From: Fidelibacterota bacterium MT.SAG.2 | GTDB taxonomy: Bacteria; Fidelibacterota; SORT01 | Assembly (NCBI GenBank): GCA_004402915.1 | Contig: SORU01000003.1 | Location: 15,718-79,717, forward strand | Reading direction: 5' to 3' | DNA: 64,000 nt | Part shown: in pieces, positions 1 through 64,000 of the stretch | Position numbering within the stretch: position 1 is the stretch's first letter | Layout of the letters: each line of letters starts with the position of its first letter | Made by a program: the position numbers and the translations under genes | Notes under the pieces: model-generated | The model's input: the letters and a program-made list of their open reading frames with translations, nothing else | Databases searched by the model: none | What the model was told of the DNA's origin: nothing

Positions 1-1
1 A

Positions 2-421
2 TTCAAGTATGGCCAATCAACAATCTTTGAAATGAACAGAAATATTTCATTCCAATTTTCGTCGGTGATAGAATTAGAGGAAGACGGAAAGTTAAATTGG
101 GACAAATTCATAGAGCAAAGGACCGCCGGCAGGGTGATCACCTCTGCAGAAGGACGGATCAAGTATCGTATTCGTCGCAAATTATCTATTTCAGGCGGAT
201 TATCACGTTCCTCGCGCAGTGATAAACGATTTTTAGGGATTTCTGATTCGGGGAAAACCGTTGAGACGTTGGTCGGCATAGGTCCCGTGTTTCACGCAAT
301 TTACAGATCATCCCGCACGCAGACTTTTGTTCTTAAAGGAAAAATTCAGAGAGTCGAAAACAAGTCAGGAAATGTCTATTACACTAAATCGGTTCGGCTT
401 GTCGGCTCCTTACTCTTTTGA
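2..421 (+). CDS. 3' part of a hypothetical protein, probably outer-membrane beta-strand-rich; 5'-truncated by the window
   Basis: The frame is open from position 2 (FKYGQSTIFEM...), so the ATG at 32 is probably internal. Alternating hydrophobic strands and a terminal Phe. Confidence 0.55.
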   Translation, partial: FKYGQSTIFEMNRNISFQFSSVIELEEDGKLNWDKFIEQRTAGRVITSAEGRIKYRIRRKLSISGGLSRSSRSDKRFLGISDSGKTVETLVGIGPVFHAIYRSSRTQTFVLKGKIQRVENKSGNVYYTKSVRLVGSLLF

Positions 422-433
422 TGTCGTGAATAG

Positions 434-1273
434 ATGATCCGATTCGAGTCGCATTTTCTAAAACGGTTTATTCTTTTACTCATATTCCTGTTTCTCACCT
501 CAGACGGAGTGGCAATAGCAGCATTTGAAGAACGTCTATACTCCACGAGAGCTGCCGCGCTCGGAGGCGCTTACGCCGCATTGATGAATAATCATTCTGC
601 TATATTCGGAAATCCAAGCTCATTGGGCTTTAATGATAATCGGAGACTGAACTTACTTTACGGGCGTTCGTTCGGATTGAAAGAGTTAGCCAATTCAGGG
701 ATCTCTGTGCCGTTTAATTTTGAATTTGGGAATATCGAAATCGGATTGTCCAGATTCGGGTTTTCTCTTTATCACGAAGATATAGTTTCAATTGGAGTAG
801 GCAAAAGGATACTGAATAATGCTGCTGTTGGGTTGGCTTTACGTTATTTATCAACCGGAATAAGTGGTTACGGTTCGGCGGCAACTATCGGTGTGGATAT
901 AGGGTTTTCAATGAAAATCAATCCGAAACTGAACTTAGGTGTGTCAGCGAAAAACGTTAATGCGCCCAAACTTTCTAAATCTGAAGATTCGCTCGCAAGG
1001 AGTCTGAGAGTCGGGGCTTCATTCGCTATAGAGGATAACGTTTCGTTGATAGCCGAATATCATACGGAAGAGAATCAGATCGCTGTTTACAGAATTGGCT
1101 CCGAAATTGAGATTTTGAATAACCAATATCTAAGATTCGGCATAACAAGCAATCCTTCAAGTTTTTCTATGGGATTCGGTATTGAGCTGAACAGAATCGA
1201 TCTGAACTATTCTTTCAACACTCATCAATATCTTGATGCTTCCCAGTTTTTCTCCTTAGGATATATTTTTTGA
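434..1273 (+). CDS. PorV/PorQ-like outer-membrane beta-barrel protein (T9SS-associated family)
   Basis: Signal peptide, then the 'STRAAALGGAYAAL...GNPSSL' N-terminal motif typical of PorV/PorQ/FadL-like barrels; C-terminal aromatic strand 'FSLGYIF'. Confidence 0.7.
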   Translation: MIRFESHFLKRFILLLIFLFLTSDGVAIAAFEERLYSTRAAALGGAYAALMNNHSAIFGNPSSLGFNDNRRLNLLYGRSFGLKELANSGISVPFNFEFGNIEIGLSRFGFSLYHEDIVSIGVGKRILNNAAVGLALRYLSTGISGYGSAATIGVDIGFSMKINPKLNLGVSAKNVNAPKLSKSEDSLARSLRVGASFAIEDNVSLIAEYHTEENQIAVYRIGSEIEILNNQYLRFGITSNPSSFSMGFGIELNRIDLNYSFNTHQYLDASQFFSLGYIF

Positions 1274-3171
1274 GAAGAGCTATGACGATAAAATTCATAT
1301 TAATTATTCTCTTGAGCGTGACGGTCAGTTACGGTCAATCCGTAGACCTTGAAAACTATCTGAATCCTTCGGAAGAGATAGAGGGTTCATCCGATCTTTA
1401 CGACATGATCGAAGAATTTTCCGTTTATAAGTTCGATCTAAATAAATCAGCCGTCGAAGAGCTCTATACGATTCAACTAATTAATTCAAATACGATACGG
1501 GCAATCCAAAAAAAGCGAAAGAGGGGGGAGATATTTCGGAGCGTTAATGATGTAAAGGAGCTGAATCTCGGTCAAGAGCAGGAAAATATTCTATTATCAA
1601 TCGCAGGAGTCAATATTGAACGACAATATGTCGAAAAATTCAGATTTAGAAGCAGGGTGGTACGTAAAACTTCCGTAGAAGATTTCCCGGAACATCCGTA
1701 CAAGCTTTATAGCCGGGGAACTTTCGATCTTTCAAATGGATTACAAATTGGAGTGTTGACTGAACGCGATGTCGGAGAGAAAGAATTTGACGATCATCGG
1801 TCATTTTACCTAACGAAAAAATCAATAAATGGGAAATATGACAAAATCTTAGGAGACTATTCGATAGAAGCCGGACAAGGATTGGTTTTGTGGCAAAACG
1901 GTTTCTTCGGCAGGAGAGGCGATCCTATCTTCTCGATGAAACGAGGCGCGCGGGGAATAAGACCGTATAGATCAGCGTCAGAAACCAATTTCATGAGGGG
2001 AGCCGCTGGAGCCTGGAACCATAGAAATATCAAAATTATAACATTTGTTTCGCTTAATAAAATTGATGCCTCTCTCTCTGATTCGGGGGAGGTATTAAAT
2101 TTTCGTCGTAGCGGCTTACACAGAACGGAAGGTGAACTTTCGGGAAAAGACGCTGTGCAGGAAAAAATAGCAGGGGTAAACACCGAATGGAGTTCCACAA
2201 ACTTAAAAGTAGGTTCAAGATTTGTCACAGTAGAGTATGACGCAAACGTCAATCCTAAGGACTCTCCCGAAAAGATAAACGAATTTGAGGGTAGAAAGTA
2301 TAAAACGTTCAGCGTGGATTACGATTACACGATAGGTCGGATGAATTTATACGGTGAGATCGCCGAATCGGATGGAAGAAAAAAAGCGCAAATTCACGGA
2401 TTCCGTATAGGGTATGAGCGGATCAATTTAGGAATACTTTATCGTGATTATGATGATGGATTCGGTTCCGTAAGGGGAGTCCCGTTTGGAGGCGGTGATA
2501 ATGAAAGAGGCATTTACGTGGGTATGAAATGGAATAGTAATAGAGGCGCCTCCGTTTCGGGATTTAAGGATCTGTACAAGAGGAAATGGGTAACCACAAA
2601 CTCCTTAACGCCAAGCAGAAGTGAAGACTTCCGAATTGAAATCAAACAGCGTATCTCTGAAGTCCATTCTGTCGGTATTAGAATTTGGGGAGCAAACCGG
2701 GAATTAAATAAAAAAATAATTGATGAATACTCTATAGAAAGAAAAATACTCACTCTCCAAAGAAGAAAGAATTTACAGGTTCAAGGCAAACATACTCTTT
2801 CAAGATCATTAGCATTGGGTTGGCGTTTTGAACGAGTGACCTTGGAAGATCTGATCGTTGATGAGAAGGGATTATTACTTTCAATTAACATAAAAATCGC
2901 TACGCCGGGTAGTTTACGGTTATACCTTGCGGCGACACGATTTAAAACCGACTCATTTGCCTCAAGAATATATCTTTATGAGCAGGATTTACCCGGTGTT
3001 TTAAGGAACAGTGCTGTTTTTAATAACGGAAATCGGTTTATGGTTCTTGCAAGGAAAGAAATTTCCTCTTATTTTTCACTTTCACTGAAATTAGAACATT
3101 TATCAAGAGATAACGGTATAGAAGATTCGGCGGAAAATAAAATAGGAATACAAGTTGATTTATCGAATTAA
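1270..3171 (+). CDS. Helix-hairpin-helix (ComEA-like) domain outer-membrane protein
   Basis: Signal peptide; 'FDLNKSAVEELYTIQLIN...KRGEIFRSVNDV' HhH-like segment; beta-strand-rich remainder. Start is TTG 1270 or ATG 1282. Confidence 0.6.
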   Translation: MRRAMTIKFILIILLSVTVSYGQSVDLENYLNPSEEIEGSSDLYDMIEEFSVYKFDLNKSAVEELYTIQLINSNTIRAIQKKRKRGEIFRSVNDVKELNLGQEQENILLSIAGVNIERQYVEKFRFRSRVVRKTSVEDFPEHPYKLYSRGTFDLSNGLQIGVLTERDVGEKEFDDHRSFYLTKKSINGKYDKILGDYSIEAGQGLVLWQNGFFGRRGDPIFSMKRGARGIRPYRSASETNFMRGAAGAWNHRNIKIITFVSLNKIDASLSDSGEVLNFRRSGLHRTEGELSGKDAVQEKIAGVNTEWSSTNLKVGSRFVTVEYDANVNPKDSPEKINEFEGRKYKTFSVDYDYTIGRMNLYGEIAESDGRKKAQIHGFRIGYERINLGILYRDYDDGFGSVRGVPFGGGDNERGIYVGMKWNSNRGASVSGFKDLYKRKWVTTNSLTPSRSEDFRIEIKQRISEVHSVGIRIWGANRELNKKIIDEYSIERKILTLQRRKNLQVQGKHTLSRSLALGWRFERVTLEDLIVDEKGLLLSINIKIATPGSLRLYLAATRFKTDSFASRIYLYEQDLPGVLRNSAVFNNGNRFMVLARKEISSYFSLSLKLEHLSRDNGIEDSAENKIGIQVDLSN

Positions 3172-4717
3172 GCAATTGTCCTCTCTTCTCATTCTGATTT
3201 CGGTAATTAACGGATTGTCATACGGCTCCGAAATAAAAGTTATCTATTCCAATGATGCCGGAAGAATCGAGAGTCTGAAAACCATCGAAAAAGACAATGT
3301 ATCTTTCGTTAGTGGGACAGAATTAGCGAAATTATTGGAAGCCGGAACATTTTATTCTGAGCCAAAGAAGAAATTGGATTTGAAATTCAAAGAATGGCGT
3401 GTGAAGCTCTCCGCGTACAGTTCGTATATTCTCATGGAAAATTTAAGCAGTGCCGATAGACATGATGATATTCTTCATCTGCCCGTACCGGTAATGCCTT
3501 CCGACAATGATATTCTTATTCCATTTAACGCATTCATGACCATTTTAGATGCTGTAATGCCGGAAAATTTAACCTACGATGACGACCTTAAGACACTTGA
3601 AATAAGAACTGCTTTGGTGAATATAACGGGAGTCAGCATTCAACGAAAGTCGAATGGCACTTTGATAAAAATATCCACTACGCGGGAATTCCCTCTTGAT
3701 TCCTATAGAGCATGGATAAATCGTGACTTAGGCTGGTTATACCTGACTATTGTGAACGGAATATCGGATTCAATTTCGATCATATCCGCCCCAACTAATG
3801 GAGCTGTCGTAAAAGTAGTACCTGTGCAGATGGAGGAATCAACACAGTTATCTTTCAAACTAAAGGGTGAAGTAGAAAATCCTGAAATATATCAAACAAC
3901 AAATCCGCATCAAATCGTAATTTCACTAAGAACGCCTGAGCGGATAACAAGAAAACAAGTTGAAGATGACTTGCTGAGAAACAGCGAAAGATGGCTTATC
4001 GATACAATTGTTCTTGACGCCGGACACGGCGGCAAGGACCCCGGTTCTATCAGCGCATCGGGTTTGAAAGAAAAAGATGTTGTGCTTGATATAGTCAAAA
4101 GAATCGGGAAGTTGATAGAGAAAAAATTGAAAGTCAACGTCGTTTATACGCGTGAAGAAGATGTATATGTCTCTCTTGAAGAAAGAGGGAAGATCGCAAA
4201 CCGAAATGAGGGCAAATTATTTATAAGCATCCACCTGAACAGCTTTCCCAAAAACAGAAATGTAAGAGGATTTGAAGTATACATTCTTCGACCCGGGAAA
4301 ACTGCAAGCGCTATAGAAGTAGCAGAAAGAGAAAATTCTGTGCTGCGGTTCGATGATAAATCAAGCGCAGAGAAATTTGAAAAACAGGCAACGGAAAAAC
4401 TTATTCTCGCTTCGCTAACGCAAGCTGCATTCATGAGCGAATCGGAAGATCTTTCAGGTATGCTCGAAAAAGAACTTAAGAAAAAAATCTCCTCTCCGAG
4501 CAGAGGCGTTAAACAAGCAGGTTTCTATGTACTTGTGGGAGCATCGATGCCGCATGCTTATATTGAGGCAGGTTTTATTTCGAATCGAATAGAGGAAAAA
4601 AACTTCAGGTCATCAAAATATAAACAAAAATTTGCGGAAGCTGTTTATGAGGGTGTACGGAAATTCAAGCATAAATATGAACAACTGATCTTATCCGCAA
4701 ACGGAAGATCAAATTGA
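3155..4717 (+). CDS. N-acetylmuramoyl-L-alanine amidase (Amidase_3) with N-terminal accessory domains
   Basis: 'IVLDAGHGGKDPG', 'FISIHLN' and 'IEAGFISN' Zn-amidase motifs; signal peptide. Confidence 0.9.
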   Translation: MIYRIKQLSSLLILISVINGLSYGSEIKVIYSNDAGRIESLKTIEKDNVSFVSGTELAKLLEAGTFYSEPKKKLDLKFKEWRVKLSAYSSYILMENLSSADRHDDILHLPVPVMPSDNDILIPFNAFMTILDAVMPENLTYDDDLKTLEIRTALVNITGVSIQRKSNGTLIKISTTREFPLDSYRAWINRDLGWLYLTIVNGISDSISIISAPTNGAVVKVVPVQMEESTQLSFKLKGEVENPEIYQTTNPHQIVISLRTPERITRKQVEDDLLRNSERWLIDTIVLDAGHGGKDPGSISASGLKEKDVVLDIVKRIGKLIEKKLKVNVVYTREEDVYVSLEERGKIANRNEGKLFISIHLNSFPKNRNVRGFEVYILRPGKTASAIEVAERENSVLRFDDKSSAEKFEKQATEKLILASLTQAAFMSESEDLSGMLEKELKKKISSPSRGVKQAGFYVLVGASMPHAYIEAGFISNRIEEKNFRSSKYKQKFAEAVYEGVRKFKHKYEQLILSANGRSN

Positions 4718-5547
4718 ATGACAAACCGGTAGGAATCTTCGATTCAGGTATAGGGGGACTCAGCGTCGTAAGGCAGGTCTCTAAACTACTACCCAATGAA
4801 AAACTGATCTATTTCGGCGATACAGCGCGTGTTCCATACGGTTCTAAAAGCCCTCGTGTAGTAAGAGAATTCGCTCGTCAAGATGCGTATTTCCTCTCTG
4901 ACAAAAATGTAAAGGCTATGATAATCGCCTGTAATACTGCTTCAGCGGAGGCTCTCGATCTATTACAGAAAGAATTCGATATCCCGATCATCGGGGTGAT
5001 AAATCCGGGAGCAGGTTTTGCAGCAAACATCACCAAAAACGGTAAGATAGGAGTAATTGGTACGCATGGTACGATAGCGTCGGGAGCATACGAAACTGAA
5101 TTGCTCTCAATCAATTCATCTTTAGAAGTTGAATCAGCTGCTTGTCCACTTCTGGTTCCGCTGGTGGAGGAAGGGTGGGAATCAAAAGAGGTCACAAAAG
5201 AAATTATAGGGGAGTACCTCTCTCCACTATTGGATAAAAACATCGATACGCTGATTCTCGGCTGCACGCACTATCCGATACTGAAACCGCTAATTCAGGA
5301 GGTCGTAGGTGACGATGTGGTATTGGTGGATTCCGCGGAAGCGGCGGCGGCGGAACTTGAACGGATATTGAGCGATAAAAATTTAAGCGCATCAAATAAG
5401 GAGAGTTCCTCTGAGCATGAATATTATGTCTCCGATTTTCCTTTTAAGTTCAAGGAGACAGCAGAGCGTTTTCTCGGGAAAAGATTACCGGAAGTAGAGC
5501 TAATACCCTTGGACAAATTAGAGTCACGTCTGAAAGCAATTACTTAA
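4714..5547 (+). CDS. murI: Glutamate racemase
   Basis: 'GIFDSGIGGLS', 'IACNTAS' and 'LGCTHYP' catalytic Cys motifs. Confidence 0.97.
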   Translation: MNDKPVGIFDSGIGGLSVVRQVSKLLPNEKLIYFGDTARVPYGSKSPRVVREFARQDAYFLSDKNVKAMIIACNTASAEALDLLQKEFDIPIIGVINPGAGFAANITKNGKIGVIGTHGTIASGAYETELLSINSSLEVESAACPLLVPLVEEGWESKEVTKEIIGEYLSPLLDKNIDTLILGCTHYPILKPLIQEVVGDDVVLVDSAEAAAAELERILSDKNLSASNKESSSEHEYYVSDFPFKFKETAERFLGKRLPEVELIPLDKLESRLKAIT

Positions 5548-5556
5548 CATTTCCTT

Positions 5557-6873
5557 TTGCGCACATCAGAATATGATCAAACACTCTATTATCTATTCGG
5601 ACTAAGAACATTCGGTATACATCTTGGACTTGATGTGCCGAGATCTTTGGCGAAAGAAATAGGAGAGCCGCAAAAAAATTATCCTGCTATTCACATTGCC
5701 GGGACTAATGGAAAAGGCTCTACTTCGGCGCTGATAGAGGCCGTCTTACGTGAAAAAGGTCTGAAAACAGGGTTATATACTTCACCGCACCTCGTGAATT
5801 TCAACGAGAGGATCAGAGTGAACGGTGTTCCGATAGATGATGAATCAATTATTAAATATGCAGAAGAGCTGAAAGACTCGGTCGCTGAAAGCGGCGCGTC
5901 GTTTTTCGAGGTCACTACCCTGATAGCCCTAAAGTATTTTGCCGATATGGAAGTGGATATTGTCATCGCGGAAGCAGGATTGGGAGCCCGGTTAGACACA
6001 ACAATGTTGGTGGAACCTATTATTTCCGTACTGACTTCTATAGGTCTTGATCACACAAAATATCTCGGAGAAACTGTTGAAGAGATAGCTGGTGAAAAGG
6101 CGTTTGTGATAAGGAAAGGAGTACCTTGTATTGTAGCAAAAAATTCGGATAAGGTGCTTGACGTCTTCACTGAATATTCAATTGAAATCGAAGGTGAGTT
6201 CACGAAATCATCTCAAATTTGTGAAATTTCAAATGTCGTAGCGTCAGAGCAGGGATTGACATTTCATGCACTCCTGAACGGAAAACCTATTGATAATATG
6301 CATGTGCCGCTGATGGGTTTGCACCAGATAGATAATATTCAAACATCGTTAGCCGTGCTGGATTCAATTCCTGATATGGATTTTACAAAGGATGAAATAA
6401 AAGCAGGATTAGAAAGTGTGGAATTCAGGGGAAGGATGGAAGTTCTTTCTGAACTACCGTTAGTCATATACGACGTAGCGCATAATCCACAGGCAACCGA
6501 AGCGCTATTTATTTCAATCGAAGCGCACTACCCGGAGCGGAAAATCATTGCAGTCATAGCATTGTTGAAGGATAAAAATTCGGATGAAGTGATAAAGACT
6601 ATAGGCACGTATACGCAGCAATTAGTGTGCGCGGAAATTCCCGGAAATGACTCCGTATCGTCTGCGGAGCTGGCAAAAATTGGAAAAAAACTTGGAATCG
6701 AGTCCTCCTCAATACCGGATATTTCTTTGGCAGTGGATGAAGCAAAACGAAAGTTGGATGACGATTCATTACTTATCATATTCGGTTCACACTATTTTGC
6801 GGAGAATGTTTACGATAAGTTCGGGATGAGCCATCCTTTTTCCGACTCATTAAAAATAAATTCGTTGACTTGA
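5557..6873 (+). CDS. folC: Folylpolyglutamate synthase/dihydrofolate synthase
   Basis: 'HIAGTNGKGST', 'YTSPHLV.FNERI', 'EAGLGARLD' and 'DVAHNP'. Confidence 0.95.
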   Translation: MRTSEYDQTLYYLFGLRTFGIHLGLDVPRSLAKEIGEPQKNYPAIHIAGTNGKGSTSALIEAVLREKGLKTGLYTSPHLVNFNERIRVNGVPIDDESIIKYAEELKDSVAESGASFFEVTTLIALKYFADMEVDIVIAEAGLGARLDTTMLVEPIISVLTSIGLDHTKYLGETVEEIAGEKAFVIRKGVPCIVAKNSDKVLDVFTEYSIEIEGEFTKSSQICEISNVVASEQGLTFHALLNGKPIDNMHVPLMGLHQIDNIQTSLAVLDSIPDMDFTKDEIKAGLESVEFRGRMEVLSELPLVIYDVAHNPQATEALFISIEAHYPERKIIAVIALLKDKNSDEVIKTIGTYTQQLVCAEIPGNDSVSSAELAKIGKKLGIESSSIPDISLAVDEAKRKLDDDSLLIIFGSHYFAENVYDKFGMSHPFSDSLKINSLT

Positions 6874-6893
6874 AGAGGTAAGCCTTTTAATAT
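6865..6893 (+). promoter_or_regulatory. Sigma70-type promoter of tRNA-Lys
   Basis: TTGACT (6865-70), 17-nt spacer, TAATAT (6888-93), 11 nt upstream of the tRNA 5' end. Confidence 0.75.
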
Positions 6894-6904
6894 TCGCCTC
6901 GCAA

Positions 6905-6980
6905 GCTCCCGTAGCTCAACTGGCAGAGCACCGGACTCTTAATCCGTAGGTTGTTGGTTCGATTCCAACCGGGAGTACCA
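6905..6980 (+). tRNA. tRNA-Lys (anticodon CTT)
   Basis: 76 nt. Acceptor stem GCTCCCG/CGGGAGT, D arm GCTC/GAGC, anticodon loop CT-CTT-AA (one C.T mismatch at the top of that stem), T loop GGTTCGATTCC, encoded CCA end. Confidence 0.95.
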
Positions 6981-7127
6981 AAGTAATCCTTCGTTAGGCA
7001 CATTTTTCGTGTTCCAAAAACGTATCTCAAACTCCTATTAACGACTAAATCATCAAATTAATAAAACGAAAGAGTCGAAATAACGCGAGCGGTATTTTCC
7101 TGAGGATCAAATTACTTTTTTCTGCGC

Positions 7128-8132
7128 TCACATGGGGTAATACTCTACCAGAACCGGTTTCTCTTCCCGGAGAGATTGTTTCGCAGCGAGACCGATAATT
7201 ACCGGAATAATGCCATCACGTCCGGTTACAGGTACTGGCCGGTCTTCTCGAATGACCTGGATAAATTCCTCAATTTCTGCCCTGAACGATTCAATGTAGC
7301 GCTCCAGAAAAAAATCAATGGGTGTATCAGAGACGACACCTTGTGAGGTTTTTAGAACTGTTTGAAATTGAGTTCTGTTCTCTGTGCACATACTACCCTT
7401 AGACCCGAATACTTCCACTCGCTGATCAAAACCATAGATAGCCTGTCGACTGTTATGTATAAGAGCCATTGCTCCGTCTTCAAGTTTCAGGGTGGTCAGG
7501 GCCGTATCGACATCCCCATCCTTGCCTATGGCAGGGTCTATCAAGACTGCACCTGCTGAATAAATTTCCTTCACTTCACTTCCTGACAAATAGCGTATCA
7601 GATCAAAATCGTGGATGGTCGTATCTAAGAATATACCGCCGGATGTGGAAAGGTACTCCGCAGGCGGAGGAGCCGGATCAAGGTTTGTGATCCTAATAAG
7701 GTAGTGCCGGCCAATCTCTCCGGAATCGATGGCTTGTTTCAGTCGTATCAGGTCCGGATCGAAGCGGCGATTGAATCCAATCTGTAGTTTAACTCCTTGC
7801 AGTTCGACCACCCTGAGAGCTTCAACTATAGTTTTTGGGTCAAATCCTATGGGCTTTTCGCAGAAGATGTGCTTTCCGGCTTGTGCTGCCTTGACGATTT
7901 GGTCAGTGTGAAATGCGGATGGGGAGCAGATAATTACGGCATCGATTTCGTTGTCTGAGTAAATCGCATCAGCGGTTTTAGCATAGATTAGTCCGATATT
8001 TTCTGCCCATATTTTATCAGCATTTAGGTCGACGACCTTTTTGAGGCGTGTGCCTGGGATTCGGAGAATATTCTCTGCGTGCAATTTGCCTATTCTTCCG
8101 GTGCCTATCAGTCCGAGTGTGACGTTTCTCAT
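7128..8132 (-). CDS. iolG: Inositol 2-dehydrogenase (Gfo/Idh/MocA family)
   Basis: 'GLIGTGRIG', 'FCEKP', 'GFNRRFD' and 'IHDFD' motifs. Confidence 0.85.
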   Translation of the reverse strand: MRNVTLGLIGTGRIGKLHAENILRIPGTRLKKVVDLNADKIWAENIGLIYAKTADAIYSDNEIDAVIICSPSAFHTDQIVKAAQAGKHIFCEKPIGFDPKTIVEALRVVELQGVKLQIGFNRRFDPDLIRLKQAIDSGEIGRHYLIRITNLDPAPPPAEYLSTSGGIFLDTTIHDFDLIRYLSGSEVKEIYSAGAVLIDPAIGKDGDVDTALTTLKLEDGAMALIHNSRQAIYGFDQRVEVFGSKGSMCTENRTQFQTVLKTSQGVVSDTPIDFFLERYIESFRAEIEEFIQVIREDRPVPVTGRDGIIPVIIGLAAKQSLREEKPVLVEYYPM

Positions 8133-9142
8133 CTCTCTACGTCAACCGGGCTATTCTTCTTAAATGATAATTCAGCAGCTTGGGCAATTTTGACTGCCTG
8201 CAAAGCATCCTGCCCCGTGACATGTGGAAGCGTTTGATTTCTGACTGAAGTGAAAAATTCCCGCAGTTCCGTAATGTAGGCCTCCTTATAACGCTCAACG
8301 AAAGAATAGTGCAGATTGTCGGTAAACACGCCCTCAGCAGTGCTCAGAATCGTACTGGTAGGTGAAGTATTAAGCGCTCTGATGCTTCCTTTCGAGCCAA
8401 ATACTTCCACTTGTTGGTCATATCCGTAATTCGTTTCCCTGCTGACGTCTATGACGCATAAAGAGTTGTCGGTCATCTGAAGTGTGATTAAAGCAGTGTC
8501 GATATCACCGAGGTTTTCGAGTTCCGGATCAATCAGTACCGCGCCTGCAGAATAAACCGTTTTTATTTCACAACCGCTGATATAGCGTACCATGTCAAAA
8601 TCATGGATGCAGAAGTCGAAAAAGAGACCGCCGGATCTACCTGCATAGGCCAGAGTTGGTCTTTTCGGGTCGCGATTAGTTATCTTTATGACATGAGTTT
8701 TGCCGATTTTACCGGACTGGACAATTTCACGTACGCGCATAAAACTTGGATCAAATCGGCGGTTAAATCCGACCTGGAATAACACACCTGCCGCTTCGAT
8801 CGCTTCAATGGCTTCCATGACGCCCTCAGGTTCGAAGGCGATAGGTTTTTCGCAGTAAATATGTTTACCGTTCTGCGCGCAGCTTTTAATTAATGCTACA
8901 TGAGTCGGAGAGGGAGCTGCAATAACCACTGCCTCGATTTCCGAATCGTGTATGACTCTATTTTCGTCGCTGAAGTATTCTGGAATACCCATAGATTCTG
9001 CCCATTTCTCATCTAAATTGGGACCGGCAACAGCTTTGAGTAAAACATCCGGAAAGTGGAATATAATATTTTCCGCGTGCATCTTGCCTATGTGTCCGGC
9101 GCCAATTAGACCTGCGATGATAGGTTTAGAGAAAATGGATAT
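8129..9142 (-). CDS. iolG: Inositol 2-dehydrogenase paralog; start probably ATA at 9142
   Basis: Same motifs as the downstream paralog. The Rossmann motif 'GLIGAGHIG' lies upstream of the first ATG (9082). SD AGGAGG (9151-56) is 8 nt from an in-frame ATA. Confidence 0.8.
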   Translation of the reverse strand: MSIFSKPIIAGLIGAGHIGKMHAENIIFHFPDVLLKAVAGPNLDEKWAESMGIPEYFSDENRVIHDSEIEAVVIAAPSPTHVALIKSCAQNGKHIYCEKPIAFEPEGVMEAIEAIEAAGVLFQVGFNRRFDPSFMRVREIVQSGKIGKTHVIKITNRDPKRPTLAYAGRSGGLFFDFCIHDFDMVRYISGCEIKTVYSAGAVLIDPELENLGDIDTALITLQMTDNSLCVIDVSRETNYGYDQQVEVFGSKGSIRALNTSPTSTILSTAEGVFTDNLHYSFVERYKEAYITELREFFTSVRNQTLPHVTGQDALQAVKIAQAAELSFKKNSPVDVER

Positions 9143-9303
9143 TACTAATACCTCCTGAGACCGGCTACCAGTTATCTATATAATCTACTGGGCAATGGCA
9201 CTTATACAAGGCGAAATATATGCAACATCAATCACTCATGCAACATTAAATAATTTTACACTTGCTACCTATTCGGCATCACGGGACAACGGAGACCAAA
9301 TTC

Positions 9304-9361
9304 GGTCACCGTTGGGTCATCAGTCCTCTCTGACCGTTGGCAGTAAAGAGATGGCATAGGA
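9304..9361 (+). repeat. 58-bp degenerate repeat, copy 1 (copy 2 at 10883-10940)
   Basis: Ungapped by-eye alignment 43/58 identical, including CGTTGGCAGTAAA and TGGCATAG. Confidence 0.7.
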
Positions 9362-9400
9362 CTTTTAATCCGTTGGTTCCCGACAGGTCAGTATAAATAT

Positions 9401-9435
9401 TGGTTCCTCCAGTGGAGTCTCTTTGAGAGATTCCT
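9401..9435 (-). repeat. REP-like mini-hairpin repeat (inverted relative to 47833-47867)
   Basis: 30/35 identical to the reverse complement of 47833-47867. Confidence 0.7.
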
Positions 9436-9581
9436 ATCGGAAGTAATCTGAATTTCTTTTTATGAAACACATTTATAGTGTCCAAACACTCATACGTTTA
9501 TAGAGAATTTGAGAGAAATTGCGTGCAATCTAAAGCCCTTGTGATTAATTTAGAGAGTGATTAAAGTAAAGGAGGTTGTCG

Positions 9582-10823
9582 ATGGGTCGGAATTCACTCA
9601 TCAAGGTGTGCATTCTATGTTTATTTTATCTGCCAATAACAAAGAATGCTTCAGGGCAAGCATTACAAGATGTAAATAGCTGGCTATATCAGCTTCAACA
9701 GATCGATATTGTCTCCATAGCAGCATCTTCTTTTGATCTGGTGGTCATTGATTATTCTTCAGACGGATCAGGAGACGGAGAATTCACTCTCAGCCAAATC
9801 CAGCAATTAAAGAATTCTGGTAAAATCGTACTCAGTTATATGTCCATCGGTGAGGCAGAGGACTATAGGTATTATTGGCAGTCAGGTTGGACGGAGGGGA
9901 ACCCTTCTTGGTTGGGGCCTACCAATCCTGCATGGGAAGGAAACTACAAGGTTCGTTATTGGATGGACGGTTGGAAACAAATAATTATGGGCTCGCCAGA
10001 CGCATATCTGGATAAGATCATCGCAGCGGGCTTTGACGGAATATATCTGGATATTATCGACGCATATTATTTCTTTGGACCAGAAGGGGATATGCCGGAA
10101 AATACTGATTCTGCAAACGATATGATTCAGTTTGTGATTGAAATGGCAGACTATGCAAGCGCAAATTGTTCGTGCGCTGATTTTTATATATTCCCGCAGA
10201 ACGGAGCGTCGATAATTGATGATGCCACAGCCGATTCCTCAACCATTTACCTGCAAAATATTCATGGAATCGGTGCGGAGGACACGTATTTCTTTGGCGA
10301 CCTTGATGAAAATAATCCATTCGACTTACAAACTTATGAACACGGATTGCTAAAACAATTTAGAGATGCAGGTAATTTGGTAATAGCAGTTGATTACGTC
10401 ACAGAAACAGTAAAAATAGATAGTTTCTATGCGTTTGCTGAGGCAGACAGTTTCATTCCATTTGCTACGGTTCGGGCATTGGATACTTTAATGATAAATC
10501 CCGGGCATTTTCCTATTCGAGTTATAAAAAGTGATCTAATTACGCCAACAAAATTTGAACTAAGTCAGAATTTCCCTAATCCGTTTAATCCAACGACCAT
10601 TATAAGATACGAAATTCCCAAATCGAGTAATGTCTTTTTATCAATATATAACATACGCGGTGAAGAGATAGATCGTCTCGTCAGTAAAGTTCAATCAGCG
10701 GGGATACACCAAATTACATGGTACGCCTCAAGTTTTGCATCCGGAATTTATTTCTACCGCCTCCAAGTTGGCAGATCCGAAAGCGATTTCGTTAAGACGA
10801 GGAAGATGGTGTTGTTGAAGTAA
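9582..10823 (+). CDS. MJ1477/TM1410-family (PelA/GH114/GH166-like) endo-alpha-1,4-polygalactosaminidase with T9SS type-A sorting tail
   Basis: 'FDLVVIDYS', 'YMSIGEAEDYRYYW' and 'GFDGIYLD' motifs; C-terminal 'QNFPNPFNP...TRKMVLLK'. ATG 9582 has SD GGAGG 6 nt upstream. Confidence 0.8.
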   Translation: MGRNSLIKVCILCLFYLPITKNASGQALQDVNSWLYQLQQIDIVSIAASSFDLVVIDYSSDGSGDGEFTLSQIQQLKNSGKIVLSYMSIGEAEDYRYYWQSGWTEGNPSWLGPTNPAWEGNYKVRYWMDGWKQIIMGSPDAYLDKIIAAGFDGIYLDIIDAYYFFGPEGDMPENTDSANDMIQFVIEMADYASANCSCADFYIFPQNGASIIDDATADSSTIYLQNIHGIGAEDTYFFGDLDENNPFDLQTYEHGLLKQFRDAGNLVIAVDYVTETVKIDSFYAFAEADSFIPFATVRALDTLMINPGHFPIRVIKSDLITPTKFELSQNFPNPFNPTTIIRYEIPKSSNVFLSIYNIRGEEIDRLVSKVQSAGIHQITWYASSFASGIYFYRLQVGRSESDFVKTRKMVLLK

Positions 10824-10882
10824 CTAAATCGGCATTAAGGGATTCCGGAGGAGTTAATTTGTAACAAACCGTGACAAAAAAA

Positions 10883-10940
10883 GGTCACTGGGGAATCACC
10901 ACTTCCCTTTGATCGTTGGCAGTAAATGGTTGGCATAGCA
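10883..10940 (+). repeat. 58-bp degenerate repeat, copy 2
   Basis: See 9304-9361. Confidence 0.7.
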
Positions 10941-11042
10941 GCATTGAAACCTTTTTACTTTTTCCTATGAAGGAAACGTCTTCTGAAAATAGAGTATGTT
11001 TAAGCTGGTAAATTAGTGGTTTGTAAATTAATATGAAGAATA

Positions 11043-12092
11043 ATGGATCTTATTAAAACAGTTCTTTCCAATCCCTACATGAAAGCGCTCATGATCGTTT
11101 TTGCATCCGTTCTTGCCGCGGCGATCGTTAAATGGATATTCGGTGGTATCTTAGCTCGCGCGGTCAAGCGATCTAAAACAACATTTGACGATAATTTGCT
11201 TGATCTGCTCAACAAACCTGTCTTTTACACCGTCCTGTTAGTCGGTATTGACATGGCCATTCACACTCTAAAGTTTCCCGACAACCTGCAATATATTTTC
11301 GTGGGCTTAATAAAAACAATCGTGATCCTGATTTGGACGGGATCAGCTTGGAAATTCGCTACCATGATACTGAGAGAACTCTCCGTATTACCTAAAAGCT
11401 ATAAAATCGTACAACCGCGCACTTTGCCTCTGTTTGACAATCTCGGCAAAATAATCATCTTTTCGGGAGCTTTCTATTTCTTGCTGCTTGCTTGGGATTT
11501 AAACATAACCGCCTGGTTGGCGTCTGCAGGTATAGTGGGAATCGCTATCGGCTTCGCCGCAAAGGATAGCCTCGCTAACCTGTTCGCAGGATTCTTCATC
11601 ATGGTGGACGCTCCTTACAAAGTCGGTGATTTTATAAATCTGGATGGAGGAGAAAGAGGAAAAATAACAGATATCGGGCTAAGAAGCACTCGTATGCTGA
11701 CGAGGGATGATGTGGAGATCACTATACCCAATTCGGTAATAGCCGGCTCGAAGATTATAAATGAAAGCGGCGGGCCTAATCTGAAACAACGCATACGGGT
11801 ATCCGTAGGAATTGCCTATGGCTCGGACATTGATTTAGTGAGAGAAACCCTTCTCGATATCGCGAGATCGAACAGTTATGTGCAGGAAGATCCGGAACCG
11901 AGAGTCAGGTTCCGGGAGTTCGGGGAATCGCAACTTTCCTTCCAACTGCTTTTCTGGATAGCGGAACCGGTCCTCCGAGGACGGGTGATCGACCAGCTGA
12001 ATTCAGAGATATACCGGAAGTTCAAGGAAAAGGAGATTGAAATTCCCTTTCCACAACGGATTGTTCATATACGTCCGGCGAAAGAAGATTAG
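11043..12092 (+). CDS. mscS: Small-conductance mechanosensitive channel family protein
   Basis: TM helices, 'GIAIGFAAKDSLANLFAG', 'PYKVGDFI', 'IGLRSTR' and 'EIPFPQR'. Confidence 0.9.
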   Translation: MDLIKTVLSNPYMKALMIVFASVLAAAIVKWIFGGILARAVKRSKTTFDDNLLDLLNKPVFYTVLLVGIDMAIHTLKFPDNLQYIFVGLIKTIVILIWTGSAWKFATMILRELSVLPKSYKIVQPRTLPLFDNLGKIIIFSGAFYFLLLAWDLNITAWLASAGIVGIAIGFAAKDSLANLFAGFFIMVDAPYKVGDFINLDGGERGKITDIGLRSTRMLTRDDVEITIPNSVIAGSKIINESGGPNLKQRIRVSVGIAYGSDIDLVRETLLDIARSNSYVQEDPEPRVRFREFGESQLSFQLLFWIAEPVLRGRVIDQLNSEIYRKFKEKEIEIPFPQRIVHIRPAKED

Positions 12093-12122
12093 GAAATTTT
12101 TACAGATAACAATCTGTCAATA

Positions 12123-12758
12123 ATGAACGATAAAATTATTATAACAGGGATTTGTGGAAGCCTGAGAGAAGGCAGCTATACGCGTATGGCGTTGAATATT
12201 GCGCTAATGGGCGCCAAAGATGCCGGGGCAAAGATAAATCTTATTGATCTACGCAAATACGATTTACCCCTAATGGATGGAAGGAGAGATGAAGAGACTT
12301 TCCCGGAAGATGTTTTCAGACTTAGGGATGAAGTTCAAAAATCCGATGGCATTATATTGGGGACACCGGAATATCATGGCGGTTATAGCGGCGTACTGAA
12401 AAATGCGTTAGACCTTATGGGTTTCGATGAATTTCAAGGGAAGATGATCGGATTATTGGGCGTAGCGGGTGGTTCGATGGGAGCCGCAAACTCCTTAAAT
12501 AGCCTGCAGACCGTCGGGCGTAATTTACGAGCGTGGGTCGTTCCCTTTCAAGTTTCTATTGCGTCGGCTTTTGAAGAGTTTGACAAAGAGGGTAATTTGA
12601 AAAACAGGGTGTTAGAACAAAGAGTAAAACAATTAGGTGAGAAAGTAACTCGATTCGCATATCTACATAAAATTGGAAAGTCGGAAGAATTCTTAAACGC
12701 CTGGCAAGTAGCCCCCGTTAATCCGGGCGGAGAACGCAGAAGTAAAGAAGGGAAATAG
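12123..12758 (+). CDS. NADPH-dependent FMN reductase (flavodoxin-like)
   Basis: 'GICGSLREGSYT' and 'GTPEYHGGYSGVLKNALD'. Confidence 0.9.
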   Translation: MNDKIIITGICGSLREGSYTRMALNIALMGAKDAGAKINLIDLRKYDLPLMDGRRDEETFPEDVFRLRDEVQKSDGIILGTPEYHGGYSGVLKNALDLMGFDEFQGKMIGLLGVAGGSMGAANSLNSLQTVGRNLRAWVVPFQVSIASAFEEFDKEGNLKNRVLEQRVKQLGEKVTRFAYLHKIGKSEEFLNAWQVAPVNPGGERRSKEGK

Positions 12759-12876
12759 AATATAGTTAATAAGGCAGTTTCTGATTCCGCTTAACATAAA
12801 TTTTGACATTAATATTTCTTTATAAATATTCTGAGAGCACTGTAGTATAATATTTATACGAACACGCATGATACTG

Positions 12877-12992
12877 CTCCTGAAATAGGACGGTGCCATA
12901 AACGAAGGTGATGAGACACATTTTAAGTTTTCCAAAAACGTATGTTAAAACACCTAAAGAGAATTAAATTGGCAATCATTTCCCTTGTGAAG
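12877..12992 (+). repeat. Longest copy of the dispersed 'ATGAGACACATTTT' intergenic repeat family (others at 6993-7031, 9459-9502, 16265-16307, 31491-31534, 35174-35215)
   Basis: Pairwise by-eye identities: 9459/31491 36/44; 6999/12917 28/33; 12877/35174 about 32/44; AATCATTTCCCTTG shared by 12974 and 16289. Confidence 0.65.
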
Positions 12993-13055
12993 CCATGCTC
13001 TTAAGTCTAAGTTATTTCATTGATGTAGCGCTGTTATTGATCAACGAAATAACCG

Positions 13056-14822
13056 ATGGAGATTCATTTGTATTTTTATAAATTAAAGTTCAGAAGCAGG
13101 ATTATAGTTCTCTTATCCTGCATATTTTTTGTCCAATGCGGCTCAGAAGATTCGATTGACTCAGCTAAAACGAAATTATTAAATAAGGATGGCGGTCAAC
13201 TGAATGAAGATCTTCAATCGCTTGCGGCAGAATTTTTCAATTGGCGTTCTGCGACTCAGCCCGCTGCAGGCGATGATATCCCTCGGGTTGAGCGTCCTGA
13301 CAATTGGGTTCCTGATTATTCACAGGAGGCGCTCTTAGAGATAAAAACAAAGTATAAAGAGTTCACAGTCAGGCTTGAAGAGATTCCAAAAGAAAATTGG
13401 CATGTGTCCGATTCGGTGGATTATTTGATATTAAGGTCCGCAGTAGAAAGAGTAAACTGGGAATTCACAGTGTTGAATGCTCCAAGTCGCAATCCGGATT
13501 TTTACGTTCAACAGACATTAGGCGCAGTTTTCGAATTACTATTGATAAGTACTCCGATGAGCGAACAAAGAGCTACAAATATCATTGCCAGATTAAATTC
13601 TTTTTTACAGACAGTAGAAGACGCTAAAACAAATTTAACTCTGCCGGTTGCTTCATTTACTGATATCGCTCTTGGAAATCTTGAAAACATCAGGAAAAAA
13701 TTGGAAGCTACAAACGATGCATTAATGCCGTTATTCCCTGAAAGATTACATGAAGAGTTAGGTCATGCAAGCGAAAGTGCCATCAAAGCGTTGGAGGATT
13801 ACGCAATATGGCTAAAAATGAAACATCCCGAAATGACAAACGATTTTAGCGTTGGCAAAGAAGCCTATGAATACTTTTTAGATAATATTGCTTTGATCCC
13901 ATATTCTCCGGAGGAGTTGCTGAAGCAGGGAGAGTTAGAGTGGAACCGTTCGGTGCTGTTAGAAGAATTTGAACAATTAAGAAATTCCAAACTCCCTGAA
14001 CCGACATTGTTTGCTACCGTAGAAGAGCAGCTGTCGCAAGCAAAAATAGAGGAAGAAAATATAAGAGTATTTCTTGAAGAGAATGATATAATGACGGTTC
14101 CTGAATCGTTATCACATTATCTCAGCGTAAAAATTCCTCCTCATTTGGCGCCTCTCGCGTATATGGGAGTGATGGATGATCTTACGTCAGAATCACGATT
14201 AAAAGAGACTGCGGTAAGGTATATCCCTGAACCTTCGCCCTATCTGCCTTATTTCAGTCTGTCATCTGCGCAGGATCCAAGACCTCTTATCATTCACGAA
14301 GGAGTACCGGGTCATTATTTTCAGATGGCGCTTTCCTGGAGCAATTCGGATCCTATCCGAAGACGTTTTATCGATTCAGGAGCAAACGAAGGTATCGGTT
14401 TTTATGTAGAGGAGATGATGCTTCAATTCGGTCTTTTTGATGACAAGCCCCGAAGCAGAGAGATCATCTATAGCTTCATGAGATTAAGGGCATTAAGGGT
14501 TGAAGTAGACATTCGTCTCGCAGTGGGAGAATTTGATATAGAAGAAGCCGGAGAGTATTTGGAGAAGAAAGTGCCTTTGGACAAAGAGACGGCAATAAAC
14601 GAGGCAGGGTTTTTCGCATACAATCCCGGTCAGGCGATCTCTTATCAGATCGGCAAATTACAAATAATGAAGTTTTTGAGCGATGCGAAGATCATGAAGG
14701 GCGATAAATTCGATCTTCGCAAAATTCATGATTATTTGATGCTGAACGGGAATGTCCCGATCGCTCTACTGCGTTGGGAATATTTAGGACTGAGAGACGA
14801 GATCGAACAATTTTTTAATTGA
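13056..14822 (+). CDS. DUF885-family lipoprotein (putative metallopeptidase-like)
   Basis: Lipobox-like 'FFVQC'; 'IHEGVPGHYFQ', 'EGIGFYVE' and 'PGQAISYQIGK' typical of DUF885. Confidence 0.8.
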   Translation: MEIHLYFYKLKFRSRIIVLLSCIFFVQCGSEDSIDSAKTKLLNKDGGQLNEDLQSLAAEFFNWRSATQPAAGDDIPRVERPDNWVPDYSQEALLEIKTKYKEFTVRLEEIPKENWHVSDSVDYLILRSAVERVNWEFTVLNAPSRNPDFYVQQTLGAVFELLLISTPMSEQRATNIIARLNSFLQTVEDAKTNLTLPVASFTDIALGNLENIRKKLEATNDALMPLFPERLHEELGHASESAIKALEDYAIWLKMKHPEMTNDFSVGKEAYEYFLDNIALIPYSPEELLKQGELEWNRSVLLEEFEQLRNSKLPEPTLFATVEEQLSQAKIEEENIRVFLEENDIMTVPESLSHYLSVKIPPHLAPLAYMGVMDDLTSESRLKETAVRYIPEPSPYLPYFSLSSAQDPRPLIIHEGVPGHYFQMALSWSNSDPIRRRFIDSGANEGIGFYVEEMMLQFGLFDDKPRSREIIYSFMRLRALRVEVDIRLAVGEFDIEEAGEYLEKKVPLDKETAINEAGFFAYNPGQAISYQIGKLQIMKFLSDAKIMKGDKFDLRKIHDYLMLNGNVPIALLRWEYLGLRDEIEQFFN

Positions 14823-14869
14823 TATATAGTGAATTAATAGATTTCTATCAATTATATTAGCAAACAAAG

Positions 14870-15169
14870 ATGGCGTATAAATTTAAAATAGGACATGTAG
14901 TCCATCACAAACGGTACGATTATTTCGGGGTGATATTTCATGCCGATGAAGTATGTAGAGCTGAGGACAGATGGTATTATCGGAACAGGACACAACCGAC
15001 TCGACAGCAGCCGTGGTATAACGTGCTCGTCGACGGCGGGAGTGAGACCTATGTTGCAGAAGAAAACCTCGAATTCGACCGTACGGGTAAGAAGATAGTA
15101 CATCCTATGCTTAACCAGATGTTCTTGTCATATCATGACGGAAGGTATTTTGAAATGAGCTTGAATTAG
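14870..15169 (+). CDS. hspQ: Heat-shock protein HspQ/YccV-like
   Basis: 'KFKIGHVVHHKRYDYFGVI' and 'QPWYNVLVDG.SETYVAEENL'. Confidence 0.85.
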   Translation: MAYKFKIGHVVHHKRYDYFGVIFHADEVCRAEDRWYYRNRTQPTRQQPWYNVLVDGGSETYVAEENLEFDRTGKKIVHPMLNQMFLSYHDGRYFEMSLN

Positions 15170-15216
15170 CCGGAATACAAAATTCTTTAAGCTTCGCTGG
15201 TTGTCTCAACTATAAA

Positions 15217-15636
15217 ATGAATAAATCAAAATTAACAAAGCCTGAATCGATTGAAACTCCGCAAAAACCAATGCTGATATTTGATAATGAATGTGGATTT
15301 TGCAGTGGAATGGCTTTCAAATGGCAAGAAAAGACCGGCGAGCAAATCAGATTTGTGCCTTACAACGAAATCTCCGAAAACTTGCGGGATCCTGCCATCG
15401 AAGGATTCGAAAATGAAATGAAATTACTGTATCCTGACGGCAGGGTTTACAGCGGCGCAGCCGCCGCTTTCAAGGTGATAGAACATTCAAAATCTCCTCT
15501 GAGAGTATTAAGCTGGTTTTACAATAACACTCGTTTTTTTGACCCAATCTGGGAAGGAGTTTACAAGATAGTAGCGAGAAACAGGAATAGGTTTACGTTT
15601 GCAAAAGGAGTATCAACTCATAAACATAATTTTTGA
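15217..15636 (+). CDS. DCC1-like thiol-disulfide oxidoreductase (DUF393)
   Basis: 'LIFDNECGFC' (DxxCxxC) and 'YKIVARNR'. Confidence 0.85.
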   Translation: MNKSKLTKPESIETPQKPMLIFDNECGFCSGMAFKWQEKTGEQIRFVPYNEISENLRDPAIEGFENEMKLLYPDGRVYSGAAAAFKVIEHSKSPLRVLSWFYNNTRFFDPIWEGVYKIVARNRNRFTFAKGVSTHKHNF

Positions 15637-16217
15637 CTCCTCAATTCGCAGTGCCCAAACTCATGAGAAAGAGACCCTGTGATAATTGGCTTCAGAGCCA
15701 TGGTGAACTAGTTACTGATAGATCAGTAATGAAACTGCACTCAGCCGGCGCATTCAATGATTGCGTCAGGATTTACGGACTATTCGTAAATGCGTCCGGT
15801 GACAGCACCCAATTTAGTCTTTTCCATTATGCTCCGGGCATAGGAGAAGTATCCAATAACACGTACAACGTGTCGGGGTGGTTTGCTCTGTTGGAACTCA
15901 CAGAATATTCTGTTCTGATTTCTGTTGAGGAGGGAGGAATAACGGTAATCCCAACTGATTTTGACTTGCATCAAAATTATCCGAACCCGTTCAATCCGGT
16001 GACGACAATAGAATATTCTCTTCCTGTTGTGGGAGAAGTATCGCTGATAATTTATAACCTTATTGGAGAGAAAGTGACTAGTCTGGTTAAAGAAAACCAA
16101 CGTGCAGGCTATCACCACATTACCTGGGATGCTTCAAACAATGCCTCCGGCATCTATTTCTAAAGGCTCAAAGCAGGTGATTTCGTCCAAACGAGGAAGA
16201 TGCTGCTTCTCAAATAG
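15633..16217 (+). pseudogene. Relic of a T9SS-sorted protein with an in-frame TAA inside its sorting tail
   Basis: 'QNYPNPFNP...GIYF*RLKAGDFVQTRKMLLLK*'. TAA 16161-63 interrupts the CTD, which continues in frame to TAG 16215-17. No signal peptide. Confidence 0.75.
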
Positions 16218-16361
16218 AGCTGTGTCATCAGCTCCGCTTATCACAGAAAATTTCGCGTTGCCCTAACGCCTAAAAGGATTATTTCAGAAATCATTTCCCT
16301 TGCGGAGATTTCATCGAAGCGTTATCTTTCAAACCTGATTCTTATTTAGAAAGGATATTGA

Positions 16362-16472
16362 TTGACGCCTATTGCACCTAAACATAAGCTTGCTGTAATC
16401 ATGTTTTCCGACATGGTAGGGTATATCACTCAGAGGGAAAATCTAATAAAAATTACCATATTTGCGCAATGA
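16362..16472 (+). pseudogene. 36-aa N-terminal remnant of a class III adenylate/guanylate cyclase
   Basis: SD AGAAAGGA, then TTG; reads MTPIAPKHKLAVIMFSDMVGYITQ..., matching the cyclase 'RKLAAIMFTDIVGYT' motif, then stops overlapping (ATGA) the next gene. Confidence 0.6.
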
Positions 16473-17308
16473 GTTGGGAAATGTCAAAAAATCGTGTGGA
16501 GGCATTCACTGACGGCGTATTGGCGATCATAATTACAATTTTAGTATTAGAACTGGATATGCCTGAAATGCCTGCAAGTGCTAATGGAAGTGAATTTATC
16601 TCCATCCTTCCCGAATTGATGCCACAGCTAATTTCATATCTGGTTAGTTTCTTAGTTGTTGCCATATATTGGGTCAATCATCATAGCTTCTTCCATCGTC
16701 TGTCAAGTACTAACCATACACTTATCTGGCTAAATGTACACTTTCTATTCTGGGTGTCCTTAATCCCATTCCCGACAGGTCATATGGGGGAACATCCGTT
16801 CTCAATAATGGCCAATGTTATCCTGGCTGCAGTATTCTTTATGGGTTCTTTATCCTTTAAGATGATGTCGAGTTATTCCATGTTTGGGAGTAATATTTGC
16901 CAGGATTCTTTACAACATGAAGAGAAGAAACGTATAGCCCGTATTGAATGGATAGGTCCTATTCTTTACGCAACGGCTATTGGAATCGCCTTTATCGATA
17001 CAAGAATTTCCATACTGCTGATGATCGTTACGCCTTTAGTTTACTTCATTCCTGCAAGGGAAAAGAAGAAGGTCAGAAGCATTCGGAATGAAAAGGGAGT
17101 CATTAAGGAATATACCAACGACAATATCAAGATAACTTGGAAACCGGAATTGTGTGAACATGCCGGCAACTGCTTTAACGGGCTTCCTAAGGTATTCAAT
17201 CCCAAGGAACGCCCATGGATTAATATTGACGCAGCCACGAGTGAGGAGATTATCCATCAGGTTAATCATTGTCCCACCGACGCGCTTTCATTCATAAAAA
17301 TTAAATAA
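16469..17308 (+). CDS. TMEM175-family K+ channel fused to a C-terminal divergent 4Fe-4S (Fer4_19/YjdI-like) domain
   Basis: 'RVEAFTDGVLAIIITILVLEL', 'YWVNHH' and 'SLIPFPT' (TMEM175); tail 'ITWKPELCEHAGNC...FNPKERPWIN...CPTDALSF'. Confidence 0.8.
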   Translation: MSWEMSKNRVEAFTDGVLAIIITILVLELDMPEMPASANGSEFISILPELMPQLISYLVSFLVVAIYWVNHHSFFHRLSSTNHTLIWLNVHFLFWVSLIPFPTGHMGEHPFSIMANVILAAVFFMGSLSFKMMSSYSMFGSNICQDSLQHEEKKRIARIEWIGPILYATAIGIAFIDTRISILLMIVTPLVYFIPAREKKKVRSIRNEKGVIKEYTNDNIKITWKPELCEHAGNCFNGLPKVFNPKERPWINIDAATSEEIIHQVNHCPTDALSFIKIK

Positions 17309-17490
17309 GAAGAGCTGATTTAGTCGATTAGATTTGAATTCTATTAATTTTGGTCAATCCTCACAAAACATATAATAAAACTCCCAATAGGTTTAATCTG
17401 GTATTCATTTTTCTTGCGGGAGAATGCAACAAGAGGTATTTTCAATTCTTAGCAAGTATATTCAAATTATAAAAATAGAAAGATATAAAT

Positions 17491-18408
17491 ATGCAGAATA
17501 AAAAATTCGTATTCCAAAATGTTTTGATGATAATTTTATGGTCATTGTTACTTAATACAAACATTGGCGCAAAAGGCTTACCGGAACATACGACCAAAGT
17601 AGCCGACGGAGTTTATACTTTCGGTGATCCCGCCGGAGGATATATATCAATGTTTGTCGTGACTAAAAAAGGAGTTATAGTTGTAGAGCCTAATAATACA
17701 GCGCATTCTACCGCAATGTTAAAAGCGATTAAGAAGGTTACAAAGAAACCCATTAAATATTTACTTCACAGCCATAATCATTGGGATCATTCCGGCGGTG
17801 GACAAGTTTTCCGAGATGTGGGAGCAACCATCATAGCACATGCAGAGGCCTATGAATGGATGAAGGCGAATCCGAATGATGATATGGTTTTACCCGATGA
17901 AAGTTGGGCTGGCAATAGAAAAAATATTGAATTGGATAAAAGAACGATCGAATTGTATTATTTCGGAATGAATCATGGCTTAGGCATGACAGTGTTTCGA
18001 CTTCCGAAAGATAAAATAATTTTTATCGCGGATATCGTCACTCCCAACCGCTTACTTTTCACAATTGTGCCTGATTTTAACGTAAAGGAATGGATACGAA
18101 CTCTTAAAGAGATCGAAGAGATGGATTTTGAGAAAGTTATTTTCACTCATGGGAGCCCTACTGTCGGAACAAAAAAAGATATTGCCGGGAATCGTGAGTT
18201 TATAGAAGATTTACAAAACGCGATCTACGCTGAATTTCAAAAAGGAACAAACCCGTTCATGATTCCCAACGTTGTTAAAGTACCTAAATATGAGAAGTGG
18301 GCTATGTATGATGAATGGTTGACTATGAATGCCTGGAGACTGCTTCTGGACGGTCATATGGGTCCCTTTCCTTGGAGACCGGACCATCCTTATGAGATGA
18401 ACAAGTAA
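17491..18408 (+). CDS. Exported metallo-beta-lactamase-fold hydrolase
   Basis: Signal peptide; 'SHNHWDHSGG' HxHxDH motif. Confidence 0.85.
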   Translation: MQNKKFVFQNVLMIILWSLLLNTNIGAKGLPEHTTKVADGVYTFGDPAGGYISMFVVTKKGVIVVEPNNTAHSTAMLKAIKKVTKKPIKYLLHSHNHWDHSGGGQVFRDVGATIIAHAEAYEWMKANPNDDMVLPDESWAGNRKNIELDKRTIELYYFGMNHGLGMTVFRLPKDKIIFIADIVTPNRLLFTIVPDFNVKEWIRTLKEIEEMDFEKVIFTHGSPTVGTKKDIAGNREFIEDLQNAIYAEFQKGTNPFMIPNVVKVPKYEKWAMYDEWLTMNAWRLLLDGHMGPFPWRPDHPYEMNK

Positions 18409-18458
18409 TATTTTTTTGTGTTTCATGATGCATCAATGATACTATTAAGGCGAGCAAC

Positions 18459-18836
18459 ATGAAAATTGCTCTTTGGATTGCACATATACTGCTCATATTC
18501 ATGTTCGGAATGACCGGATATATGAAAGCTTTTACACCGATTGAAGAGTTAGCTTCCCGGATGGACTGGGTAACTTCCGTGCCTGTGTGGATTGTTAGAT
18601 TAGCAGCTGTCTCTGAACTCTCTGCCGTGCTGGCACTTATTGCTATTCCCCTAATAAAGCGATACACATTCCTTGTTCCTTTAGCGGCGGCAGGACTGAC
18701 ACTCATTATGGTCGGTTCGCTGTTTGTTCATGTCCCACGTGGCGAACCGTTCATATTTAATCTGGTGATTGGTGGAGTAGCTGCGTTTGTCGCTTGGGGA
18801 CGCTGGAAACTGATGCCCGTTGGTGAAGGTAGTTAA
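18459..18836 (+). CDS. DoxX-like membrane protein
   Basis: Four hydrophobic segments; 'AAAGLTLIMVGSLFVH' and 'AFVAWGRW'. Confidence 0.8.
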   Translation: MKIALWIAHILLIFMFGMTGYMKAFTPIEELASRMDWVTSVPVWIVRLAAVSELSAVLALIAIPLIKRYTFLVPLAAAGLTLIMVGSLFVHVPRGEPFIFNLVIGGVAAFVAWGRWKLMPVGEGS

Positions 18837-18886
18837 AAAAACGTCTACGATAAAACCGATAACATAATTCTGAATAGTTAACGAAT

Positions 18887-20107
18887 ATGAAAAAGAAGCC
18901 CCAAAAACCGGAGACAGACAACTCAAAATATAGGCTTTTGGAAGAAGCGCTCCGCGAAAGTGAGACGAAATTTCGCTATGTTGTGGAAGCCGCCGCTGAC
19001 GGAATAATAACTGCGGATGGTATGGGCAAAATAGTCTCGTGGAATGGAATGGCACGAAAAATGTTCGGCTATAAAGATAAGGAAGTGATCGGTAAACCTC
19101 TGACATTTTTAATGCCGGAACGATATATTCCCGGACATACAAAGGGTGTAAAGCGATTTATTGAAACCGGCAAATCCCGTGTAATCGGGACAGTTTACGA
19201 AGTTCATGGATTAAGAAAAGATGGAAGTGAATTCCCTTTGGAGCTCTCACTTGCAAGTTGGGACCTGGGGAAAGGAAGATTTTTTGCCGGTATTCTTCGG
19301 GATATCACTGAGCGTAAAGAAGCAATGGATCGTCTCAAAGAAGCAAACAAGAACCTAAAAGAAACTCAAGTACGGCTAATACAATCAGAGAAAATGGCTT
19401 CGATTAGCATGCTCGTTGCTGGGATAGCGCACGAGATCAACAATCCGATGGGAGCTTTGATAAGCATGCAGGACACTTCTGAGAGAGCTCTGGAAAAGTT
19501 GAAGAGTCTGATCTCAAAAGATATAGAAATGTCAGCTGAGATAAAAAAAATCATGAAGGTAATCGATGATTCAAATGAAGTTATAAATCTCGGAGCCGAA
19601 AGAGTCGAAATGATCGTCAAACAATTAAAAAGTTTTGCCCGGCTTGATGAAGCCGAATTACAAACCGCTGACATCCATGAAGGTATCGACCAAGTGTTGA
19701 GTCTTATTCATCAGAATATGAAGAATCGAATTACCATCAGTAAAAGCTACGGAAAAATTCCAAAGATACGATGCTACCCGGCGAAGCTTAATCAGCTGTT
19801 CCTCAACATGATAATGAACGCTGATCAAGCAATGCCGAAGAAGGGAACGCTTACAATCACGACTTACTTAAGAAAAAATGATGTTTACATTGAGTTTAAG
19901 GATACTGGGATCGGTATTCCGAAGGATAACCTAAACCGAATTTTTGATCCGGGATATACAACAAAAGGCGTTAGCGTAGGAACAGGATTAGGATTATCCA
20001 TATGTTATCAAATAGTCCAGGAGCATAATGGAGAAATAAAGGTTACGAGCAAAGAAGGAAAAGGAACTACCTTCAAAATAATCCTCCCTAAGAAAATGAC
20101 TTTATAA
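18887..20107 (+). CDS. Cytoplasmic PAS-domain sensor histidine kinase (FixL-like PAS)
   Basis: PAS/PAC ('LMPERYIPGH', 'GLRKDGSEFPLELSL'), H-box 'AHEINNP', 'DTGIGIP' and 'GTGLGL'. No TM segments. Confidence 0.88.
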   Translation: MKKKPQKPETDNSKYRLLEEALRESETKFRYVVEAAADGIITADGMGKIVSWNGMARKMFGYKDKEVIGKPLTFLMPERYIPGHTKGVKRFIETGKSRVIGTVYEVHGLRKDGSEFPLELSLASWDLGKGRFFAGILRDITERKEAMDRLKEANKNLKETQVRLIQSEKMASISMLVAGIAHEINNPMGALISMQDTSERALEKLKSLISKDIEMSAEIKKIMKVIDDSNEVINLGAERVEMIVKQLKSFARLDEAELQTADIHEGIDQVLSLIHQNMKNRITISKSYGKIPKIRCYPAKLNQLFLNMIMNADQAMPKKGTLTITTYLRKNDVYIEFKDTGIGIPKDNLNRIFDPGYTTKGVSVGTGLGLSICYQIVQEHNGEIKVTSKEGKGTTFKIILPKKMTL

Positions 20108-20303
20108 ATGACAAAACGTTGTATCGGCAGATGTGGCATACACTGATCCATCCTGATGCAAAGTTCAATAATCGGTCGTTTATTAGATAATCAATAGAGT
20201 TCTCACTGTAATCTGAGTCCTAAAAGTGTAACAGAAGAGGGGAACTAAAAAGCGAGGGCAACCACGATCTTCAAAACCGCTGGAACGGGGCAACTCGTCT
20301 GCT

Positions 20304-20372
20304 GAGTTCTCCCAGGGGACTCCCTTGGAGCCTTCCCGACTACGTCGTTCAGACGGGGATTCCCAAACATTC
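20304..20372 (+). repeat. REP-like cluster of mini-hairpins
   Basis: Shares ACTCCCTTGGAG with 47850-61; additional CGAC-TAC-GTCG hairpin. Confidence 0.5.
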
Positions 20373-20702
20373 CCGCCATGCCTCAGTATTGGTGAAAGTC
20401 AATAATTGAGCCAATAAAGCTCTAATTATCCTTTAAATACGGGGATTTATCCAACTGTTGTTTTGTGTCGTTTCGTGATGTTTGATGTCTTTTAGCGAGA
20501 TTTATGTGGGCATACTAAGAGTCACACTAACGAAATTTAACTTCAAGAACTGTGAGGTTTTGATATCTTCGGTTTTCGCAATTGCAGCAGTTGCCGAATT
20601 TAGTTTCAAATTTATCAGAGTTATAAATGTAGCCGATTTTGGAAGAGAAGCCCTATCAGACTAATCCCCAATGAGCTGGTGAAGGATAATAGTATTATAC
20701 TC

Positions 20703-20757
20703 TTGACATAATGTTAGACAATCCTTAAGTTAATTCGGACAACAGTTGTCCGAATTA
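20703..20757 (+). promoter_or_regulatory. Promoter (TTGACA...TAAGTT) followed by a perfect 13-1-13 palindrome, putative operator
   Basis: TTGACA 20703-08, 17-nt spacer, TAAGTT 20726-31; TAATTCGGACAAC-A-GTTGTCCGAATTA at 20731-57. Confidence 0.7.
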
Positions 20758-20790
20758 GGATACATAAGTTAAGGAAAGGAAGTAATTACA

Positions 20791-21639
20791 ATGAATACAG
20801 AAGATTACGCACATCCAGACGTGCTCGTAAGCACCGATTGGGTGGCAGAACATGCAAACGATCCATCTGTGCGGATCGTAGAAGCGGATGAGGATGTCGG
20901 GTTATATGACACGGGGCATATTCAGGGGGCAGTGAAGCTCGATTGGCAGGAAGATCTACAAGCACCAATCATTAGAGACTTCATAAACAAGGATGAGTTT
21001 GATAAACTCATGGTAGCAAAGGGGATTGCTAACGACACAACGGTGGTTTTCTACGGGGATAAAAACAATTGGTGGGCTTGCTATACTCTTTGGCTATTTA
21101 AGCTCTTTGGTCATGCTGACTGCCGTGTGATGAATGGCGGAAGGGCAAAATGGATAGCAGAAGAAAAGCCACTGGTGACTGATATACCGAGCCTACCTAC
21201 CACGAATTACCAGGGAAGCTCGGAGGATACCAGCATAAGGGCTTTTAGAAAAGATACCGAGGCTCAGCTAGAGTCAAAGAAGCCCTTGGTTGACGTACGT
21301 TCCCCAGCCGAGTACGCAGGAGAAATCATAGCTATGGAAGGCTATCCTCAGGAGGGTGCGCAGCGAGCGGGTCATATTCCCGGTGCGCTCAGCATACCGT
21401 GGTCACAGGCTGCGAATCCCGATGAAACTTTTAAGTCAATAACGGATCTTAGGAAGCTATATGAAGAAGAAAACGGATTGAAACCCTCCGATGAAGTGAT
21501 ATCGTACTGCCGAATTGGCGAGCGTTCAGGCCACACATGGTTCGTGCTGAAGTACCTTTTGGGATACGACAATGTCAAAAACTACGATGGTTCTTGGACG
21601 GAATGGGGTAGCTTGGTTCGGGCCCCAATTGAAAAATAA
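20791..21639 (+). CDS. Thiosulfate/3-mercaptopyruvate sulfurtransferase (double rhodanese, SseA/CysA type)
   Basis: 'GHIQGA', 'GHIPGA', active-site loop 'YCRIGERS' and 'YDGSWTEWG'. Confidence 0.92.
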
Positions 21640-21832
21640 ACTTTCATAATTTCACTAAACAGTGAGAGGCATAAAGTAATTCCGAAATCCTTCAGGTGAA
21701 TAATAGATTGATAGTAAGTTTATCCAGGCAGGCTCAATCTGTAACATAGTAGGTTGACAAAATATATTGGGTTGGTCGAATAATGATGCTAAAAAAGAGA
21801 TTAATTAATGATGACCCAAAGTTGAAAAAGGC

Positions 21833-22819
21833 ATGCGAGCTCAAATAGGGATACTGTACGAACACCCAGAGTGGTTTATCCCACTATTTGCGGAGCTGGA
21901 CAAATTAGATGTAGACTATGATCATCTGTTGGCTCATGTGCATACATTTGATCCGGCCGACACTCAAATTAAATACTCTACAGTCGTTAACCGTATGAGT
22001 CCGTCTGCCTATACTCGTGAACACGGGAATGCAATTTTCTACGTGGCGGAATATCTCTCCTACCTCGAAGGTATTGGAGTAGACCTAATTAATGGGAAGG
22101 CCGCCTATGATGTAGAGATCTCCAAAGCCAAACAACTCGCCCTTCTAAAACAATTAGATCTGAAGTTTCCCAAGGCTCGGGTGATTAACCATCCCGGACA
22201 GGCACCAGCGGCAGCAGAGGGACTAGAGTACCCAGTTCTTGTGAAGCCGAACATAGGGGGAAGTGGAGCTAAGATCCAGAAGTTTGATGATGCTGATTCT
22301 CTGAAGGCTGCTGCGGCTGACGAGGGAATCGATCTAGGAATAGATAAGACCTCCCTCGTTCAGGAATATCTTCCTCTTCGGGATGGTCACATCGTTCGAG
22401 TAGAGGTTTTGGACGGTAAGTATCTCTATGCTATTAAGATATATCCGGATCCTGACAAAGGGTTTAACCTCTGTCCAGCTGACGTCTGTCAGATCGATAG
22501 TTCAGCAGATGATGATAATAAACAGAAAGTAATTTCGGGTTACCTTTCTGAGCAAAAAGAAAAAACTCAACTTCAGATTGAAGCATTTGAACCTTCGACA
22601 CTGATAAAAAATGCAGTACTGGATATCGCAAGGCAAGCACACTTAGATTTGGGAGGTATAGAATATTTGGTGAATGATCGGGACGGGGAAGTGTATTACT
22701 ATGATATAAATGTCCTTTCGAATTTTGTAACAGACGCAGAGAAAATCATCGGTTTTAATCCGTATACCACGCTAGCTGAATACATAACAAGACGCGCAGA
22801 ATTTTCTCGAACGGCTTAA
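21833..22819 (+). CDS. ATP-grasp ligase (RimK/GshB-like)
   Basis: 'LVKPNIGGSGAKI', 'VQEYLP' and 'GGIEYL...YYDINVLSNF'. Confidence 0.8.
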   Translation: MRAQIGILYEHPEWFIPLFAELDKLDVDYDHLLAHVHTFDPADTQIKYSTVVNRMSPSAYTREHGNAIFYVAEYLSYLEGIGVDLINGKAAYDVEISKAKQLALLKQLDLKFPKARVINHPGQAPAAAEGLEYPVLVKPNIGGSGAKIQKFDDADSLKAAAADEGIDLGIDKTSLVQEYLPLRDGHIVRVEVLDGKYLYAIKIYPDPDKGFNLCPADVCQIDSSADDDNKQKVISGYLSEQKEKTQLQIEAFEPSTLIKNAVLDIARQAHLDLGGIEYLVNDRDGEVYYYDINVLSNFVTDAEKIIGFNPYTTLAEYITRRAEFSRTA

Positions 22820-22976
22820 TCCCGAAACAGCGTTTAAATATCCTCTCGTGAGACCATACCCTGCATTACATTCTCCCGGATTTACTTCTCTAGTCTCCAA
22901 GCAGGCGGATTCGTCCATACAAGGAAAATGCTTTTGCTGAAATAAACAAAAATAATTTCTTGACAAATGAAACATT

Positions 22977-22994
22977 TATCGTATATTTACGATA
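22977..22994. promoter_or_regulatory. ArsR-type operator 1 overlapping the -10 of a TTGACA promoter
   Basis: TATCGTA-TATT-TACGATA (7-4-7 palindrome); TTGACA 22960-65, TATATT 22982-87. Confidence 0.8.
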
Positions 22995-23014
22995 TATATA
23001 GCAGGTGACAACAG

Positions 23015-23335
23015 GTGACGAACGAAATAAAAGAAAAATTGGCAAAAAACAAATCTCTCTCCCTCACAGAGCGAGAGAGGTTCATCGCCATGTTCAAAGC
23101 GATGGGAAATCCTATCAGATATGAGATGATGGAGCATATGTTAAAATATCCGGGATGCAACACTGCCAATATTGTCGATCATTTGCCGATAGCGCAGGCG
23201 ACAGTCTCTCAGCACCTGAAAGTATTGAAAGAAGCTGAATTGGTAATAGGAGAAATTGAGGGTCCGGCGACCTGTTATTGCCTGATTGATGAAAATGTGA
23301 AGTGGTTTAAAGAAACGGTACAAAAGATTTTTTAG
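23015..23335 (+). CDS. arsR: ArsR/SmtB-family transcriptional repressor
   Basis: 'FKAMGNPIRY', 'LPIAQATVSQHLKVLKEAELV' and C-terminal 'CYC'. Confidence 0.88.
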   Translation: MTNEIKEKLAKNKSLSLTERERFIAMFKAMGNPIRYEMMEHMLKYPGCNTANIVDHLPIAQATVSQHLKVLKEAELVIGEIEGPATCYCLIDENVKWFKETVQKIF

Positions 23336-23355
23336 TATATTTTTTTGGCTTGAAG

Positions 23356-23373
23356 TATCGTAATAATACGATA
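23356..23373. promoter_or_regulatory. ArsR-type operator 2 upstream of the permease
   Basis: TATCGTA-ATAA-TACGATA; arms identical to operator 1. Confidence 0.8.
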
Positions 23374-23392
23374 TAGCTTATGAGGAATAGAA

Positions 23393-24475
23393 ATGATAGA
23401 GCAACTAACTGAAGTGCTTATAATGTTGAAAGGAAGTTTTTTACACTTGCTTCCCTACATGGTGATAACGATCCCGATTGCCGTTGCTGTAAACATGAGC
23501 GGCGCCTCACGGTACATCGGCAAGGCAATGAAAGCGAAGCCGGTCGCAGCCATATTTTTTGCCATGGTGATAGGGGCATTCAGTCCGCTCTGTTCATGCG
23601 GAGTCATACCTGTTGTCTGGTCTCTATTGGTAGGAGGTGTGCCGCTGGCTCCCGTCATGGTATTCTGGTTAGCCTCACCGTCAATGGATCCGGAGCTGTT
23701 TTTTCTAAGCGCCTCGATGATCGGATGGAATCTTGCGGTTTGGAGATTATTTACAACCATGTTTCTCAGTTTGGGAGCTGGGTTCATAATTCATCTACTG
23801 GTAAAGAAAGAGTGGTTAGGGGAGGATATAGTACGTAATCAACCTCGTCATTCAGATTTTTCACTGAGCGGTGTTTTCAAGGCTCCTCTGAATCTTACAA
23901 AAAACTTATTCCGTCGCGTGTTTCCAACCCCGGAACCATTACTGTCCACTTCTGTGCCGGCAGTCGATTGTGAATGCCAGGCGGACGAGCCGACAGATGA
24001 AGTTATTTCTGCATCTCCCATAGAAGAACCAAGGTCGAAAGTGAACGATGCTGAAATCAGTTCAAATAATTTTTACAAACGCTTGGTTTCTGAATCGGCT
24101 AAGGCAACTTGGATGATCTCGAAGTTCATGCTGTTGGCGATTTTTTTGGAGACTCTGATAAAACTTTATGTGCCTTCGGAATGGATCTTAGGCGTTCTTG
24201 GAGTGGAGAACGATTTCGCGATCATCAATGCAGCCCTGTTGGGTATACCGGTCTATACGAACACATTAGCAGCTTTAGGGATGGTAGGTGGTTTGTTGAC
24301 TCAAGGGATGAGTCCTGCAGCGGCGCTTGCGTTTCTTATAGCCGGCCCGACTACAACGATACCTGCGATGGCGGCGGTTTGGTCACTCGTGAAGAATAGG
24401 ATATTCGCTCTGTACGTCGGGTTTACGCTCGTAGGAGCTGTAATATTCGCGTGGTTATTCAAAATTGCAAATTAG
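23393..24475 (+). CDS. DUF318/ArsP-family permease
   Basis: 'SPLCSCGVIP', 'ASPSMDP' and 'FLIAGPTT'; multiple TM segments; follows ArsR. Confidence 0.85.
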   Translation: MIEQLTEVLIMLKGSFLHLLPYMVITIPIAVAVNMSGASRYIGKAMKAKPVAAIFFAMVIGAFSPLCSCGVIPVVWSLLVGGVPLAPVMVFWLASPSMDPELFFLSASMIGWNLAVWRLFTTMFLSLGAGFIIHLLVKKEWLGEDIVRNQPRHSDFSLSGVFKAPLNLTKNLFRRVFPTPEPLLSTSVPAVDCECQADEPTDEVISASPIEEPRSKVNDAEISSNNFYKRLVSESAKATWMISKFMLLAIFLETLIKLYVPSEWILGVLGVENDFAIINAALLGIPVYTNTLAALGMVGGLLTQGMSPAAALAFLIAGPTTTIPAMAAVWSLVKNRIFALYVGFTLVGAVIFAWLFKIAN

Positions 24476-24501
24476 TTACAAAACAAAAAAAGGAGAGAAA
24501 A

Positions 24502-24663
24502 ATGATTAACAAGAATAAAGGATGTTGTGATTGTGGTGGATGTTGCGGCGAGGGTGGTTGCTGCGGAATCGAATGTAAAAATCAGGATCAATCATGCGAT
24601 TGCCGAAATTATTTATCGGGTTTGCCGAATCCGCATCCATGGACATTGATAGGATTTAAATGA
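24502..24663 (+). CDS. 53-aa cysteine-rich, metallothionein-like small protein
   Basis: SD AGGAGA 24491-96, ATG 24502; 10 Cys in residues 8-34 (CCDCGGCCGEGGCCGIEC...CDC). Confidence 0.6.
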   Translation: MINKNKGCCDCGGCCGEGGCCGIECKNQDQSCDCRNYLSGLPNPHPWTLIGFK

Positions 24664-24955
24664 TTCCGGTAATCAATCGGGTTGTCCTACCATTATCGCC
24701 GTCGAGACGTTAAATGAAATAAGGCAACATGGCTATAGAAAAAGAAGTATCTTATGGTATTTGTAAGCATAGTATGCTAATTGAATCAAAGATCGCCTGA
24801 CTTCACGTTTTAGAGCTACTGTGGTCTTCATGTGACTAGAACAGCGTTACGGGAAAAACCGGGATAAATAATGGTCATTCTCAGGTCACTGCTGCTTGTA
24901 TGAGGCTGTCACTCATGTGGGATCAGCGGCCATTGGCGTCCGATTGATTGAGCTG

Positions 24956-25783
24956 TTATGAAACTTCAGATAATTCACCGTTTTGAATCAGGCTGTATCG
25001 TACGCCCAGGAGTCCTAAGCCGGAGAGAAAAGCCAAATTAAGGAACAAGAGGGGCGCAAAGACAGGGGCGGTGTAAACAAGATTTTCAAAAAAACTGGAT
25101 GATAAGCCTTTGGTGACAGTGATTGCGTGGAAATAGAAACCGATTACGCCTACAAACACTTGTAGAAACATTATTGCTAAACAAAGCTCCAAAAAACGAC
25201 GAGAGCATTTTCTAACCAAAGCTGTTCCTAAGAAACTTACGGCTATGGCGCTGCTTATAACCGGAATCCATTCTGTCAATAGAAAAAATCCGTTTTGAGC
25301 ATGATCGAGCAAGGCGAGTACAAAATTACCAAAAAATCCTGCAAGTCCGAAGAAGATCAACCACTGACTCCACTCCATTTCATCTTGTTTTACCATGCGA
25401 TTCATAATTAGCAAACAACCCAAACCCGTATAAGCTAAAGGAGCTATAAAAGGTGCGGTATACACTAAGCTTTTTAAGGTTTGGTACTCGAAAAATGTAC
25501 TGTTTAAATGCCAGAGCAATCCAGCGATCCCAACAAGGACGGAGCAGGATCCCACCAAGAATCCGATCAACCGATAACGTTGTTTTTTTCTATACCAATT
25601 CAAGCTCATTTCAAGGATCAATAACAAAGGCGCGCTGAATGAAAAATATAACGGGATCCATTCGGCGGGATGTGAAAACTCATTTACCGAATGAGCGATA
25701 TAGATATCCAGAGTGAGGAAGCCTAAATTAGATACAACAAATAACTCAATTATTAGTGATCTGTAGTGAACCCACCGATTCAC
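24956..25783 (-). CDS. Integral membrane protein with an internal two-fold repeat; partner of the octaheme cytochrome
   Basis: GTG start directly abuts the cytochrome TAG. Repeated motifs 'AH...EWIP' / 'DH...EWIP' and 'YTAPFIAPL' / 'YTAPVFAPL'. Confidence 0.75.
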   Translation of the reverse strand: MNRWVHYRSLIIELFVVSNLGFLTLDIYIAHSVNEFSHPAEWIPLYFSFSAPLLLILEMSLNWYRKKQRYRLIGFLVGSCSVLVGIAGLLWHLNSTFFEYQTLKSLVYTAPFIAPLAYTGLGCLLIMNRMVKQDEMEWSQWLIFFGLAGFFGNFVLALLDHAQNGFFLLTEWIPVISSAIAVSFLGTALVRKCSRRFLELCLAIMFLQVFVGVIGFYFHAITVTKGLSSSFFENLVYTAPVFAPLLFLNLAFLSGLGLLGVRYSLIQNGELSEVS

Positions 25784-27025
25784 CTACTTCGTCTCCGATA
25801 TAGATTTACCTCGCAGACTTTTAGCTATTTCTTCCATTTCAACCATTTTTAGGAGTAATTCGTAATTTCCATGCCATTGTACAAAATCTGCGCCACCCAT
25901 AAAGGCGCCGTGTTTCGCAGTCCTGCCATAGTAATGCCAGAGGTCAAAGGCGATAAATTCAATTGGCTCATCAAACGGTTCGGGTGTAAGAAGACCTTCC
26001 TTACGAAGTTCTGTCATTAGATCCAGTGATTTCTGTACTTTTTCGTTAGTCGAGTGCACCACAATCTCAGCCTCTCGATAAAATTCTTCGACATGTGTTT
26101 TTGCATGACATTTGAGACATGTATTCTTCATAGCTTCTTGTCCCAAATTATAATTCGGCCGCTTCTTCGACACCGGTGAAAAGAGCCACCACGAAAGCCG
26201 TTCTGTCACGTCATGGGTGACATTCATACCTTCAAGCCCACTCATATGACATGTGGCGCATGTCGGGACAGGCATATCCCTGGTAGTCAGGTTTTTAGGA
26301 GAAGCATCCAGATTTATACGATCTCTCTGTAACGCGAAAAGCACGCCATGTTTTGATTCGTTATAAATTTCCAACTGTGAGTGATCCGGCCCCATATGGC
26401 ATTGTCCGCAAGTTTCCGGCTGGCGCGCCAAGGCTATAGAAGTTGAATGCCTGGCATGACAGGCTGTGCATGTCCCTATACTGCCATCCGCGTTGGGCTT
26501 GCCAACAGAATGGCATGCCAGGCATCCTTTTTCCATGACACCTTCGCCTTGGACAATGGCGAGCTGGTTCGCTGAACGCATGACCGATCCGGGATGATAT
26601 TTCTCAGCGTATGCTATCTGCTCAGCAGAGAATCCTTCCGATCCGCTAACGGCAGCCCATGCCGGGGCAGCATGTCGACTCCTCAGAAATTGGTCATATT
26701 CAGTAGAATGGCATTGAGCACAGTTTAAAGCCGTTAGTTCCTGGGCGAGAGTAAATCCTTTATGAACGAATTCAGCCTGACCCTCTTGGACGCGATGACA
26801 TTCGTAGCAAGTTACATTTATTTTTGCATGTTTACTGAATGAATATTGATGGACTATTGCGGATGTCTCGTGAAGATGACACGACGCGCATTTTCCTGTT
26901 GCCCGCACATATTCCGGTCTCGGTTGTGATATTTCTACTACGGGGCGTGCGCGATTAATCAGAAAAGCTGCCACAACCATAGCAGTGGCGAAAATAATCG
27001 AGATAAAGATATTCTTAAAGTTCAT
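25784..27025 (-). CDS. Octaheme c-type cytochrome, hydroxylamine-oxidoreductase (HAO) family
   Basis: Eight CxxCH motifs (CASCH, CYECH, CAQCH, CLACH, CTACH, CGQCH, CATCH, CLKCH); HAO-family 'PETCGQCHMGPDHSQLEIYNESKHG'; N-terminal TM anchor. Confidence 0.85.
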   Translation of the reverse strand: MNFKNIFISIIFATAMVVAAFLINRARPVVEISQPRPEYVRATGKCASCHLHETSAIVHQYSFSKHAKINVTCYECHRVQEGQAEFVHKGFTLAQELTALNCAQCHSTEYDQFLRSRHAAPAWAAVSGSEGFSAEQIAYAEKYHPGSVMRSANQLAIVQGEGVMEKGCLACHSVGKPNADGSIGTCTACHARHSTSIALARQPETCGQCHMGPDHSQLEIYNESKHGVLFALQRDRINLDASPKNLTTRDMPVPTCATCHMSGLEGMNVTHDVTERLSWWLFSPVSKKRPNYNLGQEAMKNTCLKCHAKTHVEEFYREAEIVVHSTNEKVQKSLDLMTELRKEGLLTPEPFDEPIEFIAFDLWHYYGRTAKHGAFMGGADFVQWHGNYELLLKMVEMEEIAKSLRGKSISETK

Positions 27026-27315
27026 AAAACATTATCCCCATTCAGCATTGTTGGTTTTGTCACACATAGCCAAGATTTATATAAACTTTTTCAATCTCTG
27101 AATTTAATATAATCAATTACATGCAATAGTTCATTATCAATCGAGCTTGTCCCAAAAATTAATGATTATTGTATTCTAATCAGTCATGTTCTCTTAACCA
27201 GATAACAGCTTATTGCCCGCCGGGTCAAGTGATTTTATGAGGACGATGATGTTGACACTCCAAAACGGAAATGATTTTCCTTGACAAGTCGGCGAGTTAA
27301 TGTAAATTAATATTG

Positions 27316-27350
27316 AGGGGATGGTTATGATAAGCATCCCCTTTCTTTTT
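27316..27350 (+). terminator. Intrinsic-terminator-like hairpin in the frdA leader
   Basis: AGGGGATG/CATCCCCT 8-bp stem followed by TTCTTTTT, just downstream of TTGACA (27281)...TAAATT (27303). Confidence 0.55.
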
Positions 27351-27476
27351 AGTTTTAGCGACAAAAGTTTTACAACAACCGCCCTATTACTGAAATAAGA
27401 GGAGATTAGATGATCTCATTACTTGTTAAATTACATATCATTCATCCTGATATTATCAGGGAAATAGGATAGGTAT

Positions 27477-29219
27477 TTGGATAAATTCTTCCACGACGTA
27501 CTGATAGTTGGGGGAGGTGGGGCAGGTCTACGGGGCGCAATAGCGATCGCAGAAGAAGATCCCAACTTAAGTATTGCGGTCGTTTCTAAAGTAATACCCA
27601 TGCGCAGCCACACAGTAGCAGCGGAGGGCGGCGCCGCCGCCGTCATCAAGGACGATGACAGCCTTGACCTACATGCTTACGACACAATATCGGGTGGGGA
27701 TTGGCTGTGTGATCAAGACGCAGTCGAGGTGTTTGTCGGTGAAGCGGTGGAAGAGCTGTTGCAACTTGAACATTGGGGATGCCCGTGGAGCAGAATAGAA
27801 GACGGGTCCATTGCCGTTCGATCGTTTGGCGGGATGAAGCTTGAGAGAACATGGTTTGCGGCTGATAAAACCGGATTTCACATACTCCATACCCTGTTTC
27901 AAACCTCCCTGAAATATAAGCCTATTCAAAGATACGATGAATGGTTTGTAACCGACTTGCTTGTGGAAGATGGGCGTTGTCAGGGAGTTATCGCATTAGA
28001 AATAGCGACCGGCAGGGTTAAGGCACTATTTGCAAAATCAGTCGTGATATGTACCGGCGGATGCGGTAAACTGTTTTCGTTTACTACCAATGCTAACATT
28101 AAAAACGGTGATGGCATGGCTCTGGCTTACCGTGCAGGCGTTCCGCTCAAGGACATGGAATTTATACAATATCATCCCACAGGATTGCCCTTTACGGGAA
28201 TACTCATAACAGAGGCTACCCGCTCTGAAGGGGGAGTATTGGTCAATAAGGATGGGTATCGCTATTTACAGGATTATGATTTGGGAACACCTCAACCGAA
28301 GCCGGTGCTGCGGTCAATGGAATTGGGTCCGAGGGATCGATTATCGCAGGCATTCGTCAAAGAGCAGGAGAAGGGGAGAACAATAAAAGGGCCTTACGGC
28401 GATGTTGTTCATTTGGATATTCGGCATCTCGGTAAAGATACGATCAATAACAAGCTCCCGTTCGTTCGTGAACTCTGTTTAAAGTACGAAAATTTAGATC
28501 CGATAGAAGAGATGATTCCCGTACGCCCGGTCGTTCATTATATGATGGGAGGTATTCATACGGATATCAACGGTGCGACACCTCTCGAAGGACTTTACGC
28601 AGCCGGCGAAGTTGCATGTGTCAGTATAAACGGAGCGAATCGCCTTGGCTCGAATTCTCTCACGGAAATTTTGGTGTTTGGAAAAAGAGCATGCATCGCT
28701 GCAGCCCGTTTCGCGTTAGAACAGAAGGAGACCGATCCTTCATTAGAATTATTGGTCAAAGATAAGGTAAGTCAAGTAAGAGAACGATACTTCAACACAA
28801 ACGGTGGAACTGAAAGTATCGCAGGCTTGAGAGGGGAAATGCAAAAAGTAATGGAAGAATCTGTAGGAATATACCGAAATGAGGATTCACTCAAAGGCGC
28901 CATCTCGACCATATTTGAATTGAAAGAGAGGTTTCAAAACATTAGAGTAACAGATCAGAGCTATACATTCAACACTGAAATTACTTCAGCTATGGAACTG
29001 TCTTATATGTTAGATGTTGCCGAAGCGATAGTTCATTCTGCGATAGCGAGAACGGAATCTCGCGGTTCACATCAGCGCACAGACTATCCGGATAGAGATG
29101 ATGAGAGATTTCTGGCTCATAGCCTGGCTTATAAAGAAGATAAAGGAGCACCCAGAATAGAACAGCTACCGGTTGTTATAACTCGATGGCCGCCGGCTGA
29201 AAGGGTGTACGGAAAATAA
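27477..29219 (+). CDS. frdA: Fumarate reductase flavoprotein subunit
   Basis: '[10 protein letters not shown]' covalent-FAD His, 'QYHPTG', 'HYMMGG' and '[10 protein letters not shown]'. Confidence 0.93.
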
Positions 29220-29245
29220 TAAACATAATCAGATATTAGGAAGCA

Positions 29246-29986
29246 ATGAACGAACAAATAACATTAGAAGTATTGCGTTACAGACCGGAGGAAAGTTCCA
29301 AGCAGATTTATCAAAGTTATGATGTGCCGTTCAAAAAAGAGTGGGTAATTTTAGATGCGCTGAACTACATAAAAGATGAATTAGACGGAACTTTATCTTA
29401 TCGGTGGTCCTGCAGAATGGGTGTATGCGGAAGTTGTGGAATGATGGTAAACGGTGAACCTGTTCTGTCTTGTGCCAGCTTCCTGGAAACATTTCATCCC
29501 GGGCCGATTCGAATTGAACCTCTTGAAAACTTTCCAGTCGTTCGAGACCTTGTAAGCGAGATGAGCGATTTTATGGAGAAATTGGAACGCGTTCAGCCCT
29601 GGTTAATTAGAAAAGATGAGGATCCGCCTGAGGGTGAATATCTTCAAACACCTTCTCAGCTGATGGATTATAAAAATTATTCCATGTGTATAAATTGCAT
29701 GTTATGCTACTCCGCGTGTCCGGTGTATGGATTAGAGCCGAGTTTCTTAGGGCCTGCAGCGATAGCGCTTGGTCAACGCTATAATCTCGATAGTCGTGAC
29801 CAAGGAGAGAAAATAAGAAATGCTGTACTATCGGAGGATGATGGAATCTGGCAGTGTACCCTTGTCGGAGAATGCTCGGCAGTATGTCCTAAAGATGTTG
29901 ATCCGGCGGCGGCGATACAGCGACTAAAGGTTTCAACTACCGTTGATTTTTTCAAATCTTTTCTTATGCCCTGGCAGAACCGGTAA
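29246..29986 (+). CDS. frdB: Fumarate reductase iron-sulfur subunit
   Basis: '[10 protein letters not shown]', '[12 protein letters not shown]' and '[12 protein letters not shown]'. Confidence 0.93.
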
Positions 29987-30077
29987 TTATGATCAATTCA
30001 CTGAGCAATGTAAGGACGGATCCGGGCTGTGTATGAACATTATTTTCACAAAATTCCGTTCTGATTAAATTAAACAG

Positions 30078-30494
30078 ATGCCTGATAATCACGAATATAT
30101 AAAATATCATCCCCGGTGGCATCGCACGCCGATACCGGTTTTCTGGTGGATCCAAAAGTGGGTGTACATAAAATTTATTTTAAGAGAGTTGACGAGTATA
30201 GCAGTAATGTCATTCGCACTGGTTCTACTCTTTCATGTCAGGGCATTGATTCAGGGTCCGCAGGCTTATTCCGATTTGACCGAATTACTAAGTACACCGA
30301 TTTCATTGATACTACATTCAATCGCTCTAATATCACTGTTGTATCACAGCATAACCTGGTTCTCGCTTGCTCCGAAGGCTTTGACCGTTCGTATCGGAAA
30401 ATGGCGGATTCCGGATCAGCTGATTATAGGTATGAACATGTTGGCATGGATTTTTATTTCTTTCGTAATAGGCTGGCTTATGGTGACGATGTGA
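30078..30494 (+). CDS. frdC: Fumarate reductase membrane anchor subunit C (E. coli type)
   Basis: 'FWW...FILRELTS' and 'HSITWFSLAPKA'; three TM segments; position in operon. Confidence 0.88.
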   Translation: MPDNHEYIKYHPRWHRTPIPVFWWIQKWVYIKFILRELTSIAVMSFALVLLFHVRALIQGPQAYSDLTELLSTPISLILHSIALISLLYHSITWFSLAPKALTVRIGKWRIPDQLIIGMNMLAWIFISFVIGWLMVTM

Positions 30495-30526
30495 CATGAC
30501 AGAGACGAACAGATCAAGAGAATCCC

Positions 30527-30883
30527 ATGCGTAGACACATTGAACCATTTTGGTGGGCGCTCTTCAGCAGCGGAGGAACATTAGCAGCTTTCTTTTTGCC
30601 GGTTCTTATATTTATCATGGGCATTGCGATACCACTGGGATGGATAGAATCTCCCGGGTATGAAAAATTGTTTGCTCTGGTTAGTAATTTACATATCAGG
30701 GTATTTCTTTTTTCGTTGATCTCACTCTCGTTATTCCATTGGGCGCATCGTTTTCGTTTTACACTCTACGACGGATTACAATTAAAACACCTCAACAGAT
30801 TGATCGCTGTTCTCTGTTATGGAAGCGCCATTACAGGGACTCTGATGACGGGTTACATTCTAATCATATTTTCGTCTCACTAA
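30527..30883 (+). CDS. frdD: Fumarate reductase membrane anchor subunit D (E. coli type)
   Basis: 'EPFWWALFSSGG' and 'FHWAHRFRFTLYDGLQ'. Confidence 0.88.
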   Translation: MRRHIEPFWWALFSSGGTLAAFFLPVLIFIMGIAIPLGWIESPGYEKLFALVSNLHIRVFLFSLISLSLFHWAHRFRFTLYDGLQLKHLNRLIAVLCYGSAITGTLMTGYILIIFSSH

Positions 30884-31021
30884 ATTAGGCGGTAATAGAA
30901 ATCAATTATACTAAATGTCAGACGAGTTTAAACGATAAATCAGTGGTAAAAAATAAATGAATATAAGTTCAACTTTGGCTGTTATATTATATCTTGAAAA
31001 ATAAATTGATGGAGGATTATC

Positions 31022-31381
31022 ATGTTTCGTCTGATTCATATCTTTGACATTAAGAGCGGAAAAAGCCCTGAATCATTTCTAAGCTGGTTGGATTCGACTC
31101 TCTATTCAAAGTCAAAAGAATTTGGGTGCTTAGAACGAAAAAATTGGGTGTTTCTGGACGGGATGAAAGATCCGTACGGGAAAGGTAAGAAAAAAGAGAA
31201 AAGACCAAAATATATAAGTGAAGCCTTCTGGGAGGATAATCAAGGCGCTGAAGAATTCAGACAATGGCTTCGTGGTCCTGAAGGTGCAAATTATAGAAAA
31301 ATTTGGCTCGATAATATATCAAACCATTCCGTACTGCGTTATGTTGAATTTTCAGCACCACTCAGTTTAGGCGATGATTAA
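31022..31381 (+). CDS. Hypothetical protein, possibly dimeric alpha+beta barrel (EthD/ABM-like)
   Basis: SD GGAGG; 119-aa soluble ORF. The fold is a guess from the pattern 'YISEAFWED...AEEF'. Confidence 0.55.
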   Translation: MFRLIHIFDIKSGKSPESFLSWLDSTLYSKSKEFGCLERKNWVFLDGMKDPYGKGKKKEKRPKYISEAFWEDNQGAEEFRQWLRGPEGANYRKIWLDNISNHSVLRYVEFSAPLSLGDD

Positions 31382-31383
31382 TT
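31292..31383 (+). repeat. 92-bp direct repeat, copy 1 (3' end of the 31022 gene)
   Basis: 89/92 identical to 35242-35333. Confidence 0.95.
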
Positions 31384-31574
31384 TGATGTGATGAATTATT
31401 AGATTTTGAATAAGAGATTAGTTATACGACAGTAAAACAGGTTTCGGACAAGAGTTCTAAAACAGCGCTTTTTTATCTTATATACCGTCGTTTATGAGAC
31501 ACATTTTTCGCGTACTAAAACTCATACGCTTATAAGATTTTAGGATTGAGTGAAAGCCTTTGAGAGCTTGGCGT

Positions 31575-31707
31575 TTGTTATCAGGAGATGTAGACTTGAA
31601 TAAGAAGTTGGATGAGTGGGAGATATTTTATAATATACAAAAGCTGAATAATTGGAAGAATGGCAAAACTTCCCTTTGAAGATCTTAGAATGAAACTGAG
31701 TGTCTAA
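31575..31707 (+). mobile_element. IS481-family transposase C-terminal relic (frameshifted)
   Basis: Reads LLSGDVDLNKKLDEWEIFYN...NGKT, then in a shifted frame PFEDLRMKLSV*; resembles IS481-type '..DVDL..KL.EWE.FYN..RPH....GKTPYE.LREKL'. Confidence 0.55.
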
Positions 31708-31764
31708 GAGTGCAATCCCTAGCCAGAAGTGCCATAGGGAATCAATAATGGATGTACTTTTATA

Positions 31765-33378
31765 ATGAATAAATTAATATTATTTTTTGCTTTTGATGTC
31801 AAAGATACTGAAGAAATCAGGTTAGAAAAATTTGCTGCTTTCTTGGTATCTGCCTCCTGTACACTTGCGGGTAGTATCTGGACCGCAATGTATTATTTTG
31901 TTTTTGGTTGGGGTTTGACCTCCCTTTTACCAGCCTTCTTTACTTTCATTGTTGGCGGGGCTCTTTTTATTTCTCATATAAGTAAGAACCATCGCTATCT
32001 AATTTACGCTCAAATCATTTGCATTACCTATATCCCTGCATTTATTCAATGGAGTATTGGCGGAGTGTTTGATTCGGGTTTTGTTCTGGTATGGGCATTT
32101 GTGGGTCCGATGATCGCACTGATGTTTTTTTCTATAAGGCAATCCATTTTTTGGTTATTGCTATATATAGCGAATTTGGTAATTACAGTGCTTTTTAATG
32201 ATTTTTTTGTGAGATATGGTCATGAGGTCGCGGAAAACACAAAATTGTTTTTTTTCATCATGAACCTTGGTTTTGCCTCTACCGTAGTGTTTATTTTTGC
32301 TAGCTATTATGTTAATGCCGCTGTTAGAGAACAGAAAAAAGCCAACAAATTGCTGGAAGCTAACCTGCAACAAGAAATTGTGCTGCGACAGAGTGAAAAA
32401 TTGGCAACGCTTGGGAAGCTCAGTGCTGGAGTAGCCCATGAACTTAACAACCCCGCTGCTGCCACTCAACGCGGCGTTGAACAGTTACAAGATACCATCA
32501 AAAAATTAGAGCAAGCCGAGTTTAGGTTGGGGCAGTTGAATCTTTCAACAACGCAACTTAAGTCTTTAGAGCCACATACCCAACGGATTAATCAGCAGGC
32601 TAAGCAATCAATTTATTTGGACCCGTTAACCAGCAGTGATCGGGAATATGAAATAGAAAAGTGGCTAAAAGATAAGGGAGTGAATGATGCTTGGGAATTT
32701 GCGCCCAGTTTGGTTAACATCGGTTATAATATTGAAGAATTATCAGGATTAGCCGAAAACTTTACAGGCGAGAAATTTCCAATTATTGTTGCTTTGCTTA
32801 GTAATATGTACTCCTCGCGCAATATACTTGAAGAAATTGGGAAGGGCACAGGTCGAATAATTGAAATTGTCAAAGCCCTAAAATCATACTCTTATCTTGA
32901 CCAGGCTCCAATACAATCCGTTGATGTTCACGAGGGCTTGAATGATACACTGGTTATACTGCGTAGTAAGCTTAAAGCCGGAGTTCAAGTGCGGCGTGAA
33001 TATGCCGAAGATCTGCCCCGCATTGAAGCTTTTGGAAGCGAACTTAATCAGGTTTGGACAAATATTATTGATAATGCCGTGGATGCAATGGAGGGACAAG
33101 GCGAAATTATCTTAAAAACCTACAGAAAGGACCCTTGGGTAATCATAGAAATTAAGGATACGGGACCAGGAATTCCTGAAGAGATTCAATCAAAAATCTT
33201 TGATCCCTTTTTTACTACCAAATCACCAGGCGAAGGTACAGGCTTGGGGCTAAATATTAGCCACAACATTATTGTACAAAAGCATAAGGGCGAGATTGCA
33301 GTTTACTCAAGGCCAGGGGAGACCTGTTTTGAAGTTAAACTCCCACTCAATTTTGAAGATTCGCAAATTGAAGGGTAA
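31765..33378 (+). CDS. Membrane sensor histidine kinase
   Basis: About six N-terminal TM segments; 'AHELNNP', 'ELNQVWTNIIDNA', 'DTGPGIP' and 'GTGLGL'. Confidence 0.9.
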   Translation: MNKLILFFAFDVKDTEEIRLEKFAAFLVSASCTLAGSIWTAMYYFVFGWGLTSLLPAFFTFIVGGALFISHISKNHRYLIYAQIICITYIPAFIQWSIGGVFDSGFVLVWAFVGPMIALMFFSIRQSIFWLLLYIANLVITVLFNDFFVRYGHEVAENTKLFFFIMNLGFASTVVFIFASYYVNAAVREQKKANKLLEANLQQEIVLRQSEKLATLGKLSAGVAHELNNPAAATQRGVEQLQDTIKKLEQAEFRLGQLNLSTTQLKSLEPHTQRINQQAKQSIYLDPLTSSDREYEIEKWLKDKGVNDAWEFAPSLVNIGYNIEELSGLAENFTGEKFPIIVALLSNMYSSRNILEEIGKGTGRIIEIVKALKSYSYLDQAPIQSVDVHEGLNDTLVILRSKLKAGVQVRREYAEDLPRIEAFGSELNQVWTNIIDNAVDAMEGQGEIILKTYRKDPWVIIEIKDTGPGIPEEIQSKIFDPFFTTKSPGEGTGLGLNISHNIIVQKHKGEIAVYSRPGETCFEVKLPLNFEDSQIEG

Positions 33379-33410
33379 TTTTATTGATCAAATAACCGAA
33401 TATCGAGGCG

Positions 33411-35081
33411 ATGAACTTTATGGCTAATCCAATTATTCTAACTGTTGATGACGAAATAGAAGTATCCCACGCTATTGAGCGTGATTTAAGGCAACATTAT
33501 CATAATGACTACCGCATAACAACAGCAAATTCCGGTTCTCAAGCGATAGAAATCGTTCAACAGCTTAAGCAACGTAATGATCAGATCGCACTATTCCTGG
33601 TTGACCAGCGAATGCCGGGTATGGAGGGGACAGAGTTTCTGGCTGAAGCGATGAAACTTTATCCCGATGCCCGCAAAGTACTCCTTACCGCTTATGCCGA
33701 TACTCAGGCGGCAATTACTGCAATCAACACAATAGAACTTGATTACTACATTATGAAGCCTTGGAGTCCACCTGAAGAAAATCTTTTCCCAATCCTGGAT
33801 GATCTCCTGAGTGATTGGCTGGCAACGGCTCAGATACCATTTGATGGTATTCGGGTAGCAGGTACGCTATGGTCAGCTAGTTCTCACAAGATTAAAGACT
33901 TCCTGGCTCGTAGTCAAGTACCTTATCAATGGTTAGATATAGAAAAAGACTCTGAAGCTATGGCGCTAGTGGAGGCAACCAACAAAGAACAGCATCGATT
34001 GCCCGTAATCTTTTTTCCCGATGGAAGGAAGTTAATAGATCCCGATATTACTACATTAGCTGAATATATTGGACTACAGACACAAGCAACCCAGCCATTT
34101 TATGATCTGATTATTATTGGGGCCGGACCTGCTGGATTAGGCGGTGCTGTTTACGGTGCTTCTGAGGGATTACGTACCCTTCTGATTGATAAAGAAACGA
34201 CAGGTGGACAGGCAGGCACCAGTTCAAGGATTGAGAACTACTTAGGTTTTCCAAAGGGTTTGAGTGGCGCTGATTTGGCTCGACGAGCCACAGCCCAAGC
34301 TACGCGCTTGGGAGCCGAGATATTGACTACGCAAGAGGTTACGCAAGTACGTGTATCCGATCAATATCGTTTTGTTACGTTAGCAGATGGAACTGAATTG
34401 AGTTGTCACGCAATCATCATCGCTACCGGTGTATCATTACGCACTCTTGATGTGCCCGGCGCTGAGGCAGTCACTGGAGCCGGGGTTTATTACGGCGCAG
34501 CGTTTACCGAGGCAGCGTATTACAAAGGTGATCATATGTTTGTTGTTGGCGGAGCCAACTCGGCTGGCCAAGGGGCAATGTTTTTCTCTCGTTATGCCAG
34601 CAAAGTGACCATATTAGTTCGTGGCAGCGCCTTGAAAAAGAGCATGTCGCAATATCTTGTCGACCAAATAAACGATACAGAGAATATTGAAGTACGCTTG
34701 CAGACGAGTGTAGCCGAAGTGATAGGCACAAAACAGCTTGAGGCATTAGTTCTCAAGAACAACGATACTGGTAAAATCGAAACAATACCTGCCAGAGTGC
34801 TTTTTAGTTTTATTGGAGCTAAACCACATACAGATTTTTTAGCAAATGTTGTGGAACGAAATGAAGCGGGGTTTATTCTGACCGGACAAGATTTAATCAG
34901 AAATGGTCGCCGGCCAAAAAACTGGCATCTGAAAAGAGACCCATTCTTGTTGGAGACCAGTGTACCAGGAATCTTTGCAGCTGGGGATGTTAGGCAAGGA
35001 GCTGTCAGGCGAGTAGCTTCGGCTGTAGGACAAGGCTCAAACGCTGTAAGTTTCGTTCATCAATATTTAAAAACTATTTAA
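33411..35081 (+). CDS. Response-regulator receiver / glutaredoxin-like / thioredoxin-reductase-like fusion
   Basis: REC ('LTVDDE', 'LVDQRMP', 'MKPW'); FAD 'IIGAGPAGL', NADPH 'VVGGANSAGQ' and 'FAAGDVR'. No CxxC. Confidence 0.88.
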   Translation: MNFMANPIILTVDDEIEVSHAIERDLRQHYHNDYRITTANSGSQAIEIVQQLKQRNDQIALFLVDQRMPGMEGTEFLAEAMKLYPDARKVLLTAYADTQAAITAINTIELDYYIMKPWSPPEENLFPILDDLLSDWLATAQIPFDGIRVAGTLWSASSHKIKDFLARSQVPYQWLDIEKDSEAMALVEATNKEQHRLPVIFFPDGRKLIDPDITTLAEYIGLQTQATQPFYDLIIIGAGPAGLGGAVYGASEGLRTLLIDKETTGGQAGTSSRIENYLGFPKGLSGADLARRATAQATRLGAEILTTQEVTQVRVSDQYRFVTLADGTELSCHAIIIATGVSLRTLDVPGAEAVTGAGVYYGAAFTEAAYYKGDHMFVVGGANSAGQGAMFFSRYASKVTILVRGSALKKSMSQYLVDQINDTENIEVRLQTSVAEVIGTKQLEALVLKNNDTGKIETIPARVLFSFIGAKPHTDFLANVVERNEAGFILTGQDLIRNGRRPKNWHLKRDPFLLETSVPGIFAAGDVRQGAVRRVASAVGQGSNAVSFVHQYLKTI

Positions 35082-35116
35082 ACCACGCGTCTGGAATCTA
35101 TTTCTATAGACTCCAA

Positions 35117-35146
35117 GCCAGCCCGACATCAGTCTGGCAGGCTGGC
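35117..35146. repeat. REP-like palindrome downstream of the REC-TrxB gene
   Basis: GCCAGCC...GGCTGGC arms; preceded by a 26-bp segment 21/26 identical to 22878-22902. Confidence 0.5.
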
Positions 35147-35241
35147 GATTATTTCATAACGCGTAAAACATTACTCCTGAAATGCCGCTGTCCCATAAAC
35201 GTTAGTTATGACACAGGATTCGCCGTCCCTAAAGTGTTATC

Positions 35242-35333
35242 TATAGAAAAATTTGGCTCGAAAATATATCAAACCATTCCGTACTGCGTTATGTTGAATT
35301 TTCATCACCACTCAGTTTAGGTGATGATTAATT
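35242..35333 (+). repeat. 92-bp direct repeat, copy 2
   Basis: 89/92 identical to 31292-31383; not attached to the rest of that gene. Confidence 0.95.
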
Positions 35334-35625
35334 ATCATTATTCGAGACTTAACTAAATGAGAAAGAAGCTTCCTTTGAAAAAAGGGTTGGATTTAAATAA
35401 TGAGAACCAAAACCTACATGCATATCTTAGCTGCAAGTTATCGACAGCTCTGCAACTTCGGCAGTGGCTTCATGCAGCTCTTTCAAATAGTACTCATAAA
35501 AGAATTTAATGAGGTGAAGAAAGTTGTTCTACATTAAGTCAACCTTCTTTAGTAAGTTTATATGTAATTTTATTTTAATAGTATTATGGTCTATATAGCG
35601 GATCGGAAAGTGCGATCTGAGAAGA

Positions 35626-36990
35626 GTGAATAGCGAACGTAAAGCGAAGCTGACAGAAGGGGAAGTCGGCCCACAGATAATGAGCATGGCGCTCCCGATG
35701 TTTTTCGGGATAATCGGGATAATTGCGTTCAACCTTATTGACATCTATTTCATCGGACGGCTCGGCACACTCGAACTCGCAGCTGTAAGTTTCACTTTCC
35801 CTGTTGTATTCATAATAGGAAGTGTAGCGCTTGGTCTCGGGATCGGTGCCACGGCATTGATATCCCGAGCTATCGGTGAAGGAAACTCGGAACAAGTCAA
35901 ACGCCTTACTACCGATAGTCTTGTACTTTCCCTTATTATTGTCGGCAGCGTGATCGGGATCGGTTTTATGACGATGGATCGTGTTTTTAGTATGATGGGA
36001 GCAAGTAGTGAGGAAGTAGCGCTGATTAGGGAATACATGACGTATATCTATCCCGGAGCTTTCTTTGTGGTTATTCCAATGGTTGGCAACGGCGCCATCA
36101 GAGCGACCGGTGATATGAAAACACCGGCAATGATAATGGGTGTGGCAGTTTTATTAAATCTGATCTTGGATCCTCTATTGATCTTCGGATTGGGTCCTTT
36201 TCCGCGGCTTGAGCTTACGGGTGCCGCTATAGCTACAGTCATATCAAGAGGCATCACACTTATCCTCTCCGTATCTATTTTACATTTCAGAAAGCATATG
36301 ATCACATTCACGTTCCCGGGTATAAGAGAAGTATGGGAGTCATGGAAGAATATCCTATACATAGGCGTAGCCACAGCCGGTACACAAGTAGTCTACCCGA
36401 TTGGAATTGGGTTCATACTCCGGATAATCTCTAGCTACGGACAAGAGGCTGTAGCTGCGTTTGGTATCGCGACACGGATAGAAGCCCTCGCATTGGTAAT
36501 TATGATGGCGCTTTCAAGCGCCATTAATCCCTTTATCGGTCAGAACCTCGGTGCCGGGAAATTCGAGAGAGTCACAGCGGGAATCAGATTTGTAAATCAT
36601 TCCGCACTCAAGTGGGGAATGGTTGCCGCCGTTGTTCTTGCATTGGCGGCGAAGCCACTCGCTTCAATCTTTAACGTCGATGAAGAGGTTGTTTCGATCC
36701 TAAGTCTGTTTCTATGGATAGTCCCGATCAGTTATGGTTTGTACGGAGTTATGATGCTCACTAATTCAGCACTTAATGTCTTGCATCGGCCTCTTCATGC
36801 TACAGCCATAGCTTTCATCCAAATGTTCGTTATATTCATTCCATTAGCATTTCTCGGCTCGGAACTTTTTGGAATCATAGGTATATTCGGTGCATCGACG
36901 TTTTCAAAGTTGCTCGCCGGAATTGGAGCGTATTATTGGCTAAAGAGAGCGCTAAAGTATGAACTTGCCGAAAAACGTAATGTTTCATAA
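35626..36990 (+). CDS. MATE-family efflux transporter
   Basis: 'DIYFIGRLGTLELAA', 'RATGDMKTPA', 'LDPLLIFG' and 'GQNLGAG'; about 12 TM segments. Confidence 0.9.
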   Translation: MNSERKAKLTEGEVGPQIMSMALPMFFGIIGIIAFNLIDIYFIGRLGTLELAAVSFTFPVVFIIGSVALGLGIGATALISRAIGEGNSEQVKRLTTDSLVLSLIIVGSVIGIGFMTMDRVFSMMGASSEEVALIREYMTYIYPGAFFVVIPMVGNGAIRATGDMKTPAMIMGVAVLLNLILDPLLIFGLGPFPRLELTGAAIATVISRGITLILSVSILHFRKHMITFTFPGIREVWESWKNILYIGVATAGTQVVYPIGIGFILRIISSYGQEAVAAFGIATRIEALALVIMMALSSAINPFIGQNLGAGKFERVTAGIRFVNHSALKWGMVAAVVLALAAKPLASIFNVDEEVVSILSLFLWIVPISYGLYGVMMLTNSALNVLHRPLHATAIAFIQMFVIFIPLAFLGSELFGIIGIFGASTFSKLLAGIGAYYWLKRALKYELAEKRNVS

Positions 36991-37238
36991 CGAAACAATG
37001 CTTTTTATTTTGAAAAAATAAGCATAATTTTCTATTGGAAAAGTGTTATATTTAATTCTGTTATACTTATAATTAACAATAACTTACATCTACTTTTACT
37101 AAAATAAGTTCAGATGGCATAAATATTGCTCTTATATAATAATATTGAACATAAAATTTTACTTCGTACGGGGACGAAACAGATAAATGCTGAAAAATAA
37201 AAGATGACATGTTCAATCGGGAGCCTGCTCCTAATAAT

Positions 37239-38507
37239 ATGAAAAAGTTAACTCTCATTGCTTCAGATTATAATCATGCTCCAATTGGAGCATTGGAAAA
37301 ATTATCGATTAAAGAAAATTATATTGATCATATATATACAGAGTTAATTGAGTCATTCCCAATCAATGAGGTAGTTGTCCTTTCCACTTGTAATAGGTTT
37401 GAGATATATTTTGTTTCTGAGAAAGATGAAATTGAAAATCTTGTGGCGGATTATATTTTTAAGCTCACAGGGTCAGAGCTGCTTAAGCAAGAACAGACTA
37501 AATATGTGTTAAAGGGTGAATCTGCCGTGAATCATCTGTTTGAAGTGTCGGCAGGTCTTAAATCTCAAATAATCGGTGAACCTGAGATACTCGGTCAGGT
37601 CAAATCATCCATCAGCAGATCAAGGGAAAGCAGGGCATCGGGACCTTTTCTTTTGAAATTATTTGAATCGGCGATAAAGACAGGCAAGAGAGTTAGAACA
37701 AGAACCAACATTGCCAAAGGGAATGCCTCCTATGCATCCGCTGCACTTGCGAAAGCATCTGAAGTTATCGGTTCTTTTAAGGGGAAAAAAGTAATATTGT
37801 TGGGTACCGGTAAGATTGGTGTAACTGTCTCAAAGTATTTAAGGTCATTGGGACTCGATTCATATTATATCGCCAGCAGGAATAAGAGTAGAGCAAAATC
37901 ATTAACAGAAAAATACGGCGGTATACCGATTAGCCTTGACAAGGTAAAAAAGTTAATACCTGAAGTCGATTGCTTGATCTCCGCTACTAATGTGGAAATC
38001 AAAATAATTAACCGTTCGATGCTTGAGAAGTTGGGAAAATTTAAGTCACCAAAAGTGATCATCGATCTCGGAATGCCTCGAAATGTTGATCCGGAAATAG
38101 CAGAAATTAAAGGGATTTACCTGTTCAATATTTCGAATTTAGATCAGTCGATTCAGAATTCTATCCAACAACGGAAAGAATCAGTTGCAGAGGCGGAGAT
38201 GATTGTAACGAAAGAAGTGAAATCGTTCAGAAAATGGCATCGAAATAATGAAGAAAGCGATATTTCGAGATCTCTGATCAAACACTTCAATATCGTTAAG
38301 GAAGAGGTACTTGCTGTTAATAGTCATAAAATGAGTGAAAAGGAATTCAAGCAAGTTGACAAAATCACATCGTTGTTGGTAAAACGTCTCCTCCACCAGC
38401 CGTTGAGTTTTCTGAAAAATGATGATGGTCCGCATCGTGAAATGCTCCTTAAAAAAGGAGTTTTAAATAAATTGTTCGGACTTCAGAATCACTCGAATGG
38501 TAGATAA
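37239..38507 (+). CDS. hemA: Glutamyl-tRNA reductase
   Basis: 'LSTCNRFE', 'GEPEILGQVK' and 'DLGMPRNVD'. Start could also be 37209. Confidence 0.95.
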   Translation: MKKLTLIASDYNHAPIGALEKLSIKENYIDHIYTELIESFPINEVVVLSTCNRFEIYFVSEKDEIENLVADYIFKLTGSELLKQEQTKYVLKGESAVNHLFEVSAGLKSQIIGEPEILGQVKSSISRSRESRASGPFLLKLFESAIKTGKRVRTRTNIAKGNASYASAALAKASEVIGSFKGKKVILLGTGKIGVTVSKYLRSLGLDSYYIASRNKSRAKSLTEKYGGIPISLDKVKKLIPEVDCLISATNVEIKIINRSMLEKLGKFKSPKVIIDLGMPRNVDPEIAEIKGIYLFNISNLDQSIQNSIQQRKESVAEAEMIVTKEVKSFRKWHRNNEESDISRSLIKHFNIVKEEVLAVNSHKMSEKEFKQVDKITSLLVKRLLHQPLSFLKNDDGPHREMLLKKGVLNKLFGLQNHSNGR

Positions 38508-39450
38508 TCTGGTTATAGGTTCGCGCGGCAGCGAACTTGCGCTATGGCAGGCTGAATGGGTAAAAAGCGAGCTCACCGATGCCTATCAAAATATTAAAAT
38601 CGAAATAAAAATCATCAAAACTAAGGGTGATCTGGTTCTTGACAAGCCTCTTACACTGATAGGAGGCAAGGGAGTATTTACCAAGGAGATCGAAGAGGCA
38701 TTGCTGACTGAAGAAATTGACATCGCCGTTCACTCGTGTAAAGATCTGCCTACACTGATGACGGAAGGATTAATGATCGGCGCAATACCGGTCCGTGAGA
38801 CACCGTCAGATGTCCTGATTACGGCAGATGGTGTAGGAATTGATTCACTAAAACCTAATTCAGTTATCGGTACGGGAAGTTTGAGACGTGCCGCGCAATT
38901 ATTATATAATCGTAAGGATTTGAAAACTGTTGACATTAGGGGCAACATTCCCACAAGGTTAAGAAAATTCAACGAATCAAACTGGGGGGGAATGATTTTA
39001 GCATACGCCGGACTAAAAAGATTGAATCTCTTAAATGAAAACTGTGTTGTCCTTGATCATAAAAATATGCTTCCGGCTGTAGCACAGGGGGCAATTGCAT
39101 TACAAATAAGAGCAGAAGATACACAAATATCCGATACCATATCGGTCTTGGATGACAAAGATTCTTCAGCTGCCGTAACCGCCGAACGGAGCCTTTTGAG
39201 GAGACTTGAGGGTGGTTGCCAGATTCCGATAGGTGCGATCAGCATAGTTGAAGATGGCGAATTGTCAATCGAATCCCAAATAACAAATCTAAACGGAACT
39301 GATGCTGTCAGAGACAAATTATCAGGACATCGTGATGATGCAGAACAGTTAGGTATTGAACTTGCAGAAAAATTGCTTCAAAACGGAGGTAAAGAAATAT
39401 TGAGAGAAATTGCAGAACTAACAAATATTAACCCTTTCCCGGAAGCATAG
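38497..39450 (+). CDS. hemC: Porphobilinogen deaminase
   Basis: 'GSRGSELALWQ', 'AVHSCKDLP' and 'LEGGCQIPIG'. Confidence 0.97.
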   Translation: MVDNLVIGSRGSELALWQAEWVKSELTDAYQNIKIEIKIIKTKGDLVLDKPLTLIGGKGVFTKEIEEALLTEEIDIAVHSCKDLPTLMTEGLMIGAIPVRETPSDVLITADGVGIDSLKPNSVIGTGSLRRAAQLLYNRKDLKTVDIRGNIPTRLRKFNESNWGGMILAYAGLKRLNLLNENCVVLDHKNMLPAVAQGAIALQIRAEDTQISDTISVLDDKDSSAAVTAERSLLRRLEGGCQIPIGAISIVEDGELSIESQITNLNGTDAVRDKLSGHRDDAEQLGIELAEKLLQNGGKEILREIAELTNINPFPEA

Positions 39451-39460
39451 AAATAAAAAA

Positions 39461-40303
39461 ATGAATAAGCCTTTAGATGATATTGGAGTATTGGTTACGC
39501 GCGCAGAACATCAACAATCTGATATTGCGTCGATGATTGAAAATGAAGGCGGAACCCCTTACTCAATTCCACTGATAAAAATTGACTCGCCTGAATCATG
39601 GGAAGACGCAGACTCAGCTATTAGTGAAATAGATTCCTACGATTGGATATTGTTTACGAGCGTTAATGCCGTTGACGGTTTTATTGGACGAGTAAAACAT
39701 ACCGGTAAAAATATAAGTCGTCTATTGCCTAAAAAGATTGCTGCTGTAGGCTCAAAGACAAGAAAAAGACTCGAAGATATTGGGTTGAAAGTATCTCTTC
39801 AACCGATAAAGTATGACGGTGACAATCTTTTAAAATCATTCGGAAAAGAAAATATATATGAAAAGAGAATACTTTTTCCCGGAGCGGAGTATGGCAGAGA
39901 GCGGTTGATTGACGGACTTGTCAAAATCGGAGCGATGGTGATTTCGGTTCCCGTTTACCGCACAATCCCGAACGATGATGTCGATTCGAATAAACTGATT
40001 TCGTTTTTAGAAGATGGCGTTATTCAGATTGCCACGTTTTTTAGCCCTTCGACCTTTAAAGTTTTCTTAAATCATCTTCCGCTTGAAGTCACTGAAAGCA
40101 CAATAAACAAATCGGTGGCGATAGCAGTGATAGGATCTACTACGTCAAAATATGTAAATGGATTGGGTTTCAACATAGATATTGTTCCGGAAGAACATAC
40201 TGTGTTCGGACTAATCGAAGCTATGAAAAGTTGGGTTCAGTCTTCTGGAGTCATTGAAAATAATCAAAAGAGACTGAAATTATCTGATACGCTGAATGAA
40301 TAA
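39461..40303 (+). CDS. hemD: Uroporphyrinogen-III synthase
   Basis: 'VLVTRAEHQ', 'LFTSVNAV' and 'FFSPST'; operon position. Confidence 0.9.
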   Translation: MNKPLDDIGVLVTRAEHQQSDIASMIENEGGTPYSIPLIKIDSPESWEDADSAISEIDSYDWILFTSVNAVDGFIGRVKHTGKNISRLLPKKIAAVGSKTRKRLEDIGLKVSLQPIKYDGDNLLKSFGKENIYEKRILFPGAEYGRERLIDGLVKIGAMVISVPVYRTIPNDDVDSNKLISFLEDGVIQIATFFSPSTFKVFLNHLPLEVTESTINKSVAIAVIGSTTSKYVNGLGFNIDIVPEEHTVFGLIEAMKSWVQSSGVIENNQKRLKLSDTLNE

Positions 40304-40315
40304 ACAGCCGGAACT

Positions 40316-41362
40316 ATGCAAAATTCACTGATCATTGATGCTATAAAAGGTAAGCCCATTCCCAGAACACCAGTCTGGATCATGAGACAGGCGGGAAGAT
40401 ATCTTCCTCAATACCGTGAACTAAGAGGGAAAGTAACTCTGCTTGAAGCATTTCATTCTCCGGAGATAGCAACGGAACTGACTCTTCAACCGGTTGAGTT
40501 GCTTGGAGTCGATGCCGCAATCATCTATTCGGATATCCTGCTGATTCCCGAAGCGTTGGGAATGTCTTTGGACTATATTCCGGGAAAAGGTCCTGTGTTT
40601 GAGGACCCACTACGGTTGGAACCGAATATTGAAAGGCTACGGATTAACTCTGATTTTGAGGAGCGACTTTCATTTGTCGCGGAGTCTATCAGAAGTGTGA
40701 AGGATAAGCTGGATAACTCAAAACCGCTGATTGGTTTTACCGGATCGCCGTGGACCCTTGCTGTTTATATGATAGAGGGAGAGAGTTCAAAAAGTTTCGT
40801 TAACGCCAAAACGTTTATATACAAGGAGCCCGATCTGTTCGAAGAGTTATTGGAACTGTTGACAGAGGCGGTAACCCGAAGTCTTAATTTACAAATAAGC
40901 GCGGGAGCCGATCTGGTTCAGCTGTTCGATTCTTGGGCGGGACTACTGAACCCGCAGCAATTCAGTGATATATCACTCGCCTCGATGAAAGAGGTAATCA
41001 AGAATTTGGATGGCAGTGTTCCGGTAATCGTTTTCGCCAAGGGCGCGGCTCACAGCCTTGACGTCTTAGCCGACATCGGCGCTGATTGTCTAGGAATTGA
41101 TTGGGGAACAAGTCTTACCAATTCAAAAAGTATCGTAAACAACAGGGTAGCCCTTCAGGGGAATTTAGATCCTGTAGTGCTGCTTTCAAACCCTGAAACA
41201 GTTAGGAAAGAAACGATAAGAGTTCTTGAGGCGTATGGAGAAGGGAATGGGCATATATTCAATCTTGGGCACGGGATACTGCCCGAAACACCGGTGGAAA
41301 ATGTGAAAACGTTGATCGAGACGGTCAGATCGGAAAGTGGTAAATACCATAAAGAAAGTTGA
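40316..41362 (+). CDS. hemE: Uroporphyrinogen decarboxylase
   Basis: 'PVWIMRQAGRYLPQY' and 'FNLGHGILP'. Confidence 0.97.
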   Translation: MQNSLIIDAIKGKPIPRTPVWIMRQAGRYLPQYRELRGKVTLLEAFHSPEIATELTLQPVELLGVDAAIIYSDILLIPEALGMSLDYIPGKGPVFEDPLRLEPNIERLRINSDFEERLSFVAESIRSVKDKLDNSKPLIGFTGSPWTLAVYMIEGESSKSFVNAKTFIYKEPDLFEELLELLTEAVTRSLNLQISAGADLVQLFDSWAGLLNPQQFSDISLASMKEVIKNLDGSVPVIVFAKGAAHSLDVLADIGADCLGIDWGTSLTNSKSIVNNRVALQGNLDPVVLLSNPETVRKETIRVLEAYGEGNGHIFNLGHGILPETPVENVKTLIETVRSESGKYHKES

Positions 41363-42759
41363 TGATGGAAAATAATAATAATAAATCTACACTGTTTGAT
41401 GCGGAGCTTATTAAACGTTACTCAAAACCGGGACCAAGATATACGAGTTATCCCACAGCTCCTATGTTTAGCGAAGCAATAGGACCAAACGAATTTCGGA
41501 ATGAGATTGCCGAAACGAATAACTCTTTAGAGCCTGCGGATCTTTCGCTCTATTTTCACATTCCGTTTTGTGATACGCTTTGCTATTTCTGTGCCTGTAA
41601 CATGTTGATTACCCACGACGATGACAAAAAAGAGAACTATCTCCGATATCTGAAAAAAGAGATCGATATGATCGCGGAACTGACCAAAAGTGACCGCAAG
41701 GTATCACAGATGCATTGGGGGGGAGGAACGCCGAGCTATCTTCCTCCGTCGCAGATAGTGAGTCTGGGAAAATATATTCGTGAAAGTTTCACTTTTGATG
41801 ATGATGCGGAAGTGAGTGTGGAAATTGATCCGAGGGGACTGACCCGCGAGCATCTCGAAGCCTTTAAAGAGATCGGCTTTAACCGAATAAGTATGGGTGT
41901 TCAGGATTTCGATCCTGAGGTTCAGGAGGCGATAAACAGAATACAGCCGGAGGATATGACGATTCAGGTAGTAGACTGGTGCAGGGAGTTAGGATTTAAA
42001 AGCATTAATTTAGACCTTATCTATGGACTGCCGCATCAGAACGTCGAAAAGTTTCGTAAAACGGTTAGATCGGTTATTGACATAAAACCGGATAGGATAG
42101 CCACTTTTAACTACGCTCATGTTCCATGGATGAAAAAACATCAAACTATCATCAAAGATGAATGGCTTCCAAGCACGGATGAGAAACTCAAATTGCTCCA
42201 CCTGGTGATTGATGAATTTACTTCTGCGGGTTATGAATTCATCGGGATGGATCACTTCGCATTCCCCGAAGATGAAATCGTTGTCGCTCAGAATAATGGT
42301 ACACTCCACAGAAACTTTCAGGGATATTCGACGAAAAAGGGATGTGACCTAATCGCAATGGGAATTACGGGGATCAGTGAAGTTGGTGATATATACGCTC
42401 AGAACGTAAAAACTTTGGATGAATATTATGAAATTATCGATAGCGGCGAGCTTACTACTTTTAAAGGTTACAAACTCAGCCACGAAGACCAGCTGAGAAA
42501 AGAGATCATCATGCAGTTGATGTGCCATTTTTATTTAGATAAAAAGTCAATCGGTGATGCCTACAATCTGAGTTTTGATGAACACTTTTCAGATGCGCTT
42601 GAAGCAATGGAGCCGATGAGAGAAGACGGTCTATTGGAAATTACGGAAGAGAGCATAACGGTTTTACCGGTCGGCAGGTTGCTCATAAGAAATATCACGA
42701 TGGCATTTGATGAATATCTGACAGATAAGAAGGAAAAGAAATTTTCAAAGACCATATGA
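41359..42759 (+). CDS. hemN: Oxygen-independent coproporphyrinogen III dehydrogenase (radical SAM)
   Basis: 'GPRYTSYPTA', 'CDTLCYFC' CxxxCxxC and 'LHRNFQGYST'. Confidence 0.95.
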   Translation: MMMENNNNKSTLFDAELIKRYSKPGPRYTSYPTAPMFSEAIGPNEFRNEIAETNNSLEPADLSLYFHIPFCDTLCYFCACNMLITHDDDKKENYLRYLKKEIDMIAELTKSDRKVSQMHWGGGTPSYLPPSQIVSLGKYIRESFTFDDDAEVSVEIDPRGLTREHLEAFKEIGFNRISMGVQDFDPEVQEAINRIQPEDMTIQVVDWCRELGFKSINLDLIYGLPHQNVEKFRKTVRSVIDIKPDRIATFNYAHVPWMKKHQTIIKDEWLPSTDEKLKLLHLVIDEFTSAGYEFIGMDHFAFPEDEIVVAQNNGTLHRNFQGYSTKKGCDLIAMGITGISEVGDIYAQNVKTLDEYYEIIDSGELTTFKGYKLSHEDQLRKEIIMQLMCHFYLDKKSIGDAYNLSFDEHFSDALEAMEPMREDGLLEITEESITVLPVGRLLIRNITMAFDEYLTDKKEKKFSKTI

Positions 42760-43748
42760 GCAATATTTCAGAGAAATTCGCTGTTGTATTACTGAATTTG
42801 GGCGCGCCCGAGTCTTTGGATGACGTAAAGCCATTTTTACGTAATCTATTCAATGATCCTGATATAATTGACCTGCCTATGGGGAAGATCCTTCGTCCTA
42901 TTTTAGCTTGGAACATTACGAGAAAACGGCTGCCTGAATCAATGGAGATATATGAGAATATCGGGGGAGGCTCGCCCTTACGCGAACTATCACAAAAACA
43001 AGCAGAAGCTCTCGAATCTAAGCTAAGAGAAAACGGCAGGTTCAAAGTTTATATAGCAATGCGATATTGGCATCCGTTTACGAAGAGCACAGTAGAGGAC
43101 CTGATCACAGAAGGAATAAAAAAGGTGATTCTTCTCCCATTATATCCACAGTACTCTATCACATCTACGGGTTCAAGTCTACATGAATTTGAACGGGTCA
43201 TAAAAAAAGGGAAAGATTCAGAGATAGATTTCAGACTCATACATGACTACCATGATTTTCCTTCTTATATCAATGCGCTCACAGAGAGAATCCTGGAAGG
43301 TATCGAAAAATTTAACGGTGTCGGAGATGATGATATGCATCTTTTGTTTAGCGCGCATGGAGTACCGCTAAGCGTGATAGAAAAAGGGGATCCTTATGAA
43401 AAGCAGGTGCGTGCTACGGTCGACTTGGTCGTCTCTAAGCTTGAGAACAAATATCATCATTCGATTAGTTTCCAGAGTAGGGTTACCAAGGTAGAATGGC
43501 TTGGTCCGGCTACTGACAAGATCATACCGGAACTCGGAAAAAATGGGGTGAAAAACCTGCTCGTAATTCCGGTCGCTTTCGTTAATGACCACTCAGAAAC
43601 CCTATTTGAACTCGGCATATTTAACCGTAATTTAGCGACCAAGGCAGGCATAGAAAGGTATGAGGTCATGCCGGCATTGAACGATTCTCCGAAATTTATC
43701 AGTGCCTTGAAAGAATTAGTTCTTCAGAGGATTGAATCCTGGAACTGA
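42756..43748 (+). CDS. hemH: Ferrochelatase
   Basis: 'LLNLGAPE', 'IGGGSPL', 'FSAHG' and 'DHSETLFEL'. Confidence 0.95.
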   Translation: MSNISEKFAVVLLNLGAPESLDDVKPFLRNLFNDPDIIDLPMGKILRPILAWNITRKRLPESMEIYENIGGGSPLRELSQKQAEALESKLRENGRFKVYIAMRYWHPFTKSTVEDLITEGIKKVILLPLYPQYSITSTGSSLHEFERVIKKGKDSEIDFRLIHDYHDFPSYINALTERILEGIEKFNGVGDDDMHLLFSAHGVPLSVIEKGDPYEKQVRATVDLVVSKLENKYHHSISFQSRVTKVEWLGPATDKIIPELGKNGVKNLLVIPVAFVNDHSETLFELGIFNRNLATKAGIERYEVMPALNDSPKFISALKELVLQRIESWN

Positions 43749-45160
43749 CTATTTCCGACACTGTCCCGGTAGTAATAATCGGTGGGGGCATTTCCGGTTT
43801 GTCGACCGCATTCTGGCTTGATAATTTCGGAATTCCCGTTTCTTTATTCGAGGCTGACGAAAGGGTCGGCGGAGTGATCAACACAACTTTGAAAGATGGA
43901 TTTCTCATCGAACACGGGCCATCGACACTTCAAGGAAGAACAAATGAACTATTGGAAACGATTGATGCAGCCGGCTTAAAAGACGAAGTGCTGTACGCAA
44001 ACGATATTCAGAAATACCGTTATATCCTGAAGAGAGGAAAACCCGTTCCTATTCCGCTCAGTCCGGTATCGTTCGCGACCACTAATTTGTTTTCTCTTTC
44101 CGCCAAGTTGAGACTTTTGGGGGAACCTTTCATAAAACCTTCCGGCGAAACAGATGAATCGGTAGCTGATTTTGTGATCAGGCGCTTGGGCAAAGAAATT
44201 CTTGACTACGCAGTGGCGCCGTTCGTGGGGGGTATTTATGCGGGTGATCCGGAAAAAATCAGCTTACGGAGCACATTCCCGAGACTGCATGCCTTAGAAA
44301 GAGAGTATGGGAGCGTGATAGGCGGTATGGTGAAAAAAATGTTCGATAAGTCAAAAAGTCCCCGTCCGAAGCTCTTCTCGTTCAGAAATGGACTTAAGAC
44401 TCTGCCGGAAAAGTTGGCGAATATTCTTGGAGATAAGGCAGAGACGAAATCCGAAGTTAAAAATATATTACCCCCGAATGAATCCGCTTCTTGCTATGAA
44501 GTAACAGTGGAAAAAGGTGGAACGACGAAAATAATTAAAGCTGATTCGGTAGTTGTTTCCACTCCGTCATTTCAAACGGCGAAACTAATAGAACCGTTTT
44601 CGTCAGACGCGGTAAATGATTTACGAACAATCGAATATACCCCTATGGCTGTTGTGGCATTGGGTTACAAACGGAAGGATATCGAACATCCCCTTAACGG
44701 ATTCGGAATGTTATCTCCGCCGTGTGAACCTCATAAGTTTCTCGGATCTCTTTGGACTTCAAGTATTTTCATCGGACGGGCTCCTGACGGCAGCGTGTTA
44801 CTCACCAATTTTATCGGTGGGAGCAGGCATCCCGAACTGACTGAATTGGAACCGGAAAAACTTGCTGAACTGGTTCATTCGAGCTTAGAAAAACTCCTCG
44901 GCATCAGAGCGAAACCGATATTAAAGGAAGTATACATACAAAAGAAAGCCATTCCGCAATACACAATCGGCTATCATGAGAAAATGAATTCGTTGGAAGA
45001 AGTCGAGCGAAAATATCCCGGACTTTACATCACCGGAGCGTTTAGGGGGGGTGTATCCGTTGAAGATTGTATCGCGAATGGCAAAGCTACGGCGGTTAAA
45101 ATATCCGAGAACTTTTCAAAACAAAACAATGTCCCTTTGAGGGAGGCAATAGATGTTTAA
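43745..45160 (+). CDS. hemY: FAD-dependent protoporphyrinogen oxidase (HemY type); start probably CTG (43745 or 43739)
   Basis: FAD motif 'VVIIGGGISGL' lies upstream of the first TTG (43799); 'EADERVGG', 'GGIYAGDP' and 'AIPQY'. Confidence 0.88.
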   Translation: MTISDTVPVVIIGGGISGLSTAFWLDNFGIPVSLFEADERVGGVINTTLKDGFLIEHGPSTLQGRTNELLETIDAAGLKDEVLYANDIQKYRYILKRGKPVPIPLSPVSFATTNLFSLSAKLRLLGEPFIKPSGETDESVADFVIRRLGKEILDYAVAPFVGGIYAGDPEKISLRSTFPRLHALEREYGSVIGGMVKKMFDKSKSPRPKLFSFRNGLKTLPEKLANILGDKAETKSEVKNILPPNESASCYEVTVEKGGTTKIIKADSVVVSTPSFQTAKLIEPFSSDAVNDLRTIEYTPMAVVALGYKRKDIEHPLNGFGMLSPPCEPHKFLGSLWTSSIFIGRAPDGSVLLTNFIGGSRHPELTELEPEKLAELVHSSLEKLLGIRAKPILKEVYIQKKAIPQYTIGYHEKMNSLEEVERKYPGLYITGAFRGGVSVEDCIANGKATAVKISENFSKQNNVPLREAIDV

Positions 45161-46127
45161 ACTTAATCGTAGACCGAGACGGCTGAGAAGAACTGCAGCG
45201 ATCAGAGACCTCGTCCGTGAAACAAAGTTAAGCCCGGATGATTTTGTGCAGCCTTACTTTATCGTGGAAGGCGAATCTGTACGTAACCCGATCGATTCGC
45301 TTCCGGGACAATTTCAACTTTCAATAGACGAGCTGATCAAGGATGCGGAAGAGACGTTCTCTCTCGGTATAAAAGCGGTGATCCTTTTCGGTATCCCAAA
45401 AGATAAAGACTCAACCGGTTCTGAGACGTGGGATGACAACGGTATTATACAGAGGGCGGCGAAGGCTTTGAAAACATCTATTCCGGAGCTATTGGTTATT
45501 TCTGACGTTTGCTTTTGCGAATACACCGATCACGGTCATTGTGGAGTGATCACCGAAAACGGAGAACTTGATAACGATGCTACATTGTTAAACTTGCAGA
45601 AGCAGGTGGTCTCGCATGCGAAAGCCGGTGTTGACATAGTTGCCCCTTCAGGCATGATAGACGGTATGGTCGGCGCTATACGAACCGCTCTTGATGATGA
45701 AGGCTATATATCAACTCCGATACTCAGCTATGCGGCCAAGTTTTCATCTTCGTTTTATGGACCGTTCCGCGAAGCGGTAGATTCATCGCCTCAATTTGGC
45801 GACCGAAAAGCATATCAATTGGATCCGGCAAATCGCAGGGAAGCTCTGAAGGAAGTAGAACTCGATGTGGAAGAGGGGGCAGATATTATAATGGTAAAAC
45901 CGGCTCTGCCTTATCTTGACCTGATACGGGAGGTAAGAGAGAGATGGGATCTGCCGGTAGCGGCGTATAACGTCAGCGGCGAGTATGCAATGATAAAAGC
46001 CGCTTCGGAGCGAGGCTGGCTGGACGGTGATGCGGCAATGCTTGAATCTCTTATTTCTATCAAACGGGCTGGAGCAGCTATTATTTTGACATATTTCGCG
46101 AAAGAAGCAGCAAAGAAGATCTCATGA
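45153..46127 (+). CDS. hemB: Delta-aminolevulinic acid dehydratase (Zn-type)
   Basis: 'DVCFCEYTDHGHC', 'FYGPFREA' and 'MVKPALPY'. Confidence 0.97.
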   Translation: MFKLNRRPRRLRRTAAIRDLVRETKLSPDDFVQPYFIVEGESVRNPIDSLPGQFQLSIDELIKDAEETFSLGIKAVILFGIPKDKDSTGSETWDDNGIIQRAAKALKTSIPELLVISDVCFCEYTDHGHCGVITENGELDNDATLLNLQKQVVSHAKAGVDIVAPSGMIDGMVGAIRTALDDEGYISTPILSYAAKFSSSFYGPFREAVDSSPQFGDRKAYQLDPANRREALKEVELDVEEGADIIMVKPALPYLDLIREVRERWDLPVAAYNVSGEYAMIKAASERGWLDGDAAMLESLISIKRAGAAIILTYFAKEAAKKIS

Positions 46128-47434
46128 CCAACGGTATTTCTCTTCAAAGAAGCGAGGAGTTTTTCCATAGGGCGGAGAATGTTATTCCAGGCGGCGTTAA
46201 TTCTCCCGTAAGGGCATTCGGGGTGGTCGGAGGAACTCCCCCATTCATTTCCAGCGCGAAAGGTTCCAAAATTTATGACATTGACGGGAATGAATACATT
46301 GATTATGTCTGTTCCTGGGGACCGCTAATACTCGGTCATGCCCATCCGGCTGTGGTAGAGGCAATTAAAGATGCGGCGGAGAAAGGCTCAAGTTTTGGAG
46401 CGCCAACGGAGAACGAAATACTTTTGGCTGAAAAGATAGTAGAAGCGGTGCCGTCAATCGAAAAGGTAAGGTTGGTCAGTTCGGGAACAGAAGCGACCAT
46501 GAGCGCTGTCAGATTATCGAGGGCAGCTACCGGTCGTGATAAAATAGTGAAATTCACAGGTTGTTATCACGGGCATGCGGATAGTTTCCTTGTTCAAGCC
46601 GGTTCAGGAGCGCTGACATTTGGCGAGCCAAGCAGTCCGGGAGTGCCAAGCAGCGTTACAAATGATACGCTGGTCTCTCTCTATAACGACCTCGATTCAT
46701 TAGATAAGCTATTATCGCAAAATAAGGGAGAAATAGCGGCGATAATCGTGGAACCGGTTGCCGCAAACATGGGTTGTATTCCTCCTAAAGAAGGATTTCT
46801 TGCGGGCTTGAGGGAACGTTGTGATGCCGAGGGTATCCTTCTGATCTTTGATGAGGTGATAACCGGATTTCGGGTGGCATTTGGCGGAGCGCAGGAACTC
46901 TATGGGGTAATGCCAGATATTACAACTCTCGGAAAGATAATCGGGGGTGGTCTTCCTGTTGGAGCTTACGGAGGTAAGAGCGACTTGATGAATATGATCG
47001 CTCCTTCAGGTTCAGTATATCAGGCGGGAACGCTTTCGGGCAATCCGTTGGCTACTTCAGCGGGATTGGTAGTTTTGAATGAACTGTCAAAACCCGGAAC
47101 ATATGAGAAATTGGAAAAGAGATCTTCCGACTTGGAAACGGGACTTAAAGATGCAATTGAAACGCTGAAAGTGAACGCAATTGTCCAGCGCGTTGGTTCC
47201 TTACTTTGCATTTATTTTACGGATGAACCGATAGAGAAATTAGAAGATATTCCTGACAACGTCGCAGAGAGATATAAGCGTTATTTTCATTCCATGCTTG
47301 AATCCGGAGTTTACCTCGCCCCTTCGGCATATGAAGCGATGTTTGTCTCTCTTGCGCATTCAACTGATGATATAGAATCTACAATTAAGAAAAGCATCTA
47401 TGCTCTCGAAAATTCGAGACAAATTGAAGAATAA
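46124..47434 (+). CDS. hemL: Glutamate-1-semialdehyde 2,1-aminomutase
   Basis: 'IPGGVNSPVRAF', 'FDEVITGFR' and 'TLGKIIGGGLP'. Confidence 0.97.
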   Translation: MTNGISLQRSEEFFHRAENVIPGGVNSPVRAFGVVGGTPPFISSAKGSKIYDIDGNEYIDYVCSWGPLILGHAHPAVVEAIKDAAEKGSSFGAPTENEILLAEKIVEAVPSIEKVRLVSSGTEATMSAVRLSRAATGRDKIVKFTGCYHGHADSFLVQAGSGALTFGEPSSPGVPSSVTNDTLVSLYNDLDSLDKLLSQNKGEIAAIIVEPVAANMGCIPPKEGFLAGLRERCDAEGILLIFDEVITGFRVAFGGAQELYGVMPDITTLGKIIGGGLPVGAYGGKSDLMNMIAPSGSVYQAGTLSGNPLATSAGLVVLNELSKPGTYEKLEKRSSDLETGLKDAIETLKVNAIVQRVGSLLCIYFTDEPIEKLEDIPDNVAERYKRYFHSMLESGVYLAPSAYEAMFVSLAHSTDDIESTIKKSIYALENSRQIEE

Positions 47435-47446
47435 AGCAACTAAAAT

Positions 47447-47629
47447 ATGAAATTTTTACTGCCGTTATTTATTATCGAATGGGTAAAATTGCTTCGCGAA
47501 GAAGGTTTTAAAGTGTTTGTCAAGAAAAGAGGCTGGAAGGTTTTTTGGACTATTGTCATATTCTATGCTATCCGTGACGGGATTCTTTATATCCTGATAC
47601 CGTTTCTAATTTATATCGGACTGTTCTGA
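47447..47629 (+). CDS. 60-aa hypothetical membrane protein at the end of the hem operon
   Basis: 12 nt after the hemL stop; basic amphipathic middle and hydrophobic C-terminus. Confidence 0.6.
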   Translation: MKFLLPLFIIEWVKLLREEGFKVFVKKRGWKVFWTIVIFYAIRDGILYILIPFLIYIGLF

Positions 47630-47823
47630 TAAATTTTAAAGCTGCATTTCCTTCAAGTATAAGAATGTGAACATCGACCATGATTTCTAAAATCACCACC
47701 TAAAAGAAGCATCAATTGATGGTTGTTGGTGCAATATAATTCCCCAAAACGTGTATGTGCGTAAGTTAAGAGAAAATTATTTGGAGGAGTTCAAATGCAG
47801 TACGCCCGGGTGCCTCGGAGAGG

Positions 47824-47867
47824 CTCCTCTGGAGGACTCTCTCAGAGAAACTCCCTTGGAGGAACCA
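47824..47867 (+). repeat. REP-like triple mini-hairpin
   Basis: CTCC-TCT-GGAG, TCTC-TCA-GAGA, CTCC-CTT-GGAG; related copies at 9401-9435 (inverted) and 20304-20330. Confidence 0.65.
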
Positions 47868-48126
47868 CCGGCCAATGGCCTAAAAGAACAGCGAACTATA
47901 CTATGAATCAGCCACTTACGGGGATATAGCACTCAAAAGTGACATTTATTTTGGAATATTGATTATAACAGAACGGAAAGAAAGCCTCACGACTCCTTAC
48001 TCGAAATATATTCCCATTAGTCACCGTTTACGAAAAACATTTTTAGTGATATCTTAGGTCTTTATGAGTAACATAGAAGGTGGGCAAAATGAGGGCTGGT
48101 CACCATTAACTGGGTGAATAAATAGT

Positions 48127-49206
48127 ATGATATCACGAGCACCTGCAAGAGTATGTCTGCTTGGGGACCATCAGGATTATCTGGGGCTTCCGGTGATAGT
48201 TGCAGCTATAGATATTTACATTGAAATATCGGCTGAAAGGAACTATTCAAAGCTTTTTCGAATTGATATGCCTGATATCGGTATGTCGAGGATGATCTCT
48301 CTGGACGAGAGATTTGAAACCCTTGAACCAAGAGATTACTTTGGTTCGAGCCTCAAGGTGTTGAGGGGATACGGATGTAAGCCCGATTTTGGTCTCGATC
48401 TAAAAGTCAGCGGCGCAATACCCATTAGTTCAGGAGCATCAAGCTCCAGCGCCCTCGTTACCGCTTGGATCAACCTGCTCTTGAATATTTATCCATCGGA
48501 ATCAGAGTTAACACCTAAAAATCTGGCTCGATTGGCGTATGAAGCAGAAGTTTTAGAGCATAGTGAACCTGGGGGTATGATGGATCAGTTCAGCATTGCA
48601 ATGGGAAACGTAATATATATAGAAACGACTGGTGACTATCAGATCATTGAACTCGCAAAAAAGATGGACGGGTTGATTCTCGGAGATTCCAACGCACCCA
48701 AGGATACTCTATCGGTGCTCAGCCGCGGCAGAAAATCGGTAAATGAGGCGATAGATCAGATCCACGAATTTTTCCCCGATAAGGCTATTAACGAAATAAA
48801 GATCGGTGATCTGCCTGAGCTGCTTCCCCTCGTCGACGATGATAAACGGCCGTATCTCGACGGCGCAGTATTAAATCACTCATATACAGTCGAGGCTCTG
48901 ACCGAATTCAATAAAGAATCACCCGATTTCGAGAGGATCGGATCTCTAATGAACAGGCATCATTCGGTACTCAAGAATAATCTAAGGCTTACGACAGAAA
49001 GGATCGATTTGATGATCGACGCAGCTCTTGAGGCTGGCGCTCTTGGTGCGAAGATAAACGGCTCCGGTGGAGGCGGCACTATTGTCGTACTTGCTCCGGG
49101 TCGAGAGGAAGAAGTTATTGAATCAATTAAGCAAGTCGGAGGCAAAGCGTACAAGGTCAACGTAGACAGCGGGGCGGAGGTCAGCGGAGGAATTGCCGAT
49201 GCATGA
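48127..49206 (+). CDS. GHMP-family sugar kinase (galactokinase-like)
   Basis: 'APARVCLLGDHQDY', 'PISSGASSSSA' and 'GAKINGSGGGG'. Confidence 0.85.
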   Translation: MISRAPARVCLLGDHQDYLGLPVIVAAIDIYIEISAERNYSKLFRIDMPDIGMSRMISLDERFETLEPRDYFGSSLKVLRGYGCKPDFGLDLKVSGAIPISSGASSSSALVTAWINLLLNIYPSESELTPKNLARLAYEAEVLEHSEPGGMMDQFSIAMGNVIYIETTGDYQIIELAKKMDGLILGDSNAPKDTLSVLSRGRKSVNEAIDQIHEFFPDKAINEIKIGDLPELLPLVDDDKRPYLDGAVLNHSYTVEALTEFNKESPDFERIGSLMNRHHSVLKNNLRLTTERIDLMIDAALEAGALGAKINGSGGGGTIVVLAPGREEEVIESIKQVGGKAYKVNVDSGAEVSGGIADA

Positions 49207-50074
49207 CACACTGATTATACTTGCAGGCGGACTTTCCTCAAGGATGAAATCTTCAGAAGCATCTCCGGAATTGACAATGAGCGAAATAAAGCAGGCGAAC
49301 AAAAGAGAGAAGGGCATCATACAAGTTGGGAAGAAAAGGAGACCTTTTCTCGATTATCTCCTCTATAACGCCCAGAACGCGGGTTACACAAAGATTATTA
49401 TTGTTACCGGAGAAGATAACAATCTCTTCAGAAGGTTTTATGGTTTCGCTGATTCAGGAAATGATTTTCATGGTCTTGATATATCGTATTCGATTCAGAA
49501 AATTCCGGCTGGCAGAGAAAAACCGCTCGGAACAGCCGATGCGTTGCTTTTGGCGCTTGAAACATATACTTATCTTAAGGAAACGGAGTTTTCCATGTGT
49601 AACAGCGATAATTTGTATTCCGAAAAAGCACTCAAAATGGTAATGGCGGAGGATAGTCCGAACACTTTTATCGCATACGATGCTGAGACGCTTTATCTAC
49701 CAACAGAGAAGATATTAAGATTCGCTGTCACCCTTGTAAACGAAGCCGGCTACTTGACAGATATCCTCGAGAAACCCATCAGTGCCGATCTAAAGAAATT
49801 TGGGGACTCCAATGGAAGAATCCGTGTAAGTATGAATCTCTTTAAATTTAGCGGCGCTTCGATTTACACATATTTGCTGAAATGTCCGGTCAACGAGATA
49901 AGAGGCGAAAAAGAAATTCAAACGGCAATAATCAATATGATAAGGGATTTTCCAGAATCTATGATTTCTATCCCGCTCGCTGAACCCGTGCCGGATCTGA
50001 CTTATAAAGATGATATAGCCGATGTAAGTGCGTTTCTCGATGAGATGTATCCAGTTCTCGAATGGCCATCCTGA
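49193..50074 (+). CDS. Sugar-phosphate nucleotidyltransferase
   Basis: 'LIILAGGLSSRMK', 'KPLGTADA' and 'NSDNLY'. Confidence 0.82.
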   Translation: MPMHDTLIILAGGLSSRMKSSEASPELTMSEIKQANKREKGIIQVGKKRRPFLDYLLYNAQNAGYTKIIIVTGEDNNLFRRFYGFADSGNDFHGLDISYSIQKIPAGREKPLGTADALLLALETYTYLKETEFSMCNSDNLYSEKALKMVMAEDSPNTFIAYDAETLYLPTEKILRFAVTLVNEAGYLTDILEKPISADLKKFGDSNGRIRVSMNLFKFSGASIYTYLLKCPVNEIRGEKEIQTAIINMIRDFPESMISIPLAEPVPDLTYKDDIADVSAFLDEMYPVLEWPS

Positions 50075-50701
50075 GTGCCGAAAAATAAAGAAAAAATGAT
50101 TGAAGTCATAGTATTTGATTTAGGTGGCGTTATAGTGAATGTGAACTTCAAATCGCCACTGGGTAAGTTATTCGATAATTCCGGAGCGGTGAGTAACACA
50201 TCAAAAGATGAGTCTAATTTTTCTAAATTATTGCGACAGTATGATATGGGAATAATAAGCGCCGGAGATTTCCATGAAAAAATTATTGATCATCTTGATA
50301 TAGAGCTATCTTTCGATGAATTTATAAGAGCCTCAAACGATGCCATTGAAGCGGGAGACGATGGAATTGAAAGCATCGTTAATTCTCTTTCCAAAAAATA
50401 TAAATTGGCGATTCTTTCAAATACAAACCCTGTGCATTACGAATATATAAAAGAGAAGTATTTGATTATCGAATTATTCGATCACATTTTACTATCGTAC
50501 GAGATGGGAACAGTGAAACCCGATGCCGCAGCATATGAAAAGCTGATAAAGACAACTTCGGTGTTGCCTTCTCAACATCTGTTCATTGACGATAGGATCG
50601 AAAACATCTGTGCTGCAAAAGAGATTGGTATGGACGGTATTCATTACATATCTATCGAAAATCTTAGAATGGAGCTGAAGAATAGGGGAATCATTCTATA
50701 A
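50075..50701 (+). CDS. HAD-family phosphatase (YihX-like)
   Basis: 'VFDLGGV', 'ILSNTN', 'KP' and 'FIDDR'. Confidence 0.88.
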   Translation: MPKNKEKMIEVIVFDLGGVIVNVNFKSPLGKLFDNSGAVSNTSKDESNFSKLLRQYDMGIISAGDFHEKIIDHLDIELSFDEFIRASNDAIEAGDDGIESIVNSLSKKYKLAILSNTNPVHYEYIKEKYLIIELFDHILLSYEMGTVKPDAAAYEKLIKTTSVLPSQHLFIDDRIENICAAKEIGMDGIHYISIENLRMELKNRGIIL

Positions 50702-51828
50702 AGAAAAAATATAAATTAGGCATTATTGGTTTCGGCGGGTTTGGAAAATTTCTATATCAAGCCTGGTCAACTCTTGACAGCATAGAAATTGTAGCCGTCG
50801 CGGATCTGATTCATCAAGAATCAGATGATCCTGCAATTAAATTTTATGGAGAATGGGAGGAGCTGCTTGCTAACGATGAAGTAGATATCGTCTCGATAGC
50901 CACACCACCGTATATGCATGCTGAGATAGCGTGCTCAGCAATGCAGAACGGAAAGAATGTGATCATAGAAAAACCACTGGCTCTCACAGTAGAAGATGCA
51001 CATAAAATTATCTCTACACGCAATGAGACGAATGCTAATGCCACAGTCGATTATATGATGAGATTCAATCCTATCATCGAAGTTATTGCGGGCTGGAAAG
51101 AAGTTAGACCATTCGGAAAACTAAATAGAATAGTAATAGAAAATTATGCACAGGATGAGGCATTACCTCAAGACCATTGGTTTTGGGACAAGAGTCTCTC
51201 CGGCGGGATATTGGTTGAGCATGGCGTCCACTTCTTCGATCTGGTAAATTTTATATCAGGCAGTGATGTGAAGGAGGTGCAGGGTTGGCAATCAGAACGG
51301 GATGATAACAGGGTCGATAAAGTATTCGCGAATGTAGAATATGAAAACGGATTATTAGCCTCATTTTACCACTCGTTTTCGCGTCCCGGAATATTCGAGG
51401 AGACTTCAATTCGATTATCTTATGACCTTGCTCAAATCGAACTAAACGGATGGATATCAATTAACGGAGAAATTGCTGCTTTATTGAATGAAAATACGTT
51501 CAGAGATCTGAAAAAGCTTCCCGGAATAAAAATTAGTGAGAAACATCTGATAAACGAAATCACGGATGAATCGAGACCGGAGGGATGGGGTGATATGAAT
51601 ATTGATAAAAAGAAGGGAGTTGTTCGGTCAGGCGGCAGCGAATACAAAGTTGACTTTTTGGTTAAAGCTGAATTTAAGTTAAATAAAAACAAATCGGAGA
51701 TATATAAGGACTCTCTGCGGGAATTAATGACGGATTTCATCTCAGTGATAGAAGGAGATGATAGAATCCAAACAGTTTCACTTGAAGAGGGACTAAAAAG
51801 CTTAGAAACCGCAATTTTAGCATCTTAA
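50698..51828 (+). CDS. Gfo/Idh/MocA oxidoreductase; start probably ATA at 50698
   Basis: The frame is open from 50686; 'KKKYKLGIIGFGGFG' lies about 70 codons upstream of the first ATG (50914); 'IIEKPLA' and 'HGVHFFDL'. Confidence 0.8.
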   Translation: MKKKYKLGIIGFGGFGKFLYQAWSTLDSIEIVAVADLIHQESDDPAIKFYGEWEELLANDEVDIVSIATPPYMHAEIACSAMQNGKNVIIEKPLALTVEDAHKIISTRNETNANATVDYMMRFNPIIEVIAGWKEVRPFGKLNRIVIENYAQDEALPQDHWFWDKSLSGGILVEHGVHFFDLVNFISGSDVKEVQGWQSERDDNRVDKVFANVEYENGLLASFYHSFSRPGIFEETSIRLSYDLAQIELNGWISINGEIAALLNENTFRDLKKLPGIKISEKHLINEITDESRPEGWGDMNIDKKKGVVRSGGSEYKVDFLVKAEFKLNKNKSEIYKDSLRELMTDFISVIEGDDRIQTVSLEEGLKSLETAILAS

Positions 51829-51909
51829 TTATTCAGATATCAAACCAGTTTAAAGTTTAATTCACGAAGATAGAAATTTAATGATTTTCAATCTGTAAAT
51901 ATTTTTTAC

Positions 51910-51960
51910 TTGACAAAAATGTAAAACTAAGTATATATTTATCGAAGCGGTTCGATAAAT
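51910..51960 (+). promoter_or_regulatory. Promoter and LacI-type operator of the glycan locus
   Basis: TTGACA 51910-15, TATATA/TATATT about 51932-39; palindrome ATTTATCGAA-GCGG-TTCGATAAAT (51937-60) with AANCGNTT core; partial second site AAGCGATTCGA at 52010-20. Confidence 0.8.
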
Positions 51961-52019
51961 AAGATTTTGCAGTCGCTAAACAATAAATATAACAACATAA
52001 ATAACATAAAAGCGATTCG

Positions 52020-53069
52020 ATGAATTATACAATTAGGGATGTGGCTCAAAGGGCAGGGGTATCTCAATCTACTGTTTCATTAGTAATAAATGACAGGGCT
52101 AATGTATCTCCCGAAACCCGCAGAAGGGTGCTTGATGCCGTTGATGTCCTGGAGTATCATCCTCGCCATTCCGCGAGACATCTCGCGCTCGCTAAAGGGG
52201 GAAGCATCGGGTTTGTTTTGACAGAGCAGTTCTTCAGAGTCTCGGAACCATTCTATACCAAGATACTCTTAGGAGCTGAATTTGAAGCGGCCAAACAGGG
52301 TTTTTATACTCTTCTCAGCAGAGCTAAAGAACCGTTCGAATATCCGAAAGACATACCACGGTTTTTGCTTGATCGGAGTGTGGACGGATTGATAGTAGCG
52401 GGCAGAGCGCCAAAAAGATTACTGAAATTTATTAAAGAAAAGGAAATTCCATGTGTGTTGGTAGATTTTAAGCTACCATCTTACAGTACCAATCATGTTC
52501 TCATTGATAATTTAAGCGGCAGCAGAGAAGCCATGAATCATCTAATATCCCTTGGTCATCAGAGAATTGGATTTGTAGCAGGATCTTCTACTCATCCAAG
52601 TATCCAGGAAAGGTATGAGGGATATCGACAGGTAATGTATGAAAACTATGGTGACTCAATAAGCGATATTGATAAATTAACATACCTTGACGAGGAAGAG
52701 GCATCACCCCAAATCGGAAGAGAGGGAGCATTGGAATTATTGATGTTGACAGATTCTCCTACGGCTATATTTGCGTGTAATGACGCGACCGCTGTTGGTT
52801 GTTATAAGGCAGCTAAGGAGCTTGGTCTTTCTGTACCGGATGATCTTGCGATCATGGGGTTTGATGACGTGGATGCGAGCACACATCTTGATCCTGATCT
52901 CAGTACTGTTCATATATATAAAGCAGAGATGGGAAAGGAGGCTGTGAGGTCCTTGGTAGATTGCTTGGAAAATCCGGATCAGCCTCTAAAAACGAAAATT
53001 ATATCGACAAAACTTATGATAAGGGGCTCCTGCGGTGGCGAAAGAACACCCGAGATCAACTATTTCTGA
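52020..53069 (+). CDS. LacI-family transcriptional regulator
   Basis: 'TIRDVAQRAGVSQSTVSLVIN' HTH; 'PTAIFACND' and 'GFDDV'. Confidence 0.95.
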   Translation: MNYTIRDVAQRAGVSQSTVSLVINDRANVSPETRRRVLDAVDVLEYHPRHSARHLALAKGGSIGFVLTEQFFRVSEPFYTKILLGAEFEAAKQGFYTLLSRAKEPFEYPKDIPRFLLDRSVDGLIVAGRAPKRLLKFIKEKEIPCVLVDFKLPSYSTNHVLIDNLSGSREAMNHLISLGHQRIGFVAGSSTHPSIQERYEGYRQVMYENYGDSISDIDKLTYLDEEEASPQIGREGALELLMLTDSPTAIFACNDATAVGCYKAAKELGLSVPDDLAIMGFDDVDASTHLDPDLSTVHIYKAEMGKEAVRSLVDCLENPDQPLKTKIISTKLMIRGSCGGERTPEINYF

Positions 53070-55074
53070 TAATCTCCTTTTCAAGAATGCCAACGGAGAG
53101 AAAATTTATTTGTCAGGCGTAAACTACTGGCCCCGGAGTACGGGTCCGCTAATGTGGTCGAAATGGAATCCCGAAGAGATCCGAAAAGAACTGATCCAGA
53201 TGAAACAGTTAGGAATGAATCTTAACCGTTCATTCTTATATATTCCTGATTTTATGCCAACTCCGGATAAAATCGAGCAAGACATGGTATCAAAATTTAA
53301 TTTATTTCTTGATATGTGTTCGGAAGAAAATATTTTAACCATCCCTACTTTTTTTGTGGGACATATGTCCGGAGAAGAGTGGGATTTTCCTTGGAGAAAT
53401 GGCAGAAGCTTGTATGAAGATGAATATATGCTTGAACGGCAAGCATTGTTCGTAAAGGAAATTGTCAACACAGCAAAGGATCATAAATCGGTTATCGGTT
53501 GGCTATTTTCTAACGAGATGCCGAATCATGGTGGTGAAGGACCTCGGGAAAGCGTTAAATTATGGGTAAAAAAAATGACAGAAGCTGTCCGTTCAACCGG
53601 GGATAAAAGACCAATCAGTCCGGGTGATGGCGCATGGAGCCCTGAAATATGGGGCAACGCAACAAAATGGTACTTAAATGATATATTAGATCAAATAGAT
53701 TTTATCGGTCCGCACATATATCCGTTTGATGATGACACGTTAAGACACTCATACAATCCCGCGTTCGCCATCAAAATGGCAACAGCCTTAGGAAAACCTG
53801 CAATTCTTGAGGAGTTTGGAGCCTCAAATACGATGGCGTCTGAAGAAAATCAAGGCGCATACTTCAGAACAACACTTAATAGTGTATTCCTAAATGGCGG
53901 AGTTGGAGCATTAGGATGGTGCTACTCTGATTTTGACTTGGAGTATCAAAGACCATACTCGCATAGAGGATATGAATTGCAATTTGGAGTTACTCGGGCT
54001 GACGGAACAATAAAACCGAGCGGAGAAGCGTTCATTCAGCATGCGAAACTGCTTAAAAAGATAGATTTATCAGCCACATATATTCATGAAGACCCTGTAG
54101 CAATATTAATTCCAACATATTATCACCATGACTATGATTATACTCCTGATGATAGTTCTGAAATGAAAAATAATTTTAAACAATGTTTCATCGGATTAAA
54201 ACAAAATGGAATAAATCCGCATTTTATATACGAGCCGTCTATCGATTGGAGTAAAGTAACGATGGAGGATAAGCCTCAAATAACCGGGAATCCTGAAATT
54301 ATATTTTCTCCTGCCACAGCGAGATTAACCGCGCCTTATTGGAGGGCGTTGATCGAGTTTGTTGAAAAAGGGGGGTGGCTCTATATTTCTTATAAATCAG
54401 ATGGATGGATACATCTATTTGAAGAATTATTCGGCGCAAAGCATAATTTAAAATTTGGTTTTGTGGATCTGCCGAATGGTGATTTGAATATCAAATTTAT
54501 ACAGGATTTCGGAACTCTAACCGTTGAAGACAGTTTAAAATTCAATACCAATAACTTAAATCGGAGTTGTGCTTACTGTCCAGTTGATGTCACTGAAGCG
54601 GAAGTGATAGCTGTAGACAACGATGATAGACCGGCACTGTTGATGAATAAGATTGGCAAAGGCAGAGTGATATTTTCTACATATCCTTTGGAATATTATG
54701 TATCGAATAACAGGAACGGCTCACAGTCTCAACCGCTCAATACTTTGTATGGCGCTATTTGTGCGGCAAGAGGAATTGATCCACCTTTAAAAATGAATAA
54801 TTCAAATGTTGAGATGGGAATCTTAAAGAACGGCACTGAATCGATCTATGCTTTTCTTGTAAATCACTCATGGAATGAAGAAAAAGTAACTATCAGAACA
54901 AAAAATAAAATAAATGATATCCAGATGACATTATCCGGGGAGAATATACAGCCCGTAGAAAATTCTTTGGAGATAAGTTTGGCTCCCAAGAATATCGAAC
55001 TCTTGGAGATTTGGACTGAAGAGAAAATGCCAAAAAGGGAAAGTGAACAATCAATCGCATACATGGAGGAATGA
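53035..55074 (+). CDS. Cytoplasmic GH5-like (clan A) glycoside hydrolase, beta-mannosidase-like, with GH42-type C-terminal domains
   Basis: 'GVNYWPR', acid/base 'FSNEMP', nucleophile 'ILEEFG' and 'GALGWCYSDF'. No signal peptide. Confidence 0.72.
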   Translation: MAKEHPRSTISDNLLFKNANGEKIYLSGVNYWPRSTGPLMWSKWNPEEIRKELIQMKQLGMNLNRSFLYIPDFMPTPDKIEQDMVSKFNLFLDMCSEENILTIPTFFVGHMSGEEWDFPWRNGRSLYEDEYMLERQALFVKEIVNTAKDHKSVIGWLFSNEMPNHGGEGPRESVKLWVKKMTEAVRSTGDKRPISPGDGAWSPEIWGNATKWYLNDILDQIDFIGPHIYPFDDDTLRHSYNPAFAIKMATALGKPAILEEFGASNTMASEENQGAYFRTTLNSVFLNGGVGALGWCYSDFDLEYQRPYSHRGYELQFGVTRADGTIKPSGEAFIQHAKLLKKIDLSATYIHEDPVAILIPTYYHHDYDYTPDDSSEMKNNFKQCFIGLKQNGINPHFIYEPSIDWSKVTMEDKPQITGNPEIIFSPATARLTAPYWRALIEFVEKGGWLYISYKSDGWIHLFEELFGAKHNLKFGFVDLPNGDLNIKFIQDFGTLTVEDSLKFNTNNLNRSCAYCPVDVTEAEVIAVDNDDRPALLMNKIGKGRVIFSTYPLEYYVSNNRNGSQSQPLNTLYGAICAARGIDPPLKMNNSNVEMGILKNGTESIYAFLVNHSWNEEKVTIRTKNKINDIQMTLSGENIQPVENSLEISLAPKNIELLEIWTEEKMPKRESEQSIAYMEE

Positions 55075-55075
55075 T

Positions 55076-57595
55076 ATGCAAAAAATTACAAATATAATTG
55101 CGTTAACAGCATTTTTGCTGTTTGCGGTCAGCTCGGTTTTCGGCCAGAATCTGATGTCGGAAGAAATGGCTGGCTTCGAAGGAGGCATCGCGAACTACTT
55201 TGCTAAGGATGCAGGTGGAGCGACGCTTACATGGGCAACAGATGATTTTCGCACTGCGAACTACTCCTTAAAGATAGAGAAGACAGGCACAGGAACCGCC
55301 TCGCGGTGGGTTGCGGGTGACCTGTACAGATACTGGAGTGTGGGTGTCGCGCCTGACGTTGCTATGGAGATAGGCGGCTGGGTGAAGACATCGGGTGTAA
55401 ACACGAGTCCAGCTTCTGATGCAGAGAAGATCCAGTTGAAGTTTACGTTCTTTACTGCGGGAGTCGATATACTTGGAGCTCCTGTAGTATTAGATGTAGA
55501 CCAGACGAGCGCGACATCGGCAGGATGGATGGAAGTGAAGAACGATTTCGCCTTAGCGCCGTCACAGACAGCTGATTCGATCAGAGTCGAGTTTGTTTTC
55601 GGCAGCGGCGCTACGGGAACAGCTTGGTTAGATGATATATTTATTCGTGCTACCGGAGATGGATGGGCGGGTGATTTCTTTAACCCGAACGTTGACGCAC
55701 CCACAGGTTGGTTTTACTGGTGGGCTGATTTTTCTGCCGGTAAGTCTGAATGGGACACTTCAGTTGATTATGTAGTCTCAGCTTCTGATGCGTTTGCTCA
55801 CAGCGGAACATATTCAGCCTATATAGAGGGACAGGCGGGTCGCACGAACGATTTCTTTATATCTACCGACATCATGCCTATCCCGAACGAACCGTTAGTT
55901 ATCAGCGCTTGGATGAAAGGAGTTGGATTAACTGCTGACTTAACAAATGACGGTCCGGACACATGGGCGACGGGATTCAAGATTGGGTGGCACAATGTGG
56001 ATGACGGCAGAGATGCTTGGGGACATTTTGCCGAGGATAACAGGTTCTTTACGGTTCCCGGTGATACGTTTGACTGGACACCATTTGCAACGGTGGTGAC
56101 ACCACCCGAGGGAGCAATAGGTTTAAGTCTTCGTCTATGGGTAGGTAAGGAGTTTCTGGGCGCAACATATTGGGATGACGTAGCGGTTACTCCTCTATCT
56201 CAGATGACAAATGAAATGCCGGAGGTAGCAGCAGGTCTTGAAGGAGGCATCGCGAACTACTTTGCTAAGGATGCAGGTGGAGCGACACTTACATGGGCAA
56301 CAGATGATTTTCGCACTGCGAACTACTCCTTAAAGATAGAGAAGACAGGCACAGGAACCGCCTCGCGGTGGGTTGCGGGTGACCTGTACAGATACTGGAG
56401 TGTGGGTGTCGCGCCTGACGTTGCTATGGAGATAGGCGGCTGGGTGAAGACATCGGGTGTAAACACGAGTCCAGCTTCTGATGCAGAGAAGATCCAGTTG
56501 AAGTTTACGTTCTTTACTGCGGGAGTCGATATACTTGGAGCTCCTGTAGTATTAGATGTAGACCAGACGAGCGCGACATCGGCAGGATGGATGGAAGTGA
56601 AGAACGATTTCGCCTTAGCGCCGTCACAGACAGCTGATTCGATCAGAGTCGAGTTTGTTTTCGGCAGCGGCGCTACGGGAACAGCTTGGTTAGATGATAT
56701 ATTTATTCGTGCTACCGGAGATGGATGGGCGGGTGATTTCTTTAACCCGAACGTTGACGCACCCACAGGTTGGTTTTACTGGTGGGCTGATTTTTCTGCC
56801 GGTAAGTCTGAATGGGACACTTCAGTTGATTATGTAGTCTCAGCTTCTGATGCGTTTGCTCACAGCGGAACATATTCAGCCTATATAGAGGGACAGGCGG
56901 GTCGCACGAACGATTTCTTTATATCTACCGACATCATGCCTATCCCGAACGAACCGTTAGTTATCAGCGCTTGGATGAAAGGAGTTGGATTAACTGCTGA
57001 CTTAACAAATGACGGTCCGGACACATGGGCGACGGGATTCAAGATTGGGTGGCACAATGTGGATGACGGCAGAGATGCTTGGGGACATTTTGCCGAGGAT
57101 AACAGGTTCTTTACGGTTCCCGGTGATACGTTTGACTGGACACCATTTGCAACGGTGGTGACACCACCCGAGGGAGCAATAGGTTTAAGTCTTCGTCTAT
57201 GGGTAGGTAAGGAGTTTCTGGGCGCAACATATTGGGATGACGTAGTCATAAGTAAATTGGGAGGTCCACCGCCTGTTGGAGTTGTTCCGGAACCGGAGTT
57301 CTTAGCAAGTGTTCCGAAGAGCGTGGAACTACTTCAGAATTATCCGAATCCGTTCAACCCATCGACAATAATAAGGTATGGTGTGCCTAAGGCATCCGGC
57401 GTGAAGGTGGAGATATTCAACCTTCTCGGTCAGCACGTTATTACCTTGGTTGACAGGAATCAGATTGCCGGCACTTACGAGGTGACGTGGAATGGTAACA
57501 GTGCATCCGGTAATATCGTAACCGGCGGCATGTATTTTTATCGACTCCGAATAGGCGACACGGCATTGACCAAGAAAATGCTACTTCTAAAATAG
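55076..57595 (+). CDS. Secreted protein with four CBM-like (jelly-roll) modules and a T9SS type-A tail
   Basis: SD GGAGGA 55065-70; signal peptide; Trp-rich modules ending 'WLDDI'/'YWDDV'; 'QNYPNPFNP...TKKMLLLK'. Confidence 0.75.
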   Translation: MQKITNIIALTAFLLFAVSSVFGQNLMSEEMAGFEGGIANYFAKDAGGATLTWATDDFRTANYSLKIEKTGTGTASRWVAGDLYRYWSVGVAPDVAMEIGGWVKTSGVNTSPASDAEKIQLKFTFFTAGVDILGAPVVLDVDQTSATSAGWMEVKNDFALAPSQTADSIRVEFVFGSGATGTAWLDDIFIRATGDGWAGDFFNPNVDAPTGWFYWWADFSAGKSEWDTSVDYVVSASDAFAHSGTYSAYIEGQAGRTNDFFISTDIMPIPNEPLVISAWMKGVGLTADLTNDGPDTWATGFKIGWHNVDDGRDAWGHFAEDNRFFTVPGDTFDWTPFATVVTPPEGAIGLSLRLWVGKEFLGATYWDDVAVTPLSQMTNEMPEVAAGLEGGIANYFAKDAGGATLTWATDDFRTANYSLKIEKTGTGTASRWVAGDLYRYWSVGVAPDVAMEIGGWVKTSGVNTSPASDAEKIQLKFTFFTAGVDILGAPVVLDVDQTSATSAGWMEVKNDFALAPSQTADSIRVEFVFGSGATGTAWLDDIFIRATGDGWAGDFFNPNVDAPTGWFYWWADFSAGKSEWDTSVDYVVSASDAFAHSGTYSAYIEGQAGRTNDFFISTDIMPIPNEPLVISAWMKGVGLTADLTNDGPDTWATGFKIGWHNVDDGRDAWGHFAEDNRFFTVPGDTFDWTPFATVVTPPEGAIGLSLRLWVGKEFLGATYWDDVVISKLGGPPPVGVVPEPEFLASVPKSVELLQNYPNPFNPSTIIRYGVPKASGVKVEIFNLLGQHVITLVDRNQIAGTYEVTWNGNSASGNIVTGGMYFYRLRIGDTALTKKMLLLK
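55178..57245 (+). repeat. Intragenic tandem duplication: 55178-56183 and 56240-57245 (1006 bp each, period 1062)
   Basis: By-eye comparison found one difference (synonymous ACG/ACA Thr near the 5' end); unique 56-bp linker. Confidence 0.95.
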
Positions 57596-57613
57596 GAAAA
57601 GTATAAAATAAAG

Positions 57614-57660
57614 GTGGGGAGGTCTGTCGTATTATATTATAATATGGACAGGCTTCCCAC
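57614..57660 (+). promoter_or_regulatory. Intercistronic hairpin between the CBM gene and the TonB receptor gene
   Basis: GTGGGGAGGTCTGTC ... GACAGGCTTCCCAC arms (with G.U pairs) around an AT-rich loop; no clear U-tract. Confidence 0.5.
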
Positions 57661-57698
57661 ATCTGATATAGGGGATCGGTACAGATAGTTATCAAATA

Positions 57699-60422
57699 AT
57701 GAAATCTATTGTAAAAATCATCGTATTATCCATTGTCATGAGTGGTGCAACTTATGCAGGGACGACCGGGAAAATTGTAGGAATGGTAATCGACGAGGAG
57801 ACCGGTCAGCCGTTGATAGGGGCTAATATCATATTAAAAGGTACAAGCATGGGTGCGGCAGCCGATATCACCGGTAGATACATGATTCTTAACGTCCCGC
57901 CCGGCAGATATATTCTGATAGTTAGAATGATCGGATACGCTACAGTCGAATACGAGAATCTTAGAGTATCGATAGATTTAACTACCTCGGTTGATTTCTC
58001 GTTAACAACTCGGGCAGTAGTAGGCGAAGTCGTTACGGTAATAGGCAAAACACCATTGATTCGATTGGATCTGACTTCATCCAGTGTTTCGATCAGCGCC
58101 GAGCAAATTGAGGCATTACCTGTGGATAACTTTACAGATATAATTGCGTTGCAGGCTGGTATAGTGGAAGGGCATTTCCGGGGAGGACGCGCAGGGGAAG
58201 TTCTTTATCTTGTAGACGGTATCCCTGTAAATGACGTATTCTCAGGCGATTTCGCATTTCAAGTAGAAAATAATGCCATACAGGAAATGGAAATAATCAG
58301 CGGAACCTTTAACGCAGAGTATGGCCAGGTACAGTCCGGTGTAGTTAATGTACTGACGAAAGAAGGGGGACAGGAATACTCGGCACAATTTTCGACTTAC
58401 TTCGGAGATTATATTTCGGGTAATGATAACATCTTTCAAAACATCGATGATCTCTCTCCGACAGCGATAAACGACCTAAAAGTAAGCCTTAGCGGACCCT
58501 TTCCAATATTATCAAAGAATCTGACTTTTTTCGTATCAGGCAGACAAAATCGTAACGAGGGGTATTTATATGGAAAAACCATTTACAATCCATCTGTCAT
58601 TACGAGTATAACCGATACATTAGCTACTGTGGAGATAATCGACCTTTCCGGTCAGAACGTTATAAAATTGTCTGATTGGCAGTATCAATCAATGAACAGC
58701 AGTGAGAGAAACTCTTACCAGGGTAAGCTGACTTATGTTTTCAATCCGGAAACGAAAAAAGATAAACTTAACTTCGATGCAAGCTGGCAGGAAGAAGAAA
58801 ATCTCGGAGCTAATTATAATCACCTATTCAGATACAGTCCCGATGGGATGCGGAAGAGGAATAAAACAAGCTGGACCGGCGGAATTAGATGGTCTCGTAT
58901 AGTTAGCCCCAATACGTATTTTACGTTAAACTTTCATCATCTGCAAAACAGGTTGAGAGATGCGACTTTTGAAGATCCTCTCGATCCATTGTACGCCTCA
59001 GATGACCGCCTGAGACAGAGAGGTAATTTCTCATTTTATACCGGCGGAACTGACATGCGGCATCGCCAGCGGGAAACAAGAACCACTCTTGCCAAATTTG
59101 ATTTTACAAGTCAGATTAATTCTGAACATCAACTAAGGGGAGGAATAGAGGGAAAGTTTCACAGGCTTTGGTTTCATGAAATCAGTGTCAGGAAAAATGC
59201 TGGAACGGCGTTTCAATCACAAATACCGATTGAAGGAACGGCATTCAACCAGGAATATATACATAAGCCCAAAGAATATTCTGCGTATATCCAGGATAAA
59301 ATTGAATTGGAATTTCTTATCGTTAACGCCGGTATACGTTTAGATGTTTTTAATCCTGCTGACAGCGTCCTGCAGGATTTTTCACGGCCACAAAAAATAG
59401 ACATCAATAATCCGACAAAAAGTATACCTAGATTTGGAGATGCTGCTAATTCTACTTACCAGTTGAGTCCAAGATTCGGAATAGCTTATCCGATCACTGA
59501 TCGTGGAGTTATACACGTTTCTTACGGTCACTTTTTTCAGACGCCTCTTTATGAATTTTTGTATACCAATCCAAGCTTTTCACTTAACACATCGGAGGGA
59601 AGAGCATCTGTATTCAGCGCTCCATTTGGAAATGCAAATCTTAAACCACAGAAAACAGTTTCTTACGAAATTGGTTTGCAGCAACAGGTATCAGAAGAAA
59701 TTGCCATTGATGTGACAGGGTACTATAAGGATATACGAAACCTTTTAGGTACCAAGATAGAAACTATCGCAACGGGAGAAACACATAGCGGCACGAAATA
59801 TGGAAGGTATATAAATAGGGACTATGGGAATGTTAAGGGATTAATTTTCAGTATCGAAAAAAGACGGAGTAATAATTTTTCTGCTACCTTGGATTATACG
59901 TTACAAATTGCAGCAGGAAACGCCTCTGATCCGAAATCGGTTCTCATAGACAATGCCGCCGATCCGCCGGTTCAGAGCGAAAAACAGCTCGTACCGCTTG
60001 ATTGGGATAGAACACACAGTATAACTTCATCGGTGGCTTTAGGATCACCAAAAGCGCAGATGATAAGTTTGATCGGGAAAATGGGTACAGGGCTTCCGTA
60101 CACTCCCGCTGTTCAAGATCAACGCACAGGTCTTGAAAACAGCGAACGGCGTCCGGTCACTCTGACGTTTGATCTTAGCGCCAGGAAAATATTTTCTTTT
60201 CATGATTATAATCTTACTGCCTTCATCAGGGTATTTAATCTATTTGATCGGTTAAATGAAAGGGAGGTATATAAGGATACAGGCAGAGCGACTTACTCGC
60301 TTGCACAAAATTTGCCCGGTTTGGTTCAAGGGCTTAACAGTAAGGAAGAGTATTTTTTAAGATCTGACTGGTACAGCTCACCGCGTGAAGTCAACATAGG
60401 TATTACAATCGATATCAAATAG
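57699..60422 (+). CDS. TonB-dependent receptor with N-terminal carboxypeptidase-regulatory-like domain
   Basis: Signal peptide; 'TTGKIVG...GQPLIGANI', plug 'RGGRAGEVLYLVDGIPVND', 'GTFNAEYG' and 'SGVVNVLTK'; C-terminal 'PREVNIGITIDIK'. Confidence 0.9.
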   Translation: MKSIVKIIVLSIVMSGATYAGTTGKIVGMVIDEETGQPLIGANIILKGTSMGAAADITGRYMILNVPPGRYILIVRMIGYATVEYENLRVSIDLTTSVDFSLTTRAVVGEVVTVIGKTPLIRLDLTSSSVSISAEQIEALPVDNFTDIIALQAGIVEGHFRGGRAGEVLYLVDGIPVNDVFSGDFAFQVENNAIQEMEIISGTFNAEYGQVQSGVVNVLTKEGGQEYSAQFSTYFGDYISGNDNIFQNIDDLSPTAINDLKVSLSGPFPILSKNLTFFVSGRQNRNEGYLYGKTIYNPSVITSITDTLATVEIIDLSGQNVIKLSDWQYQSMNSSERNSYQGKLTYVFNPETKKDKLNFDASWQEEENLGANYNHLFRYSPDGMRKRNKTSWTGGIRWSRIVSPNTYFTLNFHHLQNRLRDATFEDPLDPLYASDDRLRQRGNFSFYTGGTDMRHRQRETRTTLAKFDFTSQINSEHQLRGGIEGKFHRLWFHEISVRKNAGTAFQSQIPIEGTAFNQEYIHKPKEYSAYIQDKIELEFLIVNAGIRLDVFNPADSVLQDFSRPQKIDINNPTKSIPRFGDAANSTYQLSPRFGIAYPITDRGVIHVSYGHFFQTPLYEFLYTNPSFSLNTSEGRASVFSAPFGNANLKPQKTVSYEIGLQQQVSEEIAIDVTGYYKDIRNLLGTKIETIATGETHSGTKYGRYINRDYGNVKGLIFSIEKRRSNNFSATLDYTLQIAAGNASDPKSVLIDNAADPPVQSEKQLVPLDWDRTHSITSSVALGSPKAQMISLIGKMGTGLPYTPAVQDQRTGLENSERRPVTLTFDLSARKIFSFHDYNLTAFIRVFNLFDRLNEREVYKDTGRATYSLAQNLPGLVQGLNSKEEYFLRSDWYSSPREVNIGITIDIK

Positions 60423-60436
60423 GATATCAGTAAAAA

Positions 60437-63400
60437 TTGAAAATGTATCTTAAAATAATTGTACTAATCTTAACTATATTCGCTCTCACCGATCAAATAT
60501 ATTCGCAAAGGATCCCTGATCCGAATCAAGGGGATGAGCGGTTTACTCAATGGGGAATCATGGATGGTAATCGCGTTCGGACTTTGTATTCCAACCATGC
60601 GGAAATAACCGATTGGCCAAATCAACCATCGGCAGAATGGCCGAAGGGGACGGGTCACTCTTACGTGGATGGAATTGCCGTTATCGTGAGCGCCGAGACA
60701 ATAGATGAATTCGGACATGTCATACATCCGATGAGTACCAATTATAGAGAATTTATAGATAACGATCCTGAAACTGGAATTCCTTGGGGATGGGCTCCCG
60801 TACCGGGATATTCCAACCCAAGACAAAGTTCTCCAGCCAGAAGTGATGATCCCAACACATGGCCTGACATTTGGCCTGATAAAATGTCTGATGCAACTGA
60901 TCCGGGATGGCCGGGAGTGTGGAATGGTTTTTTCGGAAAAGGGATAAAAAATGCTGATCTCGAAACTTATTTTGTAACGGACGACAGTCCTGATAAAGAA
61001 TGGAAAGTTGAATTACCCCCTCAAAGTCACCTCTTTCATCCCGATCCTGATGATACAACACGAGGAGGGCTGGGTTTAGAAATAGCAGTGAGAGGTTTCC
61101 AATGGTCTCATGTTCTTGCTCAGGACGTGATATTCTGGTTCTATGAAATTACCAACGAGGGAAAAACCGATTACGAAAAGGTCATTTTCGCCCAATATAT
61201 TGACTGGGGAATAGGGGGTACAGATGATTCAAGTGATGATGAAGGAGCCTTTAATGTACTTCTCGATATGGCATTCGCATGGGACCGTGACCTATTAGGG
61301 ACACCTGGAGGGTGGGGTCCTGTCGGAGTGGCGGGTTACGCCTTCCTTGAAAGTCCGGGTAAATCACAGGATCTGATCGATAATGATGATGACGGATTAA
61401 TTGATGAGAATAGAACCAATCCAGCCGGTGAGTGGTTGGATGTCTTTCCCTATGGAGTCGATGATCCCGTTAAATTTGAAGCATTTTACAAACGTCCGCC
61501 GACCGAACACTGGGAAGGTGACGAAGATGATGACTGGATCGGGTATAGCGACCTTAACGATAATGGAGTTTGGGATGAGAATGAGGCGCTAAATGATGAC
61601 GTCGGATCAGACGGCATAGGTCCCTTAAATGATGCGTATGAAATACCGGACATAGACGGTACACAAGGTAACGGAATGCCGGATCAAGGCGAGCCGAACT
61701 TCGGTCAGACGGATAAGGATGAATCGGATCAGATAGGTCTCACAGGATTTGAAATATTCGGAGTTCATAAATATGAGCTGACCGATGATGAGGAGAACTG
61801 GAGAATCTTCAGTCAGGCGCTCCCGCCATTGGGAGATCTTATAGACAGAGGGGGACAGAATCTCGGAATGTTCTTTTCATCAGGCAAATTTCCTCTAAAA
61901 GCAGGTCAAACAGAACGGTTTTCCATGGCGATGCTTTTCTCGGAAAAAGATTTCATTGATGTGCTTGACCAAAATCAAATTCTTAATTCTTCGATGGCGC
62001 GCAAAAAAGAAACGGTTCAGCAAATCTATAATGCGGATTATCAGTTCGCTAAACCGCCCGATAAACCCACTCTCAGGGCAGTGCCGGGTGATAAAAAAGT
62101 AGTCCTCTACTGGGATGCTAAAGCCGAAGATTCTTTCGATCCTTTCATAGGCGAAAAAGATTTTGAAGGTTACTTTATCTATAAGAGTACAGAACCGAGT
62201 TTTATAGAGAATCTAACTGTAACAAACACATTCGGTGAATTAACATTCCAGAAACCTATCGCGCAATTTGATCTTAATAATGGTATTTCCGGACTTCATC
62301 CGGTTGATGTGGGGGGTGTGAAATTCTATCTTGGAAGAGACAGCGGGTTGAGACACTTTTTCATAGATACGGATGTGATCAACGGGAGAACTTATTATTA
62401 TGCAGTAGTATCCTATGACAGGGGACTCGTATCTGTGGATATCGATGGTAATCCTGTTGTCGATTCGGGTGGACACGCAAGGGGAATATCTCCTTCCATA
62501 TCGACCGCTATAATAAAGGCGGATATTTCCGGTAACGTAGTTCCTGACAAGAATACGGCAATTGTAACACCTCGTTCTCCATCAGCGGGATTTGTTGTTC
62601 CGTCATTGGATAAAGATATCGCTCATTCCGGTCCTGGTACAGGCAATCTGAAGATAGATATCCTATTTGAAGAGGAAATCAAAGATGGCGCTGAATACGA
62701 AATAACATTTAATAATACCGGTACTCATTTTAATAGTTCGGTTCCAACATATACACTTACTGATCTGACTGATGGTTCAGTTCTATATTCAGATCTTGAT
62801 ATCCGGAATGCCGATGAAGAGATACCGCTTTTTGACGGGATTGTCGGGACTATAGATAACGATAGTACCGTTTCAGTAATTGTTGCCTCAACTAAATGGC
62901 TTGAGGGATCACAATCTAACGTTTTAGTCACGGTAGTAGAGCCGCATAAAGAAGAACGTTCTAACGGAATTTTTACACTTGATTCGAAATTTAACCGCAG
63001 TATACCTTATCCGGCTGATTTCGAAATAATTTTCGACAGTGACTCGGTGGATGTATCACATTCATATGCATTTGGAAAGCCCTTAATTCCATTAAATTTC
63101 AGGATATGGAATATTACAGAAGAGAAATATGAAATTGTTGGTATTATAGAGACTATTAAAGCTGATACCCTGAATAATATATTCGATTGGGACGAAACAA
63201 TTCTGATATTGGGAGGTGACAGCGCTCATTTAGAGCCAAAGTTTCGGAGCGGACACGGCTATTGGGCGATACGGTTCCATGAACCTGAAGATACATTGAT
63301 CACTCCTATTTATCCGCAACCGGGAGATGTGTACCACATAGAAACTACAAAACCGTTCAGAACCGGAGAGACTTTTCAATTTAGCCCAAGTTCAGGGAAA

Positions 63401-63739
63401 TTCACTGATGAGCAAACAAAATTTGATATGGACCGGGTAGCAGTGGTACCGAACCCCTATGTCGGAGCCTCAATTTTCGAACCGCCGAATATATATAAAT
63501 CGGGAAGAGGCGAGAGGAGGATCTGGTTCATTCATTTGCCTGCCGAGTGTACTATCAGGATTTATAATATTCGGGGTTATCTTGTTGAAACTCTTCACCA
63601 CAGCGGGCTGTTGAATAACGGTGAAGAAAAATGGGATTTGACTTCTAAAGATGGAATGAATGTGGCTTATGGGGTTTATATATATCATATTGAGTCTCTC
63701 GTAGGTGAAAAAATTGGAAAGTTTGCTTTGATTAAATAA
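60437..63739 (+). CDS. 1100-aa secreted protein with Ca-binding DxDxDG-like repeats, an FN3-like module and a variant CTD
   Basis: Signal peptide; 'DNDDDGLIDE', 'DLNDNGVWD' and 'DIDGTQGNG'; 'PPDKPTLRAVPGDKKVVLYWD'; tail 'VVPNPY...IRIYNIRGYLV...WDL...GVYIY...GKFALIK'. Confidence 0.7.
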   Translation: MKMYLKIIVLILTIFALTDQIYSQRIPDPNQGDERFTQWGIMDGNRVRTLYSNHAEITDWPNQPSAEWPKGTGHSYVDGIAVIVSAETIDEFGHVIHPMSTNYREFIDNDPETGIPWGWAPVPGYSNPRQSSPARSDDPNTWPDIWPDKMSDATDPGWPGVWNGFFGKGIKNADLETYFVTDDSPDKEWKVELPPQSHLFHPDPDDTTRGGLGLEIAVRGFQWSHVLAQDVIFWFYEITNEGKTDYEKVIFAQYIDWGIGGTDDSSDDEGAFNVLLDMAFAWDRDLLGTPGGWGPVGVAGYAFLESPGKSQDLIDNDDDGLIDENRTNPAGEWLDVFPYGVDDPVKFEAFYKRPPTEHWEGDEDDDWIGYSDLNDNGVWDENEALNDDVGSDGIGPLNDAYEIPDIDGTQGNGMPDQGEPNFGQTDKDESDQIGLTGFEIFGVHKYELTDDEENWRIFSQALPPLGDLIDRGGQNLGMFFSSGKFPLKAGQTERFSMAMLFSEKDFIDVLDQNQILNSSMARKKETVQQIYNADYQFAKPPDKPTLRAVPGDKKVVLYWDAKAEDSFDPFIGEKDFEGYFIYKSTEPSFIENLTVTNTFGELTFQKPIAQFDLNNGISGLHPVDVGGVKFYLGRDSGLRHFFIDTDVINGRTYYYAVVSYDRGLVSVDIDGNPVVDSGGHARGISPSISTAIIKADISGNVVPDKNTAIVTPRSPSAGFVVPSLDKDIAHSGPGTGNLKIDILFEEEIKDGAEYEITFNNTGTHFNSSVPTYTLTDLTDGSVLYSDLDIRNADEEIPLFDGIVGTIDNDSTVSVIVASTKWLEGSQSNVLVTVVEPHKEERSNGIFTLDSKFNRSIPYPADFEIIFDSDSVDVSHSYAFGKPLIPLNFRIWNITEEKYEIVGIIETIKADTLNNIFDWDETILILGGDSAHLEPKFRSGHGYWAIRFHEPEDTLITPIYPQPGDVYHIETTKPFRTGETFQFSPSSGKFTDEQTKFDMDRVAVVPNPYVGASIFEPPNIYKSGRGERRIWFIHLPAECTIRIYNIRGYLVETLHHSGLLNNGEEKWDLTSKDGMNVAYGVYIYHIESLVGEKIGKFALIK

Positions 63740-64000
63740 TGAGAATACATATGATAAAATGGATTCAGCTGTTCGCAATAATACTTTTAGTGAATGTAGG
63801 GTATTCGCAGAATTTTGTGAGTAATGTTTCGAAAGTAGGCACATCATCAGCGCCGTTTCTTACTGTTCCTATCGGCCCGCGAGCCATTTCAATGGGTGGC
63901 GCCTTTGTGGCTCTGTCCGATGATGCCTCAGCCCTTTACTGGAATCCGAGCGGTATTACCAGGCTGGACAGGAATGAATTTGTTGCGATCCACAGTGAAT
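63739..64000 (+). CDS. PorV/PorQ-family outer-membrane protein, 3'-truncated (missing from the ORF track)
   Basis: ATG at 63739 (TAATG overlap) or 63751; reads MIKWIQLFAIILLVNVGYSQNFVSNVSKVGTSSAPFLTVPIGPRAISMGGAFVALSDDASALYWNPSG... Confidence 0.85.
   Translation, partial: MRIHMIKWIQLFAIILLVNVGYSQNFVSNVSKVGTSSAPFLTVPIGPRAISMGGAFVALSDDASALYWNPSGITRLDRNEFVAIHSE

Follow-up and report, generated by a model that had tools for sequence, protein, structure and literature searches.

Channels of the TMEM175 family occur in humans, where TMEM175 is a Parkinson's disease risk gene, as well as in prokaryotes. For the prokaryotic proteins, the physiological role has been stated as unknown (PMC10216561). 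CmTMEM175 (5VRE) and MtTMEM175 (6HD8) possess a six-helix fold with an RxxxF(S/T)D signature, an Ile/Leu gate, a threonine layer and a Trp/His network, and both stop a few residues past TM6 without a cytoplasmic domain. The roles of the signature, gate, threonine and Trp/His residues have been described, and the RxxxFSD/W/H network is located at the intracellular side (PMC7176437). Unfused TMEM175s assemble without any additional domain of the kind reported below (PMC10216561).

Fer4_19 (YjdI-like) domains are defined by the motif CxHx3Cx32CP, and the sole experimentally characterised member, which is part of the class E flavodiiron protein of Syntrophomonas wolfei, carries a [3Fe-4S]1+/0 cluster with a potential of +70 mV, in which the histidine is no ligand (bioRxiv 10.1101/2024.04.03.587993). 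The isolated domain of this protein is a dimer. A PDB sequence search yielded no solved Fer4_19 structure. YjdI-type domains had been said in the preliminary description of the DNA studied here to stand usually alone or together with CDGSH domains; fusions to CDGSH do exist, but the domain is also found in flavodiiron proteins and in CDGSH-Rieske-glutamate-synthase chains, which makes this statement too narrow.

In the present study, a gene of a Marinimicrobia/SAR406-like bacterium was analysed that joins both families in one polypeptide. This fusion is genuine; it had a single origin and has remained intact since. Only a small clade of marine bacteria without cultured members carries it, and what is said here beyond its anatomy we infer.

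Architecture of the fused gene

The window, i.e. the whole stretch of 64,000 nucleotides of contig SORU01000003.1 that was analysed, contains the fused gene at positions 16469..17308 of the plus strand as one open reading frame of 279 aa plus stop. Both families were matched in this single frame, as the preliminary description had read it: TMEM175 (PF06736) at aa 9-100 (E 6.8e-30, 103.8 bits, cut-off 25) and Fer4_19 (PF06902) at aa 215-276 (E 4.7e-23, 81.4 bits, cut-off 24, 62 of 64 profile positions). A search of the 279-aa protein against NCBIfam gave no match. With Pfam, no CDGSH domain (PF09360) was detected in the protein at E values up to 1, and the chain stops three residues past the Fer4_19 match. 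Likewise, no Pfam family representing an RCK/KTN nucleotide-binding domain or a CPA2 membrane domain was found in the fused protein, and Fer4_19 is the only redox domain that Pfam detected in the chain, which carries no second cofactor domain.

Channel and Fe-S domain are connected by a basic linker of 16 residues (aa 197-212, REKKKVRSIRNEKGVI, positions 17057..17104, plus strand), which follows TM6 and shows low pLDDT values at residues 201-206. The stretch REKKKVRSIRNEK, from which an in-frame linker had been proposed, can be read directly in the reading frame. R197, E198, K200 and R206 of the linker are invariant across the fused clade.

Channel module

The six-helix membrane module comprises aa 7-192 (positions 16487..17044, plus strand), as delimited by AlphaFold, Foldseek and phmmer. 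In the AlphaFold model, helices extend over residues 7-27, 40-77, 83-108, 113-140, 150-173 and 178-192, with pLDDT values above 90 in the membrane part. CmTMEM175 (5VRE) was the top structural match in Foldseek (TM-score 0.81, normalised to the target; E 5.8e-8), followed by structures of human TMEM175, and phmmer aligned its sequence across aa 7-193 with an E value of 5e-24. Together with the Pfam match, model and structural match bear out the intact six-helix module that had been claimed from the letters alone.

The pore-lining TM1 (positions 16487..16549, plus strand) carries the family signature as RVEAFTD (R9 to D15), with threonine in place of the serine of RxxxFSD; either FSD or FTD occurs among the relatives. 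According to the alignment with CmTMEM175, I20, I24 and L27 correspond to the gate residues I23, L27 and L30 of that channel, and the selectivity threonine T23 corresponds to T38 of MtTMEM175. The TM1 pore columns are invariant or nearly so in 9 of the 10 fused sequences (the truncated P0010 was left out of this count; the other nine cover TM1) and in 54 unfused ones. R9, D15, W68 and H71 are invariant in both groups, and the whole set of pore and network residues (R9, D15, A19, I20, T23, I24, L27, W68, H71) is conserved. As judged by this alignment, the fused protein retains every residue of known importance for the pore function of TMEM175. It is presumably a TMEM175-type cation channel of the plasma membrane, which would form a tetramer and be weakly K+-selective like other bacterial TMEM175s. 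In contrast to CmTMEM175 and MtTMEM175, it possesses in addition the 16-residue linker, a 67-residue Fe-S domain and a clade-specific cysteine in the loop between TM4 and TM5.

This cysteine, C144 (codon at 16898..16900, plus strand), lies in the cytoplasmic loop within the sequence ICxDSL and is the sole cysteine outside the Fer4_19 motif. In the alignment all 10 fused clusters possess it, whereas none of 54 unfused homologues does; by this comparison, it was acquired in the fused clade only.

Iron-sulfur domain

The ferredoxin-fold domain of the Fer4_19 (YjdI-like) type covers aa 213-279 (positions 17105..17305, plus strand), as assigned by Pfam, AlphaFold and Foldseek. The CEHAGNC...CP ligand string noted earlier is present as C229-x-H231-x3-C235-x32-C268-P269. 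The first two cluster cysteines and the conserved histidine (C229-E-H231-A-G-N-C235) are encoded at 17153..17173 and the third cysteine with its proline (C268-P269) at 17270..17275, both on the plus strand; the 32 residues between C235 and C268 fit the family motif. This motif is matched exactly and does not vary among the 10 fused clusters or among 74 Fer4_19 sequences that were aligned. When modelled in isolation, the domain reached a pLDDT of 94.4, and its best Foldseek matches were the single-cluster ferredoxins 1FXR, 4OV1, 1VJW and 1SIZ (TM-scores 0.57-0.67, probabilities 0.41-0.99, weak E values of 0.09-1.4). In the full-length model, its placement is of low confidence (pLDDT 49-75).

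The domain most likely binds one cluster via C229, C235 and C268, which by analogy would be of the [3Fe-4S] rather than the [4Fe-4S] type. A 4Fe-4S cluster should not be assumed, because the only characterised Fer4_19 carries [3Fe-4S]1+/0 and its histidine is no ligand. The Fe-S domain is on the cytoplasmic side, because the RxxxFSD/W/H network is intracellular, six helices precede the domain and the linker is strongly basic.

Pfam family and CxHx3Cx32CP motif are identical in the fused domain, the S. wolfei domain and YjdI of E. coli. The S. wolfei domain passes electrons to the flavodiiron catalytic core and YjdI stands alone, whereas the fused domain sits on an ion channel that has no other cofactor domain. 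By sequence, the C-terminal domain is most closely related, with up to 56-63% identity, to Fer4_19-CDGSH proteins of about 140 aa from Bacteroidota, Leptospiraceae and Ignavibacteria. In these, Fer4_19 is N-terminal and a CDGSH domain with its [2Fe-2S] cluster is present, whereas in the fused protein Fer4_19 is C-terminal and CDGSH is missing. Proteins of the type CDGSH-Fer4_19-CDGSH-Rieske(-glutamate synthase) are encoded in the same genus and family as the source of the window.

Distribution and origin of the fusion

Both Pfam domains were found on one chain in ten clusters formed at 90% identity (P0001-P0010), which show 70-100% identity and stem from independent metagenomes or samples in ENA, JGI, NCBI and Logan assemblies; some of the NCBI MAGs are named Candidatus Marinimicrobia. 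The preliminary description had named two separate genes in relatives, joined here by a one-off loss of a stop codon or by an assembly error, as the finding that would overturn it; relatives down to 70% identity keep the continuous reading frame. In the channel part dN/dS amounts to 0.07, in the Fe-S part to 0.17, at dS values from about 1.4 to saturation, and by these ratios both halves of the fusion are under purifying selection. In both trees, that of Fer4_19 (SH-aLRT 94) and that of TMEM175 (98), the fused sequences group together as one clade. In the former they nest inside the Fer4_19-CDGSH sequences; according to this tree, the fused Fe-S domain descended from Fer4_19-CDGSH proteins, of which it is itself no member.

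The fusion is very rare. HMMER found one full-length representative among 1.84 billion, two of about 185,000 species genomes contain it, and sister species lack it. No independent or more distant fusion to Fer4_19 was detected among the TMEM175 matches of 250-360 aa that were scanned, which had N-terminal extensions or a GNAT_CG or SnoaL_2 fusion. These rare C-terminal additions to other TMEM175s are unrelated small domains. Two loci taken up as long, possibly fused matches (L047 and L062) turned out to be ordinary TMEM175 genes of 201 and 213 aa. Similarly, cluster members of 84-98 aa, considered as stand-alone Fer4_19 genes, are contig-edge fragments or a truncated copy: the frame of P0271 is open to the contig edge, P0275 and P0274 are N-terminal fragments, and P0270 (L012), located behind cheW, is truncated and represents a relic or else a contig that is chimeric. 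The unfused sister in the tree, P0121, is located on a contig of 1.1 kb, whose downstream part gives no information about the state before the fusion. GC content gave no sign of a foreign island. As far as the literature on TMEM175, Fer4_19/YjdI or DUF1211 was searched, no description of a channel-Fe-S fusion was found, in agreement with the earlier remark that this architecture was not known to have been described.

Upstream region and gene neighbourhoods

A promoter-like element of the direct-repeat family D1 precedes the gene at 16255..16335 (plus strand); it consists of TCATTTCCC-TTGCGG (16300-16305), a spacer of 17 nt and TATCTT (16323-16328). A second copy at 17379..17442 (plus strand; TTGCGG at 17414-17419, 17 nt, TATTTT at 17437-17442) is situated before the next gene and marks the right-hand boundary of the segment that occurs in other genomes as well. 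Only four exact copies exist genome-wide, compared to 0.3 expected, and the same element was found 5' of the fused gene in L102-L108. Between the upstream copy and the channel gene, a class III cyclase gene has left a degenerate remnant of its 5' end (16362..16472, plus strand; …APKHKLAVIMFSDMVGY…), which was recognised by comparison with the MPSEPKRKLAAIMFTDMVGY… cyclase paralogues and whose frame terminates in a TGA overlapping the ATG of the channel. These paralogues follow the same element in sister genomes, and the element is common mainly to cyclase genes, not to stress genes. The direct repeats of 41 nt on both sides of the gene were also considered as ends of an integron-like mobile cassette; they are copies of the promoter and 5' leader, mostly located before class III cyclase paralogues in this family. 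A generic scan for sigma-70 promoters and terminators performed no better than on shuffled sequences, and an Rfam scan gave only a tRNA.

The genes next to the fused gene and to the nearest unfused channels often belong to redox or electrophile stress. A glyoxalase/VOC gene overlaps the stop codon of the fused gene in L102-L105, and OsmC is encoded upstream of it in L009. Beside these, the closest named unfused TMEM175 relatives in L015 and L016 adjoin OsmC, and that in L014 is the first gene of an operon-like cluster with an NADPH oxidoreductase, two pirins, a nitroreductase, OsmC and, as the last gene, Fer4_19-CDGSH. Another TMEM175 belongs to a MarR-pirin-TMEM175-GNAT operon. This theme is suggestive only, because the gene order around the fused gene varies between loci (the window, L009, L010, L102 and L106 all differ). 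Genes for iron uptake or regulators of the Fur/IscR type were not found near the fused gene in any locus examined. In an oxygen-tolerant Bifidobacterium, a DUF1211 protein was 7.8-fold upregulated (PMC12110750).

Putative function

The reading favoured here is a cation channel modulated by the redox or oxidant state of its own Fe-S cluster, and the chances that it is correct appear evenly balanced. In this mechanism, the cytoplasmic C-terminus of each subunit would carry one Fer4_19 cluster, so that four domains would lie under the channel. The redox state or integrity of the clusters, as affected by oxidants, O2 or NO, the state of quinones or electron donors, or the iron supply, would alter conformation or packing of these domains, and this might in turn modulate channel opening. 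Redox or electrophile stress would thereby be reflected in the cation flux and, through it, in membrane potential and cytoplasmic pH. Since the chain contains no other redox domain to take electrons, sensing is favoured over catalysis. The earlier idea of a channel gated by redox or iron, with four clusters below its pore, is plausible, with indirect support from the conserved ligands, the cytoplasmic placement and the stress-gene neighbours.

Some observations speak against redox gating. TM6 is peripheral in TMEM175 structures, and the route from the C-terminal domain to the TM1 gate is not evident. Furthermore, Fer4_19 looks like an electron-transfer module in its other architectures, and the element before the fused gene goes mainly with cyclase genes.

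It is conceivable, but rather unlikely, that Fer4_19 serves for electron transfer or docking and that the TMEM175 part is mainly a membrane tether or recruits a soluble redox partner (e.g. a CDGSH protein), with conduction being independent of the cluster. All other known contexts of Fer4_19 are electron-transfer chains (flavodiiron class E, CDGSH, CDGSH-Fer4_19-CDGSH-Rieske(-glutamate synthase)), and the nesting of the fused domain within Fer4_19-CDGSH sequences fits this as well; on the other hand, the chain lacks a second cofactor domain, and six helices together with an intact pore are more than a simple anchor would need. Given the very strong constraint on the channel residues (dN/dS as given above), the membrane part is more than just an anchor.

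A purely structural role of Fer4_19, e.g. in assembly or stability of the tetramer like the C-terminal bundles of other tetrameric channels, with a cluster that is structural or absent in vivo, seems distinctly improbable. The dimeric state of the isolated flavodiiron domain would suit it, as would the unrelated small domains that are occasionally added to other TMEM175s, but no variation is seen across the clade in the three cysteines, the histidine and the CP, in contrast to the residues around them, and unfused TMEM175s assemble without such a domain.

A bolder variant of the gating mechanism involves C144. This residue and the three Fer4_19 cysteines might jointly hold a [4Fe-4S] cluster, which oxidants or iron loss would convert to [3Fe-4S], thereby freeing the loop and switching the pore, so that the cluster would be a physical latch between sensor and channel. 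We regard this as a doubtful proposition. If it were true, the protein would be the first example of direct gating of an ion channel by an Fe-S cluster of its own, and bacterial TMEM175 channels would be effectors of the oxidant or electrophile stress response.

It is very unlikely that the cluster responds to iron or sulfur supply (holo versus apo) instead of redox, with the channel tuning the cation balance to the iron status. Sensors that rely on Fe-S occupancy, such as IscR and aconitase/IRP1, are well known, and iron gating had been proposed before; against this, the lack of iron-uptake or Fur/IscR-type genes in any neighbourhood weighs, and the neighbours point to detoxification of oxidants and electrophiles. 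An artefact (mis-assembly, or two genes joined by a sequencing frameshift or by the recent loss of a stop codon), to which the rarity of the fusion, its absence from sister species and the occurrence of TMEM175-GNAT both fused and split at >90% identity might point, is effectively refuted by the ten clusters from four sources with their continuous frame, by saturated synonymous sites beside two intact halves and conserved linker residues, and by the short "split" members being contig-edge fragments.

Where a channel is naturally fused to a sensor-type domain, the fusion acts as a "Rosetta stone" for the signal to which the channel is coupled, and may give a first lead on the purpose of bacterial TMEM175s. 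Here, the fusion is in line with the surroundings of the closest unfused channels, where OsmC, pirin, nitroreductase, glyoxalase, NADPH oxidoreductase and Fer4_19-CDGSH are encoded. Should the cluster indeed gate the pore, the protein would be, as far as the literature search went, the first ion channel with its own Fe-S cluster and a compact, genetically encodable transducer of 279 residues from redox state to membrane potential; it would also give the poorly understood Fer4_19/YjdI family a function.

Comparison with redox-linked channels

The glutathione-gated K+ efflux systems KefC/KefF and KefB/KefG of E. coli and the likewise redox-linked Kv-beta subunits offer a functional comparison. 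In these, cation flux is tied to electrophile or redox stress via an attached cytoplasmic sensor, and the themes of quinone oxidoreductase and glyoxalase occur nearby. The likeness is a functional analogy only, as the Kef systems have an unrelated membrane fold (CPA2 antiporter-like, with KTN/RCK) and their sensor binds glutathione adducts or NAD(P)H and contains no Fe-S cluster. A further comparison is offered by the pair mitoNEET-VDAC1, in which an Fe-S protein controls a membrane channel by the redox state of its cluster (PMC6778226), as proposed for the fused protein; mitoNEET belongs to the CDGSH family, the partner of Fer4_19 in bacteria. This is also an analogy only, since mitoNEET-VDAC1 is eukaryotic and consists of two proteins with a beta-barrel channel and a [2Fe-2S] cluster, whereas the fused protein is one chain. 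If redox gating holds, the fused protein would represent a one-polypeptide analogue of KefC/KefF, which is gated by glutathione adducts, or of the gating of VDAC by mitoNEET.

Domain structure of the fused protein

The gene at 16469-17308 on the forward strand is a single open reading frame of 279 codons, in which TMEM175 (PF06736; residues 9-100, E-value 6.8e-30) and Fer4_19 (PF06902; residues 215-276, E-value 4.7e-23) were both matched in Pfam far above the curated cut-offs. NCBIfam held no model for the 279-aa fused protein. In the AlphaFold model of the full protein, calculated from an alignment of 66 sequences, six long helices were formed (residues 7-27, 40-77, 83-108, 113-140, 150-173 and 178-192), and the pLDDT of the membrane part was mostly >90. 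The closest structure was the crystal structure of the Chamaesiphon TMEM175 (5VRE; E-value 5.8e-8, TM-score 0.81 on target), followed by the human and Marivirga TMEM175; by sequence, 5VRE matched residues 7-193 (E-value 5e-24). The last 70 residues, i.e. the Fer4_19 domain, modelled alone with 74 sequences as input, reached a pLDDT of 94.4 and resembled the single-cluster ferredoxins 1FXR, 4OV1 and 1VJW and the [Fe3S4] ferredoxin 1SIZ (TM-scores ~0.6, probabilities up to 0.99, E-values weak). A solved structure of any Fer4_19 member was not found by sequence search.

The reading frame, the Pfam matches and the models bear out in every part the preliminary description of a six-helix TMEM175 module joined in one frame, through a basic linker, to a Fer4_19 domain with a cysteine motif. 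Both families are known, and fused sequences are already present, unremarked, in public databases as "DUF1211 domain-containing protein" and, in the case of a fragment, as "(4Fe-4S)-binding protein". The combination is not known to have been described, and our search of the published literature found no mention of it.

Conservation, distribution and origin of the fusion

A word-indexed search over 5.8 billion proteins yielded ten clusters (P0001-P0010) with both Pfam domains in one chain (248-289 aa, 70-100% identity). Their alignment shows no variation at the junction, at the linker positions R197, E198, K200 and R206 or at the ligand residues C229, H231, G233, C235, C268 and P269. The contigs derive from independent ENA, JGI, NCBI and Logan assemblies; among the sources are MAGs labelled Candidatus Marinimicrobia/Neomarinimicrobiota at NCBI and one labelled "Bacteroidetes bacterium". 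When the window gene was compared codon by codon with those at two other loci (L009 and L010), dN/dS was 0.07 in the channel part and 0.17 in the Fe-S part, with dS at ~1.4 or saturated; thus, both halves were kept together over a long divergence.

Short members of these clusters (84-98 aa), which might have been taken for split genes, were ruled out as such. The reading frame of one (P0271) is open to the contig end, and P0270 is a truncated copy directly after cheW (L012:2176-2529; TM6 tail plus Fer4_19, 78% identity), where either a deletion has left a relic or the contig is chimeric; others are N-terminal fragments. The objection that relatives encode two separate genes, so that the window would hold a one-off stop-codon loss or an assembly error, fails because one reading frame spans both domains in ten clusters down to 70% identity and the apparently split members are fragments or a truncated copy. 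The fusion is real, and an artefact is hardly credible.

It is also very rare. Among 1.84 billion representatives at 50% identity, only the cluster of the window protein itself matched over the full length; the remaining top matches were unfused channels of ~200 aa or two-repeat forms, and Fer4_19 was absent from the few longer single-repeat TMEM175 matches in that library. Among ~185,000 species genomes, just one further genome (MAG B12T1B10) contained the fusion; two matches that looked long were ordinary TMEM175 genes. Neither the sister species (same genus, same family) nor 400 genomes sampled from the phylum contained the fusion; TMEM175 itself is uncommon in the phylum.

In the tree of Fer4_19 domains, the fused sequences fall into a single clade (SH-aLRT 94) within the Fer4_19-CDGSH proteins; in the TMEM175 tree they again make up one clade (SH-aLRT 98), adjoining unfused channels. 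Judged from these trees, the fusion arose once. Apart from the fused sequences, all equally close Fer4_19 relatives are Fer4_19-CDGSH proteins of ~140 aa. The start of the fused domain coincides exactly with the start of these proteins (…KEYxNDxIxVxWKP…), and its end with the point where the CDGSH half would begin. The simplest history would be that a TMEM175 gene was read through into a downstream Fer4_19-CDGSH gene and the CDGSH part was lost. The closest named unfused channel, from a Cyclobacteriaceae MAG (L014, 48% identity), is indeed encoded at the head of a tight co-directional gene cluster whose last gene is a Fer4_19-CDGSH gene.

Two loci of this genus and family (L005:952-1914, reverse strand; L006:1243-3192, forward strand) show Fer4_19 in a further setting, inside CDGSH-Fer4_19-CDGSH-Rieske proteins of 320 aa, of which a longer form of at least 650 aa runs on into an apparent glutamate-synthase-type domain; the domains of both forms were read from the sequence.

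Channel module and iron-sulfur domain

All residues with a described role in bacterial TMEM175 were present in the alignment: R9 and D15 of the RxxxF(S/T)D signature, A19, the gate positions I20, I24 and L27 (I23, L27 and L30 of CmTMEM175), T23 (the selectivity threonine T38 of MtTMEM175), and W68 and H71 of the intracellular hydrogen-bond network. Their retention argues that the membrane part is a working channel module and not a degenerate anchor. Since the signature network is known to be intracellular (PMC7176437), the six helices and the strongly basic linker (residues 197-212) require that the C-terminal domain is cytoplasmic.

The Fer4_19 motif was defined as CxHx3Cx32CP (bioRxiv 10.1101/2024.04.03.587993), and the window protein fits it exactly. 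The only characterised Fer4_19, that of the class E flavodiiron protein of Syntrophomonas wolfei, binds a [3Fe-4S]1+/0 cluster whose midpoint is +70 mV; its histidine is no ligand, and the domain alone is dimeric (bioRxiv 10.1101/2024.04.03.587993). From the exact fit and this precedent we infer cluster binding, the best guess being one [3Fe-4S] cluster per subunit rather than [4Fe-4S].

The protein has only four cysteines. Besides the three of the motif there is C144, located in the cytoplasmic TM4-TM5 loop within the invariant string ICxDSL. Each of the ten fused clusters has a cysteine at this position, against none of 54 unfused homologues, a pattern that reflects a single evolutionary event and is not statistical proof. 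It suggests that the channel body was adapted to the new domain; C144 is possibly a fourth cluster ligand or a redox-active thiol.

Gene neighbourhoods

Synteny around the fused gene was not conserved among the loci compared, so it has no fixed partner. Genes of oxidant or electrophile stress are often nearby. In the window, these are genes for a DCC1-like thiol-disulfide oxidoreductase (15217-15636) and a DoxX_2 membrane protein of the DoxX family (18459-18836); a secreted MBL-fold hydrolase (17491-18408) and a PAS histidine kinase (18887-20107) are further neighbours. At four loci (L102-L105) the start of a glyoxalase/VOC gene overlaps the channel stop codon, and at L009 OsmC is encoded immediately upstream. 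Among the unfused relatives that are named and nearest, the channel gene is followed after 6 bp by OsmC (L015, L016) or directly by an NADPH-dependent F420-type oxidoreductase (L014, L040). In the tight co-directional cluster L014:6001-11144, TMEM175 and the F420-type NADP oxidoreductase are joined by two pirins, a DUF6069 membrane protein, a nitroreductase, OsmC and, as the last gene, Fer4_19-CDGSH; it has the look of an operon for quinone or oxidant stress.

An unrelated TMEM175 lineage occurs in a MarR-pirin-TMEM175-GNAT_CG operon (L098:3765-5873, L099:3741-5858, also L100 and L101), in which TMEM175 and the YjdJ-like acetyltransferase GNAT_CG are either one 285-aa protein or two genes 18 bp apart, at >90% identity. 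In E. coli, yjdJ (GNAT_CG) adjoins yjdI (Fer4_19), so that both members of this pair have counterparts fused to TMEM175. A SnoaL_2 (NTF2-like) domain is a further rare C-terminal extension of a TMEM175 channel (P0185, 359 aa). In an oxygen-tolerant Bifidobacterium, a DUF1211/TMEM175 protein was among the most induced in proteomics (7.8-fold; PMC12110750). This induction and the neighbourhoods point in one direction, oxidant or electrophile stress, without being decisive.

Promoter-like element and cyclase remnant

The window has exactly the segment 16250-17421 in common with the contigs L106-L108 and L097 (91% nucleotide identity), and the flanking genes differ. The segment is bracketed by two copies (16255-16335 and 17379-17442) of an element, 60-75 nt long, whose promoter-like core (TCATTTnnC-TTGCGR, 17 nt, TAtCTT) has ~30 nt of conserved sequence upstream of it. 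A copy with one mismatch is located at 12976-12990, and the genome has further copies at C2:47210 and C2:48509 (L109:1711 and 3010). The genome contains four exact copies versus 0.3 expected. Genomes of the same family contain one to seven copies, mostly before paralogous class III adenylate/guanylate cyclase genes starting MPSEPKRKLAAIMFTDMVGY…; genes for YgaP-like_TM mini-proteins and an MBL-fold gene are among the others that follow the element. An integron-like cassette was considered for the bracketed segment and given up in favour of promoter and leader capture, because the repeats are this element. In Rfam, the window matched nothing but a tRNA gene (6905-6977).

Directly before the channel start codon, 110 nt (16362-16472) represent a decayed cyclase 5' end (…APKHKLAVIMFSDMVGY…), of which the start codon is lost. 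Judged from this remnant and the element, the channel gene seems to have taken over a promoter and leader of the cyclase type. The frame of the remnant ends in a TGA overlapping the channel ATG (ATGA) and comprises 23 codons from an internal ATG at 16401. L106 has the same upstream frame, and in L102 it is kept, its stop codon being 2 nt upstream of the ATG; it may be a coupling uORF or a mere relic. Recombination between the dispersed elements would explain the differing positions of the channel gene in close relatives.

Proposed function

The fused protein would be a tetrameric TMEM175 cation channel with four Fer4_19 domains, each carrying one Fe-S cluster, in the cytoplasm, where such clusters are assembled. 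We infer that the cluster, through its redox state or its integrity, may modulate channel opening; the oxidant, electrophile or respiratory state would then act on cation flux and, through it, on membrane potential and cytoplasmic pH. We give this reading about an even chance. The ferredoxin-like domain might instead be an electron-transfer or docking module with no bearing on gating, which is unlikely. A purely structural role, beside ligand residues that are invariant in all fused clusters, is distinctly improbable, and a sensor of iron supply, beside neighbours of oxidant and electrophile stress, slightly more so.

The fusion is narrowly distributed, in uncultured bacteria; its main value lies in a testable hypothesis on what bacterial TMEM175 channels sense. 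A channel modulated by its cluster would work similarly to KefC/KefF, the K+ efflux system that is activated by electrophiles, but in one polypeptide. The same applies to mitoNEET, which gates VDAC in a redox-dependent manner (PMC6778226): the fused protein would unite cluster protein and channel in a single chain.
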